From assembly GCA_026134085.1 (NCBI GenBank), contig JAOQIN010000008.1, positions 1-56,890 of the forward strand: 56,890 bases of DNA, read 5' to 3'. Made by a program: the position numbers and the translations under genes. This document shows, piece after piece, positions 1-56,890 of the stretch; positions within the stretch are counted from its first letter, which is position 1, and each line of letters starts with the position of its first letter. The notes under the pieces were generated by a model. It did no database searches, was not told the origin of the DNA, and saw nothing but the letters and a program-made list of their open reading frames with translations. This DNA comes from Candidatus Methanoxibalbensis ujae. GTDB lineage: Archaea; Halobacteriota; Syntropharchaeia; Alkanophagales; Methanospirareceae.

Positions 1-327
1 AAAGCCGATGCTATTGTTATAGGCAGTCCGGTTTATTTCAACAATGTATCCGCCCAAACTAAAGCCTTCATAGACCGTACATGGTGTATTAGAGGACGAC
101 TTAGAAACAAAATTGGTGGTGCAATTGTTGTTGGTCGAAGATACGGTATAGAAAGTGCTATTACTGCTATTAATGCTTTCTTCCTTAAACATGAGATGAT
201 CGTAGCAAACAGAGGTGTTTGTGGGATAGCCTTTGAAGAAGGAGAAGTAATAAAAGATACAGAAGCTATTAACGCTGCTAAAAAACTTGGAGAACGAATA
301 AAGGAACTTGGAAAGATAAAAATATGA
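1..327 (+). CDS. Flavodoxin-like / iron-sulfur flavoprotein (NADPH-dependent FMN reductase family), 5'-truncated by window edge
   Basis: Frame 1 reads KADAIVIGSPVYFNNVSAQTKAFIDRT...NKIGGAIVVG to TGA at 325-327; GSPVYF...K.FIDR is the family motif. Confidence 0.85.
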   Translation, partial: KADAIVIGSPVYFNNVSAQTKAFIDRTWCIRGRLRNKIGGAIVVGRRYGIESAITAINAFFLKHEMIVANRGVCGIAFEEGEVIKDTEAINAAKKLGERIKELGKIKI

Positions 328-476
328 TATGAGATTTTTGTCAGCTGCGTATAACTCATCTTTCCCGTTCTCCACCACAACCTCTTCAATTTCCTTTCTT
401 CTTTGTTGATGATGATGTCCTCTTCTTCTCCTTCTTCTGAAAATATCAAGAAAACCCATATGCTCTCACCCCGTTC

Positions 477-1013
477 TCACGCTATTCCCAAGAATCCCTT
501 TGTCCTCCTGTTCAGCTTAGATGAGTCTTGACCCAAACTTATCATCAGGTTCTCAACTGCATTGATGGCTGAAAGGTGGCAGAGCAATGCGAAAGCCCTC
601 AAATCCATGAGGTTGAACACATCTCAAGGAGGGATGCTCCTATCCTCATGAAAGGGAGCGAGTATATCAAAGACCTGAGGATTGGAAGTCTGTATGTGAG
701 ATATCATGATACCTGAAGGTTCTTTCCGTAATCTCTTGCATTGATGAAGACTTGATATGGCTTCAGTCTGTATCCCCTGCTCCTGACAATGATGTCCCCC
801 CTTTCAAACTTTATCGGTGCTTTGCTCTCCTCAAGATACCTCTGAATCTCTCCAAAAACTCTCTCCGCTTTTCCATCGCCGTCCTTAATCAATCCAGCTC
901 TCTATCACCCTCTCCCTCTTCAGAAGCTTCGGAATCTTCCTTTTGAAAATGCCTGAAATCTCTTCTATCCTCGTTTTGAGTCCTTGCGCCCCATCAGGAG
1001 CAGAACCCCTCAT
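477..1013 (-). pseudogene. Disrupted hypothetical gene (frameshifts plus nonsense codon)
   Basis: Protein-like text continues across frames: ...KRERVIESW / IKDGDGKAERVF...ARDYGKNLQVS*YLTYR... / DVFNLMDLRAF...KLNRRTKGFLGIA*; in-frame TGA near 704. Confidence 0.55.
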
Positions 1014-1193
1014 GCCCGTAGGCATAAATTAAAAAGTATCCAAAAATACAGAACCATTTACACATTTTCTCATATTCTCTTTCCTCTTTTCTTCCTTCAT
1101 CATTCTCTCTTATTCTCTATTCTCCCGCCGTATGCTGAGCATGCGTCCCTCCCACCCGCAAGTTTTTAAATTTAGAAAAATTTATGAAGGAAG

Positions 1194-1458
1194 ATGAAGC
1201 CTGTCAGGGAGTGTTCTGTTCTGAAAATGAGACCCAAGAAAAACATAGAGTATCCACTGATCAGATTAACCCAAAGAATACAAGCATTTAATTGGTAAGA
1301 GGGCTTCAATTTACGAATTAGACAGAAATAAGTTCCTTATTTTTGTTGATGATAGTGTTGATGATAGATTATATAACTTATATAACCATTCTTCGCTTAA
1401 TGGCGTCGCAGTGCATCACAATCATCCACTATCGACAGATTTCAGAGATGCAGGATAA
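1194..1458 (+). pseudogene. Frameshifted small gene abutting tRNA-Glu 3' end (possible Int(N)-like remnant)
   Basis: MKPVRECSVLKMRPKKNIEYPLIRL then, after one extra base (~1269), PKEYKHLIGKRASIYELDRNKFLIFVD...AG*; span is 265 nt = 88 codons + 1. Confidence 0.5.
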
Positions 1459-1463
1459 AGGAA

Positions 1464-1538
1464 TGCTCCGGCCGGGATTTGAACCCGGGTCTTCGGCTCG
1501 AAAGGCCGGAATGATTGGCCGGGCTACACCACCGGAGC
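1464..1538 (-). tRNA. tRNA-Glu (TTC)
   Basis: Reverse complement GCTCCGGTGGTGTAGCCCGGCCAATCATTCCGGC-CTTTCGA-GCCGAAGACCCGGGTTCAAATCCCGGCCGGAGCA folds as a cloverleaf with GTTCAAATC T-loop. Confidence 0.95.
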
Positions 1539-1593
1539 ATCTCTCTTTTTTCAATTAAAAAAGGAATGAGAGTGCAGGCGCGGTCTCTGAAAA

Positions 1594-1965
1594 TCAGCCG
1601 AACAGTGCTGCGAGACCCGCCATACCCTCTTCTTCCTTCTTCTCCTCTTCCTCCTCTTCCTTCTTCTCCTCCTTCTTCGCCTCTGCCGCAGGTGCTTTTG
1701 CTGGAGCTTCTGCTGGAGCTTCTGCTGGAGCTGCTGGCACTGCCTGTGCTGCTTGTACTGCTGGAGCTGCTGGAGCTGCTGCGAAAGCGGGCTGAGCCTG
1801 AGATATGGCTTCATCTATGTTCACGCCGTCCAACGCACTGATAAGCACTTTCACACGCCCCCTGTCAACCTGAATGCCTGCTGCCTCAAGCACCGCCGAG
1901 ACCTTCTCCTCAGTTATCTCCGCTCCAGCACTGTGCAAGAGCAAAACAGCATATATGTATTCCAT
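1594..1965 (-). CDS. rpl12: 50S ribosomal stalk protein L12 (aP1)
   Basis: [14 protein letters not shown] start, Ala/Pro hinge, acidic tail ending GLAALFG; GGAGG Shine-Dalgarno upstream. Confidence 0.97.
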
Positions 1966-2147
1966 ACTCACTTTCCTTCTCACCTCCACCTCGTCTGGCT
2001 TGCTTATTTATTTTTTTGATAAATGCATAAAAGCATATCGCCACACTCGCCGCCCTGCAAAGCAGCTCTTAATTCAGAATAATCAAATTTTTCTTTTTTG
2101 ATGATCGTGGCATGATCCAACGGCGGAGAGGGATGGAGGGATAGGAA

Positions 2148-2735
2148 ATGGACGACTTGCGCGAGAAAATCGCGGATATCGGCAGAAGAACAGTGCTTGC
2201 TGGTCTCGTAAATGCAAATTTCGGCAACATAAGTGTGAGAAAGGGAGATAAAATGCTGATATCGCGCACAGGCGCGTTTCTTGACATGCTTCATGTGAAG
2301 GAGAACCTCGTTGAGGTTGAGATCTCATGTGAACATGTGCCGCCTGAGGCCTCTTCAGAAGTTGATGTCCATCGTGAGATATACAGAGAAACAGATGCAC
2401 ATGCAATACTGCACACACACTCACCTTTCGTGGTTGCGATCTCCATTGTGAAGGGGAAGAATGCATGCTTTCGTCCGGAGGATGTTGAGGGAACCCTTCT
2501 CATCGGCGAGATACCCATAGTGAGCGGCGAGCCTGGAAGCAATGAGCTTGCAAGAAACCTCGCATCAGCGTTGAAATCACACAGATATGCGATTGCACAC
2601 GCACACGGCGGATTCGCCATCGGGAACACAATAGAAGATGCATTTATCATAGCGGCAGCAGCCGAGCATTCGTGCAAGGTGAAGCTGTTAGCCGATGTTC
2701 TCAGACTATTAGCCGATGTTCTCAGACGCAGATGA
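2148..2735 (+). CDS. Class II aldolase/adducin family (L-fuculose-phosphate aldolase-like)
   Basis: GNISVR, ASSE..VH..IY, HTHSP and HG motifs; C-terminal 21-nt duplication gives LLADVLR twice. Confidence 0.88.
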   Translation: MDDLREKIADIGRRTVLAGLVNANFGNISVRKGDKMLISRTGAFLDMLHVKENLVEVEISCEHVPPEASSEVDVHREIYRETDAHAILHTHSPFVVAISIVKGKNACFRPEDVEGTLLIGEIPIVSGEPGSNELARNLASALKSHRYAIAHAHGGFAIGNTIEDAFIIAAAAEHSCKVKLLADVLRLLADVLRRR

Positions 2736-2756
2736 GCAGCGAGAGGGTGATGAATA

Positions 2757-3326
2757 ATGAGACCTCTCACACCTCCTTCACTGAGAGAGCGACGCAGATA
2801 TATCGTGTTTGAGATCATATACGAAGAGCACAGAAAAAAGCACGAGAAGCACGAGAAAAAAAATCAAGAATCTGAAAAAGAGAGAGAAAACAGAGAAGAA
2901 AAAGCGGAGAAAGAGGAAATAAAGGAGAAAAAGGAAACAAAAGAGGAGAAAAAAAAGGTAAAAAAGGTAAAAAAGGAAAGAGAGGAGGAAGGAAAGGGAG
3001 AAAAAGGAGAAGAGAGCAAAATAAAAGACGAGGAGGGAATAAGCGAGAGAGCACTGTTGCGGGCGATATGGGATGCGTTGTATTCACTTTATGGTGATAT
3101 TGGCGTAAGTGAGTGTGGCATTTGGCTCATTGATTATGATGAAAAAAGGGGAGTGGGAATTTTACGATGCACTCATACGAAAGTTGAAGCTGTAAGGGCT
3201 GCGCTTGCATGCATACACATGATAAACGGAAGGCGCACATGCATCAGGGGCGTGGTCACATCAGGCACTATAAAAGCAGCAAGGAGGCGCAGCACGCGAA
3301 TTAAGCCATTTCGCTTCAGGAGCTGA
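2757..3326 (+). CDS. rnp2: RNase P protein Pop5 (Rpp14/Pop5 family) with a ~68-aa Lys/Glu insertion
   Basis: PPSLRERRRYIVFEI...LYGDIG...GILRC...TSGTIKAAR. Confidence 0.9.
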   Translation: MRPLTPPSLRERRRYIVFEIIYEEHRKKHEKHEKKNQESEKERENREEKAEKEEIKEKKETKEEKKKVKKVKKEREEEGKGEKGEESKIKDEEGISERALLRAIWDALYSLYGDIGVSECGIWLIDYDEKRGVGILRCTHTKVEAVRAALACIHMINGRRTCIRGVVTSGTIKAARRRSTRIKPFRFRS

Positions 3327-3375
3327 TTGATTTGATTTCTGTGCGTTTCTTTGCGTTTCTGTGCGTTGAGTGTCA

Positions 3376-4677
3376 TCATCTGTTCAGAGCGCTTACGAGC
3401 CTCTCCGAAACCTCTTTAACCTTTTCTTTTATCCTGTATTCATCCTCAACACGCCTCTCATGCATGAGAATATTTCCGTCACATATCACAGTGTCAACGC
3501 AGTTTCCGTTTGCAGAAAACACTATATTTGATATGAGATTGTGATTTGGCACAAAACACTCACAGCTCAGGTCAACAAGAAGGATATCCGCGAGTTTTCC
3601 AACTGCTATCTCGCCAGCATTGAAGTTGAATGCACGAGCAGCGTTGACTGTTGCCATCTCAAAAACTTCATGAGCCGGCATAGCTGTGGGGTCTTTTCTG
3701 TGGGATTTCTGGAGCAGTGATGCGATTTTCATCTCCTCAAACATGTCAAGATTGTTGTTTGAAGCACATCCATCAGTGCCTAAGAGTATATTTCCACGCA
3801 TCCCAGCCCTCTTCATCTCCTCGTAAGGCATCACACCGGATGCGAGTTTCATGTTTGATGATGGGTTATGCGCTATTTTCACGCCTTTATCTCTCAATAT
3901 CCCGATCTCCTTCTTGCTGACAGCGATGCAATGTGCTGCGACGACGCGCTCGTTGAGGAAATCAATTGACTCAAGGAACTCAACAGGGCGCCTGCCATAT
4001 CTTCTCATGCATTCTTCAACCTCCCATGCGGTTTCTGACAGATGGATATGCACAATCAAGTCATTCTTCTGCGAGAAATCACGAATCCAGCACAGACTTT
4101 CCTCGGATACTGTGTATACCGCGTGAGGACCCAGTGTGAAAATTATCCTGCCGTCTGAGCTGAACTCCGCATATTCGGATAACATCTGCCTGCTGCGCCT
4201 CATCTGCTCTCTCGCAATCTCCTCATCAAATCTGTCTATGAACACCGCTGATATTGCCGCCCTGATCCCGCTTTCAGCCACCGCTCTCGCAGTTCCTCGC
4301 CAGTGCCAGTACATGTCGTTGAAGAATGTTGTGCCTGTCTTTATCATCTCAAGACATGCGAGGCGTGCCCCCCAGTACACATCATCCTCCGTCAGGAGCG
4401 CTTCCATGGGCCATATCCTCTCTTTCAACCACTTATCAAGCGGCATGTCATCTGCGAATCCGCGGAAAAGTGTCATGGCAGCATGCGTGTGCGCATTGAA
4501 AAGAGAGGGGATCGCGGCCTTACCGCAACCATCTATCACATATTCAGCTTCCGCAGACCTCGCTCCACCTCCAACTGCTGCGCCACTGCTCTCACTTATT
4601 TCCACTATTTGCCTGCCTTCTATGCGAATATCTCTCTCCTTTCCGTTAAGCAGAACATTTTTTATCAGTATGGACAT
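3376..4677 (-). CDS. Amidohydrolase, MTA/SAH/5'-deoxyadenosine deaminase family
   Basis: NAHTHAAMTLFRG, PHAVYT, HIHLSET, HNPSSNMKLASG, GTDG.ASNN.LDMFEEM. Confidence 0.9.
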   Translation of the reverse strand: MSILIKNVLLNGKERDIRIEGRQIVEISESSGAAVGGGARSAEAEYVIDGCGKAAIPSLFNAHTHAAMTLFRGFADDMPLDKWLKERIWPMEALLTEDDVYWGARLACLEMIKTGTTFFNDMYWHWRGTARAVAESGIRAAISAVFIDRFDEEIAREQMRRSRQMLSEYAEFSSDGRIIFTLGPHAVYTVSEESLCWIRDFSQKNDLIVHIHLSETAWEVEECMRRYGRRPVEFLESIDFLNERVVAAHCIAVSKKEIGILRDKGVKIAHNPSSNMKLASGVMPYEEMKRAGMRGNILLGTDGCASNNNLDMFEEMKIASLLQKSHRKDPTAMPAHEVFEMATVNAARAFNFNAGEIAVGKLADILLVDLSCECFVPNHNLISNIVFSANGNCVDTVICDGNILMHERRVEDEYRIKEKVKEVSERLVSALNR

Positions 4678-4736
4678 TTTTCAACACCTCCCGCACCGCA
4701 CCGCATCGCACAGACCGCACAGCACATTGCTCAATC

Positions 4737-5540
4737 TCAAATCTCAAAAAGATAGCTGAGAGATATTGCGAATATGCCTCCTGACAGTGTTGCGAGTATG
4801 TTCACCTCATGATTGTTAAGGCGGCTGCGATTTTCAAGTGTCGCGCCGAATATGCTGTCCGCAATGCTTCCAAAGAATCCGGAAATCGTTATGAGTGCTG
4901 AAAGAACATGCGGCGCAATGCTCACTGAACGGACAGCTGATGATGGTGGAATTATGAGATTCAGCAGACCATTGCTCTGACCATAAAGCAGCGACATGGG
5001 CACTGCTATCAATGAGGAGCCGAGCAGTGCTGCAAGAAGCCCCTGAACACTCACTCCCCCATTTGTTCCAACAGGAACACGCTTTAAATTTGTGATGAGC
5101 CTCGGATTTCTGCACAGTGCCTGTCCTATTTCCGTGGAGAACGTGTCCGCGCATGCAGTTGCAACAGCACCGGAAAATCCAAGCAGGAAGAGCGGGTTGT
5201 GTGATATCCCATATGCCACACAGAATATCGCAGACGAAAGACCGTTTCCAAGCACATTTTGAAGCGTCCGCATACCTTTATGCGACTCGGCAACTCCTAT
5301 ACGCATTTTCTCATTATACCTGTAAAAAGTGACGAGAGTTCCGAAAACAAAAAAAAGAAGCAATGCAACGACTCCCGTATATCCAACTGTCAGCAACACA
5401 ACAAAACCGACAACAAAAGCGCCTGAAAGCGCGGATATGTCTATCTTCCTCATTCTGTATGCATATAAAAGGAGGAGAGAGGATATCGCAACAACAATTG
5501 CCGTTGTTTCCACTGTCAATATCCCTCCCATATCTCTCAA
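4737..5540 (-). CDS. DUF92/TMEM19 membrane protein
   Basis: NVLGNG, ADTFSTEIG, P.GTNGGVS..G, DS..GATLE, NHEVN motifs; multiple TM segments. Confidence 0.9.
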   Translation of the reverse strand: MRDMGGILTVETTAIVVAISSLLLLYAYRMRKIDISALSGAFVVGFVVLLTVGYTGVVALLLFFVFGTLVTFYRYNEKMRIGVAESHKGMRTLQNVLGNGLSSAIFCVAYGISHNPLFLLGFSGAVATACADTFSTEIGQALCRNPRLITNLKRVPVGTNGGVSVQGLLAALLGSSLIAVPMSLLYGQSNGLLNLIIPPSSAVRSVSIAPHVLSALITISGFFGSIADSIFGATLENRSRLNNHEVNILATLSGGIFAISLSYLFEI

Positions 5541-5635
5541 CCACTTATGCTATTTTATCTTTTCCCTCCGTGCTGACGCATGATGAATGGGTGATGAGAT
5601 ATCCTGAAATAAGACAGATGAATAAATGAATAAAG

Positions 5636-7033
5636 ATGAGGACAGGCGCTGTTCTGACGGTTGGAGGCTCCGACAGCAGCTGTGGTGCCGGCATTCAGGC
5701 GGACTTGAAGACATTCGCAGCGCTCGGCGTTGAATGCGCGTGCGTCATAACTGCGGTGACCGCGCAGAGCGTCAGAGGTGTGAGAGGCATATCGGAGATT
5801 CCAGCAACATTCGTCAGGTCACAGCTGGAAGCGGTGATGGAGGATCATGAAATTGAATATGCGAAAACAGGCATGCTTTACTCAGCAAATATCGTGAATA
5901 TTGTTTCTGATGTTTTTGAGGAGAACAATGTGAAATTTGTTCTTGATCCTGTGATGAGGGCAGGCACAGGCGATACTCTGCTTAATCAAGATGCACTTGA
6001 TACAATGATAAAACGACTTCTCCCCATTTCATCTGTTGTGACCCCGAATGTGCACGAGGCAGAGGCGATTTCAGGTGTTAAAATAGAAACAATTGAGGAA
6101 GCTCGTGAAGCTGCTGTGAAAATTGCTGAGTTGGGCGCTCGCACCATAATCATAAAAGGAGGGCACCTTCGCCCGCAGACAGACTCTGAAATCGCCGCTG
6201 ACATCATATATGATGCTGAAAAAGATGAATTTGAGACAATTAAAAGCAGATTTATCAGAAAGGAGCATGTGCACAGAACACATGGCGCGGGCTGCACATT
6301 CTCAGCCGCGCTGACAGCAGCACTTGCAAGGGGATATGCTCTCAAAGAAGCGGCAATGCTCGCTAAAAATTTCGTTTCTGATGCGATAAAATTCGGTGAT
6401 GTCTTTGAGAATGTCGTTATTGTGAATCAGACAGCTTCAATTTTGAGAAGGGCATATCGCCATGCAGTGATTGAAACCATGAAAGATGCAGTTGAGCAGT
6501 TGAGGCAGATGGAAGCGTTCCGCATGCTCATACCTGAGGTCGGCTCAAATCTCGGAATGGCATCTGAAGACGCACACAATGAATATGATGTTGCAGCGAT
6601 TGATGGCAGAATCACACACACAAAAAATGGATTTCGCATCGGAAACATAGAATTTGGAGCGAGTAGCCATGTTGCTCGCGCTATCTTAACAATGATGCAA
6701 TTTAACAGAGCAATAAAAAGTGCGATAAATGTGAAATATTCTCCTGAAATCGTTGAAATTTGTGAGCGCCTTTTCGTAGTTGCATCATTTGAGAGGGAGA
6801 AAGAGCCTGAGGGGGCCAAAACAATGGAGTGGGGTGTTCGCAGCGCCGTTCTGAAAGCACTGAAAGAGCATGGAACCGTTCCAGATGTGATTTTTGACCG
6901 CGGTGCCGTCGGAAAAGAGCCGATTATACGGATTTTCGGCAGAGATGCTGTTGAAGTCGTCGAGAAGGTGGGAAGAATATTGGAAAGCGTTAAATGCAAT
7001 GAATCCTTCTTTTCGTTTGAAAAAGCTCATTGA
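5636..7033 (+). CDS. thiDN: Bifunctional HMP/HMP-P kinase ThiD fused to thiamine-phosphate synthase ThiN
   Basis: GSDSSCGAGIQADLKT, HGAGCTFSAA; C-terminal IPEVGSN, FGASSHVAR, GKEP. Confidence 0.93.
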   Translation: MRTGAVLTVGGSDSSCGAGIQADLKTFAALGVECACVITAVTAQSVRGVRGISEIPATFVRSQLEAVMEDHEIEYAKTGMLYSANIVNIVSDVFEENNVKFVLDPVMRAGTGDTLLNQDALDTMIKRLLPISSVVTPNVHEAEAISGVKIETIEEAREAAVKIAELGARTIIIKGGHLRPQTDSEIAADIIYDAEKDEFETIKSRFIRKEHVHRTHGAGCTFSAALTAALARGYALKEAAMLAKNFVSDAIKFGDVFENVVIVNQTASILRRAYRHAVIETMKDAVEQLRQMEAFRMLIPEVGSNLGMASEDAHNEYDVAAIDGRITHTKNGFRIGNIEFGASSHVARAILTMMQFNRAIKSAINVKYSPEIVEICERLFVVASFEREKEPEGAKTMEWGVRSAVLKALKEHGTVPDVIFDRGAVGKEPIIRIFGRDAVEVVEKVGRILESVKCNESFFSFEKAH

Positions 7034-7257
7034 AAGGCGGGCATGATAATTACGACTCCATTTGTAATATGCAAATGTTATGAATGTTATATATGTAGGT
7101 AACAAAATAAAATATTGAGAGCACTTAATCTTATTATAAGATTCAATCGTCGGCAACCTTTATATATGGGGGGCATGATCATAGATTCGAGAGGAGGCAT
7201 CGCTGAGGGAGAAAGGAGATCCCCGATATACGGGGAAATGAGAAATATCAGAGGCTG
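7034..7257 (+). promoter_or_regulatory. Putative CRISPR leader
   Basis: Non-coding stretch, AT-rich in its first ~130 bp, with a TATA-like TTTATATA (~7159), ending directly 5' of the first repeat. Confidence 0.6.
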
Positions 7258-8895
7258 GTTAAACACGGACTATGGTAGGATTGAAAGACAGACAACTGGA
7301 CAAATTGGGAATCGGTGGAAAGAGGTTAAACACGGACTATGGTAGGATTGAAAGTGTCCCAGATCGTGTATGTGAATTGCTCCGCTCAGAGGTTAAACAC
7401 GGACTATGGTAGGATTGAAAGAGAGGTGATAATATGGAAAGTTGTAAAGAGAGAATCAGTTAAACACGGACTATGGTAGGATTGAAAGCTAAAATCTACG
7501 AAAAGGACACAATAATGAAAATAGGTTAAACACGGACTATGGTAGGATTGAAAGAGGTATGTCGTATTTGTAATGGTCATAGCTGAACATAAGTTAAACA
7601 CGGACTATGGTAGGATTGAAAGACATCAACAGTTTCAGTTCCAAAACTAACAAAACAAGGTTAAACACGGACTATGGTAGGATTGAAAGTCTCGTCAGAG
7701 TGCTTGACAAGATTTGTAGAATTGCAAGTTAAACACGGACTATGGTAGGATTGAAAGAGTTCTCCTCCTGTTGTGACTGGCTCAAAAATTACTTGTTAAA
7801 CACGGACTATGGTAGGATTGAAAGCGCAGCTCTGTATTCAGATAAGAAGCGATACATCTTGCGTTAAACACGGACTATGGTAGGATTGAAAGCTTCTCAG
7901 GAGGAATGTGTAGTTTGGCTATAAGTTTGTTAAACACGGACTATGGTAGGATTGAAAGCTATCAGTTTCATGCTCTGTATTTTCATTTTCTGAGTTAAAC
8001 ACGGACTATGGTAGGATTGAAAGCAGGAGAACAGCCCGACCCACTCGTATTCTGCATTGTTAAACACGGACTATGGTAGGATTGAAAGCATCCTTGAACT
8101 TACGAATCGCTGTCCTGCTATCGGTTAAACACGGACTATGGTAGGATTGAAAGCTGCTCGGCTGGCACAAACTTTTCCCAGTTCATAACGTTAAACACGG
8201 ACTATGGTAGGATTGAAAGCCTTACCTCTGCTCTCTCACGGTTGTCTTCTCTTGATAAGTTAAACACGGACTATGGTAGGATTGAAAGTTCAGAATCTTT
8301 ATCATTGCTTCTTCTAGTGCTCTCTTAGTTAAACACGGACTATGGTAGGATTGAAAGAATCACCTCCCATTTTTGAGGCAAGAGCTCATTACTCTGTTAA
8401 ACACGGACTATGGTAGGATTGAAAGTTCAAGCTCTGCAATTCTCTCTTGAATTTCTGCAAGCGTTAAACACGGACTATGGTAGGATTGAAAGGCAGATAT
8501 CTCAAAATTCTCGTAAAGTCGTGCTACGAAGTTAAACACGGACTATGGTAGGATTGAAAGTATGTGAACATATCTATTTATCTAAATCTCAAAAAAGTTA
8601 AACACGGACTATGGTAGGATTGAAAGTATCTACTATCAGCACGCCAATATCACTAGAAAACGGATAAGTTAAACACGGACTATGGTAGGATTGAAAGAAG
8701 CCGCATCTTCATGTATGCTAACAAAGCCTCAAGGTTAAACACGGACTATGGTAGGATTGAAAGGCTAGCTCATTAGCTATTACATCACCAGGACCGCCAG
8801 TTAAACACGGACTATGGTAGGATTGAAAGCCCTTTCAGGAGAAAAAGGAAGGGGAAAGAAAAGCAGTTAAACACGGACTATGGTAGGATTGAAAG
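7258..8895 (+). CRISPR. CRISPR array: 25 copies of 30-bp repeat GTTAAACACGGACTATGGTAGGATTGAAAG, 24 spacers of about 35-41 bp
   Basis: Repeats counted by eye from 7258 to 8866 with no variant copy seen; the 3' ATTGAAAG handle gives the orientation. Confidence 0.99.
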
Positions 8896-8974
8896 AAAGA
8901 GGCATAAAGGGAGGATATAGCGAAAGTAAAAAAATATAGAGACGGATGATAGACTCAATCGTCCGCGTTGCTGC

Positions 8975-9415
8975 TCAGAGCCACCGTTCTATTCGTGCTG
9001 CAAGCATTTTTTTAGGAGCGGCTCCCTGAATGCTGTCGACGAGTCTTCCGTTTTTAAATATGAGGAGTGTGGGTATTGCCATTATTCCGAATGCAGCGGC
9101 TGTCCTGGGATTTTCATCAACATTGAGCTTGCCGAAAACAACTCTTCCCGCGTATTCACGTGCGAGCTCCTCAAGTATCGGTGCGATTATCCTGCAAGGA
9201 CCACACCACGGCGCCCAGCAGTCAAGCACGAGGAGCGGATATTTTCTCACTGATTCCTCAAGCGTGTCATCCCTTATCTCTATAGGCCTGTTTATAGTGC
9301 CTGTGCTGCTGCCTGTGGCGCTGCCTGTGCTGCTGCCTGTGATCTTCTCTCTGAGCCTCTTCTCCATCTCCATCCTCTTACGCTCTTTTATGCGTTCCAC
9401 TTCCTCATCCTCCAT
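8975..9415 (-). CDS. trxA: Thioredoxin
   Basis: WAPWCGPC active site, IPTL; N-terminal linker with TGSS repeats. Confidence 0.95.
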   Translation of the reverse strand: MEDEEVERIKERKRMEMEKRLREKITGSSTGSATGSSTGTINRPIEIRDDTLEESVRKYPLLVLDCWAPWCGPCRIIAPILEELAREYAGRVVFGKLNVDENPRTAAAFGIMAIPTLLIFKNGRLVDSIQGAAPKKMLAARIERWL

Positions 9416-9462
9416 TCCTCATCACCTGCCTCATCTTTTTCAACACTCTCCTTCCCCCTTCA

Positions 9463-9534
9463 TGTTCCCATGAGTGTTCCCTCAAGTGTTCCCATGAGTG
9501 TTCTCACGAGTGTTCTCATGAGTGTTCCCACGAG
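9463..9534. repeat. 12-bp tandem repeat x6 (TGTTCYCAYGAG) spanning the tes stop codon
   Basis: tgttcccatgag tgttccctcaag tgttcccatgag tgttctcacgag tgttctcatgag tgttcccacgag. Confidence 0.9.
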
Positions 9535-11020
9535 AGAACTTTCTCTCAACATTTTCTCTGTGAACTGTGTTATAAGCGCAGAAAGGTATGATGCGCATGT
9601 CTGGCGTCACATAGTGTATGACGCAGCGCTGCAGGCGGTTTAGGTCAAAATTGTAAGGGTCCTGGAAGTGCATTGCGCCTATGAAAAGCGTTTTATGATG
9701 GAATTTCGCAAGTGCATGACGGCTTCCATCCCTCAAAATCTCAATAAGCGATGGCAGCACATTGGGGGGGGCTTTTTCCTCATCAATAAAACGCCTCACA
9801 CGCAATATCTTTGAGATTGCGATGATTTTCCCCATCTTTGAGCTTCTAACTTCATCTGCAAGTTCATGCAGCTCCTCCATGAATCCCTCAACATCCACAA
9901 AATCTGTTATGGGCGTTAACTTTCCGTCATGAACAAAAACATATGTGGCGGCGCCGCAATGGGGATGTGCGGAGAATCTAACGGATTTAACGCCTTTCCA
10001 CGCCTCCACAAACTCTGATATCGGAATCACGAAAGGAACTGGATAAAAGCTGTCACGGGATATCTGCCCTTCAGTCTGTTCCTCCACAAGATTTATGAAA
10101 TCAGGTATCGTGATGCGCATTCTCTTCCGCTCATCGCTGTCCACACGCCCTTCAAACGATATGGGCTGCGCGTTCACACCTCTCACAACATCAAGATTCT
10201 CAGCTGCGAACCTTATGATGTCTCCTATCTGCTCGTCATTCACATTCCTTGCGAGCGTCGGCACAAGCACAACACTCCTTATTCCACCATTTCTGCAGTT
10301 ATCAATAGCCCTCATCTTCGCTCTCAATGCCTTCCATCCCCTCAACACCTCATAAGGCTCGTTCGTGACGCCGTCAAACTGCAGATAGACCGTGTGTAAT
10401 CCCGCATCAACCATACGGCGGCAGAAATCCTCGCTGTTCGCAAGCATCAATCCGTTCGTCGCCACCTGAATCTGCGAGAATCCCATATCACGAGCCATTC
10501 GCACGATTTCTAAGAATTCTCTGCGTATCGTGGGCTCTCCACCGGCAAATTGAACCGCAGGACATGGAGGCTCTCCGCTGCGCAACAATCGCAACATCGC
10601 CTCTATCTGCTTCAATGAGGGCTCGTAAACACGGCGAGAAACAGCAGCATTCGCAAAGCATGTGGGACATCGCTGGTTGCATCTGTTTGTCAGATCAATT
10701 ATTGCAAGAACAGTGCAACTCCTGTGCATGGGGCAGAGACCGCAGTTGTAGGGGCATCCACGCTTATCTTCTCCAGTCTCCGCCGCACGCTCTGAAGAAT
10801 CGCTGACGGCACTGACAGCGCTGACAGCATCACCAGAATCAGCATTTGCAGTGTAATCAAGTAAGGCGAACTTCCTGTATAATGATGCATCCGACCAGTA
10901 AACATCATCATATTCACCGTGCTCCTCACATTTTTTACGAATGCGAACCTCCCCATTTTCCTCGTAAACCTCCGCATCCACCACTTTCAGGCATACTGGG
11001 CAAAGCGATTTCGTAAACAT
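9482..11020 (-). CDS. tes: Tetraether lipid synthase Tes / GDGT-MAS (MJ0619-family radical SAM)
   Basis: N-terminal TKSLCPVC...C.EHG, GCP.NCGLCP.H, CxxxCxxC (CNQRCPTC), HPHCG, HFQDPYNFD..R..RCVIHY, IPFCAYN; ATG 11020 with SD. Confidence 0.88.
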   Translation of the reverse strand: MFTKSLCPVCLKVVDAEVYEENGEVRIRKKCEEHGEYDDVYWSDASLYRKFALLDYTANADSGDAVSAVSAVSDSSERAAETGEDKRGCPYNCGLCPMHRSCTVLAIIDLTNRCNQRCPTCFANAAVSRRVYEPSLKQIEAMLRLLRSGEPPCPAVQFAGGEPTIRREFLEIVRMARDMGFSQIQVATNGLMLANSEDFCRRMVDAGLHTVYLQFDGVTNEPYEVLRGWKALRAKMRAIDNCRNGGIRSVVLVPTLARNVNDEQIGDIIRFAAENLDVVRGVNAQPISFEGRVDSDERKRMRITIPDFINLVEEQTEGQISRDSFYPVPFVIPISEFVEAWKGVKSVRFSAHPHCGAATYVFVHDGKLTPITDFVDVEGFMEELHELADEVRSSKMGKIIAISKILRVRRFIDEEKAPPNVLPSLIEILRDGSRHALAKFHHKTLFIGAMHFQDPYNFDLNRLQRCVIHYVTPDMRIIPFCAYNTVHRENVERKFSRGNTHENTRENTHGNT

Positions 11021-11166
11021 CTTCCGCTCACCTCCTCTCCTCCCTATCTTTCTCAACCTCTATTTCTCAACCTCTAAGAAGCAACATTTTTTCATTCTCC
11101 CTCATGTTCAACAGATCATCGTCAGTCATCCCTCATGTGGATCGTCATCCCATCAGTCCATTCGCT

Positions 11167-11907
11167 CTATCTGCTGTTTACGAACCCGAATCCAAGGGAA
11201 TTTCGCTCGCCGAACCCAGTATCCATCCCAAACGCGATTATCTTTCGCCTGATCTCATCAATATCATGCCATATGAACTCCCACATGCTCCCAATCATCA
11301 CATGATCCCTGCCTCCGATAACGACATTCGTTGCGGTTGTTCTCCTGAAAACAAAACGCTCAAAAAGATCATGTATGCAGACATCAGTTCCGTAAAACTC
11401 GTTGAACTTCTTCACAAGGTTCTCCGTGAGCTGCTTGACAAAAGCCTCAAACGAATATTTCGGCCGCCAATAAACATATCTCGCCTTCCTCTCATTCTCG
11501 GGTATCCCATATCGCTCGTAATTTCTCTCAGGTATTCTTATTATAAGGGGCGTCGCCGTAAGCAATCTCAAATGGCGTTTTAACCGAATCTCAAGCTCTT
11601 TCACACCAACAACATCAAAAGACATCTCCCCTATCTTCATGACATCAACATCATCAAGTGCTGCTTTCAGAGATAATACAAGTGAGCGATCAGGCGATGC
11701 TATGATAAAATTTGCTGTTTCACCCTCTTCCATATCCTTTATTGGAAAAATATTTGAAAAACTGAAGAATTTGTAACCTCTTTTGTCATGTAACTTCCCG
11801 TATCCAGAATCTCTCAGAAGATTGTAAATAAATCCCTGCATCTTATGATGATACATGTAGTCATAACACTGATTCTTTTCCGCTCTCAATCGTATCAGAA
11901 GACGCAT
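11167..11907 (-). CDS. cas6: CRISPR-associated endoribonuclease Cas6
   Basis: H..QGFIY..L, LH.K.GYKFF.FS, and C-terminal G-rich loop GFGERNSLGFG. Confidence 0.93.
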   Translation of the reverse strand: MRLLIRLRAEKNQCYDYMYHHKMQGFIYNLLRDSGYGKLHDKRGYKFFSFSNIFPIKDMEEGETANFIIASPDRSLVLSLKAALDDVDVMKIGEMSFDVVGVKELEIRLKRHLRLLTATPLIIRIPERNYERYGIPENERKARYVYWRPKYSFEAFVKQLTENLVKKFNEFYGTDVCIHDLFERFVFRRTTATNVVIGGRDHVMIGSMWEFIWHDIDEIRRKIIAFGMDTGFGERNSLGFGFVNSR

Positions 11908-11914
11908 ATTCCAT

Positions 11915-12301
11915 CTATTCCCCCGATGACTCGTTCCTCAGGAGGTCAATCGGTTTTGGTCCGCGTTCAACAACCTTCATGTTTATCTGTGCGATATCTG
12001 CGGATATCTCATTCCCGCGCACAGTTTTCCTTCTGCGCTGTCCACGCTCTTTCGGATTGAAACCGGGAGGGCCTGAGAGCAGCACACGCTTCCTCCCTCT
12101 TCCAGGGATGTCCCTGCGCATCGGAAAGCCGTCCTTATCCGTGCCACCGGTTATCTGAAGTTTGTAGCCCGCCAGTCCGAGTATTCCTCCATCTATCACA
12201 TCGCCTATCCGCCTTCCGATGAGCATCTCGCTCTCATGACCACTGACCGTGATTTTATACGATTTCCCCCCGTCGCTCACCACAACTTGAAAATCTGGCA
12301 T
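11915..12301 (-). CDS. rps6e: 30S ribosomal protein S6e
   Basis: ITGGTDKDGFPMR, G.R.RKTVRGN.I...IAQIN. Confidence 0.97.
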   Translation of the reverse strand: MPDFQVVVSDGGKSYKITVSGHESEMLIGRRIGDVIDGGILGLAGYKLQITGGTDKDGFPMRRDIPGRGRKRVLLSGPPGFNPKERGQRRRKTVRGNEISADIAQINMKVVERGPKPIDLLRNESSGE

Positions 12302-12440
12302 CTCACCTCATGTGGTCATGATTATATTTATCTATAAATCACTGGCGGTTGTCATTGCCTCATCCCACCATCCACCATCCATCATCAGGCATCAGGCATC
12401 AGGCATCAGGCAAGATTCCATAAAGTGTCTTTTTCACCGC

Positions 12441-14255
12441 TCATACCTTCCTCATTTTTATGCGTGTTATCTCTGCGAGCACATCTCGCTCGCTGTCTGA
12501 GAGGAGATCACGCATCTCATTCAGCTCTTTTATTTCATTCACCGGAATATTGGAATACAGAACATCATTTTCGTGAATATGCCTCCCAAATACGGGCTTT
12601 TTCATGGATATTGCGACGCGCATCCCCTTCTCAGCGAGGCTTATGCTCTGTCCCTTGTCCTGTATTTCGTTTATCTTTCCGATTTCTTTTCCTTCTGCTG
12701 TCATCATCTCCATACCGGGCTTTATGCTGCCTGCGATCACCTCAACGCCGAATATAGCAGGTCTGCTCTGTCTGAACACATGACCTGGAAGTATTCTGAC
12801 AGCTGCTGGCATTGTCAGGCGCGCCATTTTCTCGCGCAAAACAGCCTCTTTTCTCGAGGAAACCCATTTTTCATAATCCTCAATGAGCCTGTATATGACA
12901 TCGTTCACGAATATCCTAACATTTTCCTCGCTCGCCTCCGCATGAGCATCTGGATTCACGGACACATGAAATCCGAGAATTGCCCTCAAATACTCATCGC
13001 CTACAGATGCAGCTTCCACAACATCCCTCTTTGATATGTTTCCGACATCAGCCCGTTTTACAGGAATATTTCTCATGCTGAGCTCGTAGAACAGCGCCTC
13101 AACGGAGCCGATGGTGTCGGCTTTTATGATGACGCCCTCCTTATGAACATCTATCTGCACATCATCAAACGCTTTCCTCACACGCTCCTTCGCAAGATTC
13201 AGCGCATCAGCACTTGATTCCGGCACCTGAATCAACGGCATGCCCGGCAGCGCATCATCAATGTTCATCGCAACAATTTTCACACCTGCAGCAGCAGTCA
13301 CCGATTTCACATGCCTGAACCTCCTCTCCATCGCCATCTCTCTGAGCGGTGATGGCTTGAGCAGCGCCTTCACCCTCGTCACAACAGGCTCTCCCGTCGT
13401 TGTTCCCACAACAATCAGATCACCCACACTCAGCTTCCCATCATACAATATCACATCTATTGTTGTTCCAAGACCTCTTTCCTCCTTCTTCTCAAGTATT
13501 GTCCCCTCTCCAGGACCTTCAGCATGCAGTTTTAGGCTTTCCTCAAGATATCTCTGAGACAGACCGATGAGAACAAGAAGCAGATCGGGAATGCCTTCTC
13601 CAGTTTTCGCGCTGACAGGCACAATACATATGTTTCTTGTGAAATCACGTATCCTGTCATATCTTTCAGCTGAGAAACCGGAATCATAAAGTGTCTCAAC
13701 CGTTTCATACACGCGCCTTTCAAGCTCCTGCTGCACATATTCGTTCTGCTCGCGGAAATTCATCACGAAAGGCTTGTCCTTTGATGATATCCACCCGCTT
13801 ATTCTGTCTATTTTGTTTAACGCCACGACAAAAGGTGTTTTCAACATCCTCAGAACATTGAGAGCCTCGTATGTCTGAGGCTGAAATCCCTCAATCACAT
13901 CAACAACAAGCACTGCGATGTCCGCCAGCGCACTTCCCCGCCTTCGCAGAGATGCAAATGCGTGATGACCAGGTGTGTCTATGAAAAGAAGTCCTGGCAC
14001 TTTTATGTCGTCCCATGTGCGCTTGAGTGGCTGACATATGCGCTTTATCACATCCACAGGCACTTCAGTCGCACCGATATGCTGTGTAACGCCGCCTGCT
14101 TCCCTCTCCGCAACAACAGTTCCGCGTATACGGTCAAGCAGCGTGGTCTTCCCGTGATCTATATGTCCGAGAACAGCGATAATAGGCGTTCTTATATCCA
14201 CACCACTCCCGGCACCACGCTCCTTCTTCAGATTCTGCGATTTGCTCATCTTCAC
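12441..14255 (-). CDS. infB: Translation initiation factor aIF5B (IF-2)
   Basis: GHIDHGKTTLLD, TQHIGA, DTPGH, NKID, SAKTGEG. Confidence 0.97.
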   Translation of the reverse strand: MKMSKSQNLKKERGAGSGVDIRTPIIAVLGHIDHGKTTLLDRIRGTVVAEREAGGVTQHIGATEVPVDVIKRICQPLKRTWDDIKVPGLLFIDTPGHHAFASLRRRGSALADIAVLVVDVIEGFQPQTYEALNVLRMLKTPFVVALNKIDRISGWISSKDKPFVMNFREQNEYVQQELERRVYETVETLYDSGFSAERYDRIRDFTRNICIVPVSAKTGEGIPDLLLVLIGLSQRYLEESLKLHAEGPGEGTILEKKEERGLGTTIDVILYDGKLSVGDLIVVGTTTGEPVVTRVKALLKPSPLREMAMERRFRHVKSVTAAAGVKIVAMNIDDALPGMPLIQVPESSADALNLAKERVRKAFDDVQIDVHKEGVIIKADTIGSVEALFYELSMRNIPVKRADVGNISKRDVVEAASVGDEYLRAILGFHVSVNPDAHAEASEENVRIFVNDVIYRLIEDYEKWVSSRKEAVLREKMARLTMPAAVRILPGHVFRQSRPAIFGVEVIAGSIKPGMEMMTAEGKEIGKINEIQDKGQSISLAEKGMRVAISMKKPVFGRHIHENDVLYSNIPVNEIKELNEMRDLLSDSERDVLAEITRIKMRKV

Positions 14256-14353
14256 ATCACCTCCTCAACCGCTCAGCGCCACCCGCCTCCCGCTTCCGCG
14301 CTATGCGTCATCTGACATTCGCTGTCAATACATCCTCATATCCTCATATTTAT

Positions 14354-14367
14354 TTAGGTAAGTCTAA
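14354..14367. promoter_or_regulatory. Putative DtxR/MntR-family operator TTAGGTAAGTCTAA
   Basis: Imperfect palindrome TTAG-N6-CTAA resembling DtxR/SirR/MntR boxes, 20 bp upstream of a DtxR-family gene. Confidence 0.6.
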
Positions 14368-14387
14368 CAAAAATAATAAAGATAAAG

Positions 14388-14861
14388 ATGAGAGCTGAAA
14401 TGCTCAGCCGCAGGATGGAGGATTACCTCGAGGCCATCCTGAACATATCGGAGAAAAAGGGATACGCACGTGTTAAGGATATTTCTGATGCGCTCGGGGT
14501 GAAGCCATCAAGTGTTGTTGATATGCTGAAAAGGCTGAGAGATATTGGACTCGTTGAATATCGCAAGCACGATGGCATCATACTGACAAAAAAAGGAAAA
14601 GATATCGGAAGAGTTGTGGCAGATAAGCATGCAGCTATAAGAAAATTACTTGAAATTCTGCGCGTTCCGCCTGAAATAGCCGATGAAGATGCATGCACTA
14701 TGGAGCATGAGCTTCATCCAAAGACGATAGAGCAGATAAAAAAGCTTGTTGAATTCGTGTCTTCTGCACCTAATTACCCGGAATGGCTCGTTCATTTTGA
14801 ATATTTCTGTAAGACAGGCAGACATCTCTGCACAAGCAGGTGTGTTTTCAACAGGCGCTAA
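14388..14861 (+). CDS. DtxR/MntR family metal-dependent transcriptional regulator
   Basis: EDYLEAI, HTH region, A.EDAC.MEH. Confidence 0.93.
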   Translation: MRAEMLSRRMEDYLEAILNISEKKGYARVKDISDALGVKPSSVVDMLKRLRDIGLVEYRKHDGIILTKKGKDIGRVVADKHAAIRKLLEILRVPPEIADEDACTMEHELHPKTIEQIKKLVEFVSSAPNYPEWLVHFEYFCKTGRHLCTSRCVFNRR

Positions 14862-14937
14862 CAGTTTTTAATGATATTTTCAATTATTTTTTAAGTGCTC
14901 AAAACATTTATATACAGTTCATTTTGATTCATGAGTG

Positions 14938-15108
14938 ATGATTGAAGAAGTTCAAAGAATACTGTATGAGCTGAAGAGGATATATCAGAAGATGATAGAG
15001 GAAGGTTTTGATCCGAACGAGCTTGAGATAGAGAAGGAATTGGCTGAGATAAAAAAGGAACTCGGGCACTGGTATATGGAAAACTCCATGATGTTCAGAG
15101 CGGCTTAA
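14938..15108 (+). CDS. Small hypothetical protein (56 aa), below the ORF-track cutoff
   Basis: MIEEVQRILYELKRIYQKMIEEGFDPNELEIEKELAEIKKELGHWYMENSMMFRAA*; TATA box TTTATATA ~25-30 bp upstream. Confidence 0.65.
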   Translation: MIEEVQRILYELKRIYQKMIEEGFDPNELEIEKELAEIKKELGHWYMENSMMFRAA

Positions 15109-15131
15109 GTGTCTGCATCTGTTGTGTTGTG

Positions 15132-16268
15132 TTATACGATCAGAGTTTTGGCGAATTTTGTCAGGTTTTCACATGTTTTATCACGCACTAATATCATGTC
15201 CTCAAGCCTGACGCCTCCGATATCCGGGTCATATAAGCCGGGTTCTATTGTTATGACATTTCCTGCCTGAAGCACATAGTCATTATCGCTCACACTTGGT
15301 TTCTCGTGCAGAGAAAGTCCGATACCATGACCTGTGGCATGAAGAAAACCTCTCCTGACTTCTTTCAGATCTCTTCTTTCCTCGCTTTCATTCCCGTGAA
15401 AACGACGCAGCGTGTCATAACCTCTCTCCTCAAATATATCACACACCAGATTGTGCACATCAGCACATGAAACTCCCGCCCTCACAGAGGAAACGGCGGC
15501 ATCTTGTGCATATCTGACAGTTTCAAACATCTCCTCCACCGCAGCCGAAGGCTCTCCCCTCACGACAGTTCGTGTCATATCCGCATAATATCGCTCACGC
15601 CTCAATCTCGGAAATATATCAATGATTATGGGCTCATCCGCAACAATCTCGCCGCTTCCAGTCCAGTGAGGGTTCGCACTTCCTCTGCCGCACGCGACAA
15701 TGGGCTCCTCCTCGGCAACACATCCGCAGTCTATCAGCGCATGCTCTATAATCACCTTCAACTTCTCAGCCGTAAGCGCATCTCCGCTCTCCTCAATGAG
15801 AACATCACGGATGCGGCAGCTTTTTATCTTCTTTATCGCAATGTCCATCGCATATTCACATGCTCGCTGCGCCTTCTTCATCATCACGACTTCCTCATAC
15901 CTCTTTATCTCCCTCTCCGCCATCACATCCTCAGCAACTTCAACAGATATGCCCTTCTCTCTCAATTTATCCGCAATAAACACGGGAAAATATCCGGGAA
16001 CACAGACCTCATTCACACCTTTATCGCGAAGTAACTCCAGAATGATGACATCTATCTCATCCCTGTTCCCACCATACTCAAGGAATGAGCGCACTTCACT
16101 GAATTTTGTCTCTCTTCTCGCACGCTCGACCTCCATGTGCGGAACCACGATGAGCTCGCTGTCCGCCCTGAGATATATGAAGGGGTCCGACGAGAGGAAT
16201 CGTGTTGCATAAAACATGTCCGCGTTGTGCACACTTTCGCTGAAAAGCAGAAGCGGTTTCTCCATCAT
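15132..16268 (-). CDS. Xaa-Pro peptidase (M24B family)
   Basis: DIFP...ADMTRT, H.TGHGIGL..HE.P, TIEPGLY, GGVRLED. Confidence 0.93.
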   Translation of the reverse strand: MMEKPLLLFSESVHNADMFYATRFLSSDPFIYLRADSELIVVPHMEVERARRETKFSEVRSFLEYGGNRDEIDVIILELLRDKGVNEVCVPGYFPVFIADKLREKGISVEVAEDVMAEREIKRYEEVVMMKKAQRACEYAMDIAIKKIKSCRIRDVLIEESGDALTAEKLKVIIEHALIDCGCVAEEEPIVACGRGSANPHWTGSGEIVADEPIIIDIFPRLRRERYYADMTRTVVRGEPSAAVEEMFETVRYAQDAAVSSVRAGVSCADVHNLVCDIFEERGYDTLRRFHGNESEERRDLKEVRRGFLHATGHGIGLSLHEKPSVSDNDYVLQAGNVITIEPGLYDPDIGGVRLEDMILVRDKTCENLTKFAKTLIV

Positions 16269-16396
16269 TTCTTTTTTTGCTTTTTTGCTTTTTCACTTTT
16301 TCACTTTTTTGCTTTTTGTTCTGCTTTTTTTGTTTTTTTATTTTTTTAGTTCTCAGTCTTATATTTATTAAAGGCAAAGATGGCGGGAGGTGATCC

Positions 16397-17677
16397 GTGG
16401 TATTGAAGGCAAAGATCGGCCTGCTCTTTCACGGACCTGAGGTTGTGGACGAGGGGGAGGCTGAGCATGCGCTTGATGCGGTTAGAAAAGCTGGATTTGA
16501 ATTTGAGGCAGCTCTCGGCGGTATAACCGGAAAAACAGCGATAATAGACGCTGGATTGCAGCATGTCATAGACATAAGCAGGGACAAGAAGCCATCTGAG
16601 GTGGCTCTTGAGTTTATAGAGAGCGGAATTAAATTCATTATCCTTGTAAACCATGCCAAATCAATTGACAGCGCGCTTGCTCTCGGCGAGGGCATACTCA
16701 GAAATCTGCTCAAAATGACTTCATCTGATTCATCTGATTTCTCATTCGTTCAGGCTGAATACTGCTGCAGCGTTCATGGCGGCAGTGGCGTCCGTGATGG
16801 CGTCCGTGATGGTGGAGGCGTGTTCATAATATGGCGTCTGAGAGATGCGCATAAGTATGAGCGTTTGAAAGCGTGTTTTGGATTTGATGAGATGGAGGCG
16901 CCATCGGTGATAAACAGATGTGAGAGAGATGCAGATGGATTTCTGCGGCGTGAAATATGCGGTGTGCTGCCCGGTGAGAAAATACTTGTGAACGGCACTG
17001 TCATAGGCAATGTCTCAGAGGATAACAAAAGCGGAAAGATAACATTGGTGGTGAAAGACGGCAGGATCGTTGATGTTGAAGGCGGAATGCTCATATCTCA
17101 CAACCTCCTCAAACTGCCATTCGTTGATATAGAGACCGCAATCGTGAAGACGGGACAGCACATACGGAGAACAAAGCCGCGGAGAGTTGGCGTTGAAAGC
17201 ATAAAACTCGCTGACGACAGAAAAAAAGCATGCATATTCCACACCGTTGAAAAGTTGTTCCCGAGAATATCAAAGGGAGATGTCGCAATCGTTATAACAG
17301 TCGGCGACGACACGACAAGCATTGCGGGCGATATACTCAAACGATTTGAGGACATCAGACTCATCGGAATCACAGATGGAGATGCAGATGGTCTCATTGA
17401 AGGTATAAATACGGGTTCTATTGAGGAATATGGAAATTTTCTGCCGAGAAATTCAATAGTTATAAGGCTTAAACCTGAGCGAGATGATGTTATTGCTGAA
17501 CATATTAAATCTGAAATATTTAAAGACGGCGATGAAATTCCGATTGATGATGTTGATGCCGCTTTTGAAAAAATTAAGAGGCGCATTTTTTGTGTGGCAT
17601 CCGATGACATCGTGGGTGTCATCTCATCTGAATCACCCGGTGAGGCGGATAAGATAAGAATGCACGATGAAGTTTGA
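16397..17677 (+). CDS. DUF2117 family protein
   Basis: IG..FHGPEVVD.G, GG..GKTA.IDAGL, TVGDDTT.IAGDIL.R, GITDGD.D. Confidence 0.8.
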   Translation: MVLKAKIGLLFHGPEVVDEGEAEHALDAVRKAGFEFEAALGGITGKTAIIDAGLQHVIDISRDKKPSEVALEFIESGIKFIILVNHAKSIDSALALGEGILRNLLKMTSSDSSDFSFVQAEYCCSVHGGSGVRDGVRDGGGVFIIWRLRDAHKYERLKACFGFDEMEAPSVINRCERDADGFLRREICGVLPGEKILVNGTVIGNVSEDNKSGKITLVVKDGRIVDVEGGMLISHNLLKLPFVDIETAIVKTGQHIRRTKPRRVGVESIKLADDRKKACIFHTVEKLFPRISKGDVAIVITVGDDTTSIAGDILKRFEDIRLIGITDGDADGLIEGINTGSIEEYGNFLPRNSIVIRLKPERDDVIAEHIKSEIFKDGDEIPIDDVDAAFEKIKRRIFCVASDDIVGVISSESPGEADKIRMHDEV

Positions 17678-17725
17678 AGAATGCACGATGAAGGGAGAAG
17701 AGAGACGAGAAATAAAAAATAAAAA

Positions 17726-18994
17726 ATGAGAAATGGAACGCGAAAGGTGATAAGGGACCCCATTCACGGATACATAAATGTGGAAGGTTTTGCGATGGAC
17801 TTACTTGACACTGTTGAAATGCAGAGGTTACGGCGCATCAGGCAGCTTGGCTTCTCATATCTTGTGTATCCGGGTGCGAATCACACACGGTTTGAGCACT
17901 CTTTGGGCGTTTTTCACCTTGCAGATGTTCTGACATCTCAGCTCGGTATGGAGGAGGACAGAGATGAGATCCTCGCCGCAGCTCTGATACATGATATCGG
18001 GCACGGTCCATACTCACATGTGACAGAGCCTCTGCTGAAGAAATATGCGGGTATATGTCATGAGGACATAGATGACATACTGCGCGGATACACGAACACA
18101 AGAGCTGCTGGAAGCATCACTGGCACGAGGACTGTTGCTGAGGTTCTTGAGGATCGTGACATCAATGTGAGGGATGTGCTCTCACTCGTAAAAGGTGAGC
18201 GGATGAATAATGCTGGCACAATATTGAAGGGAGAGATAGATGTTGATAAGATGGATTATCTCGTGAGGGATGCGTATTATACAGGTGTTGCATATGGAGT
18301 TATAGATAACATGCGGCTTATACAGGGTATAAGTCTGTATAATGGAGAGATTGTATTGACAAAAAAGGGGATAACGCCCGCTGAATATCTGATATTTTCG
18401 AGATTTATCATGTATCCATCGGTATATAATCATCATACGACGCGAATAGCGCAGTTGATGTTTATCAGGGCTATGGAAGTATATGTGGAGGAGAGAGTGG
18501 ATGATGTGGCATTTTTCGCAAATGCGCTTCGCATGATGGACGACTGCGAGGCGAATGTGCTTTTGAGGAATGCGGGAGGATTTCCATGCGAAATGATGAA
18601 TCGTATAAATGAGCGCAATCTTTTCAAAAGGGCGTTTTACCGTCCCGTGCGCGATGTTCGTGCTGATCTGATGGATGACATATCAGACGGCGGAGATCGC
18701 GTGATAAGGGAGCTGGAGAATGAGATCGCGAGAAGAGCGGGATTGGATGATGCACGATTCCTCATACTTGATGTGCAACGCCGTGAGCGTGTGAATGAAT
18801 GCGCTGTGAAGGTCTACTCCGCCCGCAGTGTGAATGGCAGAAGTGCATCAGATGGACTGAAAAGATTGAGCGATGTGTCATCGCTTGTCCGCATGGTTGA
18901 GCATGCGCTGAACGAAAGTTATAATGTCGGCGTATATACAACTGATGAATATCGTGATGCCGTGCGAAATGCTGCGGAGGCGATATTATGCTGA
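17726..18994 (+). CDS. HD-domain phosphohydrolase (SAMHD1/dNTP triphosphohydrolase-like)
   Basis: IRDPIHG, QRLRRIRQLG, HTRFEHSLG, HDIGHGP.SH, DVDKMDYL.RD. Confidence 0.92.
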   Translation: MRNGTRKVIRDPIHGYINVEGFAMDLLDTVEMQRLRRIRQLGFSYLVYPGANHTRFEHSLGVFHLADVLTSQLGMEEDRDEILAAALIHDIGHGPYSHVTEPLLKKYAGICHEDIDDILRGYTNTRAAGSITGTRTVAEVLEDRDINVRDVLSLVKGERMNNAGTILKGEIDVDKMDYLVRDAYYTGVAYGVIDNMRLIQGISLYNGEIVLTKKGITPAEYLIFSRFIMYPSVYNHHTTRIAQLMFIRAMEVYVEERVDDVAFFANALRMMDDCEANVLLRNAGGFPCEMMNRINERNLFKRAFYRPVRDVRADLMDDISDGGDRVIRELENEIARRAGLDDARFLILDVQRRERVNECAVKVYSARSVNGRSASDGLKRLSDVSSLVRMVEHALNESYNVGVYTTDEYRDAVRNAAEAILC

Positions 18995-19983
18995 GGGAAG
19001 CAATGCTTTATGAATGTGATGAGAGGTGCAGATGCAATGTGTGCGCTCACAAATGCACAATTTCTGAAGGAAATCTTGGAATATGCAGGACAAGAAAAAA
19101 CATTGACGGTAAATTATACACGCTCATATATGGCAGTGTTTCTTCAATACATGCAGATCCTGTTGAAAAAAAGCCTCTTTATCACTTCCATCCATCCTCA
19201 TTCGTTCTCTCTCTCGGAACTGTATCATGCAATTTTAGGTGCAGGCACTGTCAAAATTGGAGCATATCAGCATTCAGTGTGGGAGAAGTGCCAGTGACAG
19301 AGATGTCGCCCGAAGATGTTGTTGAGCATGCGAGGATGGCGAGATGCGCTGGAATCGCATTCACATACAACGAGCCGACGATATGGATAGAATTCACATA
19401 TGATACATTTAAAATCGCGAAAAAATACGGTTTATACACGGTTTATGTGACAAATGGATACATGAGTGAAGATGCATTGAACGAGATAGCACCACTTTTG
19501 GATGCTGCAAATGTTGATGTGAAGGCTTTTAGGGAGGAGTTCTACAGAAATGTGTGCAATGCATCTCTCAAACCGGTGATAAACACCTGCGAAAGGATGT
19601 ATGAAAAGAAAATACATATTGAGCTGACATATCTCATAATCCCGGATTATAATGACAGCGAAGAGGAACTGAGGGAATTCTCGCGCTGGGTCGTCTCTCT
19701 TGATGAGGATATTCCCGTGCATTTCTCTCGCTTCTATCCTTCGCATCTCATGACTGATGTCCCTCCAACGCCGGTCGGAACGCTTGAGAGAGCTGCAGAA
19801 ATCGCTCGTGAGGAGGGACTCTCATTTGTATATCTCGGAAATGTGCCCGGTCACGAATATGAGAACACATACTGCCCGGATTGTGGTGAGTTGCTCGTGG
19901 AGAGAAAGGGATATCATGTTAAAATGAACATAAAAAAGCCGTTTTGCACGAAGTGCGGCAGAAAATTGAACATAATTCTGTGA
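18988..19983 (+). CDS. amrS: AmmeMemoRadiSam system radical SAM enzyme (PflA-like)
   Basis: DPVEKKPLYHF, CNFRCRHCQNW, FTYNEP, YLGNV, C-terminal CxxC pairs. Confidence 0.9.
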   Translation: MLREAMLYECDERCRCNVCAHKCTISEGNLGICRTRKNIDGKLYTLIYGSVSSIHADPVEKKPLYHFHPSSFVLSLGTVSCNFRCRHCQNWSISAFSVGEVPVTEMSPEDVVEHARMARCAGIAFTYNEPTIWIEFTYDTFKIAKKYGLYTVYVTNGYMSEDALNEIAPLLDAANVDVKAFREEFYRNVCNASLKPVINTCERMYEKKIHIELTYLIIPDYNDSEEELREFSRWVVSLDEDIPVHFSRFYPSHLMTDVPPTPVGTLERAAEIAREEGLSFVYLGNVPGHEYENTYCPDCGELLVERKGYHVKMNIKKPFCTKCGRKLNIIL

Positions 19984-20040
19984 TTTTTTATGATAAAACT
20001 TTAAGCTGCGTTTGTCTTTTCGTGACGGCAGCGTTGTGGT

Positions 20041-20113
20041 TGAGTATGATTGAATTGTGATGGAGTATGATTGAATTGTGATTGCGTATGATTAAATTAT
20101 GATGAAGTATGAT
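20041..20113. repeat. 21-bp tandem repeat, about 3.5 copies (core GTATGATT)
   Basis: tgagtatgattgaattgtgat / ggagtatgattgaattgtgat / tgcgtatgattaaattatgat / gaagtatgat. Confidence 0.85.
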
Positions 20114-20191
20114 TGAGGATTGCGGAGGATAAATCCATGCAACTCCCAAAAACAGCAAATTATATAAGTGAGAGACTGAGGAACGGTAGAT

Positions 20192-20767
20192 ATGCTTGAA
20201 AGGGTGAGAAAATTTTTATTTCATCCTGTGAAAGCGTTCAGCGAGGTGAAGGAGGATACGCTATCCGATGCGTTCAAGTATTTCATGCCGCTGCTCTTCA
20301 TTCTTGCAGTGATTCTGGCTGTGCTTCTGTTTGCTGTGATGAATGTGACGGGCATGAGCCAGATTATCAGTATGCTTCCGATGCCTTTTACTGTGGATCC
20401 AGCGATTGTTGTCCTGGGCGGTGTTTTTCTATGCGTCCTTCTCGGCGGATTCCTCCTCATATTGTATGGGAGTGTGTGGCTGCATATCTGGGTTCTAATA
20501 TTTGGCGGCAGGGATAAGAGGCTGAAGCAGTCATTCAAAGTGGTCGCATATGGCTCAACACCTGTGTATGTGCTGGGATGGCTCCCCGGCCCGAACATAT
20601 TGATGGCACCTGTGTGGACAATCATCGCATGGATAAGTGGCGTCATGCAGCTTCACGAAATCACATCTGGAAGGGCGATATTCATTGTGATCGTATCTGT
20701 CATTGTTCCACTTATCGCTCTCGGCGTCATGGCATGTTCACTGATGCCTCTTCTGGTGAAACCCTGA
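20192..20767 (+). CDS. Yip1 family membrane protein
   Basis: P.KAF...., five TM segments, VVAYGSTP...LGWLP, H.I...RA. Confidence 0.8.
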   Translation: MLERVRKFLFHPVKAFSEVKEDTLSDAFKYFMPLLFILAVILAVLLFAVMNVTGMSQIISMLPMPFTVDPAIVVLGGVFLCVLLGGFLLILYGSVWLHIWVLIFGGRDKRLKQSFKVVAYGSTPVYVLGWLPGPNILMAPVWTIIAWISGVMQLHEITSGRAIFIVIVSVIVPLIALGVMACSLMPLLVKP

Positions 20768-20836
20768 TAAACATGATAAACCTGATAAAGCGCTCAATCA
20801 ATCAAAAAATAGAAATAGAAACAGAAAAAGAAAAGG

Positions 20837-22342
20837 ATGAGTGGAGAGAGCGGGAAGAGGATATCGTGGGATGAATATTGGATGCTCATCGTGAAAGATG
20901 TTGCGAGGCGCTCCACATGTCTGCGCCGTCAGATAGGTGCGGTCATTGTGAAGGAAAATGTGATCATATCCACTGGCTACAACGGCGCTCCTCGTGGATT
21001 TCCGCACTGCATTGACGTGGGATGCAGACGCGACATGCTCAACATAAAAAGTGGAGAGCGTCATGAGGAGTGTCTGCCGCCTTATGTTGAGGTTCTCACG
21101 CACAGAGGTCACAAGAAAATATCAGAACTGACACCAAATGATTTCGTGCTCACACACAATGGACGATTTAAACGTGTGCTGCGCGTGATCTCACACAGCT
21201 ATGAGGGCGAAACATGCGTGATAAAGCCAAAAGGTCTGCTCAGTATTGAGCTCACACCTGAACATCCCGTGCTCTCATGCGGCAGATGCACCGAGTGTTA
21301 TGGCAAAAGCGATTGGGAATGGATCGCCGCCCGTGATGTTGAGAGGGGATATGAGTTGATCATGCCATTTGACACGCGCATTGAAGACTTTGATTCCCTC
21401 AGCGTTCCTGATGCCGCCTCAGATGAAATCCCAGAATCTGCTTTTCTCTTCGCCACTGACGCATATGATGCTACTGACGCGTATGATGACGCATATAATG
21501 CCGCTGAACTGCCTTTGAACGAGGATGTTTTGCGCCTTTTCGGATTTTATCTCGCAGCGGGTGAGGTCAAGACGCGCTATCTCAGGTTCTCCCTCCCAAA
21601 AGAGCTTGTGGATGAAGTCAAGCATGTGATAAAGGATGTTTTTGGAGTTTCCGTTCATGAAACGAGGGATAAAGGAGCGAGAAAAGAGATCACATTTCAG
21701 TCAAACATATTTTCAATATTTTCTGCGATATTCGGGAGCGAGCGAATTCCGGCAGAGCTCATGATGATACATCCGAGAAAGCAGAGATACATGCTTGAGG
21801 GCTGGATAGAATGCTCTGAATGCAGTGATGCCGCAGCATACGGAAGTGGTGATACCTCATATAATTCAGCAGCGAGGACAACATCACGAACACTCGCACT
21901 TCAGATGCATCAGATATCTCTCAGAACTGGCGAGATTCCTCTTCTGAGCATGCATGACGGGCAGTATTTCCTGATATGGCACCATGACAGTGATGATATT
22001 TACATAAAAGATGGAAAACTGCACACTTATGTCGTTCAAAAGCGCATAAAACAATTCAAGGGCGATGTTTACAATATTGAAGTTGAGGATGATGCATCAT
22101 ATACGACATGCTCCTTCGTCGTTCACAACTGTATAGGCGTTCACGCCGAGCAGAATGCGCTTATACAGGCTGGAAGGGAGGCAGCTGGCGCAACGCTTTA
22201 TGTGAATTCATATCCGTGCAAGATATGTGCAAAACTGATCATAAATGCAGGTGTAAAAAAAGTTGTGATGAGTGGCGAATATACCGACAGGGAAGGTCTG
22301 GATTTCCTGCGTAAGGCGGGCATTGAGCTTGTGTTCCTGTGA
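20837..22342 (+). CDS. dCMP deaminase (ComEB-type) precursor containing an intein; mature protein 148 aa
   Basis: WDEY, RSTCLRRQIGAVIV, TGYNG, then after the intein CIGVHAEQNA and PCKICAK. Confidence 0.93.
   Translation: MSGESGKRISWDEYWMLIVKDVARRSTCLRRQIGAVIVKENVIISTGYNGAPRGFPHCIDVGCRRDMLNIKSGERHEECLPPYVEVLTHRGHKKISELTPNDFVLTHNGRFKRVLRVISHSYEGETCVIKPKGLLSIELTPEHPVLSCGRCTECYGKSDWEWIAARDVERGYELIMPFDTRIEDFDSLSVPDAASDEIPESAFLFATDAYDATDAYDDAYNAAELPLNEDVLRLFGFYLAAGEVKTRYLRFSLPKELVDEVKHVIKDVFGVSVHETRDKGARKEITFQSNIFSIFSAIFGSERIPAELMMIHPRKQRYMLEGWIECSECSDAAAYGSGDTSYNSAARTTSRTLALQMHQISLRTGEIPLLSMHDGQYFLIWHHDSDDIYIKDGKLHTYVVQKRIKQFKGDVYNIEVEDDASYTTCSFVVHNCIGVHAEQNALIQAGREAAGATLYVNSYPCKICAKLIINAGVKKVVMSGEYTDREGLDFLRKAGIELVFL
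21071..22129 (+). mobile_element. Intein (353 aa) with degenerate LAGLIDADG homing endonuclease
   Basis: Starts CLPPYVEVLT; block B LTPEHPV; block F VYNIEVE; ends VVHN followed by Cys+1. Confidence 0.93.
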
Positions 22343-22441
22343 TTGTGTGTGCGCATCACGCTTCCATCTCGTCTCCGGTCGGGCTCGGTGGTGGTTGAGG
22401 TTGAGGTGGTGGTTGAGGTTGAGGTGGTGGTTGAGGAGAGG

Positions 22442-23044
22442 CTACACTATGTCTCTTGATGTGTCAACCTCAACGCTGCTTGATGAGAATCGCAGCCTCA
22501 CATATCTCGTTGAGGGATTTCCTCCTCTGACCTTAGGTGCCGCTATTTTCATGATGATGTCATCGCCGACGCGCTCCGCCCGCATGTCAACGAACACATC
22601 ACACAGATACGACAGTCTGCTCATGTATTTCTCGTCGCAGGCTCCTCTCGGAACAAAAAGGAATATCCACAAGCCGTTGTGAGATGCGCATGCATTCATC
22701 ATGTTCTCAATCAGAATGTCATCATCCACGAAAGGTGAGAAAGTGTCTATGATCACATTCGCATCCTTCGCCTCAAGCAGCACATCTGCAACAATCTTCA
22801 CATTTCTCCCTCTCGCATCAACAATGTGAACTTCCTCCTTCATTCCGCCAGAGGCGGCGGCAAATGAGGATATCTCCGCCGAAACTCGCTCAGGATGCCT
22901 CTCCGTCACAACATAATATGTGATGCGTGATGTGCATATCTCATACAATATCAGCTCAGCAGGCAGAAAGGGATCTGATACCATCAGAACAATAGAATCC
23001 GCAGGTATGCCGCGTCCGAGCACTTCATCCAAAATCGCAGTCAT
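22442..23044 (-). CDS. RecA/KaiC (RAD55)-fold protein lacking Walker A
   Basis: LDEVLGRGIP..SIVL, VIIDT, DVFV, K.RGG; no GxxGxGKT. Confidence 0.65.
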   Translation of the reverse strand: MTAILDEVLGRGIPADSIVLMVSDPFLPAELILYEICTSRITYYVVTERHPERVSAEISSFAAASGGMKEEVHIVDARGRNVKIVADVLLEAKDANVIIDTFSPFVDDDILIENMMNACASHNGLWIFLFVPRGACDEKYMSRLSYLCDVFVDMRAERVGDDIIMKIAAPKVRGGNPSTRYVRLRFSSSSVEVDTSRDIV

Positions 23045-23220
23045 CCCTCATGCGCGGACCATTTCCCATACCCATCCATCCCATCCATCCCATCCATCAT
23101 GCCTTCCTTCTCTCATGCTCTCGTGCAGCGTTTTGTGATGCGCTGTTGTGATGCGCTCTTGTGCTGCACTGTTGTGATGCATTGTTGTGATGCATCCACT
23201 CGTCCTCATCTTAAACAACA

Positions 23221-25191
23221 TTACAACAGTAAGAAGAACAGTATCCATGTGGCCAGGAGCATGATGATGACATGTTTCAATCCCGCGAGGACATTTCCCG
23301 TTTCCATCTGACCTGCCATAAGACCACAGAAAACTGACTGAAAAATTGCAGCCTGCATGAGGACATCTGTTATTTCCCGTTCTCTCAATCCTCCTTTCAG
23401 GGGCACAGTTAATGATGATGTTGAGGTTGTGCTGAATGCTTTGAAGAGAGGAGGAAACAGGCTGTTGAACATCATGTAAACGATGCCGATGAAAACGAAG
23501 AATGCGATGTACACAATTATCACATATATCAGCATGTTCATTGAGCGCTCTTTTGCGAGATTTCTCTCCATCTCAGCATCTTTCGCGGATATGTTCAGCG
23601 CTTCTGACAGGTTGCCGCCCGCGTGCAGCACTTCAGATATCATTGTGACAACCCTTGTCAATGCCGGCACTTTCACAGCATTTGCAAACATCTTGAACGC
23701 ATCACTCACCTCCGCACCCCATTTTATGTTGCGATGCATCTTCTTTATCTCCTCGTATATTCCTCCCTTTCCGGATTTCGCCTCCACCTCTATGCTTTTC
23801 ATGAGTGTCAACCCGCTCGCAATTGACGATGAAAGTCCGTTCAATATGTTGGGCGTCTGATCTCTCACCCTGCGCTCATATTTCTCCTTCAACTCGTAGA
23901 AAAAGGAGAGAGGCGCGATCGCGATGAGTATGGCGGGAATTACAAAATGAAACCCTCCAACTACCACAAGCACAAGCGCAGCAGGAAGGCTCATCGCAAG
24001 CGATAGAAAAGGATTCTCACGCATCTTCTCAAACGGCTTCTTCATATACTCACGCATCTTAAGACGCATCTGCATGCGCTTGTATTCTCTGTATGCCTCA
24101 CTCTCCCTCACTTCAGGAACATTCTCAATGTTTTTCCTGCGAATGTCATATTTTGTCCTCAAAAATGCGAATTTCTTGACATCAGAAGGAGTTATCATCT
24201 GTATCAGCGCGATGAAGCATGCCGAACCAAATGGTATCATCACATAAACAATACCATATATCATCATCATGCTTCCGGAGCCTATTGCAAGCATTATTAT
24301 CTGAACTATTATGAAGAAAATAGGCGCTGCAACGAGAACAGTTATGTAGATTTCGGCGAACAATCCGAGCGTTTCAAGAAATGATTTCTGCTCAACTTTT
24401 GCACGCTCCCTGTATTGTTCGGCTTTCTCAGCGAGAAAAATCTGGAGGGAGCCCCCGCTCTCCATCACTGTCAGTATGCCGCTTATAAATTCTCGCAGCG
24501 TCTGCGATGGCGTTATCTCATTGAGCTCTATCAGGCTGCGACGGAGGTCCTTTCCGAAATATCGTATGTTGCGGAGCACAAAATCAATCTCCTTTGAGAT
24601 CTCACCGTATGTCTCGCTGTGCCTCGCAAGCGCCTCAAATATCTGGATAATGCTTATGCCGCTCTTGCTCAGCGCATACATGAAATGAACTGCATGAGGC
24701 ATCATTCTCTCTATCTCCCTCCGCCTGTCTCCAGCCCTTGAGAAGGGAATGGAATACAGAAGAAGATATGTTGATATGAACATCACAACAAAACCAAGAC
24801 ATGAGAAAATTATTGTCACCAGTATAATTTTATATGTTACGAAAATATCAGGAACATCATATTTAAAATGAAAAAAATTTGCTATTTCAAACAATTTTAC
24901 GCTGAGAAATCCCAGAATTAATCCTACAAATCCTGCTATTAGTGAGTAAAAAAGTGTTTTGGAGAGATAAATATCATATGTTATTGGAAATCTTGCAGCA
25001 AGCAATGCGTTTTCAATTTCAATATATTTTGAGCGCTTTCCCCTGTAATATCTGCCGAAAACTGCATATGCGAGCTCTTCAACGCTCTTCAGACGCTTCT
25101 TACTGTCGTTTGCGCTGTCCTCTCCGATGCTTTTTCTGCGGTAGCCTCTTTCTCCTCTTCTGCCGACTTTTGTGATGCCCATTCTGATCAT
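23221..25191 (-). CDS. Type IV pilus/T2SS platform membrane protein (PilC/TadC, two T2SSF domains)
   Basis: Two T2SSF-like repeats, TPS..L..F, SGG.L, GL.AG.M..G....GLKH. Confidence 0.88.
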   Translation of the reverse strand: MIRMGITKVGRRGERGYRRKSIGEDSANDSKKRLKSVEELAYAVFGRYYRGKRSKYIEIENALLAARFPITYDIYLSKTLFYSLIAGFVGLILGFLSVKLFEIANFFHFKYDVPDIFVTYKIILVTIIFSCLGFVVMFISTYLLLYSIPFSRAGDRRREIERMMPHAVHFMYALSKSGISIIQIFEALARHSETYGEISKEIDFVLRNIRYFGKDLRRSLIELNEITPSQTLREFISGILTVMESGGSLQIFLAEKAEQYRERAKVEQKSFLETLGLFAEIYITVLVAAPIFFIIVQIIMLAIGSGSMMMIYGIVYVMIPFGSACFIALIQMITPSDVKKFAFLRTKYDIRRKNIENVPEVRESEAYREYKRMQMRLKMREYMKKPFEKMRENPFLSLAMSLPAALVLVVVGGFHFVIPAILIAIAPLSFFYELKEKYERRVRDQTPNILNGLSSSIASGLTLMKSIEVEAKSGKGGIYEEIKKMHRNIKWGAEVSDAFKMFANAVKVPALTRVVTMISEVLHAGGNLSEALNISAKDAEMERNLAKERSMNMLIYVIIVYIAFFVFIGIVYMMFNSLFPPLFKAFSTTSTSSLTVPLKGGLREREITDVLMQAAIFQSVFCGLMAGQMETGNVLAGLKHVIIMLLATWILFFLLL

Positions 25192-25240
25192 TTCAATCTT
25201 TCACTCAATCGCTCGTTCACTCAATCGCTCGCTCAATCAC

Positions 25241-26980
25241 TCACAGACCATACATCCGCCTCACTTTGTCGGGATTTGCGTAATATGCTCTCACGATTGA
25301 TATGAAATCCTCATGGGATATGCTGTTTTCGGCGAGTATTTTGAGGAGATTTGCGCGTGTGAACAGTTCATTTTCAATTTCTTCCCTGCTACATGCTTTT
25401 ATTCGTGCTATTTCTTTAAGTACTTTTGATGAATAAAGCGATATTCTGAATGAATCATCATAAGGAACCCACTCAAACACTCTTATTGTTTTTATGTTTC
25501 TCGTGTTTGGGTCTATTCCGAGGTTTTCTGTTATCTCCATGTTTCTTCGCACGCGCTTTTTGCCTATGAATATCTGTGCCTGAATTGAGAACACATCAAG
25601 TGCCTGCATCATTGAGCGAGGGACGCTGAGAGGTGGATATTCAAGGCGATGTATGGCAGCATCAACTGAATCCGCATGAAATGTGGAGAATGATGTGTGA
25701 CCCACGGACATGGCCTGAAAGAGAGTTTGCGCCTCTTTTCCGCGCACCTCGCCGACCAGTATGTATTCGGGCCTCTGCCTGAGTGCTGCTCTGAGGAGGT
25801 CATACATGTCCACCGCTCCGCGCTCGGCTCCCATGAAGGAATCTCTCGTGAGACCCGGGATCCAGTTTTTATGGGGCAGCCTTATCTCCCGTGTGTCCTC
25901 AATAGTCACGATCTTAGCGTTCTGCGGTATGAACAGCGATATCGCGTTCATTGATGTTGTCTTTCCGGATGCTGTTCCCCCAACAAACAATATGCTCCTG
26001 CCGTTCTCAACACACATCCACAGATATGCCATGGCCTCCGCACTGAATGTGTTCCAGCGCACAAGGTCGACAGGAGTTATGAGAACTTCATGAAATTTTC
26101 TTATCGTGAATGTGCTTCCCCTCGTCGTTATCTCGCTGCCCAGCGTCAGCTCAGCACGAGAGCCGTCTGACATCGTCACATCAAGCATCGGATCAGCCAG
26201 TGAAAGATGTTTGCCCCCTTTCTGCGCTATCTTCACAACAAAAGAGTCAAGCTCAACTTCATCAAAAACAATGTTCGTCTCTACACTTCCATATTTCCAG
26301 TGATATACGAAAACTGGAATGTTGTATCCATTGCATGATATGTCCTCTATGAATCTGTCTCGCATAAGAACATCTATTTTTCCGAAATGAATGAAGTCCC
26401 TCAGGATGTAATATCGTATTTTGTTGAATGATAGATCGCTTATGTTTATGTGATGCTGCTTGACAACTTCCGATATCTTATCATTCAACACATCCTCTCT
26501 GCTCCTGTCCTCCTCTTCTATATCTGTGAAGAGCAGCACATTTCGCAGCCTCTCGCTTATCTCGGCCAGGAAAAACTCCTCTATCCTGCTCAAATATGGC
26601 TCAACAGTGTAATAGAGATATGTGTTCGTCTCTTCGTTATATAAAACGGAGACAAATGCATAATCGCTCACATAATATCGCTCCTCCTCCTCATAGCCTT
26701 CTGGAATCTCATATTTATGCATGACAGAAGCTGCACCGCCTTCTTCTTCTTCTCCCTCCCTTTTCCTCGCATCATCCTCATCATCCGCATAATCCCCTGT
26801 TTCGGATGATTGTTGTGGAGATTCGGAAGATTGTTGTGGGGAGGCTGCGGATTTATGAGATGATATGCGATGTGGTCTCAGGCGAATGGGAAGCAGTGCA
26901 ATCAGGACAACTAATGAAATATGTAGATGACTTGTCATATTTCTTTCTTCTTCTTTTCTCTCATACTGCACATTTGACAT
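25241..26980 (-). CDS. Type IV pilus/T2SS assembly ATPase (PilB/ArlI/VirB11 family); start uncertain
   Basis: IEDISCNG, GGTASGKTT, IEDTREI, LRQRPEYILVGEVRG.EA, TFHA. Confidence 0.93.
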   Translation of the reverse strand: MSNVQYERKEEERNMTSHLHISLVVLIALLPIRLRPHRISSHKSAASPQQSSESPQQSSETGDYADDEDDARKREGEEEEGGAASVMHKYEIPEGYEEEERYYVSDYAFVSVLYNEETNTYLYYTVEPYLSRIEEFFLAEISERLRNVLLFTDIEEEDRSREDVLNDKISEVVKQHHINISDLSFNKIRYYILRDFIHFGKIDVLMRDRFIEDISCNGYNIPVFVYHWKYGSVETNIVFDEVELDSFVVKIAQKGGKHLSLADPMLDVTMSDGSRAELTLGSEITTRGSTFTIRKFHEVLITPVDLVRWNTFSAEAMAYLWMCVENGRSILFVGGTASGKTTSMNAISLFIPQNAKIVTIEDTREIRLPHKNWIPGLTRDSFMGAERGAVDMYDLLRAALRQRPEYILVGEVRGKEAQTLFQAMSVGHTSFSTFHADSVDAAIHRLEYPPLSVPRSMMQALDVFSIQAQIFIGKKRVRRNMEITENLGIDPNTRNIKTIRVFEWVPYDDSFRISLYSSKVLKEIARIKACSREEIENELFTRANLLKILAENSISHEDFISIVRAYYANPDKVRRMYGL

Positions 26981-27151
26981 GTAAATGCGCGCTGTCTCAA
27001 ATATATTATTGAATGTGCAAATGTTCTGATAAACATGTGAAAGATCAGTGAATGAAGAGCCTTGCTATGTGCTGCCCCTCCTCACGGACTCCTCACGGAC
27101 TGCGAGAAAAAAGCGCAAATCTTTTATGCAGAGTTCATTTTTTGAATCAGG

Positions 27152-28714
27152 ATGATATCAGTGCATTCCACGATATGTCCGGGATGCAGTATTGGTTGTG
27201 GCTTATATCTGATGAAAAACGAGGCGGGGTGCAGCGTTCTGCATCGCAAAGTATCTCCTGTGAATGCGGGGAAATTGTGCAAATTCGGCATGCATCTTCC
27301 GAGATTTTACTCACGCAGCCGCATGAGAACAACAATAAAGGGAAGGGATGCAAAGGCGGAGAACGCTGTCAATGAGATGAGAGAGCAATTGACAACCATG
27401 CAGCCTGATGAGATCGCATTCATCGCACTGCCCGGAATGATGACGAATGAGGAGTTTGCCGCGATGATCTCGCTGTGCAAGTCTTTGAAATGCAGGAACC
27501 TCGTGACAGGAACTGAGCGATTTCCACTGGAAATGCATCCATTAAGCAAAATAGAGAATGTCCAAAATATATTGTTGTTCTTTTTTGACCCTTTTGTGCA
27601 GTATCCTCTGATAACAAGACGAATATTGCGTGCTAAAGAGAGAGGTGCGGAGGTTATAGATGTCTCCTTTGCTGAAAACAGCAGGGAAATCGCAGATAAA
27701 ACGATTCTCGTGGATGAGATATTGGGGTCCACACCTCCATCTGATATGGGAGATGTGGCATTGAATGTTGCGAATGCGCTTGTTGAGACATATGAAGTGA
27801 AAGATGCGCTGATAATCGCCGACCTGAACCCGATGACTGATGCGCGTTTCATTGATGCAATTGACATGCTGAGCACGCAGACATTCCTGCTGAAGCCTTT
27901 CCTGAACGCGAACGGCGCGATGTTGTTGAGTTCCGCAATGGATTATCGCTGTGAGAAAGGCATATTTGAGATAGTTGATGATGTGAGACAGGGCAGGATA
28001 AAAGCGCTCTATGTATTTGAACCCGATCTGTCTCTTCATTTTTTCAGCGATTCCGATCTCGCGGATATTGAGCTGCTCGCCGTTCATGGTACATTTGACA
28101 GTCCGTTGTGCAGGAATGCGCACATCACAATATCCAACGAGCCTTTCTTCATGAGGCGTGGAACAGTTGTCAATGTGGAGGGATGCGTATTGGATGTGGG
28201 GGGTTCATCGTGCGAGAGTGTTGAAATCATAAGCGAGATGGGCGGTGAGCGCCTCTCTTATGAAGGAGTTCATGAGATCGTGAGATCGCATCTCGGATTC
28301 TCAAAGAAGAGCGAATATGAGACTTTTGTTGGTGCCGTCAGAAGCACCACCGCCAGCAGTGATGCGGAAACAACGAAGAAGAGAGGAAAAAAAGCGGGAA
28401 AAAAGGCGAAAAGGGTGAGGAAGGCGAAAGATAAAAAAGAAAATAGCAGATTGCTCCTTTATAAAACAAATCCGTTTTTCTGGTATGGAATTCGTGATAA
28501 GAACTTCGTTGAGATAAGTCCCGAAACAGCACGTGATCTGCATCTGTTCAGAGGCGAGAGCATCATACTGAGATCCACAGACGGAGGGGAGGAGCAAATG
28601 TCATTTAAAATAACGGATATCCCTCCCTATCTCGCGATATCAGAAGTGAAACTTGCCATAAGCAGCCGCATTCTTTCACCTGTGGAAATACTGAAAGCGG
28701 GCAAGCGTGGTTAG
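27152..28714 (+). CDS. Molybdopterin-oxidoreductase-fold protein (FdhA/NuoG-like) with N-terminal 4Fe-4S motif
   Basis: TICPGCSIGCG...GKLC, TNEE, GTVVNVEG, C-terminal VEISP..A..L dinucleotide-binding-like domain. Confidence 0.75.
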   Translation: MISVHSTICPGCSIGCGLYLMKNEAGCSVLHRKVSPVNAGKLCKFGMHLPRFYSRSRMRTTIKGRDAKAENAVNEMREQLTTMQPDEIAFIALPGMMTNEEFAAMISLCKSLKCRNLVTGTERFPLEMHPLSKIENVQNILLFFFDPFVQYPLITRRILRAKERGAEVIDVSFAENSREIADKTILVDEILGSTPPSDMGDVALNVANALVETYEVKDALIIADLNPMTDARFIDAIDMLSTQTFLLKPFLNANGAMLLSSAMDYRCEKGIFEIVDDVRQGRIKALYVFEPDLSLHFFSDSDLADIELLAVHGTFDSPLCRNAHITISNEPFFMRRGTVVNVEGCVLDVGGSSCESVEIISEMGGERLSYEGVHEIVRSHLGFSKKSEYETFVGAVRSTTASSDAETTKKRGKKAGKKAKRVRKAKDKKENSRLLLYKTNPFFWYGIRDKNFVEISPETARDLHLFRGESIILRSTDGGEEQMSFKITDIPPYLAISEVKLAISSRILSPVEILKAGKRG

Positions 28715-28757
28715 CGTGGCGTAGCGTGGCGTAGCGTGGCGAGAGAGGTTGGGAGAA

Positions 28758-29015
28758 ATGAGAGGAGAGAGGAGAGGGAAAAAGGAGGAAGAAGGAAAAG
28801 AAAATAAAAATGAGGAAGAGGCAGCAGATGAGAAGGAGCGATTGAAAAAAGAAATAGCACTGAAAATAATGGAGGAGCTCGGTATTAAAGGAGTTGGCAA
28901 GAGGAGGCTGCTTGAAAAGCTTGTTGAGCAGTATGATTATGATGAGGCAAAGGTGAGATATAAGGCAAAACGTGCGTTTATCACATATAGATATGCAAAA
29001 TTGAAATCTCATTAA
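28758..29015 (+). CDS. Small hypothetical protein
   Basis: Charged N-terminus followed by helical EIALKIMEELGIKGVGKRRLLEKLVEQY...; coding-like composition. Confidence 0.6.
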   Translation: MRGERRGKKEEEGKENKNEEEAADEKERLKKEIALKIMEELGIKGVGKRRLLEKLVEQYDYDEAKVRYKAKRAFITYRYAKLKSH

Positions 29016-29075
29016 ATGCTGCGCTGCAGCAAATGATGAGAAATTGTGGTCGCAGAGATCTCTTCCCTTTCGTTT

Positions 29076-30989
29076 TCATCTTGCACCGCCTCCTCCGCCG
29101 CCGAAGCCACCACCGGCACCGAAACCACCACCGAGACCGCCGCCAGCGCCGCCCGTCGTTGTTGAGGGAGGTGCGGTTGCTCTGAACATATAACCGAAAT
29201 GCATCGGCATGAATATGACTGCATCCGCCTCCTCCGCAGCAGGCACTTTCACTCGCATCTTTCTCATCGCCTCCGCCACCTTCTTCCCGACACCGAGAGC
29301 AGTTCCGTAGACGAGCCACTCCTTCCACATGCTCATGTCCGCAGGAGCATACTTCTGAATGGCGGCGAAATCTGAGAGGAATGTGCGGAATGCGTCCCAC
29401 TCCTGCTTCTCCTTGTAGTAATCCCGCTTCCACTTGCCGAAGAGCGAAGAAGGTGCAGGCAACGGCACGAGAGACTGCACGAAAAGAATGAGCGAGTAGG
29501 CAACGCAAGCATTCAACGGCGGATGCACGCTTCCGAACACTGCTGCGAGTGCAATCACAACAAGCATTAAAACGAAGAAAAGTGCTGAAAGCATCGCAAC
29601 ATACTTCCTCCCGCTTGCTACGAACTCACGAGCAACCCGCTTGTCCGCAGTTTTCAATAATCTCCGCATTCTATCATGCAAACTGCTCAAATCAAGCATC
29701 GCATCTCCACCAAATTTTGCGGAATCTCTCAAGCTTTCCACACTTTCTTTGAACTTTTTCGCATCAAAAACGCCATCTTCAGCGTAATCTCTCAAAAATC
29801 TCAGCACATCACGCTCATATTCGTCCTCTCCCGCCTCAACCCCTTTCAACAACTTTATCCTCAGATTCTCCTCATCCGACTCAATCCTCAAAATGCCTCG
29901 CCTGTGCAGGTCAAGAAGCGTGGCATAGAAACCGTCCTCGTCAAAGTCAAACGCATCTTTCTTGAACACGAGATTCACCACCCACGGCTTCCTCTTCCTC
30001 GGCACATAACTCAGGAACTTCGGCACCGTAAATCGCTTCTCTCTACCATATTTGTAGTAAATTAAGAGTAAAATGAGGGGGAATGCGAGAATCAATACCT
30101 TCAAAATCACCGACAGTGCTGAAAATATGTTGTATGTCAGGTAATATTGCGAATTTGCGGTGAGTGTTTTATCCTTTACATCTTCAACAGTGCGAGGAAA
30201 ACCGCTCATAATTCCTGAAACTTCAGGAGAGAGGAGCATTTCAACCTCAAGTAGCGTGTCCTTCGGGCTTTCGCCTGTGATTAGCCACACTTTCCCGCTT
30301 CCTCCTCCGCTGCCACTACCGCTTTCACTTCCGTTCTTTCCCTCTTCTCCCACTCCTTCCGCCGCTTCCTTCCTGATTTCCATCGGAGGATGCGTGAAAA
30401 TCCGCTCAACTAATCCTTGAGGGTCGTGAATTGCGACTGTCACATGCTCGTAAGGCAGATGCTTCGTTGCGAGTTTGAGGTTCAGGTGGCAGTATTCGCC
30501 GTCGCACTCCAAAGGCGGGTGCAAACGGAAGACATACTTGATTTCCTGTTCTCCTGCGTTGAACCTTTCGGGTTTGTAGCATCCCGCCTCGTTCCTCTCT
30601 GCAAGCGACCAGATTTCGTAGTAGCGGTGTCGGAATGAACGCTTCCAAGCACCGTTCTCAAAAATCCAGACTTTTCCCCTGTGGTTTTTCACATACGGGA
30701 CAGTTCCTTGCGGTGGATTTATGCTCAAAGGCTCAACGAAGGGAACGCTGAGGCTTTCAAACGAAAGCGGGGCTTCCCAAACCCTGTAAAGCATTCTGTA
30801 TTTAGATGCCTCTCGGATTTCGTATGTGAAATGCTCTGAAAGTGTCCCGTTCAAATAAAAATCCGCCCTGTATGCTTTGACATAAACCGTGTCTTTGCCG
30901 CCTGCAATGACACCTGTCAGTAGAAGACCTGTAACTCCCACCAAAAATGTTGCAATCAGAAATATTGCAAGCTGCTTCTCCTCTCTCAT
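29076..30989 (-). CDS. DUF2207 family membrane protein
   Basis: W.AF..FL.DF, W.EWLVY.TALGV, C-terminal GGGFGGGGGG; follows lemA. Confidence 0.88.
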   Translation of the reverse strand: MREEKQLAIFLIATFLVGVTGLLLTGVIAGGKDTVYVKAYRADFYLNGTLSEHFTYEIREASKYRMLYRVWEAPLSFESLSVPFVEPLSINPPQGTVPYVKNHRGKVWIFENGAWKRSFRHRYYEIWSLAERNEAGCYKPERFNAGEQEIKYVFRLHPPLECDGEYCHLNLKLATKHLPYEHVTVAIHDPQGLVERIFTHPPMEIRKEAAEGVGEEGKNGSESGSGSGGGSGKVWLITGESPKDTLLEVEMLLSPEVSGIMSGFPRTVEDVKDKTLTANSQYYLTYNIFSALSVILKVLILAFPLILLLIYYKYGREKRFTVPKFLSYVPRKRKPWVVNLVFKKDAFDFDEDGFYATLLDLHRRGILRIESDEENLRIKLLKGVEAGEDEYERDVLRFLRDYAEDGVFDAKKFKESVESLRDSAKFGGDAMLDLSSLHDRMRRLLKTADKRVAREFVASGRKYVAMLSALFFVLMLVVIALAAVFGSVHPPLNACVAYSLILFVQSLVPLPAPSSLFGKWKRDYYKEKQEWDAFRTFLSDFAAIQKYAPADMSMWKEWLVYGTALGVGKKVAEAMRKMRVKVPAAEEADAVIFMPMHFGYMFRATAPPSTTTGGAGGGLGGGFGAGGGFGGGGGGAR

Positions 30990-31079
30990 TTCTCCTCCCT
31001 CCTCTTTCCCCCTTCTGACTGGATCTTTAGGTAATATTCTCCTCTCCTTCTTCCCTTTTCCTTCAGTCAGCCTGCACGC

Positions 31080-31646
31080 TCAACTCCAGCTCACTTCGGG
31101 GCGACGCATCTCCTCTTCAGGAAATTCAAGGTATCCCATCTTTCGCATGCCCGCCATTGACGCCACATATCTTGAAGGAATGACATCAAGCATCGTGTTG
31201 AACTCCTGAATGATGTTGTTGTATGTGTATCTGTGCCTCGCAATTTCCTCCTCTATCTCCTTTATCGCATCCATCGTTTTCACAACCGCCTCTGAAGTTT
31301 TCAATTCAGGATAATTCTCCGCAACTGCGAGCAAATTTCCGAGAATACCTCTGCTTTCTCTCTCTATTCTGTTGATTTCTTCGGGACTTGCCCTGCCCAA
31401 ACTCGCTCTCATTCTCGTGATGCTCTCAAATGTCTCACGCTCAAACCTCGCATAGCTCTTCACTGACTCTACGAGCTGCTCAATCATGTCCAGCCGCTTT
31501 TTCAACGCCACTCTCACCTGACCGAGCGTCGCTTCAGCACCGTTCCTCAAACTCTGCAGGCGGTTGTAGATTGAGATATAGTAGGCGATGAAAACAAGCA
31601 GAACGACCAACAAAACAACAGCGAGCAGCAGCATGAAGATTTCCAT
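31080..31646 (-). CDS. lemA: LemA family protein
   Basis: N-terminal [24 protein letters not shown]. Confidence 0.93.
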
Positions 31647-31827
31647 GCCTTCGAATTTCTCCGCAAATATTTAAAAATCGCTGAAAGCCCTGAGGCATCT
31701 CTCCCTTCCCTTTTATCACCGCTCTCTCCTCCTGCCAGTGTTAGTGTTGTGGTCTCCACAAACGTTTCCACACCCTTCGCTGCATCTGCCGCGACCGCGC
31801 CGACATTATCGTGAATCTCCTTATAAT

Positions 31828-32634
31828 ATGATGAGAGGGATGAGAAGTGCGAAGCAGAAGCATGAGGAGCATGAGGAGCATGAGGAGCGGAGGCGGGATG
31901 AGAGGGTGAGCAGCGCAGGTGCGACGAAGAGAGGTTTTCGCAGTTTGTTCTGTCCGAGCTGCGGTCGCAGGACATCGGATCTCATTGAGGGTCTATGTCG
32001 TGATTGTTTCGCCGCGCGCATTGAGATAGCGAATGTTGTCCCCTCTAAGATTCTTTTGAAATACTGCCGTGTATGTGATTCATTCTTCAGGGGAGGGGAG
32101 AGAGTGAGCGTGGAGCGTGCTGCTGAGGACTTCGTCACCAGAGAGATAATGAAGAGACTGCAGTGCGAGGATTTCCGCGTTCAAGTGCGTGACATCAAAG
32201 AGATGCGCGGGAGCATCTCAGTTGTGATGCGTGTGTCCGTTGTCGTGAGTGGTGTTGAAAAGGAGGAGGAGTTTCCGCTTGAAATCTCTCTGCGGAGAGA
32301 GGTGTGCGAGGTATGCAGCAGATTTGTGGGCGGATATTACGAGGCGATAATCCAGCTCAGAGCGGAGGGGAGGGAGCCCACTGAGGATGAAATACGCATT
32401 GCGAGGGAAATTGCATTCTCATCGCTGCGTGAAAAGGATTTCATATCCAAGGAGAAGCATGTGCGGCGAGGAGTTGACTTTTATGTGAGCAGTTCCGCAT
32501 GTGCAAGACGCATATCAAGGGAAATCGTGAGATATCTGGGTGGCTCAGTGTCCGAAAGCCCGAAATTGTATGGCAGGGTTGAAGGCAGAAATGTGTATCG
32601 CGTGTCATTCTCAGTCAGATTGCCTCCTCATTGA
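31828..32634 (+). CDS. NMD3 family protein (archaeal); start uncertain
   Basis: FCPSCG...LC.DC, C..C, C..CSR..GGYYEAIIQLR, GVDFYV. Confidence 0.88.
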   Translation: MMRGMRSAKQKHEEHEEHEERRRDERVSSAGATKRGFRSLFCPSCGRRTSDLIEGLCRDCFAARIEIANVVPSKILLKYCRVCDSFFRGGERVSVERAAEDFVTREIMKRLQCEDFRVQVRDIKEMRGSISVVMRVSVVVSGVEKEEEFPLEISLRREVCEVCSRFVGGYYEAIIQLRAEGREPTEDEIRIAREIAFSSLREKDFISKEKHVRRGVDFYVSSSACARRISREIVRYLGGSVSESPKLYGRVEGRNVYRVSFSVRLPPH

Positions 32635-32683
32635 CTCCTGAAGCAATGTCTTTCTCCGCCTCGCTCTGCCTCGCTGTTCGCTG

Positions 32684-33595
32684 TTATTTCAGTCGCCGCT
32701 GTCTTGTGTATAGCGCAACAATGATGAAAATCGCAATTAGCGCAACAATGACAGTGAATCCATGCCTCTCTCTTTCCGCCTGAGAGCTCTTATCAGCATC
32801 GCTGCGTCGCTGTGACATCTCAGCATCAAACCCCTCGGGAGAGATATCCGGAGCGGGAGTCTCAGACGGAGAGGGAGCAGGCGTTGATGCCTCATCATAC
32901 CGGGGCTCATCTGCTTGCGGCTTTGTCTTTGTGGGGATTTGACCCGTTCCTCCATACCCACCTCCTCCACTCAATCCACTTCCTCCACTCAATCCACTGT
33001 TGCTGACAGGAGTCGGTGAGGATTTCGGACTCAATGGAGAAACAACAAGAAATGTTCCGCCTCTCACAGATATGTTCTCCTGTAGGATCCGAAAGGAGGA
33101 TGAGGAAAGTCTCACATCAGATATGTTTATCGTGGTCACATCTCCCGGCTTTCCGACAACACTGACATTCAGAACAATAACGGAACCTGATTTTCCGACA
33201 TCTATAGCATCTGATATTGCACCCACAGTGGACATTATCCACTCTCCTTCCTCTCCGCTCATCTCAACAGAACTCCAATCCTCTGTCAAATTACCTTCTT
33301 TCACATCTGAAATCCTGATAACACTGCTGTTATATGAAAGTTTGATCTGAATACCTACAATTTTCTCATGAATATTTGTGAATATTATTGGCAACATCAC
33401 ATTCTCCCCGTGATGACCGCACGCATCATCTATGCGAAAGGAGATGTTTTCACCTGCAGTTTCACCCGCAGCAGCCGGCATGAGAATCAATACAATAATC
33501 AGAGCTGAAAAACCGCACACGAATCTGTACATTCGTCCGACGATTCCACAGATTGAAACCTCAGAAGAAGGATCTCCTTCAAATTTTCCGCTCAT
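32684..33595 (-). CDS. Cohesin-domain surface protein with signal peptide, S/P/G linker and C-terminal TM
   Basis: GIQIKLSYNSSVI.I.DV..G.L, GSVIVLN.SVVG; C-terminal HGF-hydrophobic-RRLK. Confidence 0.75.
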   Translation of the reverse strand: MSGKFEGDPSSEVSICGIVGRMYRFVCGFSALIIVLILMPAAAGETAGENISFRIDDACGHHGENVMLPIIFTNIHEKIVGIQIKLSYNSSVIRISDVKEGNLTEDWSSVEMSGEEGEWIMSTVGAISDAIDVGKSGSVIVLNVSVVGKPGDVTTINISDVRLSSSSFRILQENISVRGGTFLVVSPLSPKSSPTPVSNSGLSGGSGLSGGGGYGGTGQIPTKTKPQADEPRYDEASTPAPSPSETPAPDISPEGFDAEMSQRRSDADKSSQAERERHGFTVIVALIAIFIIVALYTRQRRLK

Positions 33596-33611
33596 GCGGT
33601 ATTATAGGTCT

Positions 33612-34340
33612 TTACCTTTTATACACTCTTCGGCCATCGGCGTACACTCTTCGGCCTCGGCGGAGGCTCGGGAGTGTTGCGGTTATCAGCAGTATCAGAA
33701 GCGCGATGACAGGGGGTATTGATTTCAGTGACGGCGTTGGTGATGTCGGTGATGTCGGCGATTGTGCAGGCGGGGTATATGTCGGAGGGGTTACTGCAGG
33801 TTGTGAGCGTGGAGATGGGGAAGGAGATTGTGGAGGGGTTTCTCCTCTTGATAAGACTGTGAAAATGCCGCTCCTTGCGTGTGCTGTCCCCGAGTCATCT
33901 CCGGTTCCGTTCACAAGCTTTATGTCCGATATTTCAATAGTGGTTTCATTACCTGCCTTTCCAACTATGCTGAAATTGAGTATTATCACGGAACCGGACT
34001 CTCCGGATTTTATCGCGTCAGATGTGGCGCCAACAATGCCTATTACATATGATCCCCCCTCTTTTTTCATCATGGGGGAACTCCAGTTTGCGGTCAGATC
34101 TCCCTTTTCAACATGTGAAAGTGATATAACATTGCTGTCAAATATTATCCTGAACTCAATACCGGTGACGGGTTCATCATGCACATTCGTTATGATGACA
34201 GGAACCGTGGCATATGATCCCTCATATCCCCACGCACCATCAACACAAAATTCGTCGGCGGATGCGCTCGCATATACAGGAACGGCTGCCACAATCATCA
34301 TCATCACTGCTGCCACAACATTTATACGCCCGTTCTGCAT
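33612..34340 (-). CDS. Cohesin-domain surface protein (paralog of the neighbouring gene)
   Basis: TVPV.I, GIEFRIIFDSNVI....VEKGDL, GSVIILNFSIVG; P/T/S linker and hydrophobic C-terminus. Confidence 0.75.
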   Translation of the reverse strand: MQNGRINVVAAVMMMIVAAVPVYASASADEFCVDGAWGYEGSYATVPVIITNVHDEPVTGIEFRIIFDSNVISLSHVEKGDLTANWSSPMMKKEGGSYVIGIVGATSDAIKSGESGSVIILNFSIVGKAGNETTIEISDIKLVNGTGDDSGTAHARSGIFTVLSRGETPPQSPSPSPRSQPAVTPPTYTPPAQSPTSPTSPTPSLKSIPPVIALLILLITATLPSLRRGRRVYADGRRVYKR

Positions 34341-34553
34341 ACCTCATTCGCCCTCCATCTCCGGACTACCTGTCCCCTCCACGCGTGCGACATCAACAGA
34401 CAAACTCCATGTTGAGGTTATATCAGAGGTTTTATTTCTCCTTTCCATACATTTTACATTCTTTTCATATATTCCACATTATTTTTTATCACTATTCCCA
34501 TAAAACTCAAAAGCGCCATCTGGAACACTCGTTTTACTCCTTCTCTTTCGAAA

Positions 34554-35123
34554 TCAAAGATCTAAAAAATTCTTCAGCAACCTCATTCCATCCTGAGTCA
34601 GAACAGATTCCGGATGAAACTGAACTCCGAATATATCATAATATTTATGCCTGATCCCCATTATCTCGCCATCATCCGTGCTATTTGCAGTGACCTCCAT
34701 GCATTCTGGCAGGTTATCGACGACCAATGAATGATATCTGACCGCGATAAGCGGATTTCTGAGCCCTTTAAATATGTGCTTTCCGTTGTGTTTCACGATG
34801 CTTGTCTTTCCGTGTTTCAGCTGTTTCGCCATCCTTATTGTTGCGCCGAAGACAAAACCGATGCACTGATGTCCGAGGCAAACTCCCAGTATCTTCTTAT
34901 GAGGGAACTCGATCACAATATCATTTGAGATGCCCGCGTCCTTAGGAGTTTTAGGACCTGGAGAAAGTATAAAATGATCTATTTCGTCTGCTGAAACAAT
35001 TTTTCTCACTTTGTTCATGGATGTGTTGTTCCTGATAACTATTGGTTCTGCGCCGAGTGTGCCTATATACTGCACGATATTGTAAACAAATGAATCAATA
35101 TTGTCAACAACAAGCACTTTCAT
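34554..35123 (-). CDS. trpG: Anthranilate synthase component II (glutamine amidotransferase)
   Basis: DN.DSF.YN, LSPGP, GVCLGHQ, RYHSL, GVQFHPES. Confidence 0.92.
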   Translation of the reverse strand: MKVLVVDNIDSFVYNIVQYIGTLGAEPIVIRNNTSMNKVRKIVSADEIDHFILSPGPKTPKDAGISNDIVIEFPHKKILGVCLGHQCIGFVFGATIRMAKQLKHGKTSIVKHNGKHIFKGLRNPLIAVRYHSLVVDNLPECMEVTANSTDDGEIMGIRHKYYDIFGVQFHPESVLTQDGMRLLKNFLDL

Positions 35124-35157
35124 GTGGACCACCTCCTCACCTCCTCATATAGCATCA

Positions 35158-36960
35158 TCAGAGGCATGCGAGTATTGCGGCGCACTTGTTCAAAGTCTCC
35201 ATGTATTCCCTCTCAGGAACTGAATCAGCGACGATGCCCGCGCCTGCCTGAACATACATTTTCCCACCCTCAAACACTGCAGTTCTTATTGTTATTGCGG
35301 TATCCGCTGCGCGGTTGAAGGAGAAATATCCAACACATCCCGCATATATTCCCCTTCTTGTAGGTTCAAGTTCCTCTATTATCTCCATAGCACGCACTTT
35401 CGGTGCCCCTGAGACTGTTCCTGCGGGGAAAGTTGCCTCTAAAGCATCAAATTCATCCGCATCATCCCTTAAAATTCCCTCAACATCTGATACAATATGC
35501 TGGACATGTGAGAATTTCTCCACATACATAAAACGAGGCACACGGACAGTGCCGAATTTTGATACCTTACCTATATCGTTCCTCGCAAGGTCAACGAGCA
35601 TAATATGTTCGGCACGCTCCTTTTCATCGTTTAGCATCTCAAGTTCAAGCATCCTGTCCTCATGTTCTGTGCTGCCACGCGGTCTTGTGCCTGCAATAGG
35701 GCAGCTCCTCACATTCCTGCCGCCGAGCGCAGGTCGAAACTGCCTGTGAGCTCCTGACAATGCGATATCATCAGCATCAATCGCATCCGCACCAATCTCG
35801 AGACGGAGATCACATCTGTCATCAGATAGTGATGAATATGACGATGAATATGATGAGGCTGATGAAGCAGATGAAGATGATGAAGCAGATGAAGCAGATG
35901 AAGCAGATGAAGATGATGAAATCCACTGAAAAGCCGCATCCACCTTCACAAGCATTTCAGGTGACGCACCGACGACCTTGCGCGTGCCGAAATCCAGGAA
36001 ATACATGTATGGTGATGGGTTAAGCTCGCTGAGACGCATGTAAAATTGTAGCTCATCACCTTTGAAATCCGTTTCTATGCGCTGTGAGAGCACAACTTGA
36101 AAGATGTCTCCTGCACGTATGTATTCTTTTGCCTTTTTCACAATTCGCTTGAACACTTCCTCGCTCATGTTAGCTGTGAAATCTATCCCTGCTTCCGCAC
36201 GCTTGATTTTTTTCTTTTTCTCCTCCCCAATTTCCTTCTCAATTTCCTTTATATCAAGGTCATTCAATGTCGTCATTGTCTCTGTAATTTCCGCATCTGC
36301 TTCGTATATTGCATCTCTGATCCCTGAAATATTGTCCATCGGTATGAATTTGTTTGAGAGGATGAATGTCTTTCGCTCTTTATGGTCAAAGAGGATGTTT
36401 TTCCTCGTGAGTATGAACGAGAAATCCGGATGCCCGAGATCATCAACAGTGCTATCATCAAGATCAACAAAATAGCGAACGAAGTCATATGCGATGTAAC
36501 CCACGAATCCACCGAGAAAAGGAATTTCGCTGCTGTCGCACGATGCAGATGTTGCAGCTGCAATGCCGCCCTGAGCGATGCTGCTGCATCTCGCGTTCAG
36601 CCGCTTCCTCACATATGAGGATGTGATGACGACCGCGTTCATCCTCTCCATAAACGATTTTATAACGCTGAGCGGTCTTTCTGGCTCAAAACATCGCTCA
36701 AACTCCGATTTCCGCAGTGCATCATCGTAAAATTTCATGTTCAGATGAGAGGATTTCACCGATATCACAACCGCAGGGTCAAATCCTATTATCGAAAAGC
36801 GGGCAACCCTCGGAATGCCCTCACGAGATTCCAGAAGATACGACGGCTCCGCACCCTCAAGCGCAGTGATCGCACGATACAACAGCACCGGCGAAAACTC
36901 CGACAGAGGCATCAGCTCTATGCTCTGCACCACGATCATCTTCATAAATAAACCATGCAC
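35158..36960 (-). CDS. trpE: Anthranilate synthase component I with Ser-rich insertion; start uncertain
   Basis: LLES and NPSPYM (TrpE-type), FQVVLSQR, PIAGTRPRG, EH.MLVDLARND, GAPKVRAM. Confidence 0.92.
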   Translation of the reverse strand: MHGLFMKMIVVQSIELMPLSEFSPVLLYRAITALEGAEPSYLLESREGIPRVARFSIIGFDPAVVISVKSSHLNMKFYDDALRKSEFERCFEPERPLSVIKSFMERMNAVVITSSYVRKRLNARCSSIAQGGIAAATSASCDSSEIPFLGGFVGYIAYDFVRYFVDLDDSTVDDLGHPDFSFILTRKNILFDHKERKTFILSNKFIPMDNISGIRDAIYEADAEITETMTTLNDLDIKEIEKEIGEEKKKKIKRAEAGIDFTANMSEEVFKRIVKKAKEYIRAGDIFQVVLSQRIETDFKGDELQFYMRLSELNPSPYMYFLDFGTRKVVGASPEMLVKVDAAFQWISSSSSASSASSASSSSSASSASSYSSSYSSLSDDRCDLRLEIGADAIDADDIALSGAHRQFRPALGGRNVRSCPIAGTRPRGSTEHEDRMLELEMLNDEKERAEHIMLVDLARNDIGKVSKFGTVRVPRFMYVEKFSHVQHIVSDVEGILRDDADEFDALEATFPAGTVSGAPKVRAMEIIEELEPTRRGIYAGCVGYFSFNRAADTAITIRTAVFEGGKMYVQAGAGIVADSVPEREYMETLNKCAAILACL

Positions 36961-37116
36961 TCATAAATACTTTAATGCATCATTTCGGTTATTGATGATC
37001 ATATATGTGCGTATAGCACTCTCACATCAGTGATGTCTGTCGCTCGGTGATGCTTCTCCTGAGGGGATATCGGATGACGCCTAATGGGTGCTTCCTATTT
37101 CATCATCACTATCAGA

Positions 37117-38268
37117 TCAGTGTGTGAGCTGAGCGCGCATCCTTCTGAGCGCGCATCTGCATAATTCATCCGCTGTTTCATGTCCCGCTAATGCAGCACA
37201 TCCTCCGCACACATATCTGTATATACATGCGGCGCATGCTGAGTGTCGCTGTGATCGTATGTGAGTGTGGATCCGTGTGTGAATCCTGAGGTTAAGTGCG
37301 TTTCCCATGCTGCTATCGGGAAGGAAGGGGCATCTCCAGATGTCTGCATCTGGCTTTATATACAGCATGCCACACTGTGCTGCGAGGCAGCCGCTTATGA
37401 AATTGCCGATGAATCTCAAAACAAAATCTCTCCTCACACCTTTCCGCATCAGAAGGAACGCAAAATATTCAGGTGCCGCAACCGGGATTATTATCCCCGA
37501 AGAATGACGCTGTTTATTCGCTAAAATTTGAAGAAGCCTGCAGAACTCATCGTGAGTGAGGACATTTTCAGCCATTTCTGCTCCTCTACCCAGCGGAACG
37601 AAGTTGTAAATAAAATATGAGAAGACGCCTATTTTGTTTCCAAAGTCAATAATACCCGGAACTTCCTCAAAATTCATCCTTGAAGCGACTATGTTGAAGT
37701 GCAGATATGTATCATAACGCAGACAGTTCTCAATGCCGCGCATCATTGCCTTCCACGCCCCGCGAGAACCTCTCAATTCGTCGTGAATCTCAGCACGGAG
37801 CGCATCAATACCTATGACAACACCGACATCATATTCATTCAACTTCCGGGCGACTTCAGTCGTGATGAGTGTGCCGTTTGTCGCAATGAATATGTTGAAG
37901 TCTTTTTCAGTTGCATCTGAGATGAGGGTGAAGATGTCTTTACGCAGTAAAGGCTCCCCTCCGCTGAAGACAAATGTTTTTATGCCAGTTTCCTTTAATT
38001 TTTGAATGAGTTCTCTCGCTTCCTCTGTTGAAAGTTCCTTTGAAGGCTCTCCACCGAAAGCGTGGCAGTGCCTGCAACGCAGATTACATCGCCTCGTGAC
38101 CTCCCAAACGATATGAGGGTTCACGCCGAAGCACGAAATCTTACGCAAGCCAGCGCCCGCCTTCAGCACTTTCCCCGGTTGCGAGAGCCATTTCAAGAGC
38201 GAGAGAGGGTTCCACTCAGTGAGCCATGCGAAGAGCGCGAGTGAAATCACCTGCTCAACTAATTTCAT
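37117..38268 (-). CDS. Radical SAM/SPASM protein (NirJ/AhbC-like)
   Basis: WEVT..CNL.C.HC, FSGGEPL, C-terminal CxxC...CxGC. Confidence 0.8.
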   Translation of the reverse strand: MKLVEQVISLALFAWLTEWNPLSLLKWLSQPGKVLKAGAGLRKISCFGVNPHIVWEVTRRCNLRCRHCHAFGGEPSKELSTEEARELIQKLKETGIKTFVFSGGEPLLRKDIFTLISDATEKDFNIFIATNGTLITTEVARKLNEYDVGVVIGIDALRAEIHDELRGSRGAWKAMMRGIENCLRYDTYLHFNIVASRMNFEEVPGIIDFGNKIGVFSYFIYNFVPLGRGAEMAENVLTHDEFCRLLQILANKQRHSSGIIIPVAAPEYFAFLLMRKGVRRDFVLRFIGNFISGCLAAQCGMLYIKPDADIWRCPFLPDSSMGNALNLRIHTRIHTHIRSQRHSACAACIYRYVCGGCAALAGHETADELCRCALRRMRAQLTH

Positions 38269-38397
38269 CTTCGATCATCCCCGCATCGTAATGCTAATCT
38301 TGAGCTCTTGCTCAACTCAAGTTTCCGTCCATCTTTCTGTTCCCGATGAGGATGAGCGTCCATCTTTTTTATTTGAATGTGAGAGAAAAAAGAGGGG

Positions 38398-39492
38398 ATG
38401 AATGTGAACGGAGGAGAAGAGGAGGAGATTGCGGAATATGCGGAGGAGAAATGGACGCCGAGAAAGATAGAAATGCTTTTTGATGCTGACATTCACGAAA
38501 TAGGAGAGATCGCAGACAAAATAAATCGTGGAGAAGGAAATATTGTGACATTTGTAGTGAACAAGCACATAAATTACACGAATGTATGCGTGGCGAAGTG
38601 TCCTCTCTGTGCTTTCTACCGAGATGCTGGAGACAGCGATGCATATTTAATGACAGTTGAGGAGGTTCTTGCGGAAGCGGAGGATGCAATAAGGCGAGGA
38701 GCAACAGAACTGCATGTTGTCGGCTCTCTCAACCCCGAGGTGAGTATTGAATATTTTGAGGAGATTTTCTCACGCATAAAAGAGCTCTCACGCATGAAAA
38801 AGCGTAATGTTGTTGTGAAGGCATTGACCGCAGTTGAGATAGATTTCATCGCAAATAAGGAGCGAATGAGCATAAAAGAGACGCTTTCAAGGCTGAAATC
38901 TGCAGGATTGGATGCGATGCCCGGCGGAGGTGCTGAAATTCTTGTTGATGAGATTCGCAAGATGATATGTCCGAATAAGGCAAATGCGGATAAATGGCTG
39001 AAAGTCATGGAAATCGCTCACAGAATAGGCATAAAAAGCAACGCAACGATGCTATTCGGGCATATTGAGCAGATCAGGCACAGGGCTTTGCATATATTCA
39101 AACTTTGGAATCTTCAGAATCGCACAAAAGGCTTCATATCCTTTATACCTCTCCCATTTCATCCTGAAAACACAAAAATTGCTGAGATGGGATTGAATAT
39201 GAGGACAAGTTCATACGACATACTGAAGACAATTGCTGTTTCAAGGATAGTTCTGAGCAATTTCAAGAGCATTTGTGCTTATTGGGTTGGATTGGGTGAG
39301 AAATTGACGCAAATTGCGCTGAATTATGGTGCCAATGATGTCAATGGCACTGTAATGGGCGAACAAATCACGCATTCGGCGGGCGCATCATCTCCAAATC
39401 AGCTATCTGTGAGCGATATGCAGAGAATAATACGAGGTGCTGGCAAGATTCCGGCTGAGAGGGACACATTCTGCAACATAATAAAGAGATGA
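38398..39492 (+). CDS. mqnE: Aminofutalosine synthase MqnE (CofH-like radical SAM)
   Basis: INYTNVC...C..CAF, MPGGGAEI, AYWV.LG, G..D..GTV..E.I.HSAGA; overlaps mqnA. Confidence 0.8.
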   Translation: MNVNGGEEEEIAEYAEEKWTPRKIEMLFDADIHEIGEIADKINRGEGNIVTFVVNKHINYTNVCVAKCPLCAFYRDAGDSDAYLMTVEEVLAEAEDAIRRGATELHVVGSLNPEVSIEYFEEIFSRIKELSRMKKRNVVVKALTAVEIDFIANKERMSIKETLSRLKSAGLDAMPGGGAEILVDEIRKMICPNKANADKWLKVMEIAHRIGIKSNATMLFGHIEQIRHRALHIFKLWNLQNRTKGFISFIPLPFHPENTKIAEMGLNMRTSSYDILKTIAVSRIVLSNFKSICAYWVGLGEKLTQIALNYGANDVNGTVMGEQITHSAGASSPNQLSVSDMQRIIRGAGKIPAERDTFCNIIKR

Positions 39493-40259
39493 GGATAGGA
39501 AAGTTTGGATTTCTGAACAATTTCCTTCCTTATTTCTATCTGGAGCACTGCGTGCACATCGGAGAATCAAATGTGCGTCTGGTGGAGGCTTCGCCCAGGC
39601 GAATGGTTGAGATGCTTGAAAGAGGCGAGGTCGATTTTGCGCCCGCCCCATCATTTTACTACATATCAAGAAAGGAGCATCTGCGCTCATACGATTTCTG
39701 CATATCATCTCGTGCCGACAATCGTGGCAGAATATTCAGTGTGATAATAGTATCAAAAAAGATGAAGGTGGATGACGGAGATATCGCAGTTTCATCGCAG
39801 TCAATTACCTCCGTAAATCTTCTCCGCATAATACTGCGTGAGCGTGATATGAAAAATAAAATCATACATGTGGACGGCATATCCGCTCATGACCTGTTGA
39901 AGAAATGCCCTTATGCACTCATCATAGGCGATGAAGCACTTAAAGCACGCAGAAAATTCAATGTTGTTATGGATCTTGGAGAGGAATGGTATGAGCTGAC
40001 AGGATATCCGATGGTATTCGGAATTTCTTTATCATTATCTCATAAAAATATGGAAGAAGCAAACAGAAAAATAATGGAATCCCTCTCATTTGGTATGCAA
40101 AATATAGATAATGTTGTTGAAGAAGCAGCGAGAATATCGGGACTGCCCGGAGAATTCCTCAAAACATACTTCCTCGCAATCTCCTACAAAATGGGCACTG
40201 AGGAGAGGAAGGGTCTTGAGGTGTTTGAGGAAAAATGCATGGAACATCGGTTGGTGTGA
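39489..40259 (+). CDS. mqnA: Chorismate dehydratase MqnA (MqnA/MqnD family)
   Basis: RIG...FLN..P, S.TSV.LL, L.IGDEAL, DLGEEW...TG.PMVF. Confidence 0.85.
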   Translation: MRIGKFGFLNNFLPYFYLEHCVHIGESNVRLVEASPRRMVEMLERGEVDFAPAPSFYYISRKEHLRSYDFCISSRADNRGRIFSVIIVSKKMKVDDGDIAVSSQSITSVNLLRIILRERDMKNKIIHVDGISAHDLLKKCPYALIIGDEALKARRKFNVVMDLGEEWYELTGYPMVFGISLSLSHKNMEEANRKIMESLSFGMQNIDNVVEEAARISGLPGEFLKTYFLAISYKMGTEERKGLEVFEEKCMEHRLV

Positions 40260-40426
40260 GTGATGTGTGATCACTTCCTGAGGAAGGGGTTTTGAGGGAG
40301 CGCGGGGAGATCATGCTTTCAGCTTTCAGCTTTCAGCTTTCAGCTTGAAAAGCGTTGAACGCAATGTGGCTCTCATCTCAGAAGGACGAAGTTGAAAGGC
40401 TCACCGGATGGCATTTCATATGCGAT

Positions 40427-40921
40427 TCATGGCGACGGATGAAGAAATGAGATTATTGCATCACGCAAAGCAGATGCTACTTCAACCGATTTCCTCTCAA
40501 TCCTCCTCCTTATTTCAGCACGGAGATCCCCGCTCTCAGAATCAACATAACTTTCCAGTATCTCCGCCTCCTGAACACCATGATTTTTTATTATCACATC
40601 ACCATGCTCGTCTATCTGCAACTTCACCATTATTCTGTTCTGCAGGTCGGTATCAACTTCTCTCACAACAATCTCAATGAGCATGTCTGTGTTCTCACGC
40701 AGATCATCCATTTTCGCAGGTCTCACAAACTCCTTCGCGACGACAGACGACAGGAACACGCCGGCATCCACCCCCTCTATCTCCAGTTCCAACCGCTCTT
40801 CCGTCGCTGTGGCGGAAACTCTCCGCAGCAGATCATTTGCCAGATCTCTCAACATCTCACAGAAGTTCTCCTCTGACACATTTTCTTCGTTTTCTTCATC
40901 TCCGCCTTCCTTCGCACACAT
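40427..40921 (-). CDS. Hypothetical acidic protein (164 aa)
   Basis: Open frame with coding-like composition; no family recognised. Confidence 0.6.
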   Translation of the reverse strand: MCAKEGGDEENEENVSEENFCEMLRDLANDLLRRVSATATEERLELEIEGVDAGVFLSSVVAKEFVRPAKMDDLRENTDMLIEIVVREVDTDLQNRIMVKLQIDEHGDVIIKNHGVQEAEILESYVDSESGDLRAEIRRRIERKSVEVASALRDAIISFLHPSP

Positions 40922-41261
40922 GACGCTTTCAACTGAAAACTGGAATATGATAATAGAATATCTGAATTTCTTGGGCATAAGACAATAGATTTTCCAAAAT
41001 TTTTGCTTTTTATAAGTTTTATCGCAGAAAATCACATTTTTTGAAGATGAAAACCACTATTCTTCACTCATTTCAGATACTCGGCTGTTCCAACAGGATG
41101 CCACAAGTCGGCAGATATGCTGATTCCCCTTGGGATGTCTCGTGATGTTGATATTGGCATTCTACGGTGACATTCTACGGTGATTTGAGCAGTAGTTCCA
41201 GCAGTAGTTCCGAATCTGAGCTTCAGGCATTTGAGTTGAGATGATCATCTTCCCGCAGAGG

Positions 41262-41330
41262 TTTGAGTGTTTTGAGTGTTGATGTTGATGTTGATGTTGG
41301 TGTTGGTGTTGATGTTGATGTTGATGTTGG
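41262..41330. repeat. Hexanucleotide microsatellite (GTTGAT/GTTGGT)n with flanking short duplications
   Basis: gttgatgttgatgttgatgttggtgttggtgttgatgttgatgttgatgttgg. Confidence 0.9.
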
Positions 41331-41458
41331 AAATTGTACATATCTGAATAATAAAATCGCAGTCACACATCGCATTGGTTTTTCCTCTCAAATGTCACCG
41401 CGCATGTTGAAGGGGAGCTGAAGATGACAGCGCTGATCTGTGTGCGTTGACATGATCT

Positions 41459-42319
41459 TTATTTTTGTTCATTAATATATCCACCAGCCTCCTTTTCAGC
41501 AGCGACAGCAGTGACAGCAGCGATTTCACGCGATCTTTTTGCTGCTGCGATAACAGCGTTCATCACAGCTGCTCTCACGCCTTTTTCCATTTGAAGGATG
41601 CCTCTTATCGTGGTTCCACCTGGCGAAGCGGTGAGTTCGCGAATTTTCTCAGGAGAGAATCCCGCTGAAATCATTTTAGCAGCGCCTTCAGCCGTTTTTG
41701 CTGCGATTTTGAGTGCGAGATCTCTCTGAACTCCCTCATACACGCCGCCATCCGCGAGTGCATCTATGACTGTTGCCATGAATGCTATTCCACTGCCGCT
41801 CAATCCTGTGATCGCATCCATGTGCTTCTCATCAACAGAATAGACATCTCCTATGGCACTCAGAATCTCCTTTGCAACCGCTTCATCCTCATCGCTCGCG
41901 TGGCTTCCACGACATATAGCCGACACAGCAGCACCAACAACCGCGCCGATGTTCGGCATAACCCTTATCACACGCACCGCGGCACCTCCAGCACCACCCG
42001 CATCTCCGAGATACATCTCAAGCATTTTTGTTGATATTCCCGCCGCCACTGATATGAGAACTTTACCTCCGATCAGATGCTTTATCTCGGTCAACACATT
42101 TTTTACATCTGAAGGTTTAACTGCGATTATGACAACATCTGCATTTTCCGCTACATCTGCGTTGCTGTCACATATTTTCACACGATGTTCGCTCTCAAAT
42201 TTGCTCAGTCTCTCCTTTCTGACATCGCTTATGTAGATTTTATCCCATTTTTCAGCGGCCAGCAGACCTTGCAGTATCGCCGCTCCAATATTTCCGATGC
42301 CGACAATACCTATTCTCAT
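41459..42319 (-). CDS. proC: Pyrroline-5-carboxylate reductase
   Basis: GxGxxG, AVKP, S.AAG, R.MPN, GLSGSG, SPGGTT. Confidence 0.95.
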   Translation of the reverse strand: MRIGIVGIGNIGAAILQGLLAAEKWDKIYISDVRKERLSKFESEHRVKICDSNADVAENADVVIIAVKPSDVKNVLTEIKHLIGGKVLISVAAGISTKMLEMYLGDAGGAGGAAVRVIRVMPNIGAVVGAAVSAICRGSHASDEDEAVAKEILSAIGDVYSVDEKHMDAITGLSGSGIAFMATVIDALADGGVYEGVQRDLALKIAAKTAEGAAKMISAGFSPEKIRELTASPGGTTIRGILQMEKGVRAAVMNAVIAAAKRSREIAAVTAVAAEKEAGGYINEQK

Positions 42320-42411
42320 TCCACCTCGCCCTCATCACCACACTCGCTGAGCTCATCACATCATGTTCTCATGATGTTTTACGCTCTCTGCGTTCGCCGT
42401 GCGTGTATTGC

Positions 42412-42636
42412 TCATTCGCCGATTGGATTTATAAGCACAACATTGTTCCCACGCAGTATAACAGCACCGAGAAGTCTTTTGGTCTCTCCATTTATGATCT
42501 CACGCGTGTTTGAAAGGTACAGGTTGAGATAGTCGTCAAAGCTTTCCAAAATGCCCTCAAGCACCTCATACTCCCCTTTCATCTCCACTTGTATCCGCTT
42601 GCCTATCAAACTCTGTATCCGCCTGCTCGGAAACAT
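42412..42636 (-). CDS. Sm-like (Lsm/SmAP) protein
   Basis: Sm1 G.L.SFD.YLNL.L and Sm2 LG.VILRGNNV. Confidence 0.92.
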   Translation of the reverse strand: MFPSRRIQSLIGKRIQVEMKGEYEVLEGILESFDDYLNLYLSNTREIINGETKRLLGAVILRGNNVVLINPIGE

Positions 42637-42762
42637 CCCCTCTCTCACCTACCTGCTCATTTTACTCTCAAGTCTGTATTATATCTGTGAAATACCCCTC
42701 GCGAGTATTTTCCTTATTTACACTATTTACACAATTTACACAATTTCGCTGAGAAAACCCCT

Positions 42763-42936
42763 GGGGGAGGCGGATGGTTTCGGGGGCTATGATAAGCCCA
42801 ATATGGAGAGGGGGCTTTCGTGACCCTGCCAGCGATGCACACCCTCCAACCTCCCGGTGGAAGCCCCTCGGGGGTCACAGCTCCATAGCGGAGATCGCAT
42901 CAATGTTCGCAAATGCCTTGCGTCTGCCTTCCCACA
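42763..42936 (+). ncRNA. Candidate structured non-coding RNA of unknown family (~170 nt)
   Basis: GC-rich intergenic island closed by a 12-bp helix, with several internal helices; G-U pairs favour the + strand. Confidence 0.5.
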
Positions 42937-43156
42937 TCTCATCAACTCTCACATCCTGTTGTTATTTTTCCTTTCAGTTTCCCTCAGGTTCTTGAGCATG
43001 GATATTTGTCTTTGCGTCACTCTCTTTGCATCCTTCTAATATTGTATGCCATTGAGTTGAAAGTGAATGGAGGATATCAGTCCTTATTCTCGGATTGAGA
43101 CTTCTGATATAGTTAAGCACAAGGAATAAGAGATATGAGTGTGAATGCGAGACAGG

Positions 43157-45136
43157 ATGAAATATGTGATAGACACAAGTGTCCTCGTTGATGGCAGGAT
43201 TTCAAAGATGGTTGAGCGTGGCGAGATAGAGGGCGAGATAATCGTGCCTGAGGCCGCAATTTCAGAACTTGAGGCTCAGGCAAACTTCGGCAGGATATCC
43301 GGGTTCAAAGGGCTTGAGGAGGTCAGGAGGCTGAACGAGCTTTCAAAAAGCGGTGCATACAACGTGAAACTGAGATTTGCAGGTGAGAGACCGCGTATAG
43401 AGCATATAAAACTCGCTCGCGGCGGTGAGATAGATGAACTTATACGAAAAATAGCATATGAAGAGAATGCAACACTGATAACAAGTGACAGGGTGCAGTA
43501 TGAAGTCGCTATTGCAAAGAACATATTTTCAAAATATCTTGAAAAAGAGCGCATATCTCCTGAAAAAACGAAGATAATGTCTTTTTTTGATTATGATGTG
43601 AGCAGTGTGCATTTGAGGGAGGGTGTGCCGCCTGTCGTCAAGCGGGGCAAAATAGGAGAGCTGCGTGTTGAGCGAGTTTCTGATGAGCCCATGAGTGCTG
43701 ACGAGCTTCGTGAGATAGCATGTGAGATAATAGAAGCAGCTCGTCAGGATGAAGACAGCAGCATTGAGATGGACAGGGGAGGTGCCACTGTCGTGCAGCT
43801 GCGTGATGTCCGCATTGCGATTGCGGATCGCCCTTTCGCTGACCGCATGGAGATAACCGCTGTCAGACCTGTTGCGAAGGTGACGCTTGATGAATATGGA
43901 TTGAGCATTGCCCTCAAGCGTCGCATTGTTGAGAGGCAGCGAGGAATACTGATAGCAGGACCTCCGGGCGCGGGAAAATCAACATTCGCAGCGAGTGTTG
44001 CGGATTATCTGATCACACGCGGGTTCATCGTCAAAACCATGGAGAGTCCCCGCGACCTGATGGTCCGCGATGAGATCACGCAGTATGCACCGCTTGATGG
44101 AAGCATGGCTCTTACCGCAGACATATTGCTCCTTGTTCGCCCGGACTACACAATATACGATGAGATGCGTAAAACTGCTGACTTTCAGGTGTTTGCGGAC
44201 ATGCGCCTCGCAGGTGTCGGAATGATAGGTGTTGTGCATGCAACTCGCCCCATAGATGCAATTCAGAGAATGATAGGAAGAGTTGAACTCGGCATCATAC
44301 CTCAGGTCGTTGACACAGTCATATTTATAGATGCAGGCGCTGTCAAAAAAGTGCTAACACTTGAGTTCACTGTAAAAGTCCCTCACGGCATGTTCGAGGC
44401 GGACCTCGCAAGACCTGTCATAGAAGTGCGCGATTTTGAGCGGAAATCCACTGAATACGAGATATATACCTACGGAGAACAGGTGGTCGTAATGCCTGTC
44501 ACAGCTCCTCGCAGCCGGGAGAAAAAGAATTTGGATGCGCTGAAAGAGCATATCCGTGAAAAATTGAATGTCAGTGCATGTGATATTGAGATAAGAGGAA
44601 ACACTGCATTCATATTCGTTCCTGAAGACGAAATACCTTTTGTTATAGGCAGAAAAGGAAGAAAAATAGGTAAAATAGAGCGTGATGTCGGTCTTAATAT
44701 AGAAATTATACCTCTAAAGAAAAGAACAAGAAAGAAAAAACGGAAAAGAAAGGCTGAAGAAGAGGATGAACTGGAAAGTGAATTCTCATCAGATGGGTTA
44801 TCATACTCATCATACTCATCAGATGAGACATCATACATATCAGACGGGACATCATCAGACGCGGATGAGGACGGGGCATTTGACAGCACATCACACGCGG
44901 CGCACGCTGAAGAACTGATTGAGGTTGAGGTTGAGGATCATGGAAAATTTTATGTGCTGCATATCCCGGGCGTGAGAAGCAGAAATGTGCGTGTCTATGC
45001 AGATGGTGATTATTTGTTCCCCGTGTTCGTCAGCAGAAACGGAACAGTGCGCGTGCGAAAGGAGAGGGAATTCGGAAAATTGCTCAAAAATTCATTGGAA
45101 GAGGGAAAAAGGCTGTTTGTAAAATTAGTAAAATGA
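43157..45136 (+). CDS. PIN-domain ATPase with KH domain (PINA family)
   Basis: VIDTS PIN start, [26 protein letters not shown] motif. Confidence 0.9.
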
Positions 45137-45617
45137 TAAATGGTGAAACCGATTTCCTCGCTGATGAAGTGAAAAACGGATCCTGTTCGTGCGTATGAAT
45201 CGCACAGCAAGCGCTCAGTTTCAGGCACGAAACTCATTTGGCAATGAAACAGTTGGAGCTAGCGGTCAGTTGTCGCTCAGATGTGAAGTAGGAAGGGGAA
45301 GGGAGGAAAAGCATTGAACACACTGAAATGTGCATATCGGAAGCGCTCTGATGACATGGCCTTGTGCCGATCTGACATACATGAGCCAGAACAGTTATGA
45401 TTATGATGAAGAATGTGAGATAAATGAAAGAACAATATGAGAGGGGTCGGCAACTGGTTCACTGCTTCACGCATCCCGGGTCGTGGAAATCCTGTTGACT
45501 TTGATGCGATATTTCGTGATGAGATACAGCGCTTGAGAGAAGCTTGAATCATCACCCGCATGTTCATATGAACAATTTTCCCACAGCATTTATATTATGA
45601 TCATATAATGATATGGT

Positions 45618-46871
45618 ATGATGATGCGCAGAATATTTGGATTGATATGGATAAATGTGATGCTGTATGTGATGATGTTATGTGTGGTCTCTGCAGCGAT
45701 GGGCAGCGGTGGTGATGGTGTCGGTGACGGTGTCGGTGATGGGGACGATGATATGTTTTATCTGATAGGCAGGAGAGCTGCGGAGATTGCGATGCGGGAG
45801 CTGCCGTTTGAGCGGGGTGATAAGAACACGCTTTTGATGACCACCGCCAGCTATGCGATAATAGACGGCAGGACAACCGAGAGAAGTGTTGATGGTGTTT
45901 CGGATGCGAGCGGTTGCACCATAGGCAATGGAAATCTGTTGATAATTCATAAAATGAGCTGTCCTCTCTGGTTCGCTTTTTTCAAAAAAGATACGAAAGA
46001 TTGCGTGTATATTGAGGTGAACAGCGAGGCGATTGCCGGTGTGGACAGAATTGAAAATCTGTCGGACGACAGGATTTTTAAAATCGTGAGGGAGAACATC
46101 GGTCATGTGCTTGAAAAGCCTGAAGTGTGGAACGACAAAATTAACTCAAAGGTCTTTGGCGGAAACGAGTTCAGCATAATCACAATTTCAACAGTGTGGG
46201 AGAGGGGGGTCCCATACGACCTGCTGCAGGCGGGTAAATTTCACAATCATTTCTGCCCGGGGCTCCTGAGCGGATATATGATCGTGAAGTTTGTTGAGAA
46301 GAAATTGCCGCTGTCTGAAGGTGAGTGCTATCAGGTCATCGCAGTGCCACCATGGTGCAAGGACGATGCTGTGCAGATAATGACAGATGCCACAGTCGGA
46401 CACAAGCAGATGGCTGTAAAAACACTCACTGAGAAACAGAGAAAGCATCTCAAGGATAATAATGTCGCAGGAATCTTTATACGATGGAACAAGAAGGAAA
46501 AATGCGGTGATGCAGCTGTCGTTTCATTTAACTGGGATAAAGTATATGAGATCGCAGGAGTTAATCGCAGTGATTTCCGAAGCTTTGACACATATAAATG
46601 GTGGTGGGCAAGGCTTAAGACGAATTTAGCGCTGCTTGAACATCTTGAAAACAATGAGTTCGTGTCAATTGTCAGGGAATTCCGCATTGAGAGCGCAGAT
46701 GAACTTGACCACCTCAAATCAGCAGGTGTGAATCCGCTTGAGGAGCTCGGATTGACAAATAAAGCAATGACAAAAGCGCATTCTGCTCATGTGATCTCAA
46801 CATCCCTCGCAATCATCGTGGCAGCGTTCATTTTTGCTAAAAAACGAAAAGCACGGATATGTGAAAAATAA
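45618..46871 (+). CDS. Secreted, membrane-anchored FmdE-domain protein
   Basis: Signal peptide, GCT.GNGNL, FHNH.CPG...G, WCKDDA, C-terminal TM followed by basic residues. Confidence 0.8.
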   Translation: MMMRRIFGLIWINVMLYVMMLCVVSAAMGSGGDGVGDGVGDGDDDMFYLIGRRAAEIAMRELPFERGDKNTLLMTTASYAIIDGRTTERSVDGVSDASGCTIGNGNLLIIHKMSCPLWFAFFKKDTKDCVYIEVNSEAIAGVDRIENLSDDRIFKIVRENIGHVLEKPEVWNDKINSKVFGGNEFSIITISTVWERGVPYDLLQAGKFHNHFCPGLLSGYMIVKFVEKKLPLSEGECYQVIAVPPWCKDDAVQIMTDATVGHKQMAVKTLTEKQRKHLKDNNVAGIFIRWNKKEKCGDAAVVSFNWDKVYEIAGVNRSDFRSFDTYKWWWARLKTNLALLEHLENNEFVSIVREFRIESADELDHLKSAGVNPLEELGLTNKAMTKAHSAHVISTSLAIIVAAFIFAKKRKARICEK

Positions 46872-47338
46872 GCGGAACTGTATTTTTTTTATTATTTTAT
46901 ACAAATCGCAAAATAATTAATAAAAATAAAGAATAAAAAAATAAAGTAAAAGAAAGCATGCCAGAATGCCAATGGTAAGTTCAAAACGAAAAGGTGACCA
47001 AATCGCACAAAACGGAGATGATTCCTGGAAAATTCTCAATCCTTACAACTCTTCTTTTGCGGGTCAAACCCCATTCCCATCTACATTGCATTCTTCATGG
47101 GCTACATGTATCCGTCCGGTGTTAACCGGCTGTGGCCCGAGGAAAGCATCATGGATCATACAGACCTGTGTTGTTCTTTTCCATGAATCAGGAAAATGCA
47201 ATTTCCCTTCGCAATTCGCAGGTATGCTCATAGAATCTGCTCATGGCGACATGGCGGCTCATGGACATCAGCGCACAGTCGCACTAAATCATATGTGTGT
47301 CTGTTTTGGATTAATTAACGGTGTGAATGGTGTGAGAA

Positions 47339-47971
47339 ATGAAGGGGATTGAGGATGTGTATGAAGTGGGTATCATGATGCTTCTTGCGTTTTTAAGTGC
47401 GCTGATGAATGCATATCTGCCGCTGAAAGAAACGACATTGCATTTTGGTCTGCCAGGACCTGCTGCAGGCATTGCATTTTTTGGCGGCTTCACATTTGTG
47501 TTCTGGATATTTCTCGCGATTGAGATCATCGGCAGGCGGCTCGCTGCTGTTGTGACTGCGCTTTTCACTGCATCTTTCTGCATGTTTCTCAGCCCTCTCT
47601 GGTTTGGCATCGCCTCACCGCCCTGGTTTGGCGCATACGGTGTCTTATCTCTGCTCTCAATAGCATTTTTTGCCGAACTTTCCACAATCCCGCTGCACAG
47701 CGGCAAATCAACCTCCTCAGAGGAGTGTTGCGTAGCTGGAGGTTTTGCTGAAAGATCAAAAGTCTGCAGAAGCATTTTCGGTGGATTCGGAAATTTGTCG
47801 TGTCTGGTGATCTCATGGCTGATCATGGGATATCACACATCAACATGGATACCTCCTCTGTATGCACCGATATACTCAATTTTCGCGTTCATATCAGGAT
47901 TCGTCGGCGCTCTTCTTGCTCATATCGTCTCGCCTTCCTGCTCATATCTTCTGTCTCGGAATGTGCCCTGA
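47339..47971 (+). CDS. Integral membrane protein (possibly ECF S-component-like)
   Basis: About six hydrophobic segments in 210 aa; family assignment tentative. Confidence 0.55.
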   Translation: MKGIEDVYEVGIMMLLAFLSALMNAYLPLKETTLHFGLPGPAAGIAFFGGFTFVFWIFLAIEIIGRRLAAVVTALFTASFCMFLSPLWFGIASPPWFGAYGVLSLLSIAFFAELSTIPLHSGKSTSSEECCVAGGFAERSKVCRSIFGGFGNLSCLVISWLIMGYHTSTWIPPLYAPIYSIFAFISGFVGALLAHIVSPSCSYLLSRNVP

Positions 47972-48104
47972 TTGAGATGTGTGGATTGAGATAAGATGGG
48001 ATCAGATGGAATCAGATGGAATCAGATGAGATCAGATAAGCTCTAAGCTCAGATAAGACAAAATGAAGCAGCATGCAGATTCAATTCAAATGAAGCGATG
48101 TATG

Positions 48105-48863
48105 TCATTGCAGCAGCATCTCTATGCGATTTTTAAGCATTTTTACACGCTCAACAAAAGAAGGAGAGGCGTCAAATGGAGCTTTTCCCTTTATTTCAGC
48201 TCTCAATATCGCGTTATCCTGTGGAATAACGCCAATAATTGGGATTTCGGCTTCTGAAATTCTCTCAGTTATCGCGTTGATATCTGTGTCCATAACTTTG
48301 TTCAAAACTGCTGCAAATTTCCGTATGCCTATTTCACAGCCGAGCGATTTTATGCGTGTTGCAGTTTCAACAGCTTTCACAGAGGGTTCAACGACAATCA
48401 GCATTATGTCAACGCCGCGAGCTGTTCCACGACCGAGATGCTCAATTCCCGCCTCACAATCCATCACAACAGTTGTATCTCTCCTGAATATATGACGGAG
48501 AAGCGCACGCAAAAAGGCATTTTCGGGGCATGTGCAACCACCACCTCCCCTGCGAACAGTGCCCATCACAAGCAAAACAACATTTCCCTTTTGAATGCCG
48601 TAATTCTCAACAATATCATCAACCTTCGGATTTAACTTGAAAAGCCCATTATCAAGACTTGTTCTCTCCATTATCAGATCCTTCATATCCGATAATGGCT
48701 CCGGATTGCGCTCAATACCAAGTGAGAAGTGCAGGTTCATGGCTGGATCAGCATCAATCGCAATAACTGAATGACCTTCCATAGCAAAAACCCTCGCAAG
48801 AGCTCCTGCAATCGTTGTTTTACCAACACCGCCTTTGCCCGCAACCGCGATTTTTGGATTCAT
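48105..48863 (-). CDS. cooC: CooC/AcsF nickel-insertion ATPase
   Basis: GKGGVGKTT, DADP..NL, GGGCTCPEN (CxC), D.EAG.EHLGRG. Confidence 0.92.
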   Translation of the reverse strand: MNPKIAVAGKGGVGKTTIAGALARVFAMEGHSVIAIDADPAMNLHFSLGIERNPEPLSDMKDLIMERTSLDNGLFKLNPKVDDIVENYGIQKGNVVLLVMGTVRRGGGGCTCPENAFLRALLRHIFRRDTTVVMDCEAGIEHLGRGTARGVDIMLIVVEPSVKAVETATRIKSLGCEIGIRKFAAVLNKVMDTDINAITERISEAEIPIIGVIPQDNAILRAEIKGKAPFDASPSFVERVKMLKNRIEMLLQ

Positions 48864-49044
48864 ACAGCATCACGCATCAGCAAAATCACATCGCTCTCTG
48901 CTTATTGCTCACAGTTCATAAACAAAACAACTCGCCGCCAACAACTCTCCTCATTCTCCTCTCTCATACCGCTCTATCTTAACAAAATCATTAACAAAAT
49001 CACTCTATCTCACCTCAAAATCACACAATCCAGATCTCAGGTCA

Positions 49045-50292
49045 TCAGAGCACATCACTGATTATTTTCACAAGTTCTTCAGCGATCTCCCTTTTCAACC
49101 CCTTCACATGCGTCACTTCATCCCTGTCTTTAAGCAGTATGAAGACTTCATTGTCCTCTGTGCCAATTCCCCCTTTAGCCACATCATTTGCAACGACAAC
49201 ATCAAGAGAGAGAGCATCCATTTTTCGTCTTGCACGTGCGATCAACTCATCAACGGTCACATCTGTCTCCGCTTTGAACGCAACCATGAAAATTTCAGGG
49301 AAAAGCCTCCTGACCTCCTCTATAAGTTTTCTGTTGGGCGTCAGACGCAGGAAATGCTCCACCTCAGAACCCAACTTTTCGCTGTGAAAATCAACTCTGA
49401 AGTCAGATATTGCGGCGGATGATATGAAAACATCATAGCGTTCCCCGCTTTCAGAAGCAGATCGCAGCTCTTCAATGCACGCCTCAATCATCTCATCCGC
49501 CGTCTCCACATATATTTCCTTTATCCCATCAAAACCTATCCTCCCGCTGTGAACAAGTGTGACATCAGCACCCTGTATGAAAGCTTCTTTGGCAATTTCA
49601 ACGCCAGTCTTTCCAGAGCTTCTGTTTGTAAGCACTCTTATAGGGTCAATAGGTTCCATAGTAGGACCTCCTGTGACAAGTATGCGCTTATCTTTCAATC
49701 TATTCTGTGATAATTTGCGCTCAACTCGTAAAATAATGTCATCAATGCTTGCTATTTTTGCAAGACCTTCTTCAAATTTTGGCTCTATCACCTCAACACC
49801 TTTCTCCCTCAGTTTCATCATGTTCTCCTGGAACAGAGGGCTTCTGTATATTGTTTCGTGCATTGCGGGCACTATCATGATGGGTATATCCGAGCCGAAT
49901 GCGGTTGTTGCGAATGCTGTCACTGTCGTGTCTGAGATTCCGCATGCGATCTTGCTCAGTGTGTTCGCCGTGCACGGTGCGATAAGAAATAAATCTGCAA
50001 ATCCTTCCATTCCCAAAAACTCAACATGCTCTATTTTTCCCATAAGTTTTGTGATGACTTCGTGTCCCGTTGCGTATTCAAGCGTGTAGGGATGTATTAT
50101 CTCTCTTGCCGCCTCGCTCATAACCGCATACACATCTGCGCCATGTCTTATCAGTTCACGTGCAAGCTCAACTGTTTTCACAGCTGCGATTGAGCCTGTT
50201 ACGCCAAGAACAATTGTTTTGCCGCATAAAGAGCGTCTCTTCTTACCTTTTATGCGGAGCGTCGGGTGTTTCCTGCTCTCTCCGCTTTCCAT
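49045..50292 (-). CDS. coaBC: Phosphopantothenoylcysteine decarboxylase/synthase
   Basis: GVTGSIAA, APCTANT, PAMH, TGGPT.E.IDP.R..TNRSSG, FKAE, VVAND. Confidence 0.95.
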   Translation of the reverse strand: MESGESRKHPTLRIKGKKRRSLCGKTIVLGVTGSIAAVKTVELARELIRHGADVYAVMSEAAREIIHPYTLEYATGHEVITKLMGKIEHVEFLGMEGFADLFLIAPCTANTLSKIACGISDTTVTAFATTAFGSDIPIMIVPAMHETIYRSPLFQENMMKLREKGVEVIEPKFEEGLAKIASIDDIILRVERKLSQNRLKDKRILVTGGPTMEPIDPIRVLTNRSSGKTGVEIAKEAFIQGADVTLVHSGRIGFDGIKEIYVETADEMIEACIEELRSASESGERYDVFISSAAISDFRVDFHSEKLGSEVEHFLRLTPNRKLIEEVRRLFPEIFMVAFKAETDVTVDELIARARRKMDALSLDVVVANDVAKGGIGTEDNEVFILLKDRDEVTHVKGLKREIAEELVKIISDVL

Positions 50293-50296
50293 GTAA

Positions 50297-50369
50297 TGGA
50301 CCGGTCGGGACTTGAACCCGAGGCCTCTCGCACGCCAAGCGAGCGATCTTCCAGCTGATCTACCGGCCC
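50297..50369 (-). tRNA. tRNA-Ala (GGC)
   Basis: GGGCCGGTAGATCAGCTGGAAGATCGCTCGC-TTGGCGT-GCGAGAGGCCTCGGGTTCAAGTCCCGACCGGTCCA; G3:U70 identity pair. Confidence 0.96.
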
Positions 50370-50443
50370 TTATCTTATCATCTCTCTCATTATTTTATAA
50401 TAATGCGTCCTGCCAAGCGTCAGCGTGCACATCATGGAAAGGA

Positions 50444-51394
50444 TCACAGATGATGTTCATATTTCCATCTCTCACGCAGTCTTTCAACGCCGTGATGAGT
50501 ATGCTCGTGTATATGCAGGTGGATATGTCTCCCATCGGATGTTTCTATTATTTTCGTGAGCGCTTCAACAGCATCATCAATGGAGAGTGGCAGCTCATCG
50601 CAGTTAAAGCCGAAGCAACGCAGCAGTTCAAACAGCTTCATCACATCAGGCACCTCCAAATTCGTCTTTTCCATAAGCTCAGCATCTGAAAATATCTCAC
50701 GAGGTGTCCCTTCTGCAATTATGCGGCGATTTAGCACGAAAACGCGATCAGCAATATCGGGAATCGCATTCACATCATGTGTCGCAATTATCATTGTGAA
50801 ATCATTGCTCTCATTCAGCCATTTCAATATACTTATGAGTTCAGAGCGGCTTCTGGGGTCAAGATTCGCAGTCGGCTCGTCAAGCAGCAGGATTCTCGGC
50901 TTCATCGCAAGGACAGTCGCGAGCGCAATCTTCTTCCTCTCGCCGAAACTCAGACGATGCGGGTTCTTATCCTCATAATCCTCAATGTGAAGCATTCTCA
51001 GTGCCTCTTTCACACGAGTCCTCACTTCATCCTCACTCAGACCAAGATTCAGAGGACCGAACGCGACATCATCAAACACAGTCGGCATGAAAAGCTGGTC
51101 GTCAGGATCCTGAAACACCATACCGACATCTCTCACAATTTCTTTTCTGCTCCGCCTCCCATCAATGCGGCGACCGAATATCTCAATATATCCCTCATAA
51201 CCCCTCAGAATACCGTTTATGTTCAGCAATAATGTTGTCTTTCCCGCCCCATTCGGCCCCACAATTGCAACTTTCTCCCCCCTCTTTATGTCTAAATTCA
51301 CACTTTCAAGAACATTTGCATCTTGATTGCTGTATCTGAAGCTCAAATTTCGCACCACAACTGCATATTCCTTTTTATCTCCTTTATGTGACAT
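50444..51394 (-). CDS. cbiO: ECF transporter ATPase CbiO/NikO with His-rich C-terminus
   Basis: GPNGAGKTT, VFQDPDDQLF, LS.GE, LLDEPT; HIHLHIHEHTHH tail. Confidence 0.92.
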   Translation of the reverse strand: MSHKGDKKEYAVVVRNLSFRYSNQDANVLESVNLDIKRGEKVAIVGPNGAGKTTLLLNINGILRGYEGYIEIFGRRIDGRRSRKEIVRDVGMVFQDPDDQLFMPTVFDDVAFGPLNLGLSEDEVRTRVKEALRMLHIEDYEDKNPHRLSFGERKKIALATVLAMKPRILLLDEPTANLDPRSRSELISILKWLNESNDFTMIIATHDVNAIPDIADRVFVLNRRIIAEGTPREIFSDAELMEKTNLEVPDVMKLFELLRCFGFNCDELPLSIDDAVEALTKIIETSDGRHIHLHIHEHTHHGVERLRERWKYEHHL

Positions 51395-51399
51395 AATTG

Positions 51400-52155
51400 T
51401 CACCAATGTAAAAATACTGCGAATAGGAGGAAAAGCATACACAGAACATAATCCACAGCACGCATGTTGAAATTTGATAGTGTTTTAATCTCGCTGGAAT
51501 ACCCCCTTGAGAGCATGGCCTCGTAAACACGCTCTGAACGCTCTGAACATCTCACAAAAAGCATTCCCAGAGCCTTCCCAATCGCCTTCAATGAATGCAT
51601 TTTCGCCTCCATCCTGAATCCTCTCGCCTGCATTGCAGTGAGCATCCTCTCAATCTCATCCGAAAACACAAATGCATAGCGATATGAAAGCATGAGAATC
51701 TGTGTCAAGGGCTTTGGGAAGCGGAGTGAATTTAATGCTTTTATTATATCATCAAATCTGGTGGTTGAAACGAGTAAAAACGCGAGAATCAGCGCAGAAA
51801 ATGCCCTTAATACGATCAGAACACCCTCATATAAGCCCTCATATGTCACAGTTATAATATAAAATCTGAACAAAGCCTCCCCCGGAACTGTTAATGAGAG
51901 GGCTATAAAAATAAAAATGATGAAAACAGATGGAAACATAAGCTTTCTGAGTGTGAAGCGAAGGGGTATTTTTGAGATTATCAGAAGGACAAGTGATACT
52001 GCGAGGCATAGCGCTGTTGTTCTGATGTCAGATAAAAAAACAACTGAAAAGATGAGTGAGATGAAAGAAATTATTTTCGCTCTCGGATCAAATCGGTGAA
52101 TATATGAGTTCAGAGCAGTGTATTTATCAACATCCCGCATCATTTCATTCACCAT
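51400..52155 (-). CDS. cbiQ: ECF transporter T component CbiQ/NikQ
   Basis: IH..DPR.K, YRY..VF..E, ARG and SRG motifs. Confidence 0.92.
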   Translation of the reverse strand: MVNEMMRDVDKYTALNSYIHRFDPRAKIISFISLIFSVVFLSDIRTTALCLAVSLVLLIISKIPLRFTLRKLMFPSVFIIFIFIALSLTVPGEALFRFYIITVTYEGLYEGVLIVLRAFSALILAFLLVSTTRFDDIIKALNSLRFPKPLTQILMLSYRYAFVFSDEIERMLTAMQARGFRMEAKMHSLKAIGKALGMLFVRCSERSERVYEAMLSRGYSSEIKTLSNFNMRAVDYVLCMLFLLFAVFLHW

Positions 52156-52228
52156 CCCCGTCTTCTGTTGGTTGATCTGTGCAAACAGCAATGGCCCAAG
52201 CCAAAGCAGAAGCAAACCACAGCCGCAG

Positions 52229-52723
52229 TCATGCTTCTTTTGTTGCTTTCCTGCTTTTATACAACATCGCGATGCCTGCGATACCCATAAGGTAGCCGAA
52301 TCCCGCGAGAATTCTCATCGGAAGACCAATCGCTCCTTCAGCAGAGGAATCACTGTATCCTCCGCTCAGGTTCAGCAGTGTTTCAGCTTGATGTCCCGGC
52401 AGGTTTGCCTTAACAACGATTTTGTATGTTTTGACACCTGTCTCCGGCGAAAATCTGAATTTTCCGTTCTCGTCTGTTTTGCCTGTCACATAGAGGTTGC
52501 CCCTGTCGTCATACACCTCGACATCAGCATACCTGCACGGCGTCTCTCCTCCGACACCACCAAAATATGCATAAACCTCTATGTCAGCTATCCTGTGCAC
52601 AACATAGATGCGATGAGCTGATGCAATTCCAAAACAGAACAGCAGGAAAAACATGAACACAACAATCACAATCACACATCCTCTCCTCATCTCTCTCCTC
52701 TCTCCCATATCACGCATCCTCAC
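52229..52723 (-). CDS. NikL/CbiL-like accessory component
   Basis: Signal peptide ending AH, G.TDENG.F.F, GH, C-terminal G.GY..GI.G TM; located between cbiM and cbiQ. Confidence 0.7.
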   Translation of the reverse strand: MRMRDMGERREMRRGCVIVIVVFMFFLLFCFGIASAHRIYVVHRIADIEVYAYFGGVGGETPCRYADVEVYDDRGNLYVTGKTDENGKFRFSPETGVKTYKIVVKANLPGHQAETLLNLSGGYSDSSAEGAIGLPMRILAGFGYLMGIAGIAMLYKSRKATKEA

Positions 52724-52730
52724 ATCTCTC

Positions 52731-53387
52731 TCATGCAGTTGCTCTCGCTATTGCGAGAAGTTCGGGTTTTACCTGAAGCAGGAAAACAACGACAGAGCCT
52801 GTGATGATCGCCTCTATCACGACCAACGGAGCATGAGCTGCCAGAAGTATAATTGCAGCATCGTGATATATGGGACTTCCCTTAATGAGATCGGTCATAA
52901 TGAGAGAGACTGATGTGAGCAAAGCGGCAAGAGCAACTGCGATTCCGCCTGAAAGTCCACTTACAACTGCGATAAGCGATTCTTTTTCTGCATTGTGCAG
53001 TCTTCCTTTCACGATCTTTGAGATGCCATATGCCACGAGCGCTGGAATGCCCATGTTAACGGTGTTTATACCTATTGTTGAGATACCTCCGTGCTGGAAG
53101 AGGAACGCCTGAAGGACGAGCCCGATGAATATGGAGGGGAATGAGAGGACACCCAGGACAATGCCGACGACACCGTTCAATATGAGATGAACAGATGACG
53201 GGCCGACGGGAATGTGAATGAGTGATGCGACAAAGAACGCGGCGGTCATTAAAGAAAGGCGGGGCATCTCATCTGCAAGCTCGGTGTATCTGCTGCTCCA
53301 CCAGAATGAGAACGCAATTATCCCCGCACTGAGTATCCAACCTGCAACGACGACCTCAGGTGATAGCACACCATCTGATATATGCAC
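52731..53387 (-). CDS. cbiM: ECF S component CbiM/NikM (GTG start giving MHISDG)
   Basis: HISDGVL, AAFFVASLIH.P.GPSSVH, LQA.LF.HGG...IG.N. Confidence 0.92.
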   Translation of the reverse strand: MHISDGVLSPEVVVAGWILSAGIIAFSFWWSSRYTELADEMPRLSLMTAAFFVASLIHIPVGPSSVHLILNGVVGIVLGVLSFPSIFIGLVLQAFLFQHGGISTIGINTVNMGIPALVAYGISKIVKGRLHNAEKESLIAVVSGLSGGIAVALAALLTSVSLIMTDLIKGSPIYHDAAIILLAAHAPLVVIEAIITGSVVVFLLQVKPELLAIARATA

Positions 53388-53463
53388 CATTCATGCACAC
53401 CTTCCCGCATCTTTCATACGGCCCAACCGTCAGCTCTGCACTATGCACTGCAAGCATGCTCGC

Positions 53464-54447
53464 TCATTTGCCTTTGCCTCTGTCGCCCATGCGCTTTCTC
53501 CACAGAAATAGAGCGATGCCTATCACAGTCATAGCAGATATCGCGTCAAATCCTGGCACTTTTCCCGTTATATTCGCGATTTTCTCATTCAACGTGGATA
53601 TTTTGTCCTCAATAATCTCAATCCTGCTCCTCAGCTCTCCTCCGATATCTCCTGAAGGAAACGCATCCAACACAGGAACGATGAACACTCCTCGCCTGTC
53701 CAGACCCTCCTCCTCTTTTGTCACACCGATGAACCATATGCCTGGCTCGTCAAGCGTGTAGAAAAACTCTCCGTCATCGCCTGTCTTCGCAACTCTCGTG
53801 AAAATCATGGGAGGATCCTCGGGAAATCTCTCCTCAACCCTTCTGACAAGCGTATCTGCGATTTCTTTGGTGTTATATTTCTCAACCTCAACGATCGCAT
53901 TTGCGAGCGGCTCTCCATTGAACAGCGCTTTTCCACCGAATATGAAGGATTCCTCCATGCCATATGGTCGCATGAAAGGAACGATCTCCACTTCCTGACC
54001 GACAATGGCATCCCAACCCTTCCATGCTTCCTCACCGCAGTGAATGACTGTTTTGGGATAATCAACGAGCTCATGCTCCTCAACCTCAAGCCTTGCGAAC
54101 ACGACATAATCGCCAAGCTCATCAACAGTGAACGATGTCTCATATGCCTTAACGCCCTCAACAGTTGTCTCATGCACCGCTAAATCCTCAACAGTCCCAT
54201 CCGGCTTTCTCACCTTTACCTCTGGCACAACAGGACAGTCAAACAGCTGATGCTCATACGGATGCCCCCACACAATCAGTATGTCCTTCGTGTCTCCAAC
54301 ACTTGCGATGAAATCATCATGCGTCACATTCATATCACCGCCGGGAAACAGCATGGTGAAATGTGCACTCCCAACGCCCACCATCATACAAAGTATGCCT
54401 ATGATGAGCGACAGCTCAGCTGCTGATTTGACACTTTTCCTCACCAT
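53464..54447 (-). CDS. DUF4198 (NikK-like) extracellular protein with PGF-CTERM sorting signal
   Basis: Signal peptide ending AHF, WGHP, EIVP..RPYG, G.P..NA.VEVE.YN, G.W; VPGF-TM-RKR. Confidence 0.82.
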   Translation of the reverse strand: MVRKSVKSAAELSLIIGILCMMVGVGSAHFTMLFPGGDMNVTHDDFIASVGDTKDILIVWGHPYEHQLFDCPVVPEVKVRKPDGTVEDLAVHETTVEGVKAYETSFTVDELGDYVVFARLEVEEHELVDYPKTVIHCGEEAWKGWDAIVGQEVEIVPFMRPYGMEESFIFGGKALFNGEPLANAIVEVEKYNTKEIADTLVRRVEERFPEDPPMIFTRVAKTGDDGEFFYTLDEPGIWFIGVTKEEEGLDRRGVFIVPVLDAFPSGDIGGELRSRIEIIEDKISTLNEKIANITGKVPGFDAISAMTVIGIALFLWRKRMGDRGKGK

Positions 54448-54479
54448 CTTTTTATCACCTTCCAACTGATCGGGAAATT

Positions 54480-54497
54480 CGTATAAATAAATATACG
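54480..54497. promoter_or_regulatory. Palindrome CGTATA-N6-TATACG upstream of the Ni/Co ECF operon
   Basis: Perfect 6-bp inverted repeat ~25 bp downstream (minus strand) of a TTTTATAT TATA-like box. Confidence 0.4.
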
Positions 54498-54579
54498 CTT
54501 TTTGCCGAACGGAAATAAATAAATATAAAAATGAGGAGGGGTCAGGAGCTCTTCTCTTCTCTGCCACATGCATGTGCGG

Positions 54580-55515
54580 TCATTCAGGAAATCGCTCGGC
54601 GAGCAATTTGGCTGCTGATGCGGCTTTTGCGAGAAGAAGGGGGATGCTCTCCTTTGTATATATGCATGCGTTGAGTGCGAGGCTGAGTGCTCTGGCATGT
54701 GCGTCCTGAATTACCGTGTGTATTGTCTTTCTCGTCGGATAGTTTGCGTTGAGTGCGAGATTCACAGCGTTCATCTCCGCTTCAGCGAGCAAGCTTGATA
54801 CTGTTAAATTCGTCGGATATTCATATCTCATGTTAAAAGCAATGTTGAAAGCATGTTCGGCGCATTTTAGCACATCTTCAATCAACTCCTCCGGCTTCGT
54901 CCGCAGCACATCAGGCAGGAACAGCACACCGGCTTCGCGGTCGTATATCGCCTGAATCTGCAGACCCTCCTCCATCGGATATATTCCGAGCTTCGCAAGC
55001 ACATCCGCAACCTCCCGTGACACAACTTCTCCCTCTCTCACAACAACCGTCTGTTTTTTTATGACAATATTTCCGCCCTCAATTCCGGCAGGTATGCCCG
55101 CCCGCTGAAGCTCTCCAATAATCGGTCCGGGTTTGAGAGATGTCCTTCCCGCCTCCACGACAATGTCTCTCGGCGAACGAACACCTGCCTTTATCGGTGC
55201 AGGCTTCTTGCTGCGCTCTATAAGGTCATAGAGCTCAAAAGGATCAAGATTTGAGAAGACAAGCGCTGTCTGATCCGCCACACACGGAATCATATCATCA
55301 ACACCGCTTTCCTTCAGCGATAGGTGTATCAGGCTGTTCTTTGAAACACGAATGAGACATTTGTCCCTCAAATCACGCCTTATCTGCTGAAATGGCTTTG
55401 ACCGCAAACCCCTGAAGTTGACAGTCGCAACAGTCCGATATGTGTTGAGGAGCTGCTTTAATCGCTCCACTTCCTCCCGCTTCCTCTCCCTGGCTCTTTT
55501 CTTCCCACTGCCCAT
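54580..55515 (-). CDS. rplP0: 50S ribosomal protein uL10 (P0), atypical C-terminus
   Basis: Q.IRRDLR, VSKN.L, P.DIVV..G.T...PGP...ELQ..GIPA.I..G, YPT repeats. Confidence 0.95.
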   Translation of the reverse strand: MGSGKKRARERKREEVERLKQLLNTYRTVATVNFRGLRSKPFQQIRRDLRDKCLIRVSKNSLIHLSLKESGVDDMIPCVADQTALVFSNLDPFELYDLIERSKKPAPIKAGVRSPRDIVVEAGRTSLKPGPIIGELQRAGIPAGIEGGNIVIKKQTVVVREGEVVSREVADVLAKLGIYPMEEGLQIQAIYDREAGVLFLPDVLRTKPEELIEDVLKCAEHAFNIAFNMRYEYPTNLTVSSLLAEAEMNAVNLALNANYPTRKTIHTVIQDAHARALSLALNACIYTKESIPLLLAKAASAAKLLAERFPE

Positions 55516-55612
55516 ATCATATCACCTCATATATCACCCCTCATATGAAAACGAGAAAACGACGACTCCGTGTCGCACTTCAGCACATCCGGTATCGTTG
55601 TCCGCGGCACCC

Positions 55613-56245
55613 CTAACGCATCCAGATCCTGACAGCCTTTCCCATTGTGGTCTTCACATATATTGAGCCTATGTTCTGCCAGCCCTTTTCAAGATTCGCC
55701 TCAATCGCTCTTATGACTGCGTATGCGTTCTCCGCGATCTCACGCGGCGACATGTTCTCGTTTCCCACCTTCACCCAGATAGTATTTGACTTTGATCTTA
55801 TCTTCACTGTCCGCTTCAAACGCTCAATGACCTTCGCTGGATCTGCTGAAGGCGGTATGGGCTCTGGCATCTTGTCCCTCGGACCGAATATGACACCAAG
55901 TGACCTTCCTATCTGCGGCATTAGCTCAGCGGATGCGATGAGGAAATCATATTCTGATGCTATTTTACGCGCTTTCTTTTTGTCAGTTTTTTTGAGTTCC
56001 TCCTCCTCTATCACATCAGCACCTGCCTCCTTTGCCTTCAACGCGAGCTCCCCCTTCGCAAATGCGCCTATATTCATATCCTTTGGCGGATGAGGAAGGA
56101 GGACACGCAGGTTCAACCTGTTCTTCGGCTGTTTTAAGTCTATGTCCTTCAGATTTATCACAATATCAACACTCTCCACAAATCTCCGAGGTTTCCTGCT
56201 CTCCAATGCCTTTTTCACTGCTTCTTCTATCTCTTCCACCTCCAT
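55613..56245 (-). CDS. rpl1: 50S ribosomal protein uL1
   Basis: R.F.ESVDI.INLK, MP.IGR.LG...GPR.KMP, YVKTTMG. Confidence 0.97.
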   Translation of the reverse strand: MEVEEIEEAVKKALESRKPRRFVESVDIVINLKDIDLKQPKNRLNLRVLLPHPPKDMNIGAFAKGELALKAKEAGADVIEEEELKKTDKKKARKIASEYDFLIASAELMPQIGRSLGVIFGPRDKMPEPIPPSADPAKVIERLKRTVKIRSKSNTIWVKVGNENMSPREIAENAYAVIRAIEANLEKGWQNIGSIYVKTTMGKAVRIWMR

Positions 56246-56296
56246 ATCCTCACACCTCCTTCATCAAAGCTCTCCATTTCCGATTCGCATCCCATA

Positions 56297-56590
56297 TTAT
56301 TCGGCGAGAATGTCATCATATTTTCCCTCATCTATCTCGCGCTGAACCTCCACTGGATCCCTGTTCTCAACGCGTATGCCCATTGATTTGCATGTGCCTA
56401 TCACCTCTTTCGCTGCTTTTTTGAGAGAGATTGCCAGCATCTGCTCCTTTTTAATCTCCGCTATCTTCTTCACGCTCTCCATTGATATTGAAAGAGATTG
56501 TGCAATATCCGGCGTTATTTTCTCCACATTGAGCTCACGCTTTATAAGCATAGCAGTCGATTCTGTTGCCTTCTTCCCTTCACTTGACAT
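56297..56590 (-). CDS. rpl11: 50S ribosomal protein uL11, C-terminal rRNA-binding domain only (97 aa)
   Basis: LIKREL, KIA..K...L...LK.AAKEVIGTC.SMG..VE..DP......ID.G.YD; SD GGAGGTG upstream; first gene of rpl11-rpl1-rplP0. Confidence 0.88.
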   Translation of the reverse strand: MSSEGKKATESTAMLIKRELNVEKITPDIAQSLSISMESVKKIAEIKKEQMLAISLKKAAKEVIGTCKSMGIRVENRDPVEVQREIDEGKYDDILAE

Positions 56591-56890
56591 CTATCGCACC
56601 TCCTTTCGGATTTTTCTCACACGCATCTTCACACTTTCTCACACACATCTTCACACCTGCTCCACATCAGCTTTAAAACATAATAAAGCCCCTCCTCCCC
56701 ATTAAAACATAAATGTTGCTTATAAAGAAAAAATGAAACGGAACGGATGAAAACGAGGAATCTGCCACCGGAGAGTGAGAAGGGGGAGTTGGAAGATAGT
56801 GATTTAAGATGATTTTAATATTGAAGCAGAAAGAAAATAGTTTTGAGAGTGCGAGCCATGCCCATAATATTTCTAATTACAAGAATTGAA

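Follow-up and report, generated by a model that had tools for sequence, protein, structure and literature searches.

The window, a stretch of 56,890 nucleotides of the Candidatus Methanoxibalbensis ujae genome, contains two sets of genes for the ribosomal stalk and its base, both transcribed leftwards (Table 1). Close to the right end lies a cluster in the order uL11, uL1 and uL10/P0, with P0 situated 3′ of the other two, and at the opposite end of the same contig, 52.6 kb from the cluster, lies the gene for the stalk protein aP1 (L12). P0 is encoded by the only L10 gene of the genome (1.99 Mb in 86 contigs, a draft that is 89% complete), and its two domains score 85.2 bits (PF00466, cut-off 22.8) and 60.8 bits (PF17777, cut-off 29.1). 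Among solved structures its best match is the P0 of Pyrococcus horikoshii (3a1y_G, E 2.9e-58, residues 9–279). In a Foldseek search of the PDB the N-terminal fold resembles M. jannaschii P0 fragments (E 3.9e-22) and 3a1y_G appears only at rank 45 with an rmsd of 10.4 Å; the spine geometry of the lone-chain model is not comparable, and this search confirms the N-terminal fold alone.

aP1 is the sole Ribosomal_60s match in the genome, aligned to positions 1–73 of PF00428, and its sequence is that of a normal P1, with a predicted dimerization domain, an Ala/Pro hinge and a tail. The gene stands alone in the region 1463–1965 (minus strand), with its own AT-rich and promoter-like upstream sequence and a tRNA-Glu directly behind it. 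At the other end of the window, an AT-rich spacer follows the TGA codon of P0 and leads to an unrelated DUF4198 gene; this is part of a downstream cluster (51400–54447, minus strand) that encodes the DUF4198 protein with its signal and anchor segments, CbiM, a small secreted protein and CbiQ, and which probably serves in the uptake of cobalt or nickel. The P0 gene is covered by contigs of four runs from four other studies, with no indel in 54580–55515 among the differences listed, to which 14 further substitutions are to be added, and a single 7.9-kb contig from another study spans the whole of 54300–56887.

Table 1. Stalk-related genes, and the domains and spine units of P0, in the window.
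Feature	Coordinates	Strand	Remarks
uL10/P0 gene	54580..55515	-	ORF of 311 aa including TGA stop at 54580-54582; Pfam L10 and insertion domain
rRNA-binding N-terminal domain, residues 8-102	55210..55494	-	PF00466, E 3.5e-24
Archaeal/eukaryotic P0 insertion domain, residues 109-178	54982..55191	-	PF17777, E 1.2e-16
Spine unit u1, residues 209-235	54811..54891	-	Helix I counterpart; 2 extra residues before YPT; predicted helix 208-232
Spine unit u2, residues 236-261	54733..54810	-	Inserted unit, ends in second YPT; predicted helix 236-256
Spine unit u3, residues 262-287	54655..54732	-	Helix II counterpart; predicted helix 262-285
Spine unit u4, residues 288-311	54583..54654	-	Helix III counterpart; predicted helix 290-308; stop immediately after
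uL1 gene, immediately 5′ of P0	55613..56245	-	PF00687, E 4.7e-56
uL11 gene, 97 aa	56297..56590	-	C-terminal RNA-binding domain only; PF00298; first gene of uL11-uL1-P0 cluster
aP1 (L12) stalk gene, 123 aa	1594..1965	-	PF00428, E 1.2e-12

The uL11 gene at the head of the cluster is shortened, and the N-domain (PF03946) is found neither in the genome (89% complete) at E ≤ 10 nor at the start of the adjoining contig (first 1.6 kb); a search of 60 other genomes of the order likewise failed to find it in 7. In the closest relative uL11 is full-length, and the DNA lying 5′ of the part common to both (56591–56890 in the window) is unrelated; the same junction is seen in contigs assembled by other studies. 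C-domain-only uL11 proteins, of 93 and 95 residues, are encoded as well in two genomes from a different genus (96% and 93% complete; L049 3182–3463 and L050 50–337), where the genes have different neighbors, and one of them starts 12 nt after a different neighboring gene. We note two tandem 22-base units with one mismatch, seen by eye at 56613–56656 (minus strand) just 5′ of the shortened gene, where the pair is flanked by a TTTATAA box on one side and a GGAGGTG ribosome-binding-like site on the other. Elsewhere in the window, 2757–3326 (plus strand) encodes the RNase P protein Rpp14/Pop5, for which the 104-position Pfam model is stretched over residues 14–178 because of a Lys/Glu-rich insert of about 70 residues.

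The last 103 residues of P0 (209–311) consist of four helical units of about 26 residues each, identical to the strings quoted in the first-pass annotation of this DNA. AlphaFold2, run with a 61-row alignment, likewise predicts four spine helices (limits in Table 1), with a mean pLDDT of 81.6 over P0 and values of 57–74 in 10-residue blocks of the spine, which represents modest confidence there. The additional unit is evident in a MAFFT L-INS-i alignment of 23 P0 proteins, where seven sequences of ANME-1 and its sister family fill 28 columns that are gapped in all 16 three-helix P0s, the latter drawn from other families of the class, Methanoperedens-like and Methanosarcinales-like groups, and further representatives. 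The first-pass annotation had counted four units, not three, and the absence of an insertion of about 26 residues from such an alignment had been named beforehand as refuting that count; the insertion is present, is 26–28 residues long, and brings with it a second YPT loop. A linear HMMER alignment to the Pyrococcus P0 masks it, because the repeats can slide on each other.

Counting the units with a profile is less dependable. An HMM built from ANME-type units finds four matches in the query P0 (16.9, 29.4, 29.9 and 13.5 bits), a result that is circular for this protein, and three in three-unit outgroup P0s. It undercounts divergent helices, returning one to three matches in proteins in which three units can be seen by eye, it overlooked the fourth unit in both P0101 and P0222, and it gave a spurious upstream match in P0184. 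The key claims therefore rest on alignment and length.

The reading frame closes directly behind the fourth unit, three residues past the last predicted helix, and the protein has neither a hinge nor an acidic tail, as noted at the first pass. Pfam finds no Ribosomal_60s tail (PF00428) in the P0 protein, and no acidic or LFG-type peptide is found downstream of the stop in any frame. Read-through of the TGA into the same-frame ORF 53464–54573 was considered as a source of a tail and rejected, since the spacer is AT-rich and promoter-like and the next gene encodes the unrelated DUF4198 protein.

This four-unit, tailless P0 is real and is found throughout its clade. A protein database search yields 345 matches at E ≤ 1e-10, and among the 120 matches listed there are at least 89 clusters of 300–335 aa, tailless and alignable over all four units. 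Methanophagales, ANME-1, Ca. Methanospirareceae and Ca. Alkanophagales are among the names given for their sources, and the nearest named cluster among the matches listed, at 70% identity, contains Ca. Methanospirare jalkutatii. Within the class, 67 of 79 genomes have a P0 match. Those of the organism's own family (the window's genome apart) reach query residue 304 or further in 52 of 54 cases, the P0s of the remaining two genomes (G028 and G009) being cut short, and both matches in the sister family of the same order extend equally far; none of the ten matches in the other four families of the class goes beyond residue 291. The architecture first described from the one sequence thus recurs in the related genomes surveyed. 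Among named species-representative genomes, four units and no tail are seen in all 15 complete ANME-1-type loci, with a sixteenth running off its contig, and none of 64 other named loci has four matches to the unit HMM, which undercounts.

Other four-unit spines can be recognized by eye. In P0101 and P0389–P0394, from Methanosarcinales MAGs, the fourth unit is a tandem copy of helix III together with its linker, and P0s of the P0101 type retain the hinge and tail. P0222, a metagenome protein of 313 aa, has four units and no tail.

The history of the extra unit can be approached from outside and from within the spine. A tree of uL1 and P0 residues 1–205, from which the spine is excluded, unites the own family and the sister family in one clade (support 99/95), and places a tailless three-helix family as nearest sister of this four-helix clade (support 90/92, unstarred). 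Because both four-helix families fall in a single clade, one origin suffices for the extra unit, which would have arisen once, on the stem of ANME-1 and its Alkanophaga-like sister family. The sources of the four units were then compared half by half, using the mean BLOSUM62 score per position between 90 four-unit and 18 three-unit proteins. Unit u1 best matches outgroup helix I in both halves, and the best match of u3 is outgroup helix II (0.47 identity); u4 overall ties helices II and III (1.09 each), its back half alone being nearest to III. Unit u2 is composite, with a front half scoring 0.92 against helix II and −0.50 against helix I, and a back half scoring 2.15 against helix I and 0.92 against helix II. 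Most likely, u2 is a hybrid of a helix II front and a helix I back, generated when two copies crossed over unequally, helix II of the first with helix I of the second, to give the order I – (II front/I back) – II – III. The second YPT loop would be present because the back half of u2 derives from helix I in the crossing-over product. The original proposal that one YPT unit had been duplicated is thus right in that there is an extra unit with a second YPT, but a hybrid of helices II and I fits the scores of the halves better than does a plain copy.

The loss of the tail appears to be a different event. A characterized archaeal stalk carries seven tails, of which P1 supplies six and P0 the seventh (PMC7768734), and the P0 tail is described as dispensable when P1/P2 are present (PMC3616719). 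In one family of the class P0 is canonical, with a hinge and tail behind its three helices; in three other families P0 has three helices and no tail of its own. As the family that branches next to the four-helix clade is tailless and has three helices, the loss of the tail looks older than the extra unit, and on this tree it probably preceded the gain of the unit and is separable from it. The canonical tail is also missing in 13 of 61 complete P0s at named loci of other archaea, and tailless loci include MAGs labelled Thermoplasmatota, Methanocellales, Aenigmatarchaeota and Undinarchaeales. A tail regex applied to 148 library representatives divides them into 50 with a tail and 98 without, in a set that includes fragments and cut gene calls and that supports only the statement that tailless P0s are not rare. 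The existence of tailless three-helix P0s means that tail loss needs no compensation, and that six-tail stalks are evidently viable. The suggestion that an extra L12 dimer replaces the lost P0 tail is weakened by these proteins, both those of the three sister families and those of the other archaeal loci; such a replacement is possible, and is not needed.

The position of the P1 gene also varies within the class. In the ANME-1 family P1 and P0 are on different contigs in 45 of the 45 genomes with both found; outside this family P1 is directly behind P0 in all 12 P0-bearing genomes of the class, and in the sister families it adjoins P0 or shares one open frame with it. Three sister families show the latter arrangement, in the genomes G002, G069, G070, G071 and G075. 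Uninterrupted frames of this kind have 387–426 aa and join a P0 with three or four helices and no tail of its own to a complete P1 (e.g. L037 2528–3805, plus strand, and L042 2887–4047, minus strand; also L040, L043, L044, L085 and L094). Two of the fused frames were tested with Pfam and contain L10, the insertion domain and a full Ribosomal_60s, and a GTG or ATG is found at the usual P1 start inside the fused frames; in NCBI, Ca. Alkanophaga volatiphilum has an 'L10' of 424 aa. As judged from their sequences, these open frames are natural fusions, through which P0 would acquire a hinge and tail in a different way.

Whether the four units are P1 docking sites can be judged against the solved archaeal complex, in which helix residues −5, −2, +2 and +5 contact α1 of both P1 chains (PMC3616719). 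These correspond to unit positions 8, 11, 15 and 18, as mapped by a hand count back from YPT, and every one of the four units, in the query as in 90 aligned sequences, has residues there in the order hydrophobic, small, small, hydrophobic. In u2 the query has L/A/A/L, and the counts over the 90 sequences are L66/I20/V3/F1, A89/S1, S70/A18 and L72/V14, the other units being alike; Ser rather than Ala is therefore usual at +2 of u2, and Ser is found at this position of outgroup helix II in 7 of 18 sequences. Mean pairwise identities are 0.63 for u1, 0.66 for u2, 0.69 for u3 and 0.54 for u4, so that u2 is conserved on a par with u1 and u3, and u4 is the least conserved.

A complex of P0 residues 228–292, representing u2 and u3 only, with four copies of P1 residues 1–60 was predicted with a score of 0.47, which is graded as weak support, the best of three controls scoring 0.00. 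At least 87% of contacts recur between runs, with a partner pLDDT of at least 74, and the output names no individual contacts. In the calibration 116 of 157 solved complexes passed, as did 2 of 215 mismatched pairs, and those passing at a score of 0.60 or below comprise only 18 of the 157 solved complexes and both of the mismatches; the prediction used custom alignments and multiple copies, unlike the calibration. We also note that a like complex (3A1Y) is already solved, and the score may reflect memory of it. Taken with the contact positions, the P0 of ANME-1 likely has four competent P1 docking sites, and the four-site reading is well supported at the level of sequence.

The reading that we favor, with moderate confidence, is that the sole ANME-1 uL10/P0 anchor carries four docking units, the extra one a hybrid of single origin, and forms a stalk of composition P0(P1)8. 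Each unit would dock a single aP1 homodimer by its four customary contact residues, and the assembled stalk would present eight identical factor-recruiting tails, all of them from P1, since P0 itself lacks both hinge and tail. The location of the P1 gene outside the uL11-uL1-P0 cluster, behind its promoter-like upstream sequence, could allow P1 to be made in large excess over P0, so that a ratio of 8:1 would be feasible. Bacteria offer a precedent for such a stalk, as bacterial L10 takes two to four L12 dimers, with eight L12 copies mostly in cyanobacteria (PMC12179292).

The number of sites is not the number of dimers bound. Mesophilic archaea with a three-helix P0 are described with both pentameric and heptameric stalks (PMC5310722), from which it follows that site number does not equal occupancy. 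The same precedent of occupancy below site number (PMC5310722) lends some weight to an alternative that we regard as unlikely yet worth serious consideration, namely that the spine is longer and carries at most three P1 dimers, with u2 or u4 acting as a spacer or lever that alters the reach or geometry of the stalk, or being filled part of the time. The complex prediction score, graded as weak, is compatible with this, as are the lower conservation of u4 and the predominance of Ser at +2 of u2. However, the four contact positions are kept in all four units and u2 is conserved like u1 and u3, and a pure spacer needs neither the helix II/I contact pattern nor a second YPT loop.

It is considerably less probable that the additional helix binds some protein besides aP1, for example another stalk-associated factor, and so constitutes a new binding platform. 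The one hint in this direction is that the GTPase center is otherwise remodelled, with a tailless P0 and a uL11 without its N-domain here and in two relatives. Nevertheless, u2 is made of the halves of two P1-binding helices and retains their contact pattern, no candidate gene is linked to P0, whose neighbors are uL1 and the DUF4198/CbiM/CbiQ cluster, and there is one Ribosomal_60s gene per genome. Lastly, an assembly or gene-calling artefact, or a decaying P0 that lost its tail by a frameshift or contig error, can be rejected as extremely improbable in spite of the draft state of the genome and the shortness of the adjacent uL11, since the same length and end recur in the 52 family genomes and the protein clusters noted above, the contigs of four other studies have no P0 indel among the differences listed, and this is the only L10 gene in the genome with no tail-like peptide downstream or in other frames.

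The P0 of this clade thus exceeds that of every archaeon studied by one docking helix, and lacks a factor-binding tail. A nonameric stalk, P0(P1)8, is plausible in ANME-1 on the strength of the conserved units, and the ribosomes of ANME-1 and its closest relatives may hold eight stalk proteins as compared with the six known. How many translation factors a ribosome can keep close to its GTPase center depends on its complement of stalk proteins, and in bacteria a high L12 copy number accompanies slow growth. A broader reading, to which we would give a little under an even chance, is that the ANME-1 and Alkanophaga-like lineages have the largest stalk known outside bacteria, P0(P1)8 with all tails from P1, within a wider remodelling of the GTPase center that could be tied to extremely slow, energy-limited growth. 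Such remodelling of the GTPase-associated center in the class would encompass the tailless P0, the P0–P1 fusions of sister lineages, the displacement of P1 from the operon, and the absence of the N-domain from some uL11 proteins.

If this is correct, it would be the first expansion of an archaeal stalk, and one that extends across a whole order of uncultured and globally important methane and alkane oxidizers; a four-site anchor that lacks a tail would also be a natural experiment on the importance of P0's own tail. As presented in PMC7768734, the archaeal stalk has a fixed complement of six P1 and the tail of P0, and the variation up to eight described in PMC12179292 is that of the unrelated bacterial L12. 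In the open-access full-text literature, a scope that leaves most subscription journals outside, we found nothing that links ANME-1 to the ribosomal stalk or to uL10, and no stalk termed 'nonameric'.

Comparison with known systems shows where this P0 belongs and where it departs. First, it resembles the P0 of the P. horikoshii aP0(aP1)6 stalk (PDB 3A1Y), with which it shares the family, the N-domain, the insertion domain, the type of spine helix and the YPT loop, as well as the contact positions −5/−2/+2/+5 and an aP1 partner with a normal tail. The P. horikoshii protein has three helices, compared to four here with the 28-column insertion, and a stalk of its type has seven tails, six plus one (PMC7768734), whereas the stalk proposed here would have eight, all from P1, on a P0 without hinge or tail. 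The P1 gene here is not adjacent to that of P0, unlike its counterpart in P. horikoshii.

Secondly, the bacterial stalk anchor is also without a factor-binding tail. The likeness to bacterial L10(L12)8 extends to the way in which copy number is raised, by extra dimer-docking segments on the C-terminal helix of the anchor (PMC12179292), but the docking segments and the dimer fold are different, and the resemblance is a parallel rather than membership; aP1 has little similarity to L12 and may lack an evolutionary link to it (PMC7768734, PMC3616719). Thirdly, the eukaryotic P0(P1–P2)2 stalk has a homologous P0 with the same kind of spine helices, contact pattern and YPT loop (PMC3616719), although it has two helices and binds heterodimers, in contrast to the four helices and single P1 gene here. 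Fourthly, the tailless three-helix P0s of the sister families, Thermoplasmatota, DPANN and other MAGs resemble this protein in the absence of hinge and tail, stopping immediately behind the last of their three spine helices at a total of 274–299 aa; those of the sister families have P1 adjoining or in frame, as opposed to four helices and a distant P1 in ANME-1. Finally, the P0s of 377–384 aa in Methanosarcinales MAGs (the P0101 cluster) share a fourth spine unit, but it is a tandem copy of helix III in a protein that keeps its hinge and tail, and represents an independent event; as that fourth unit has another origin, the spine has been extended more than once in the archaea.
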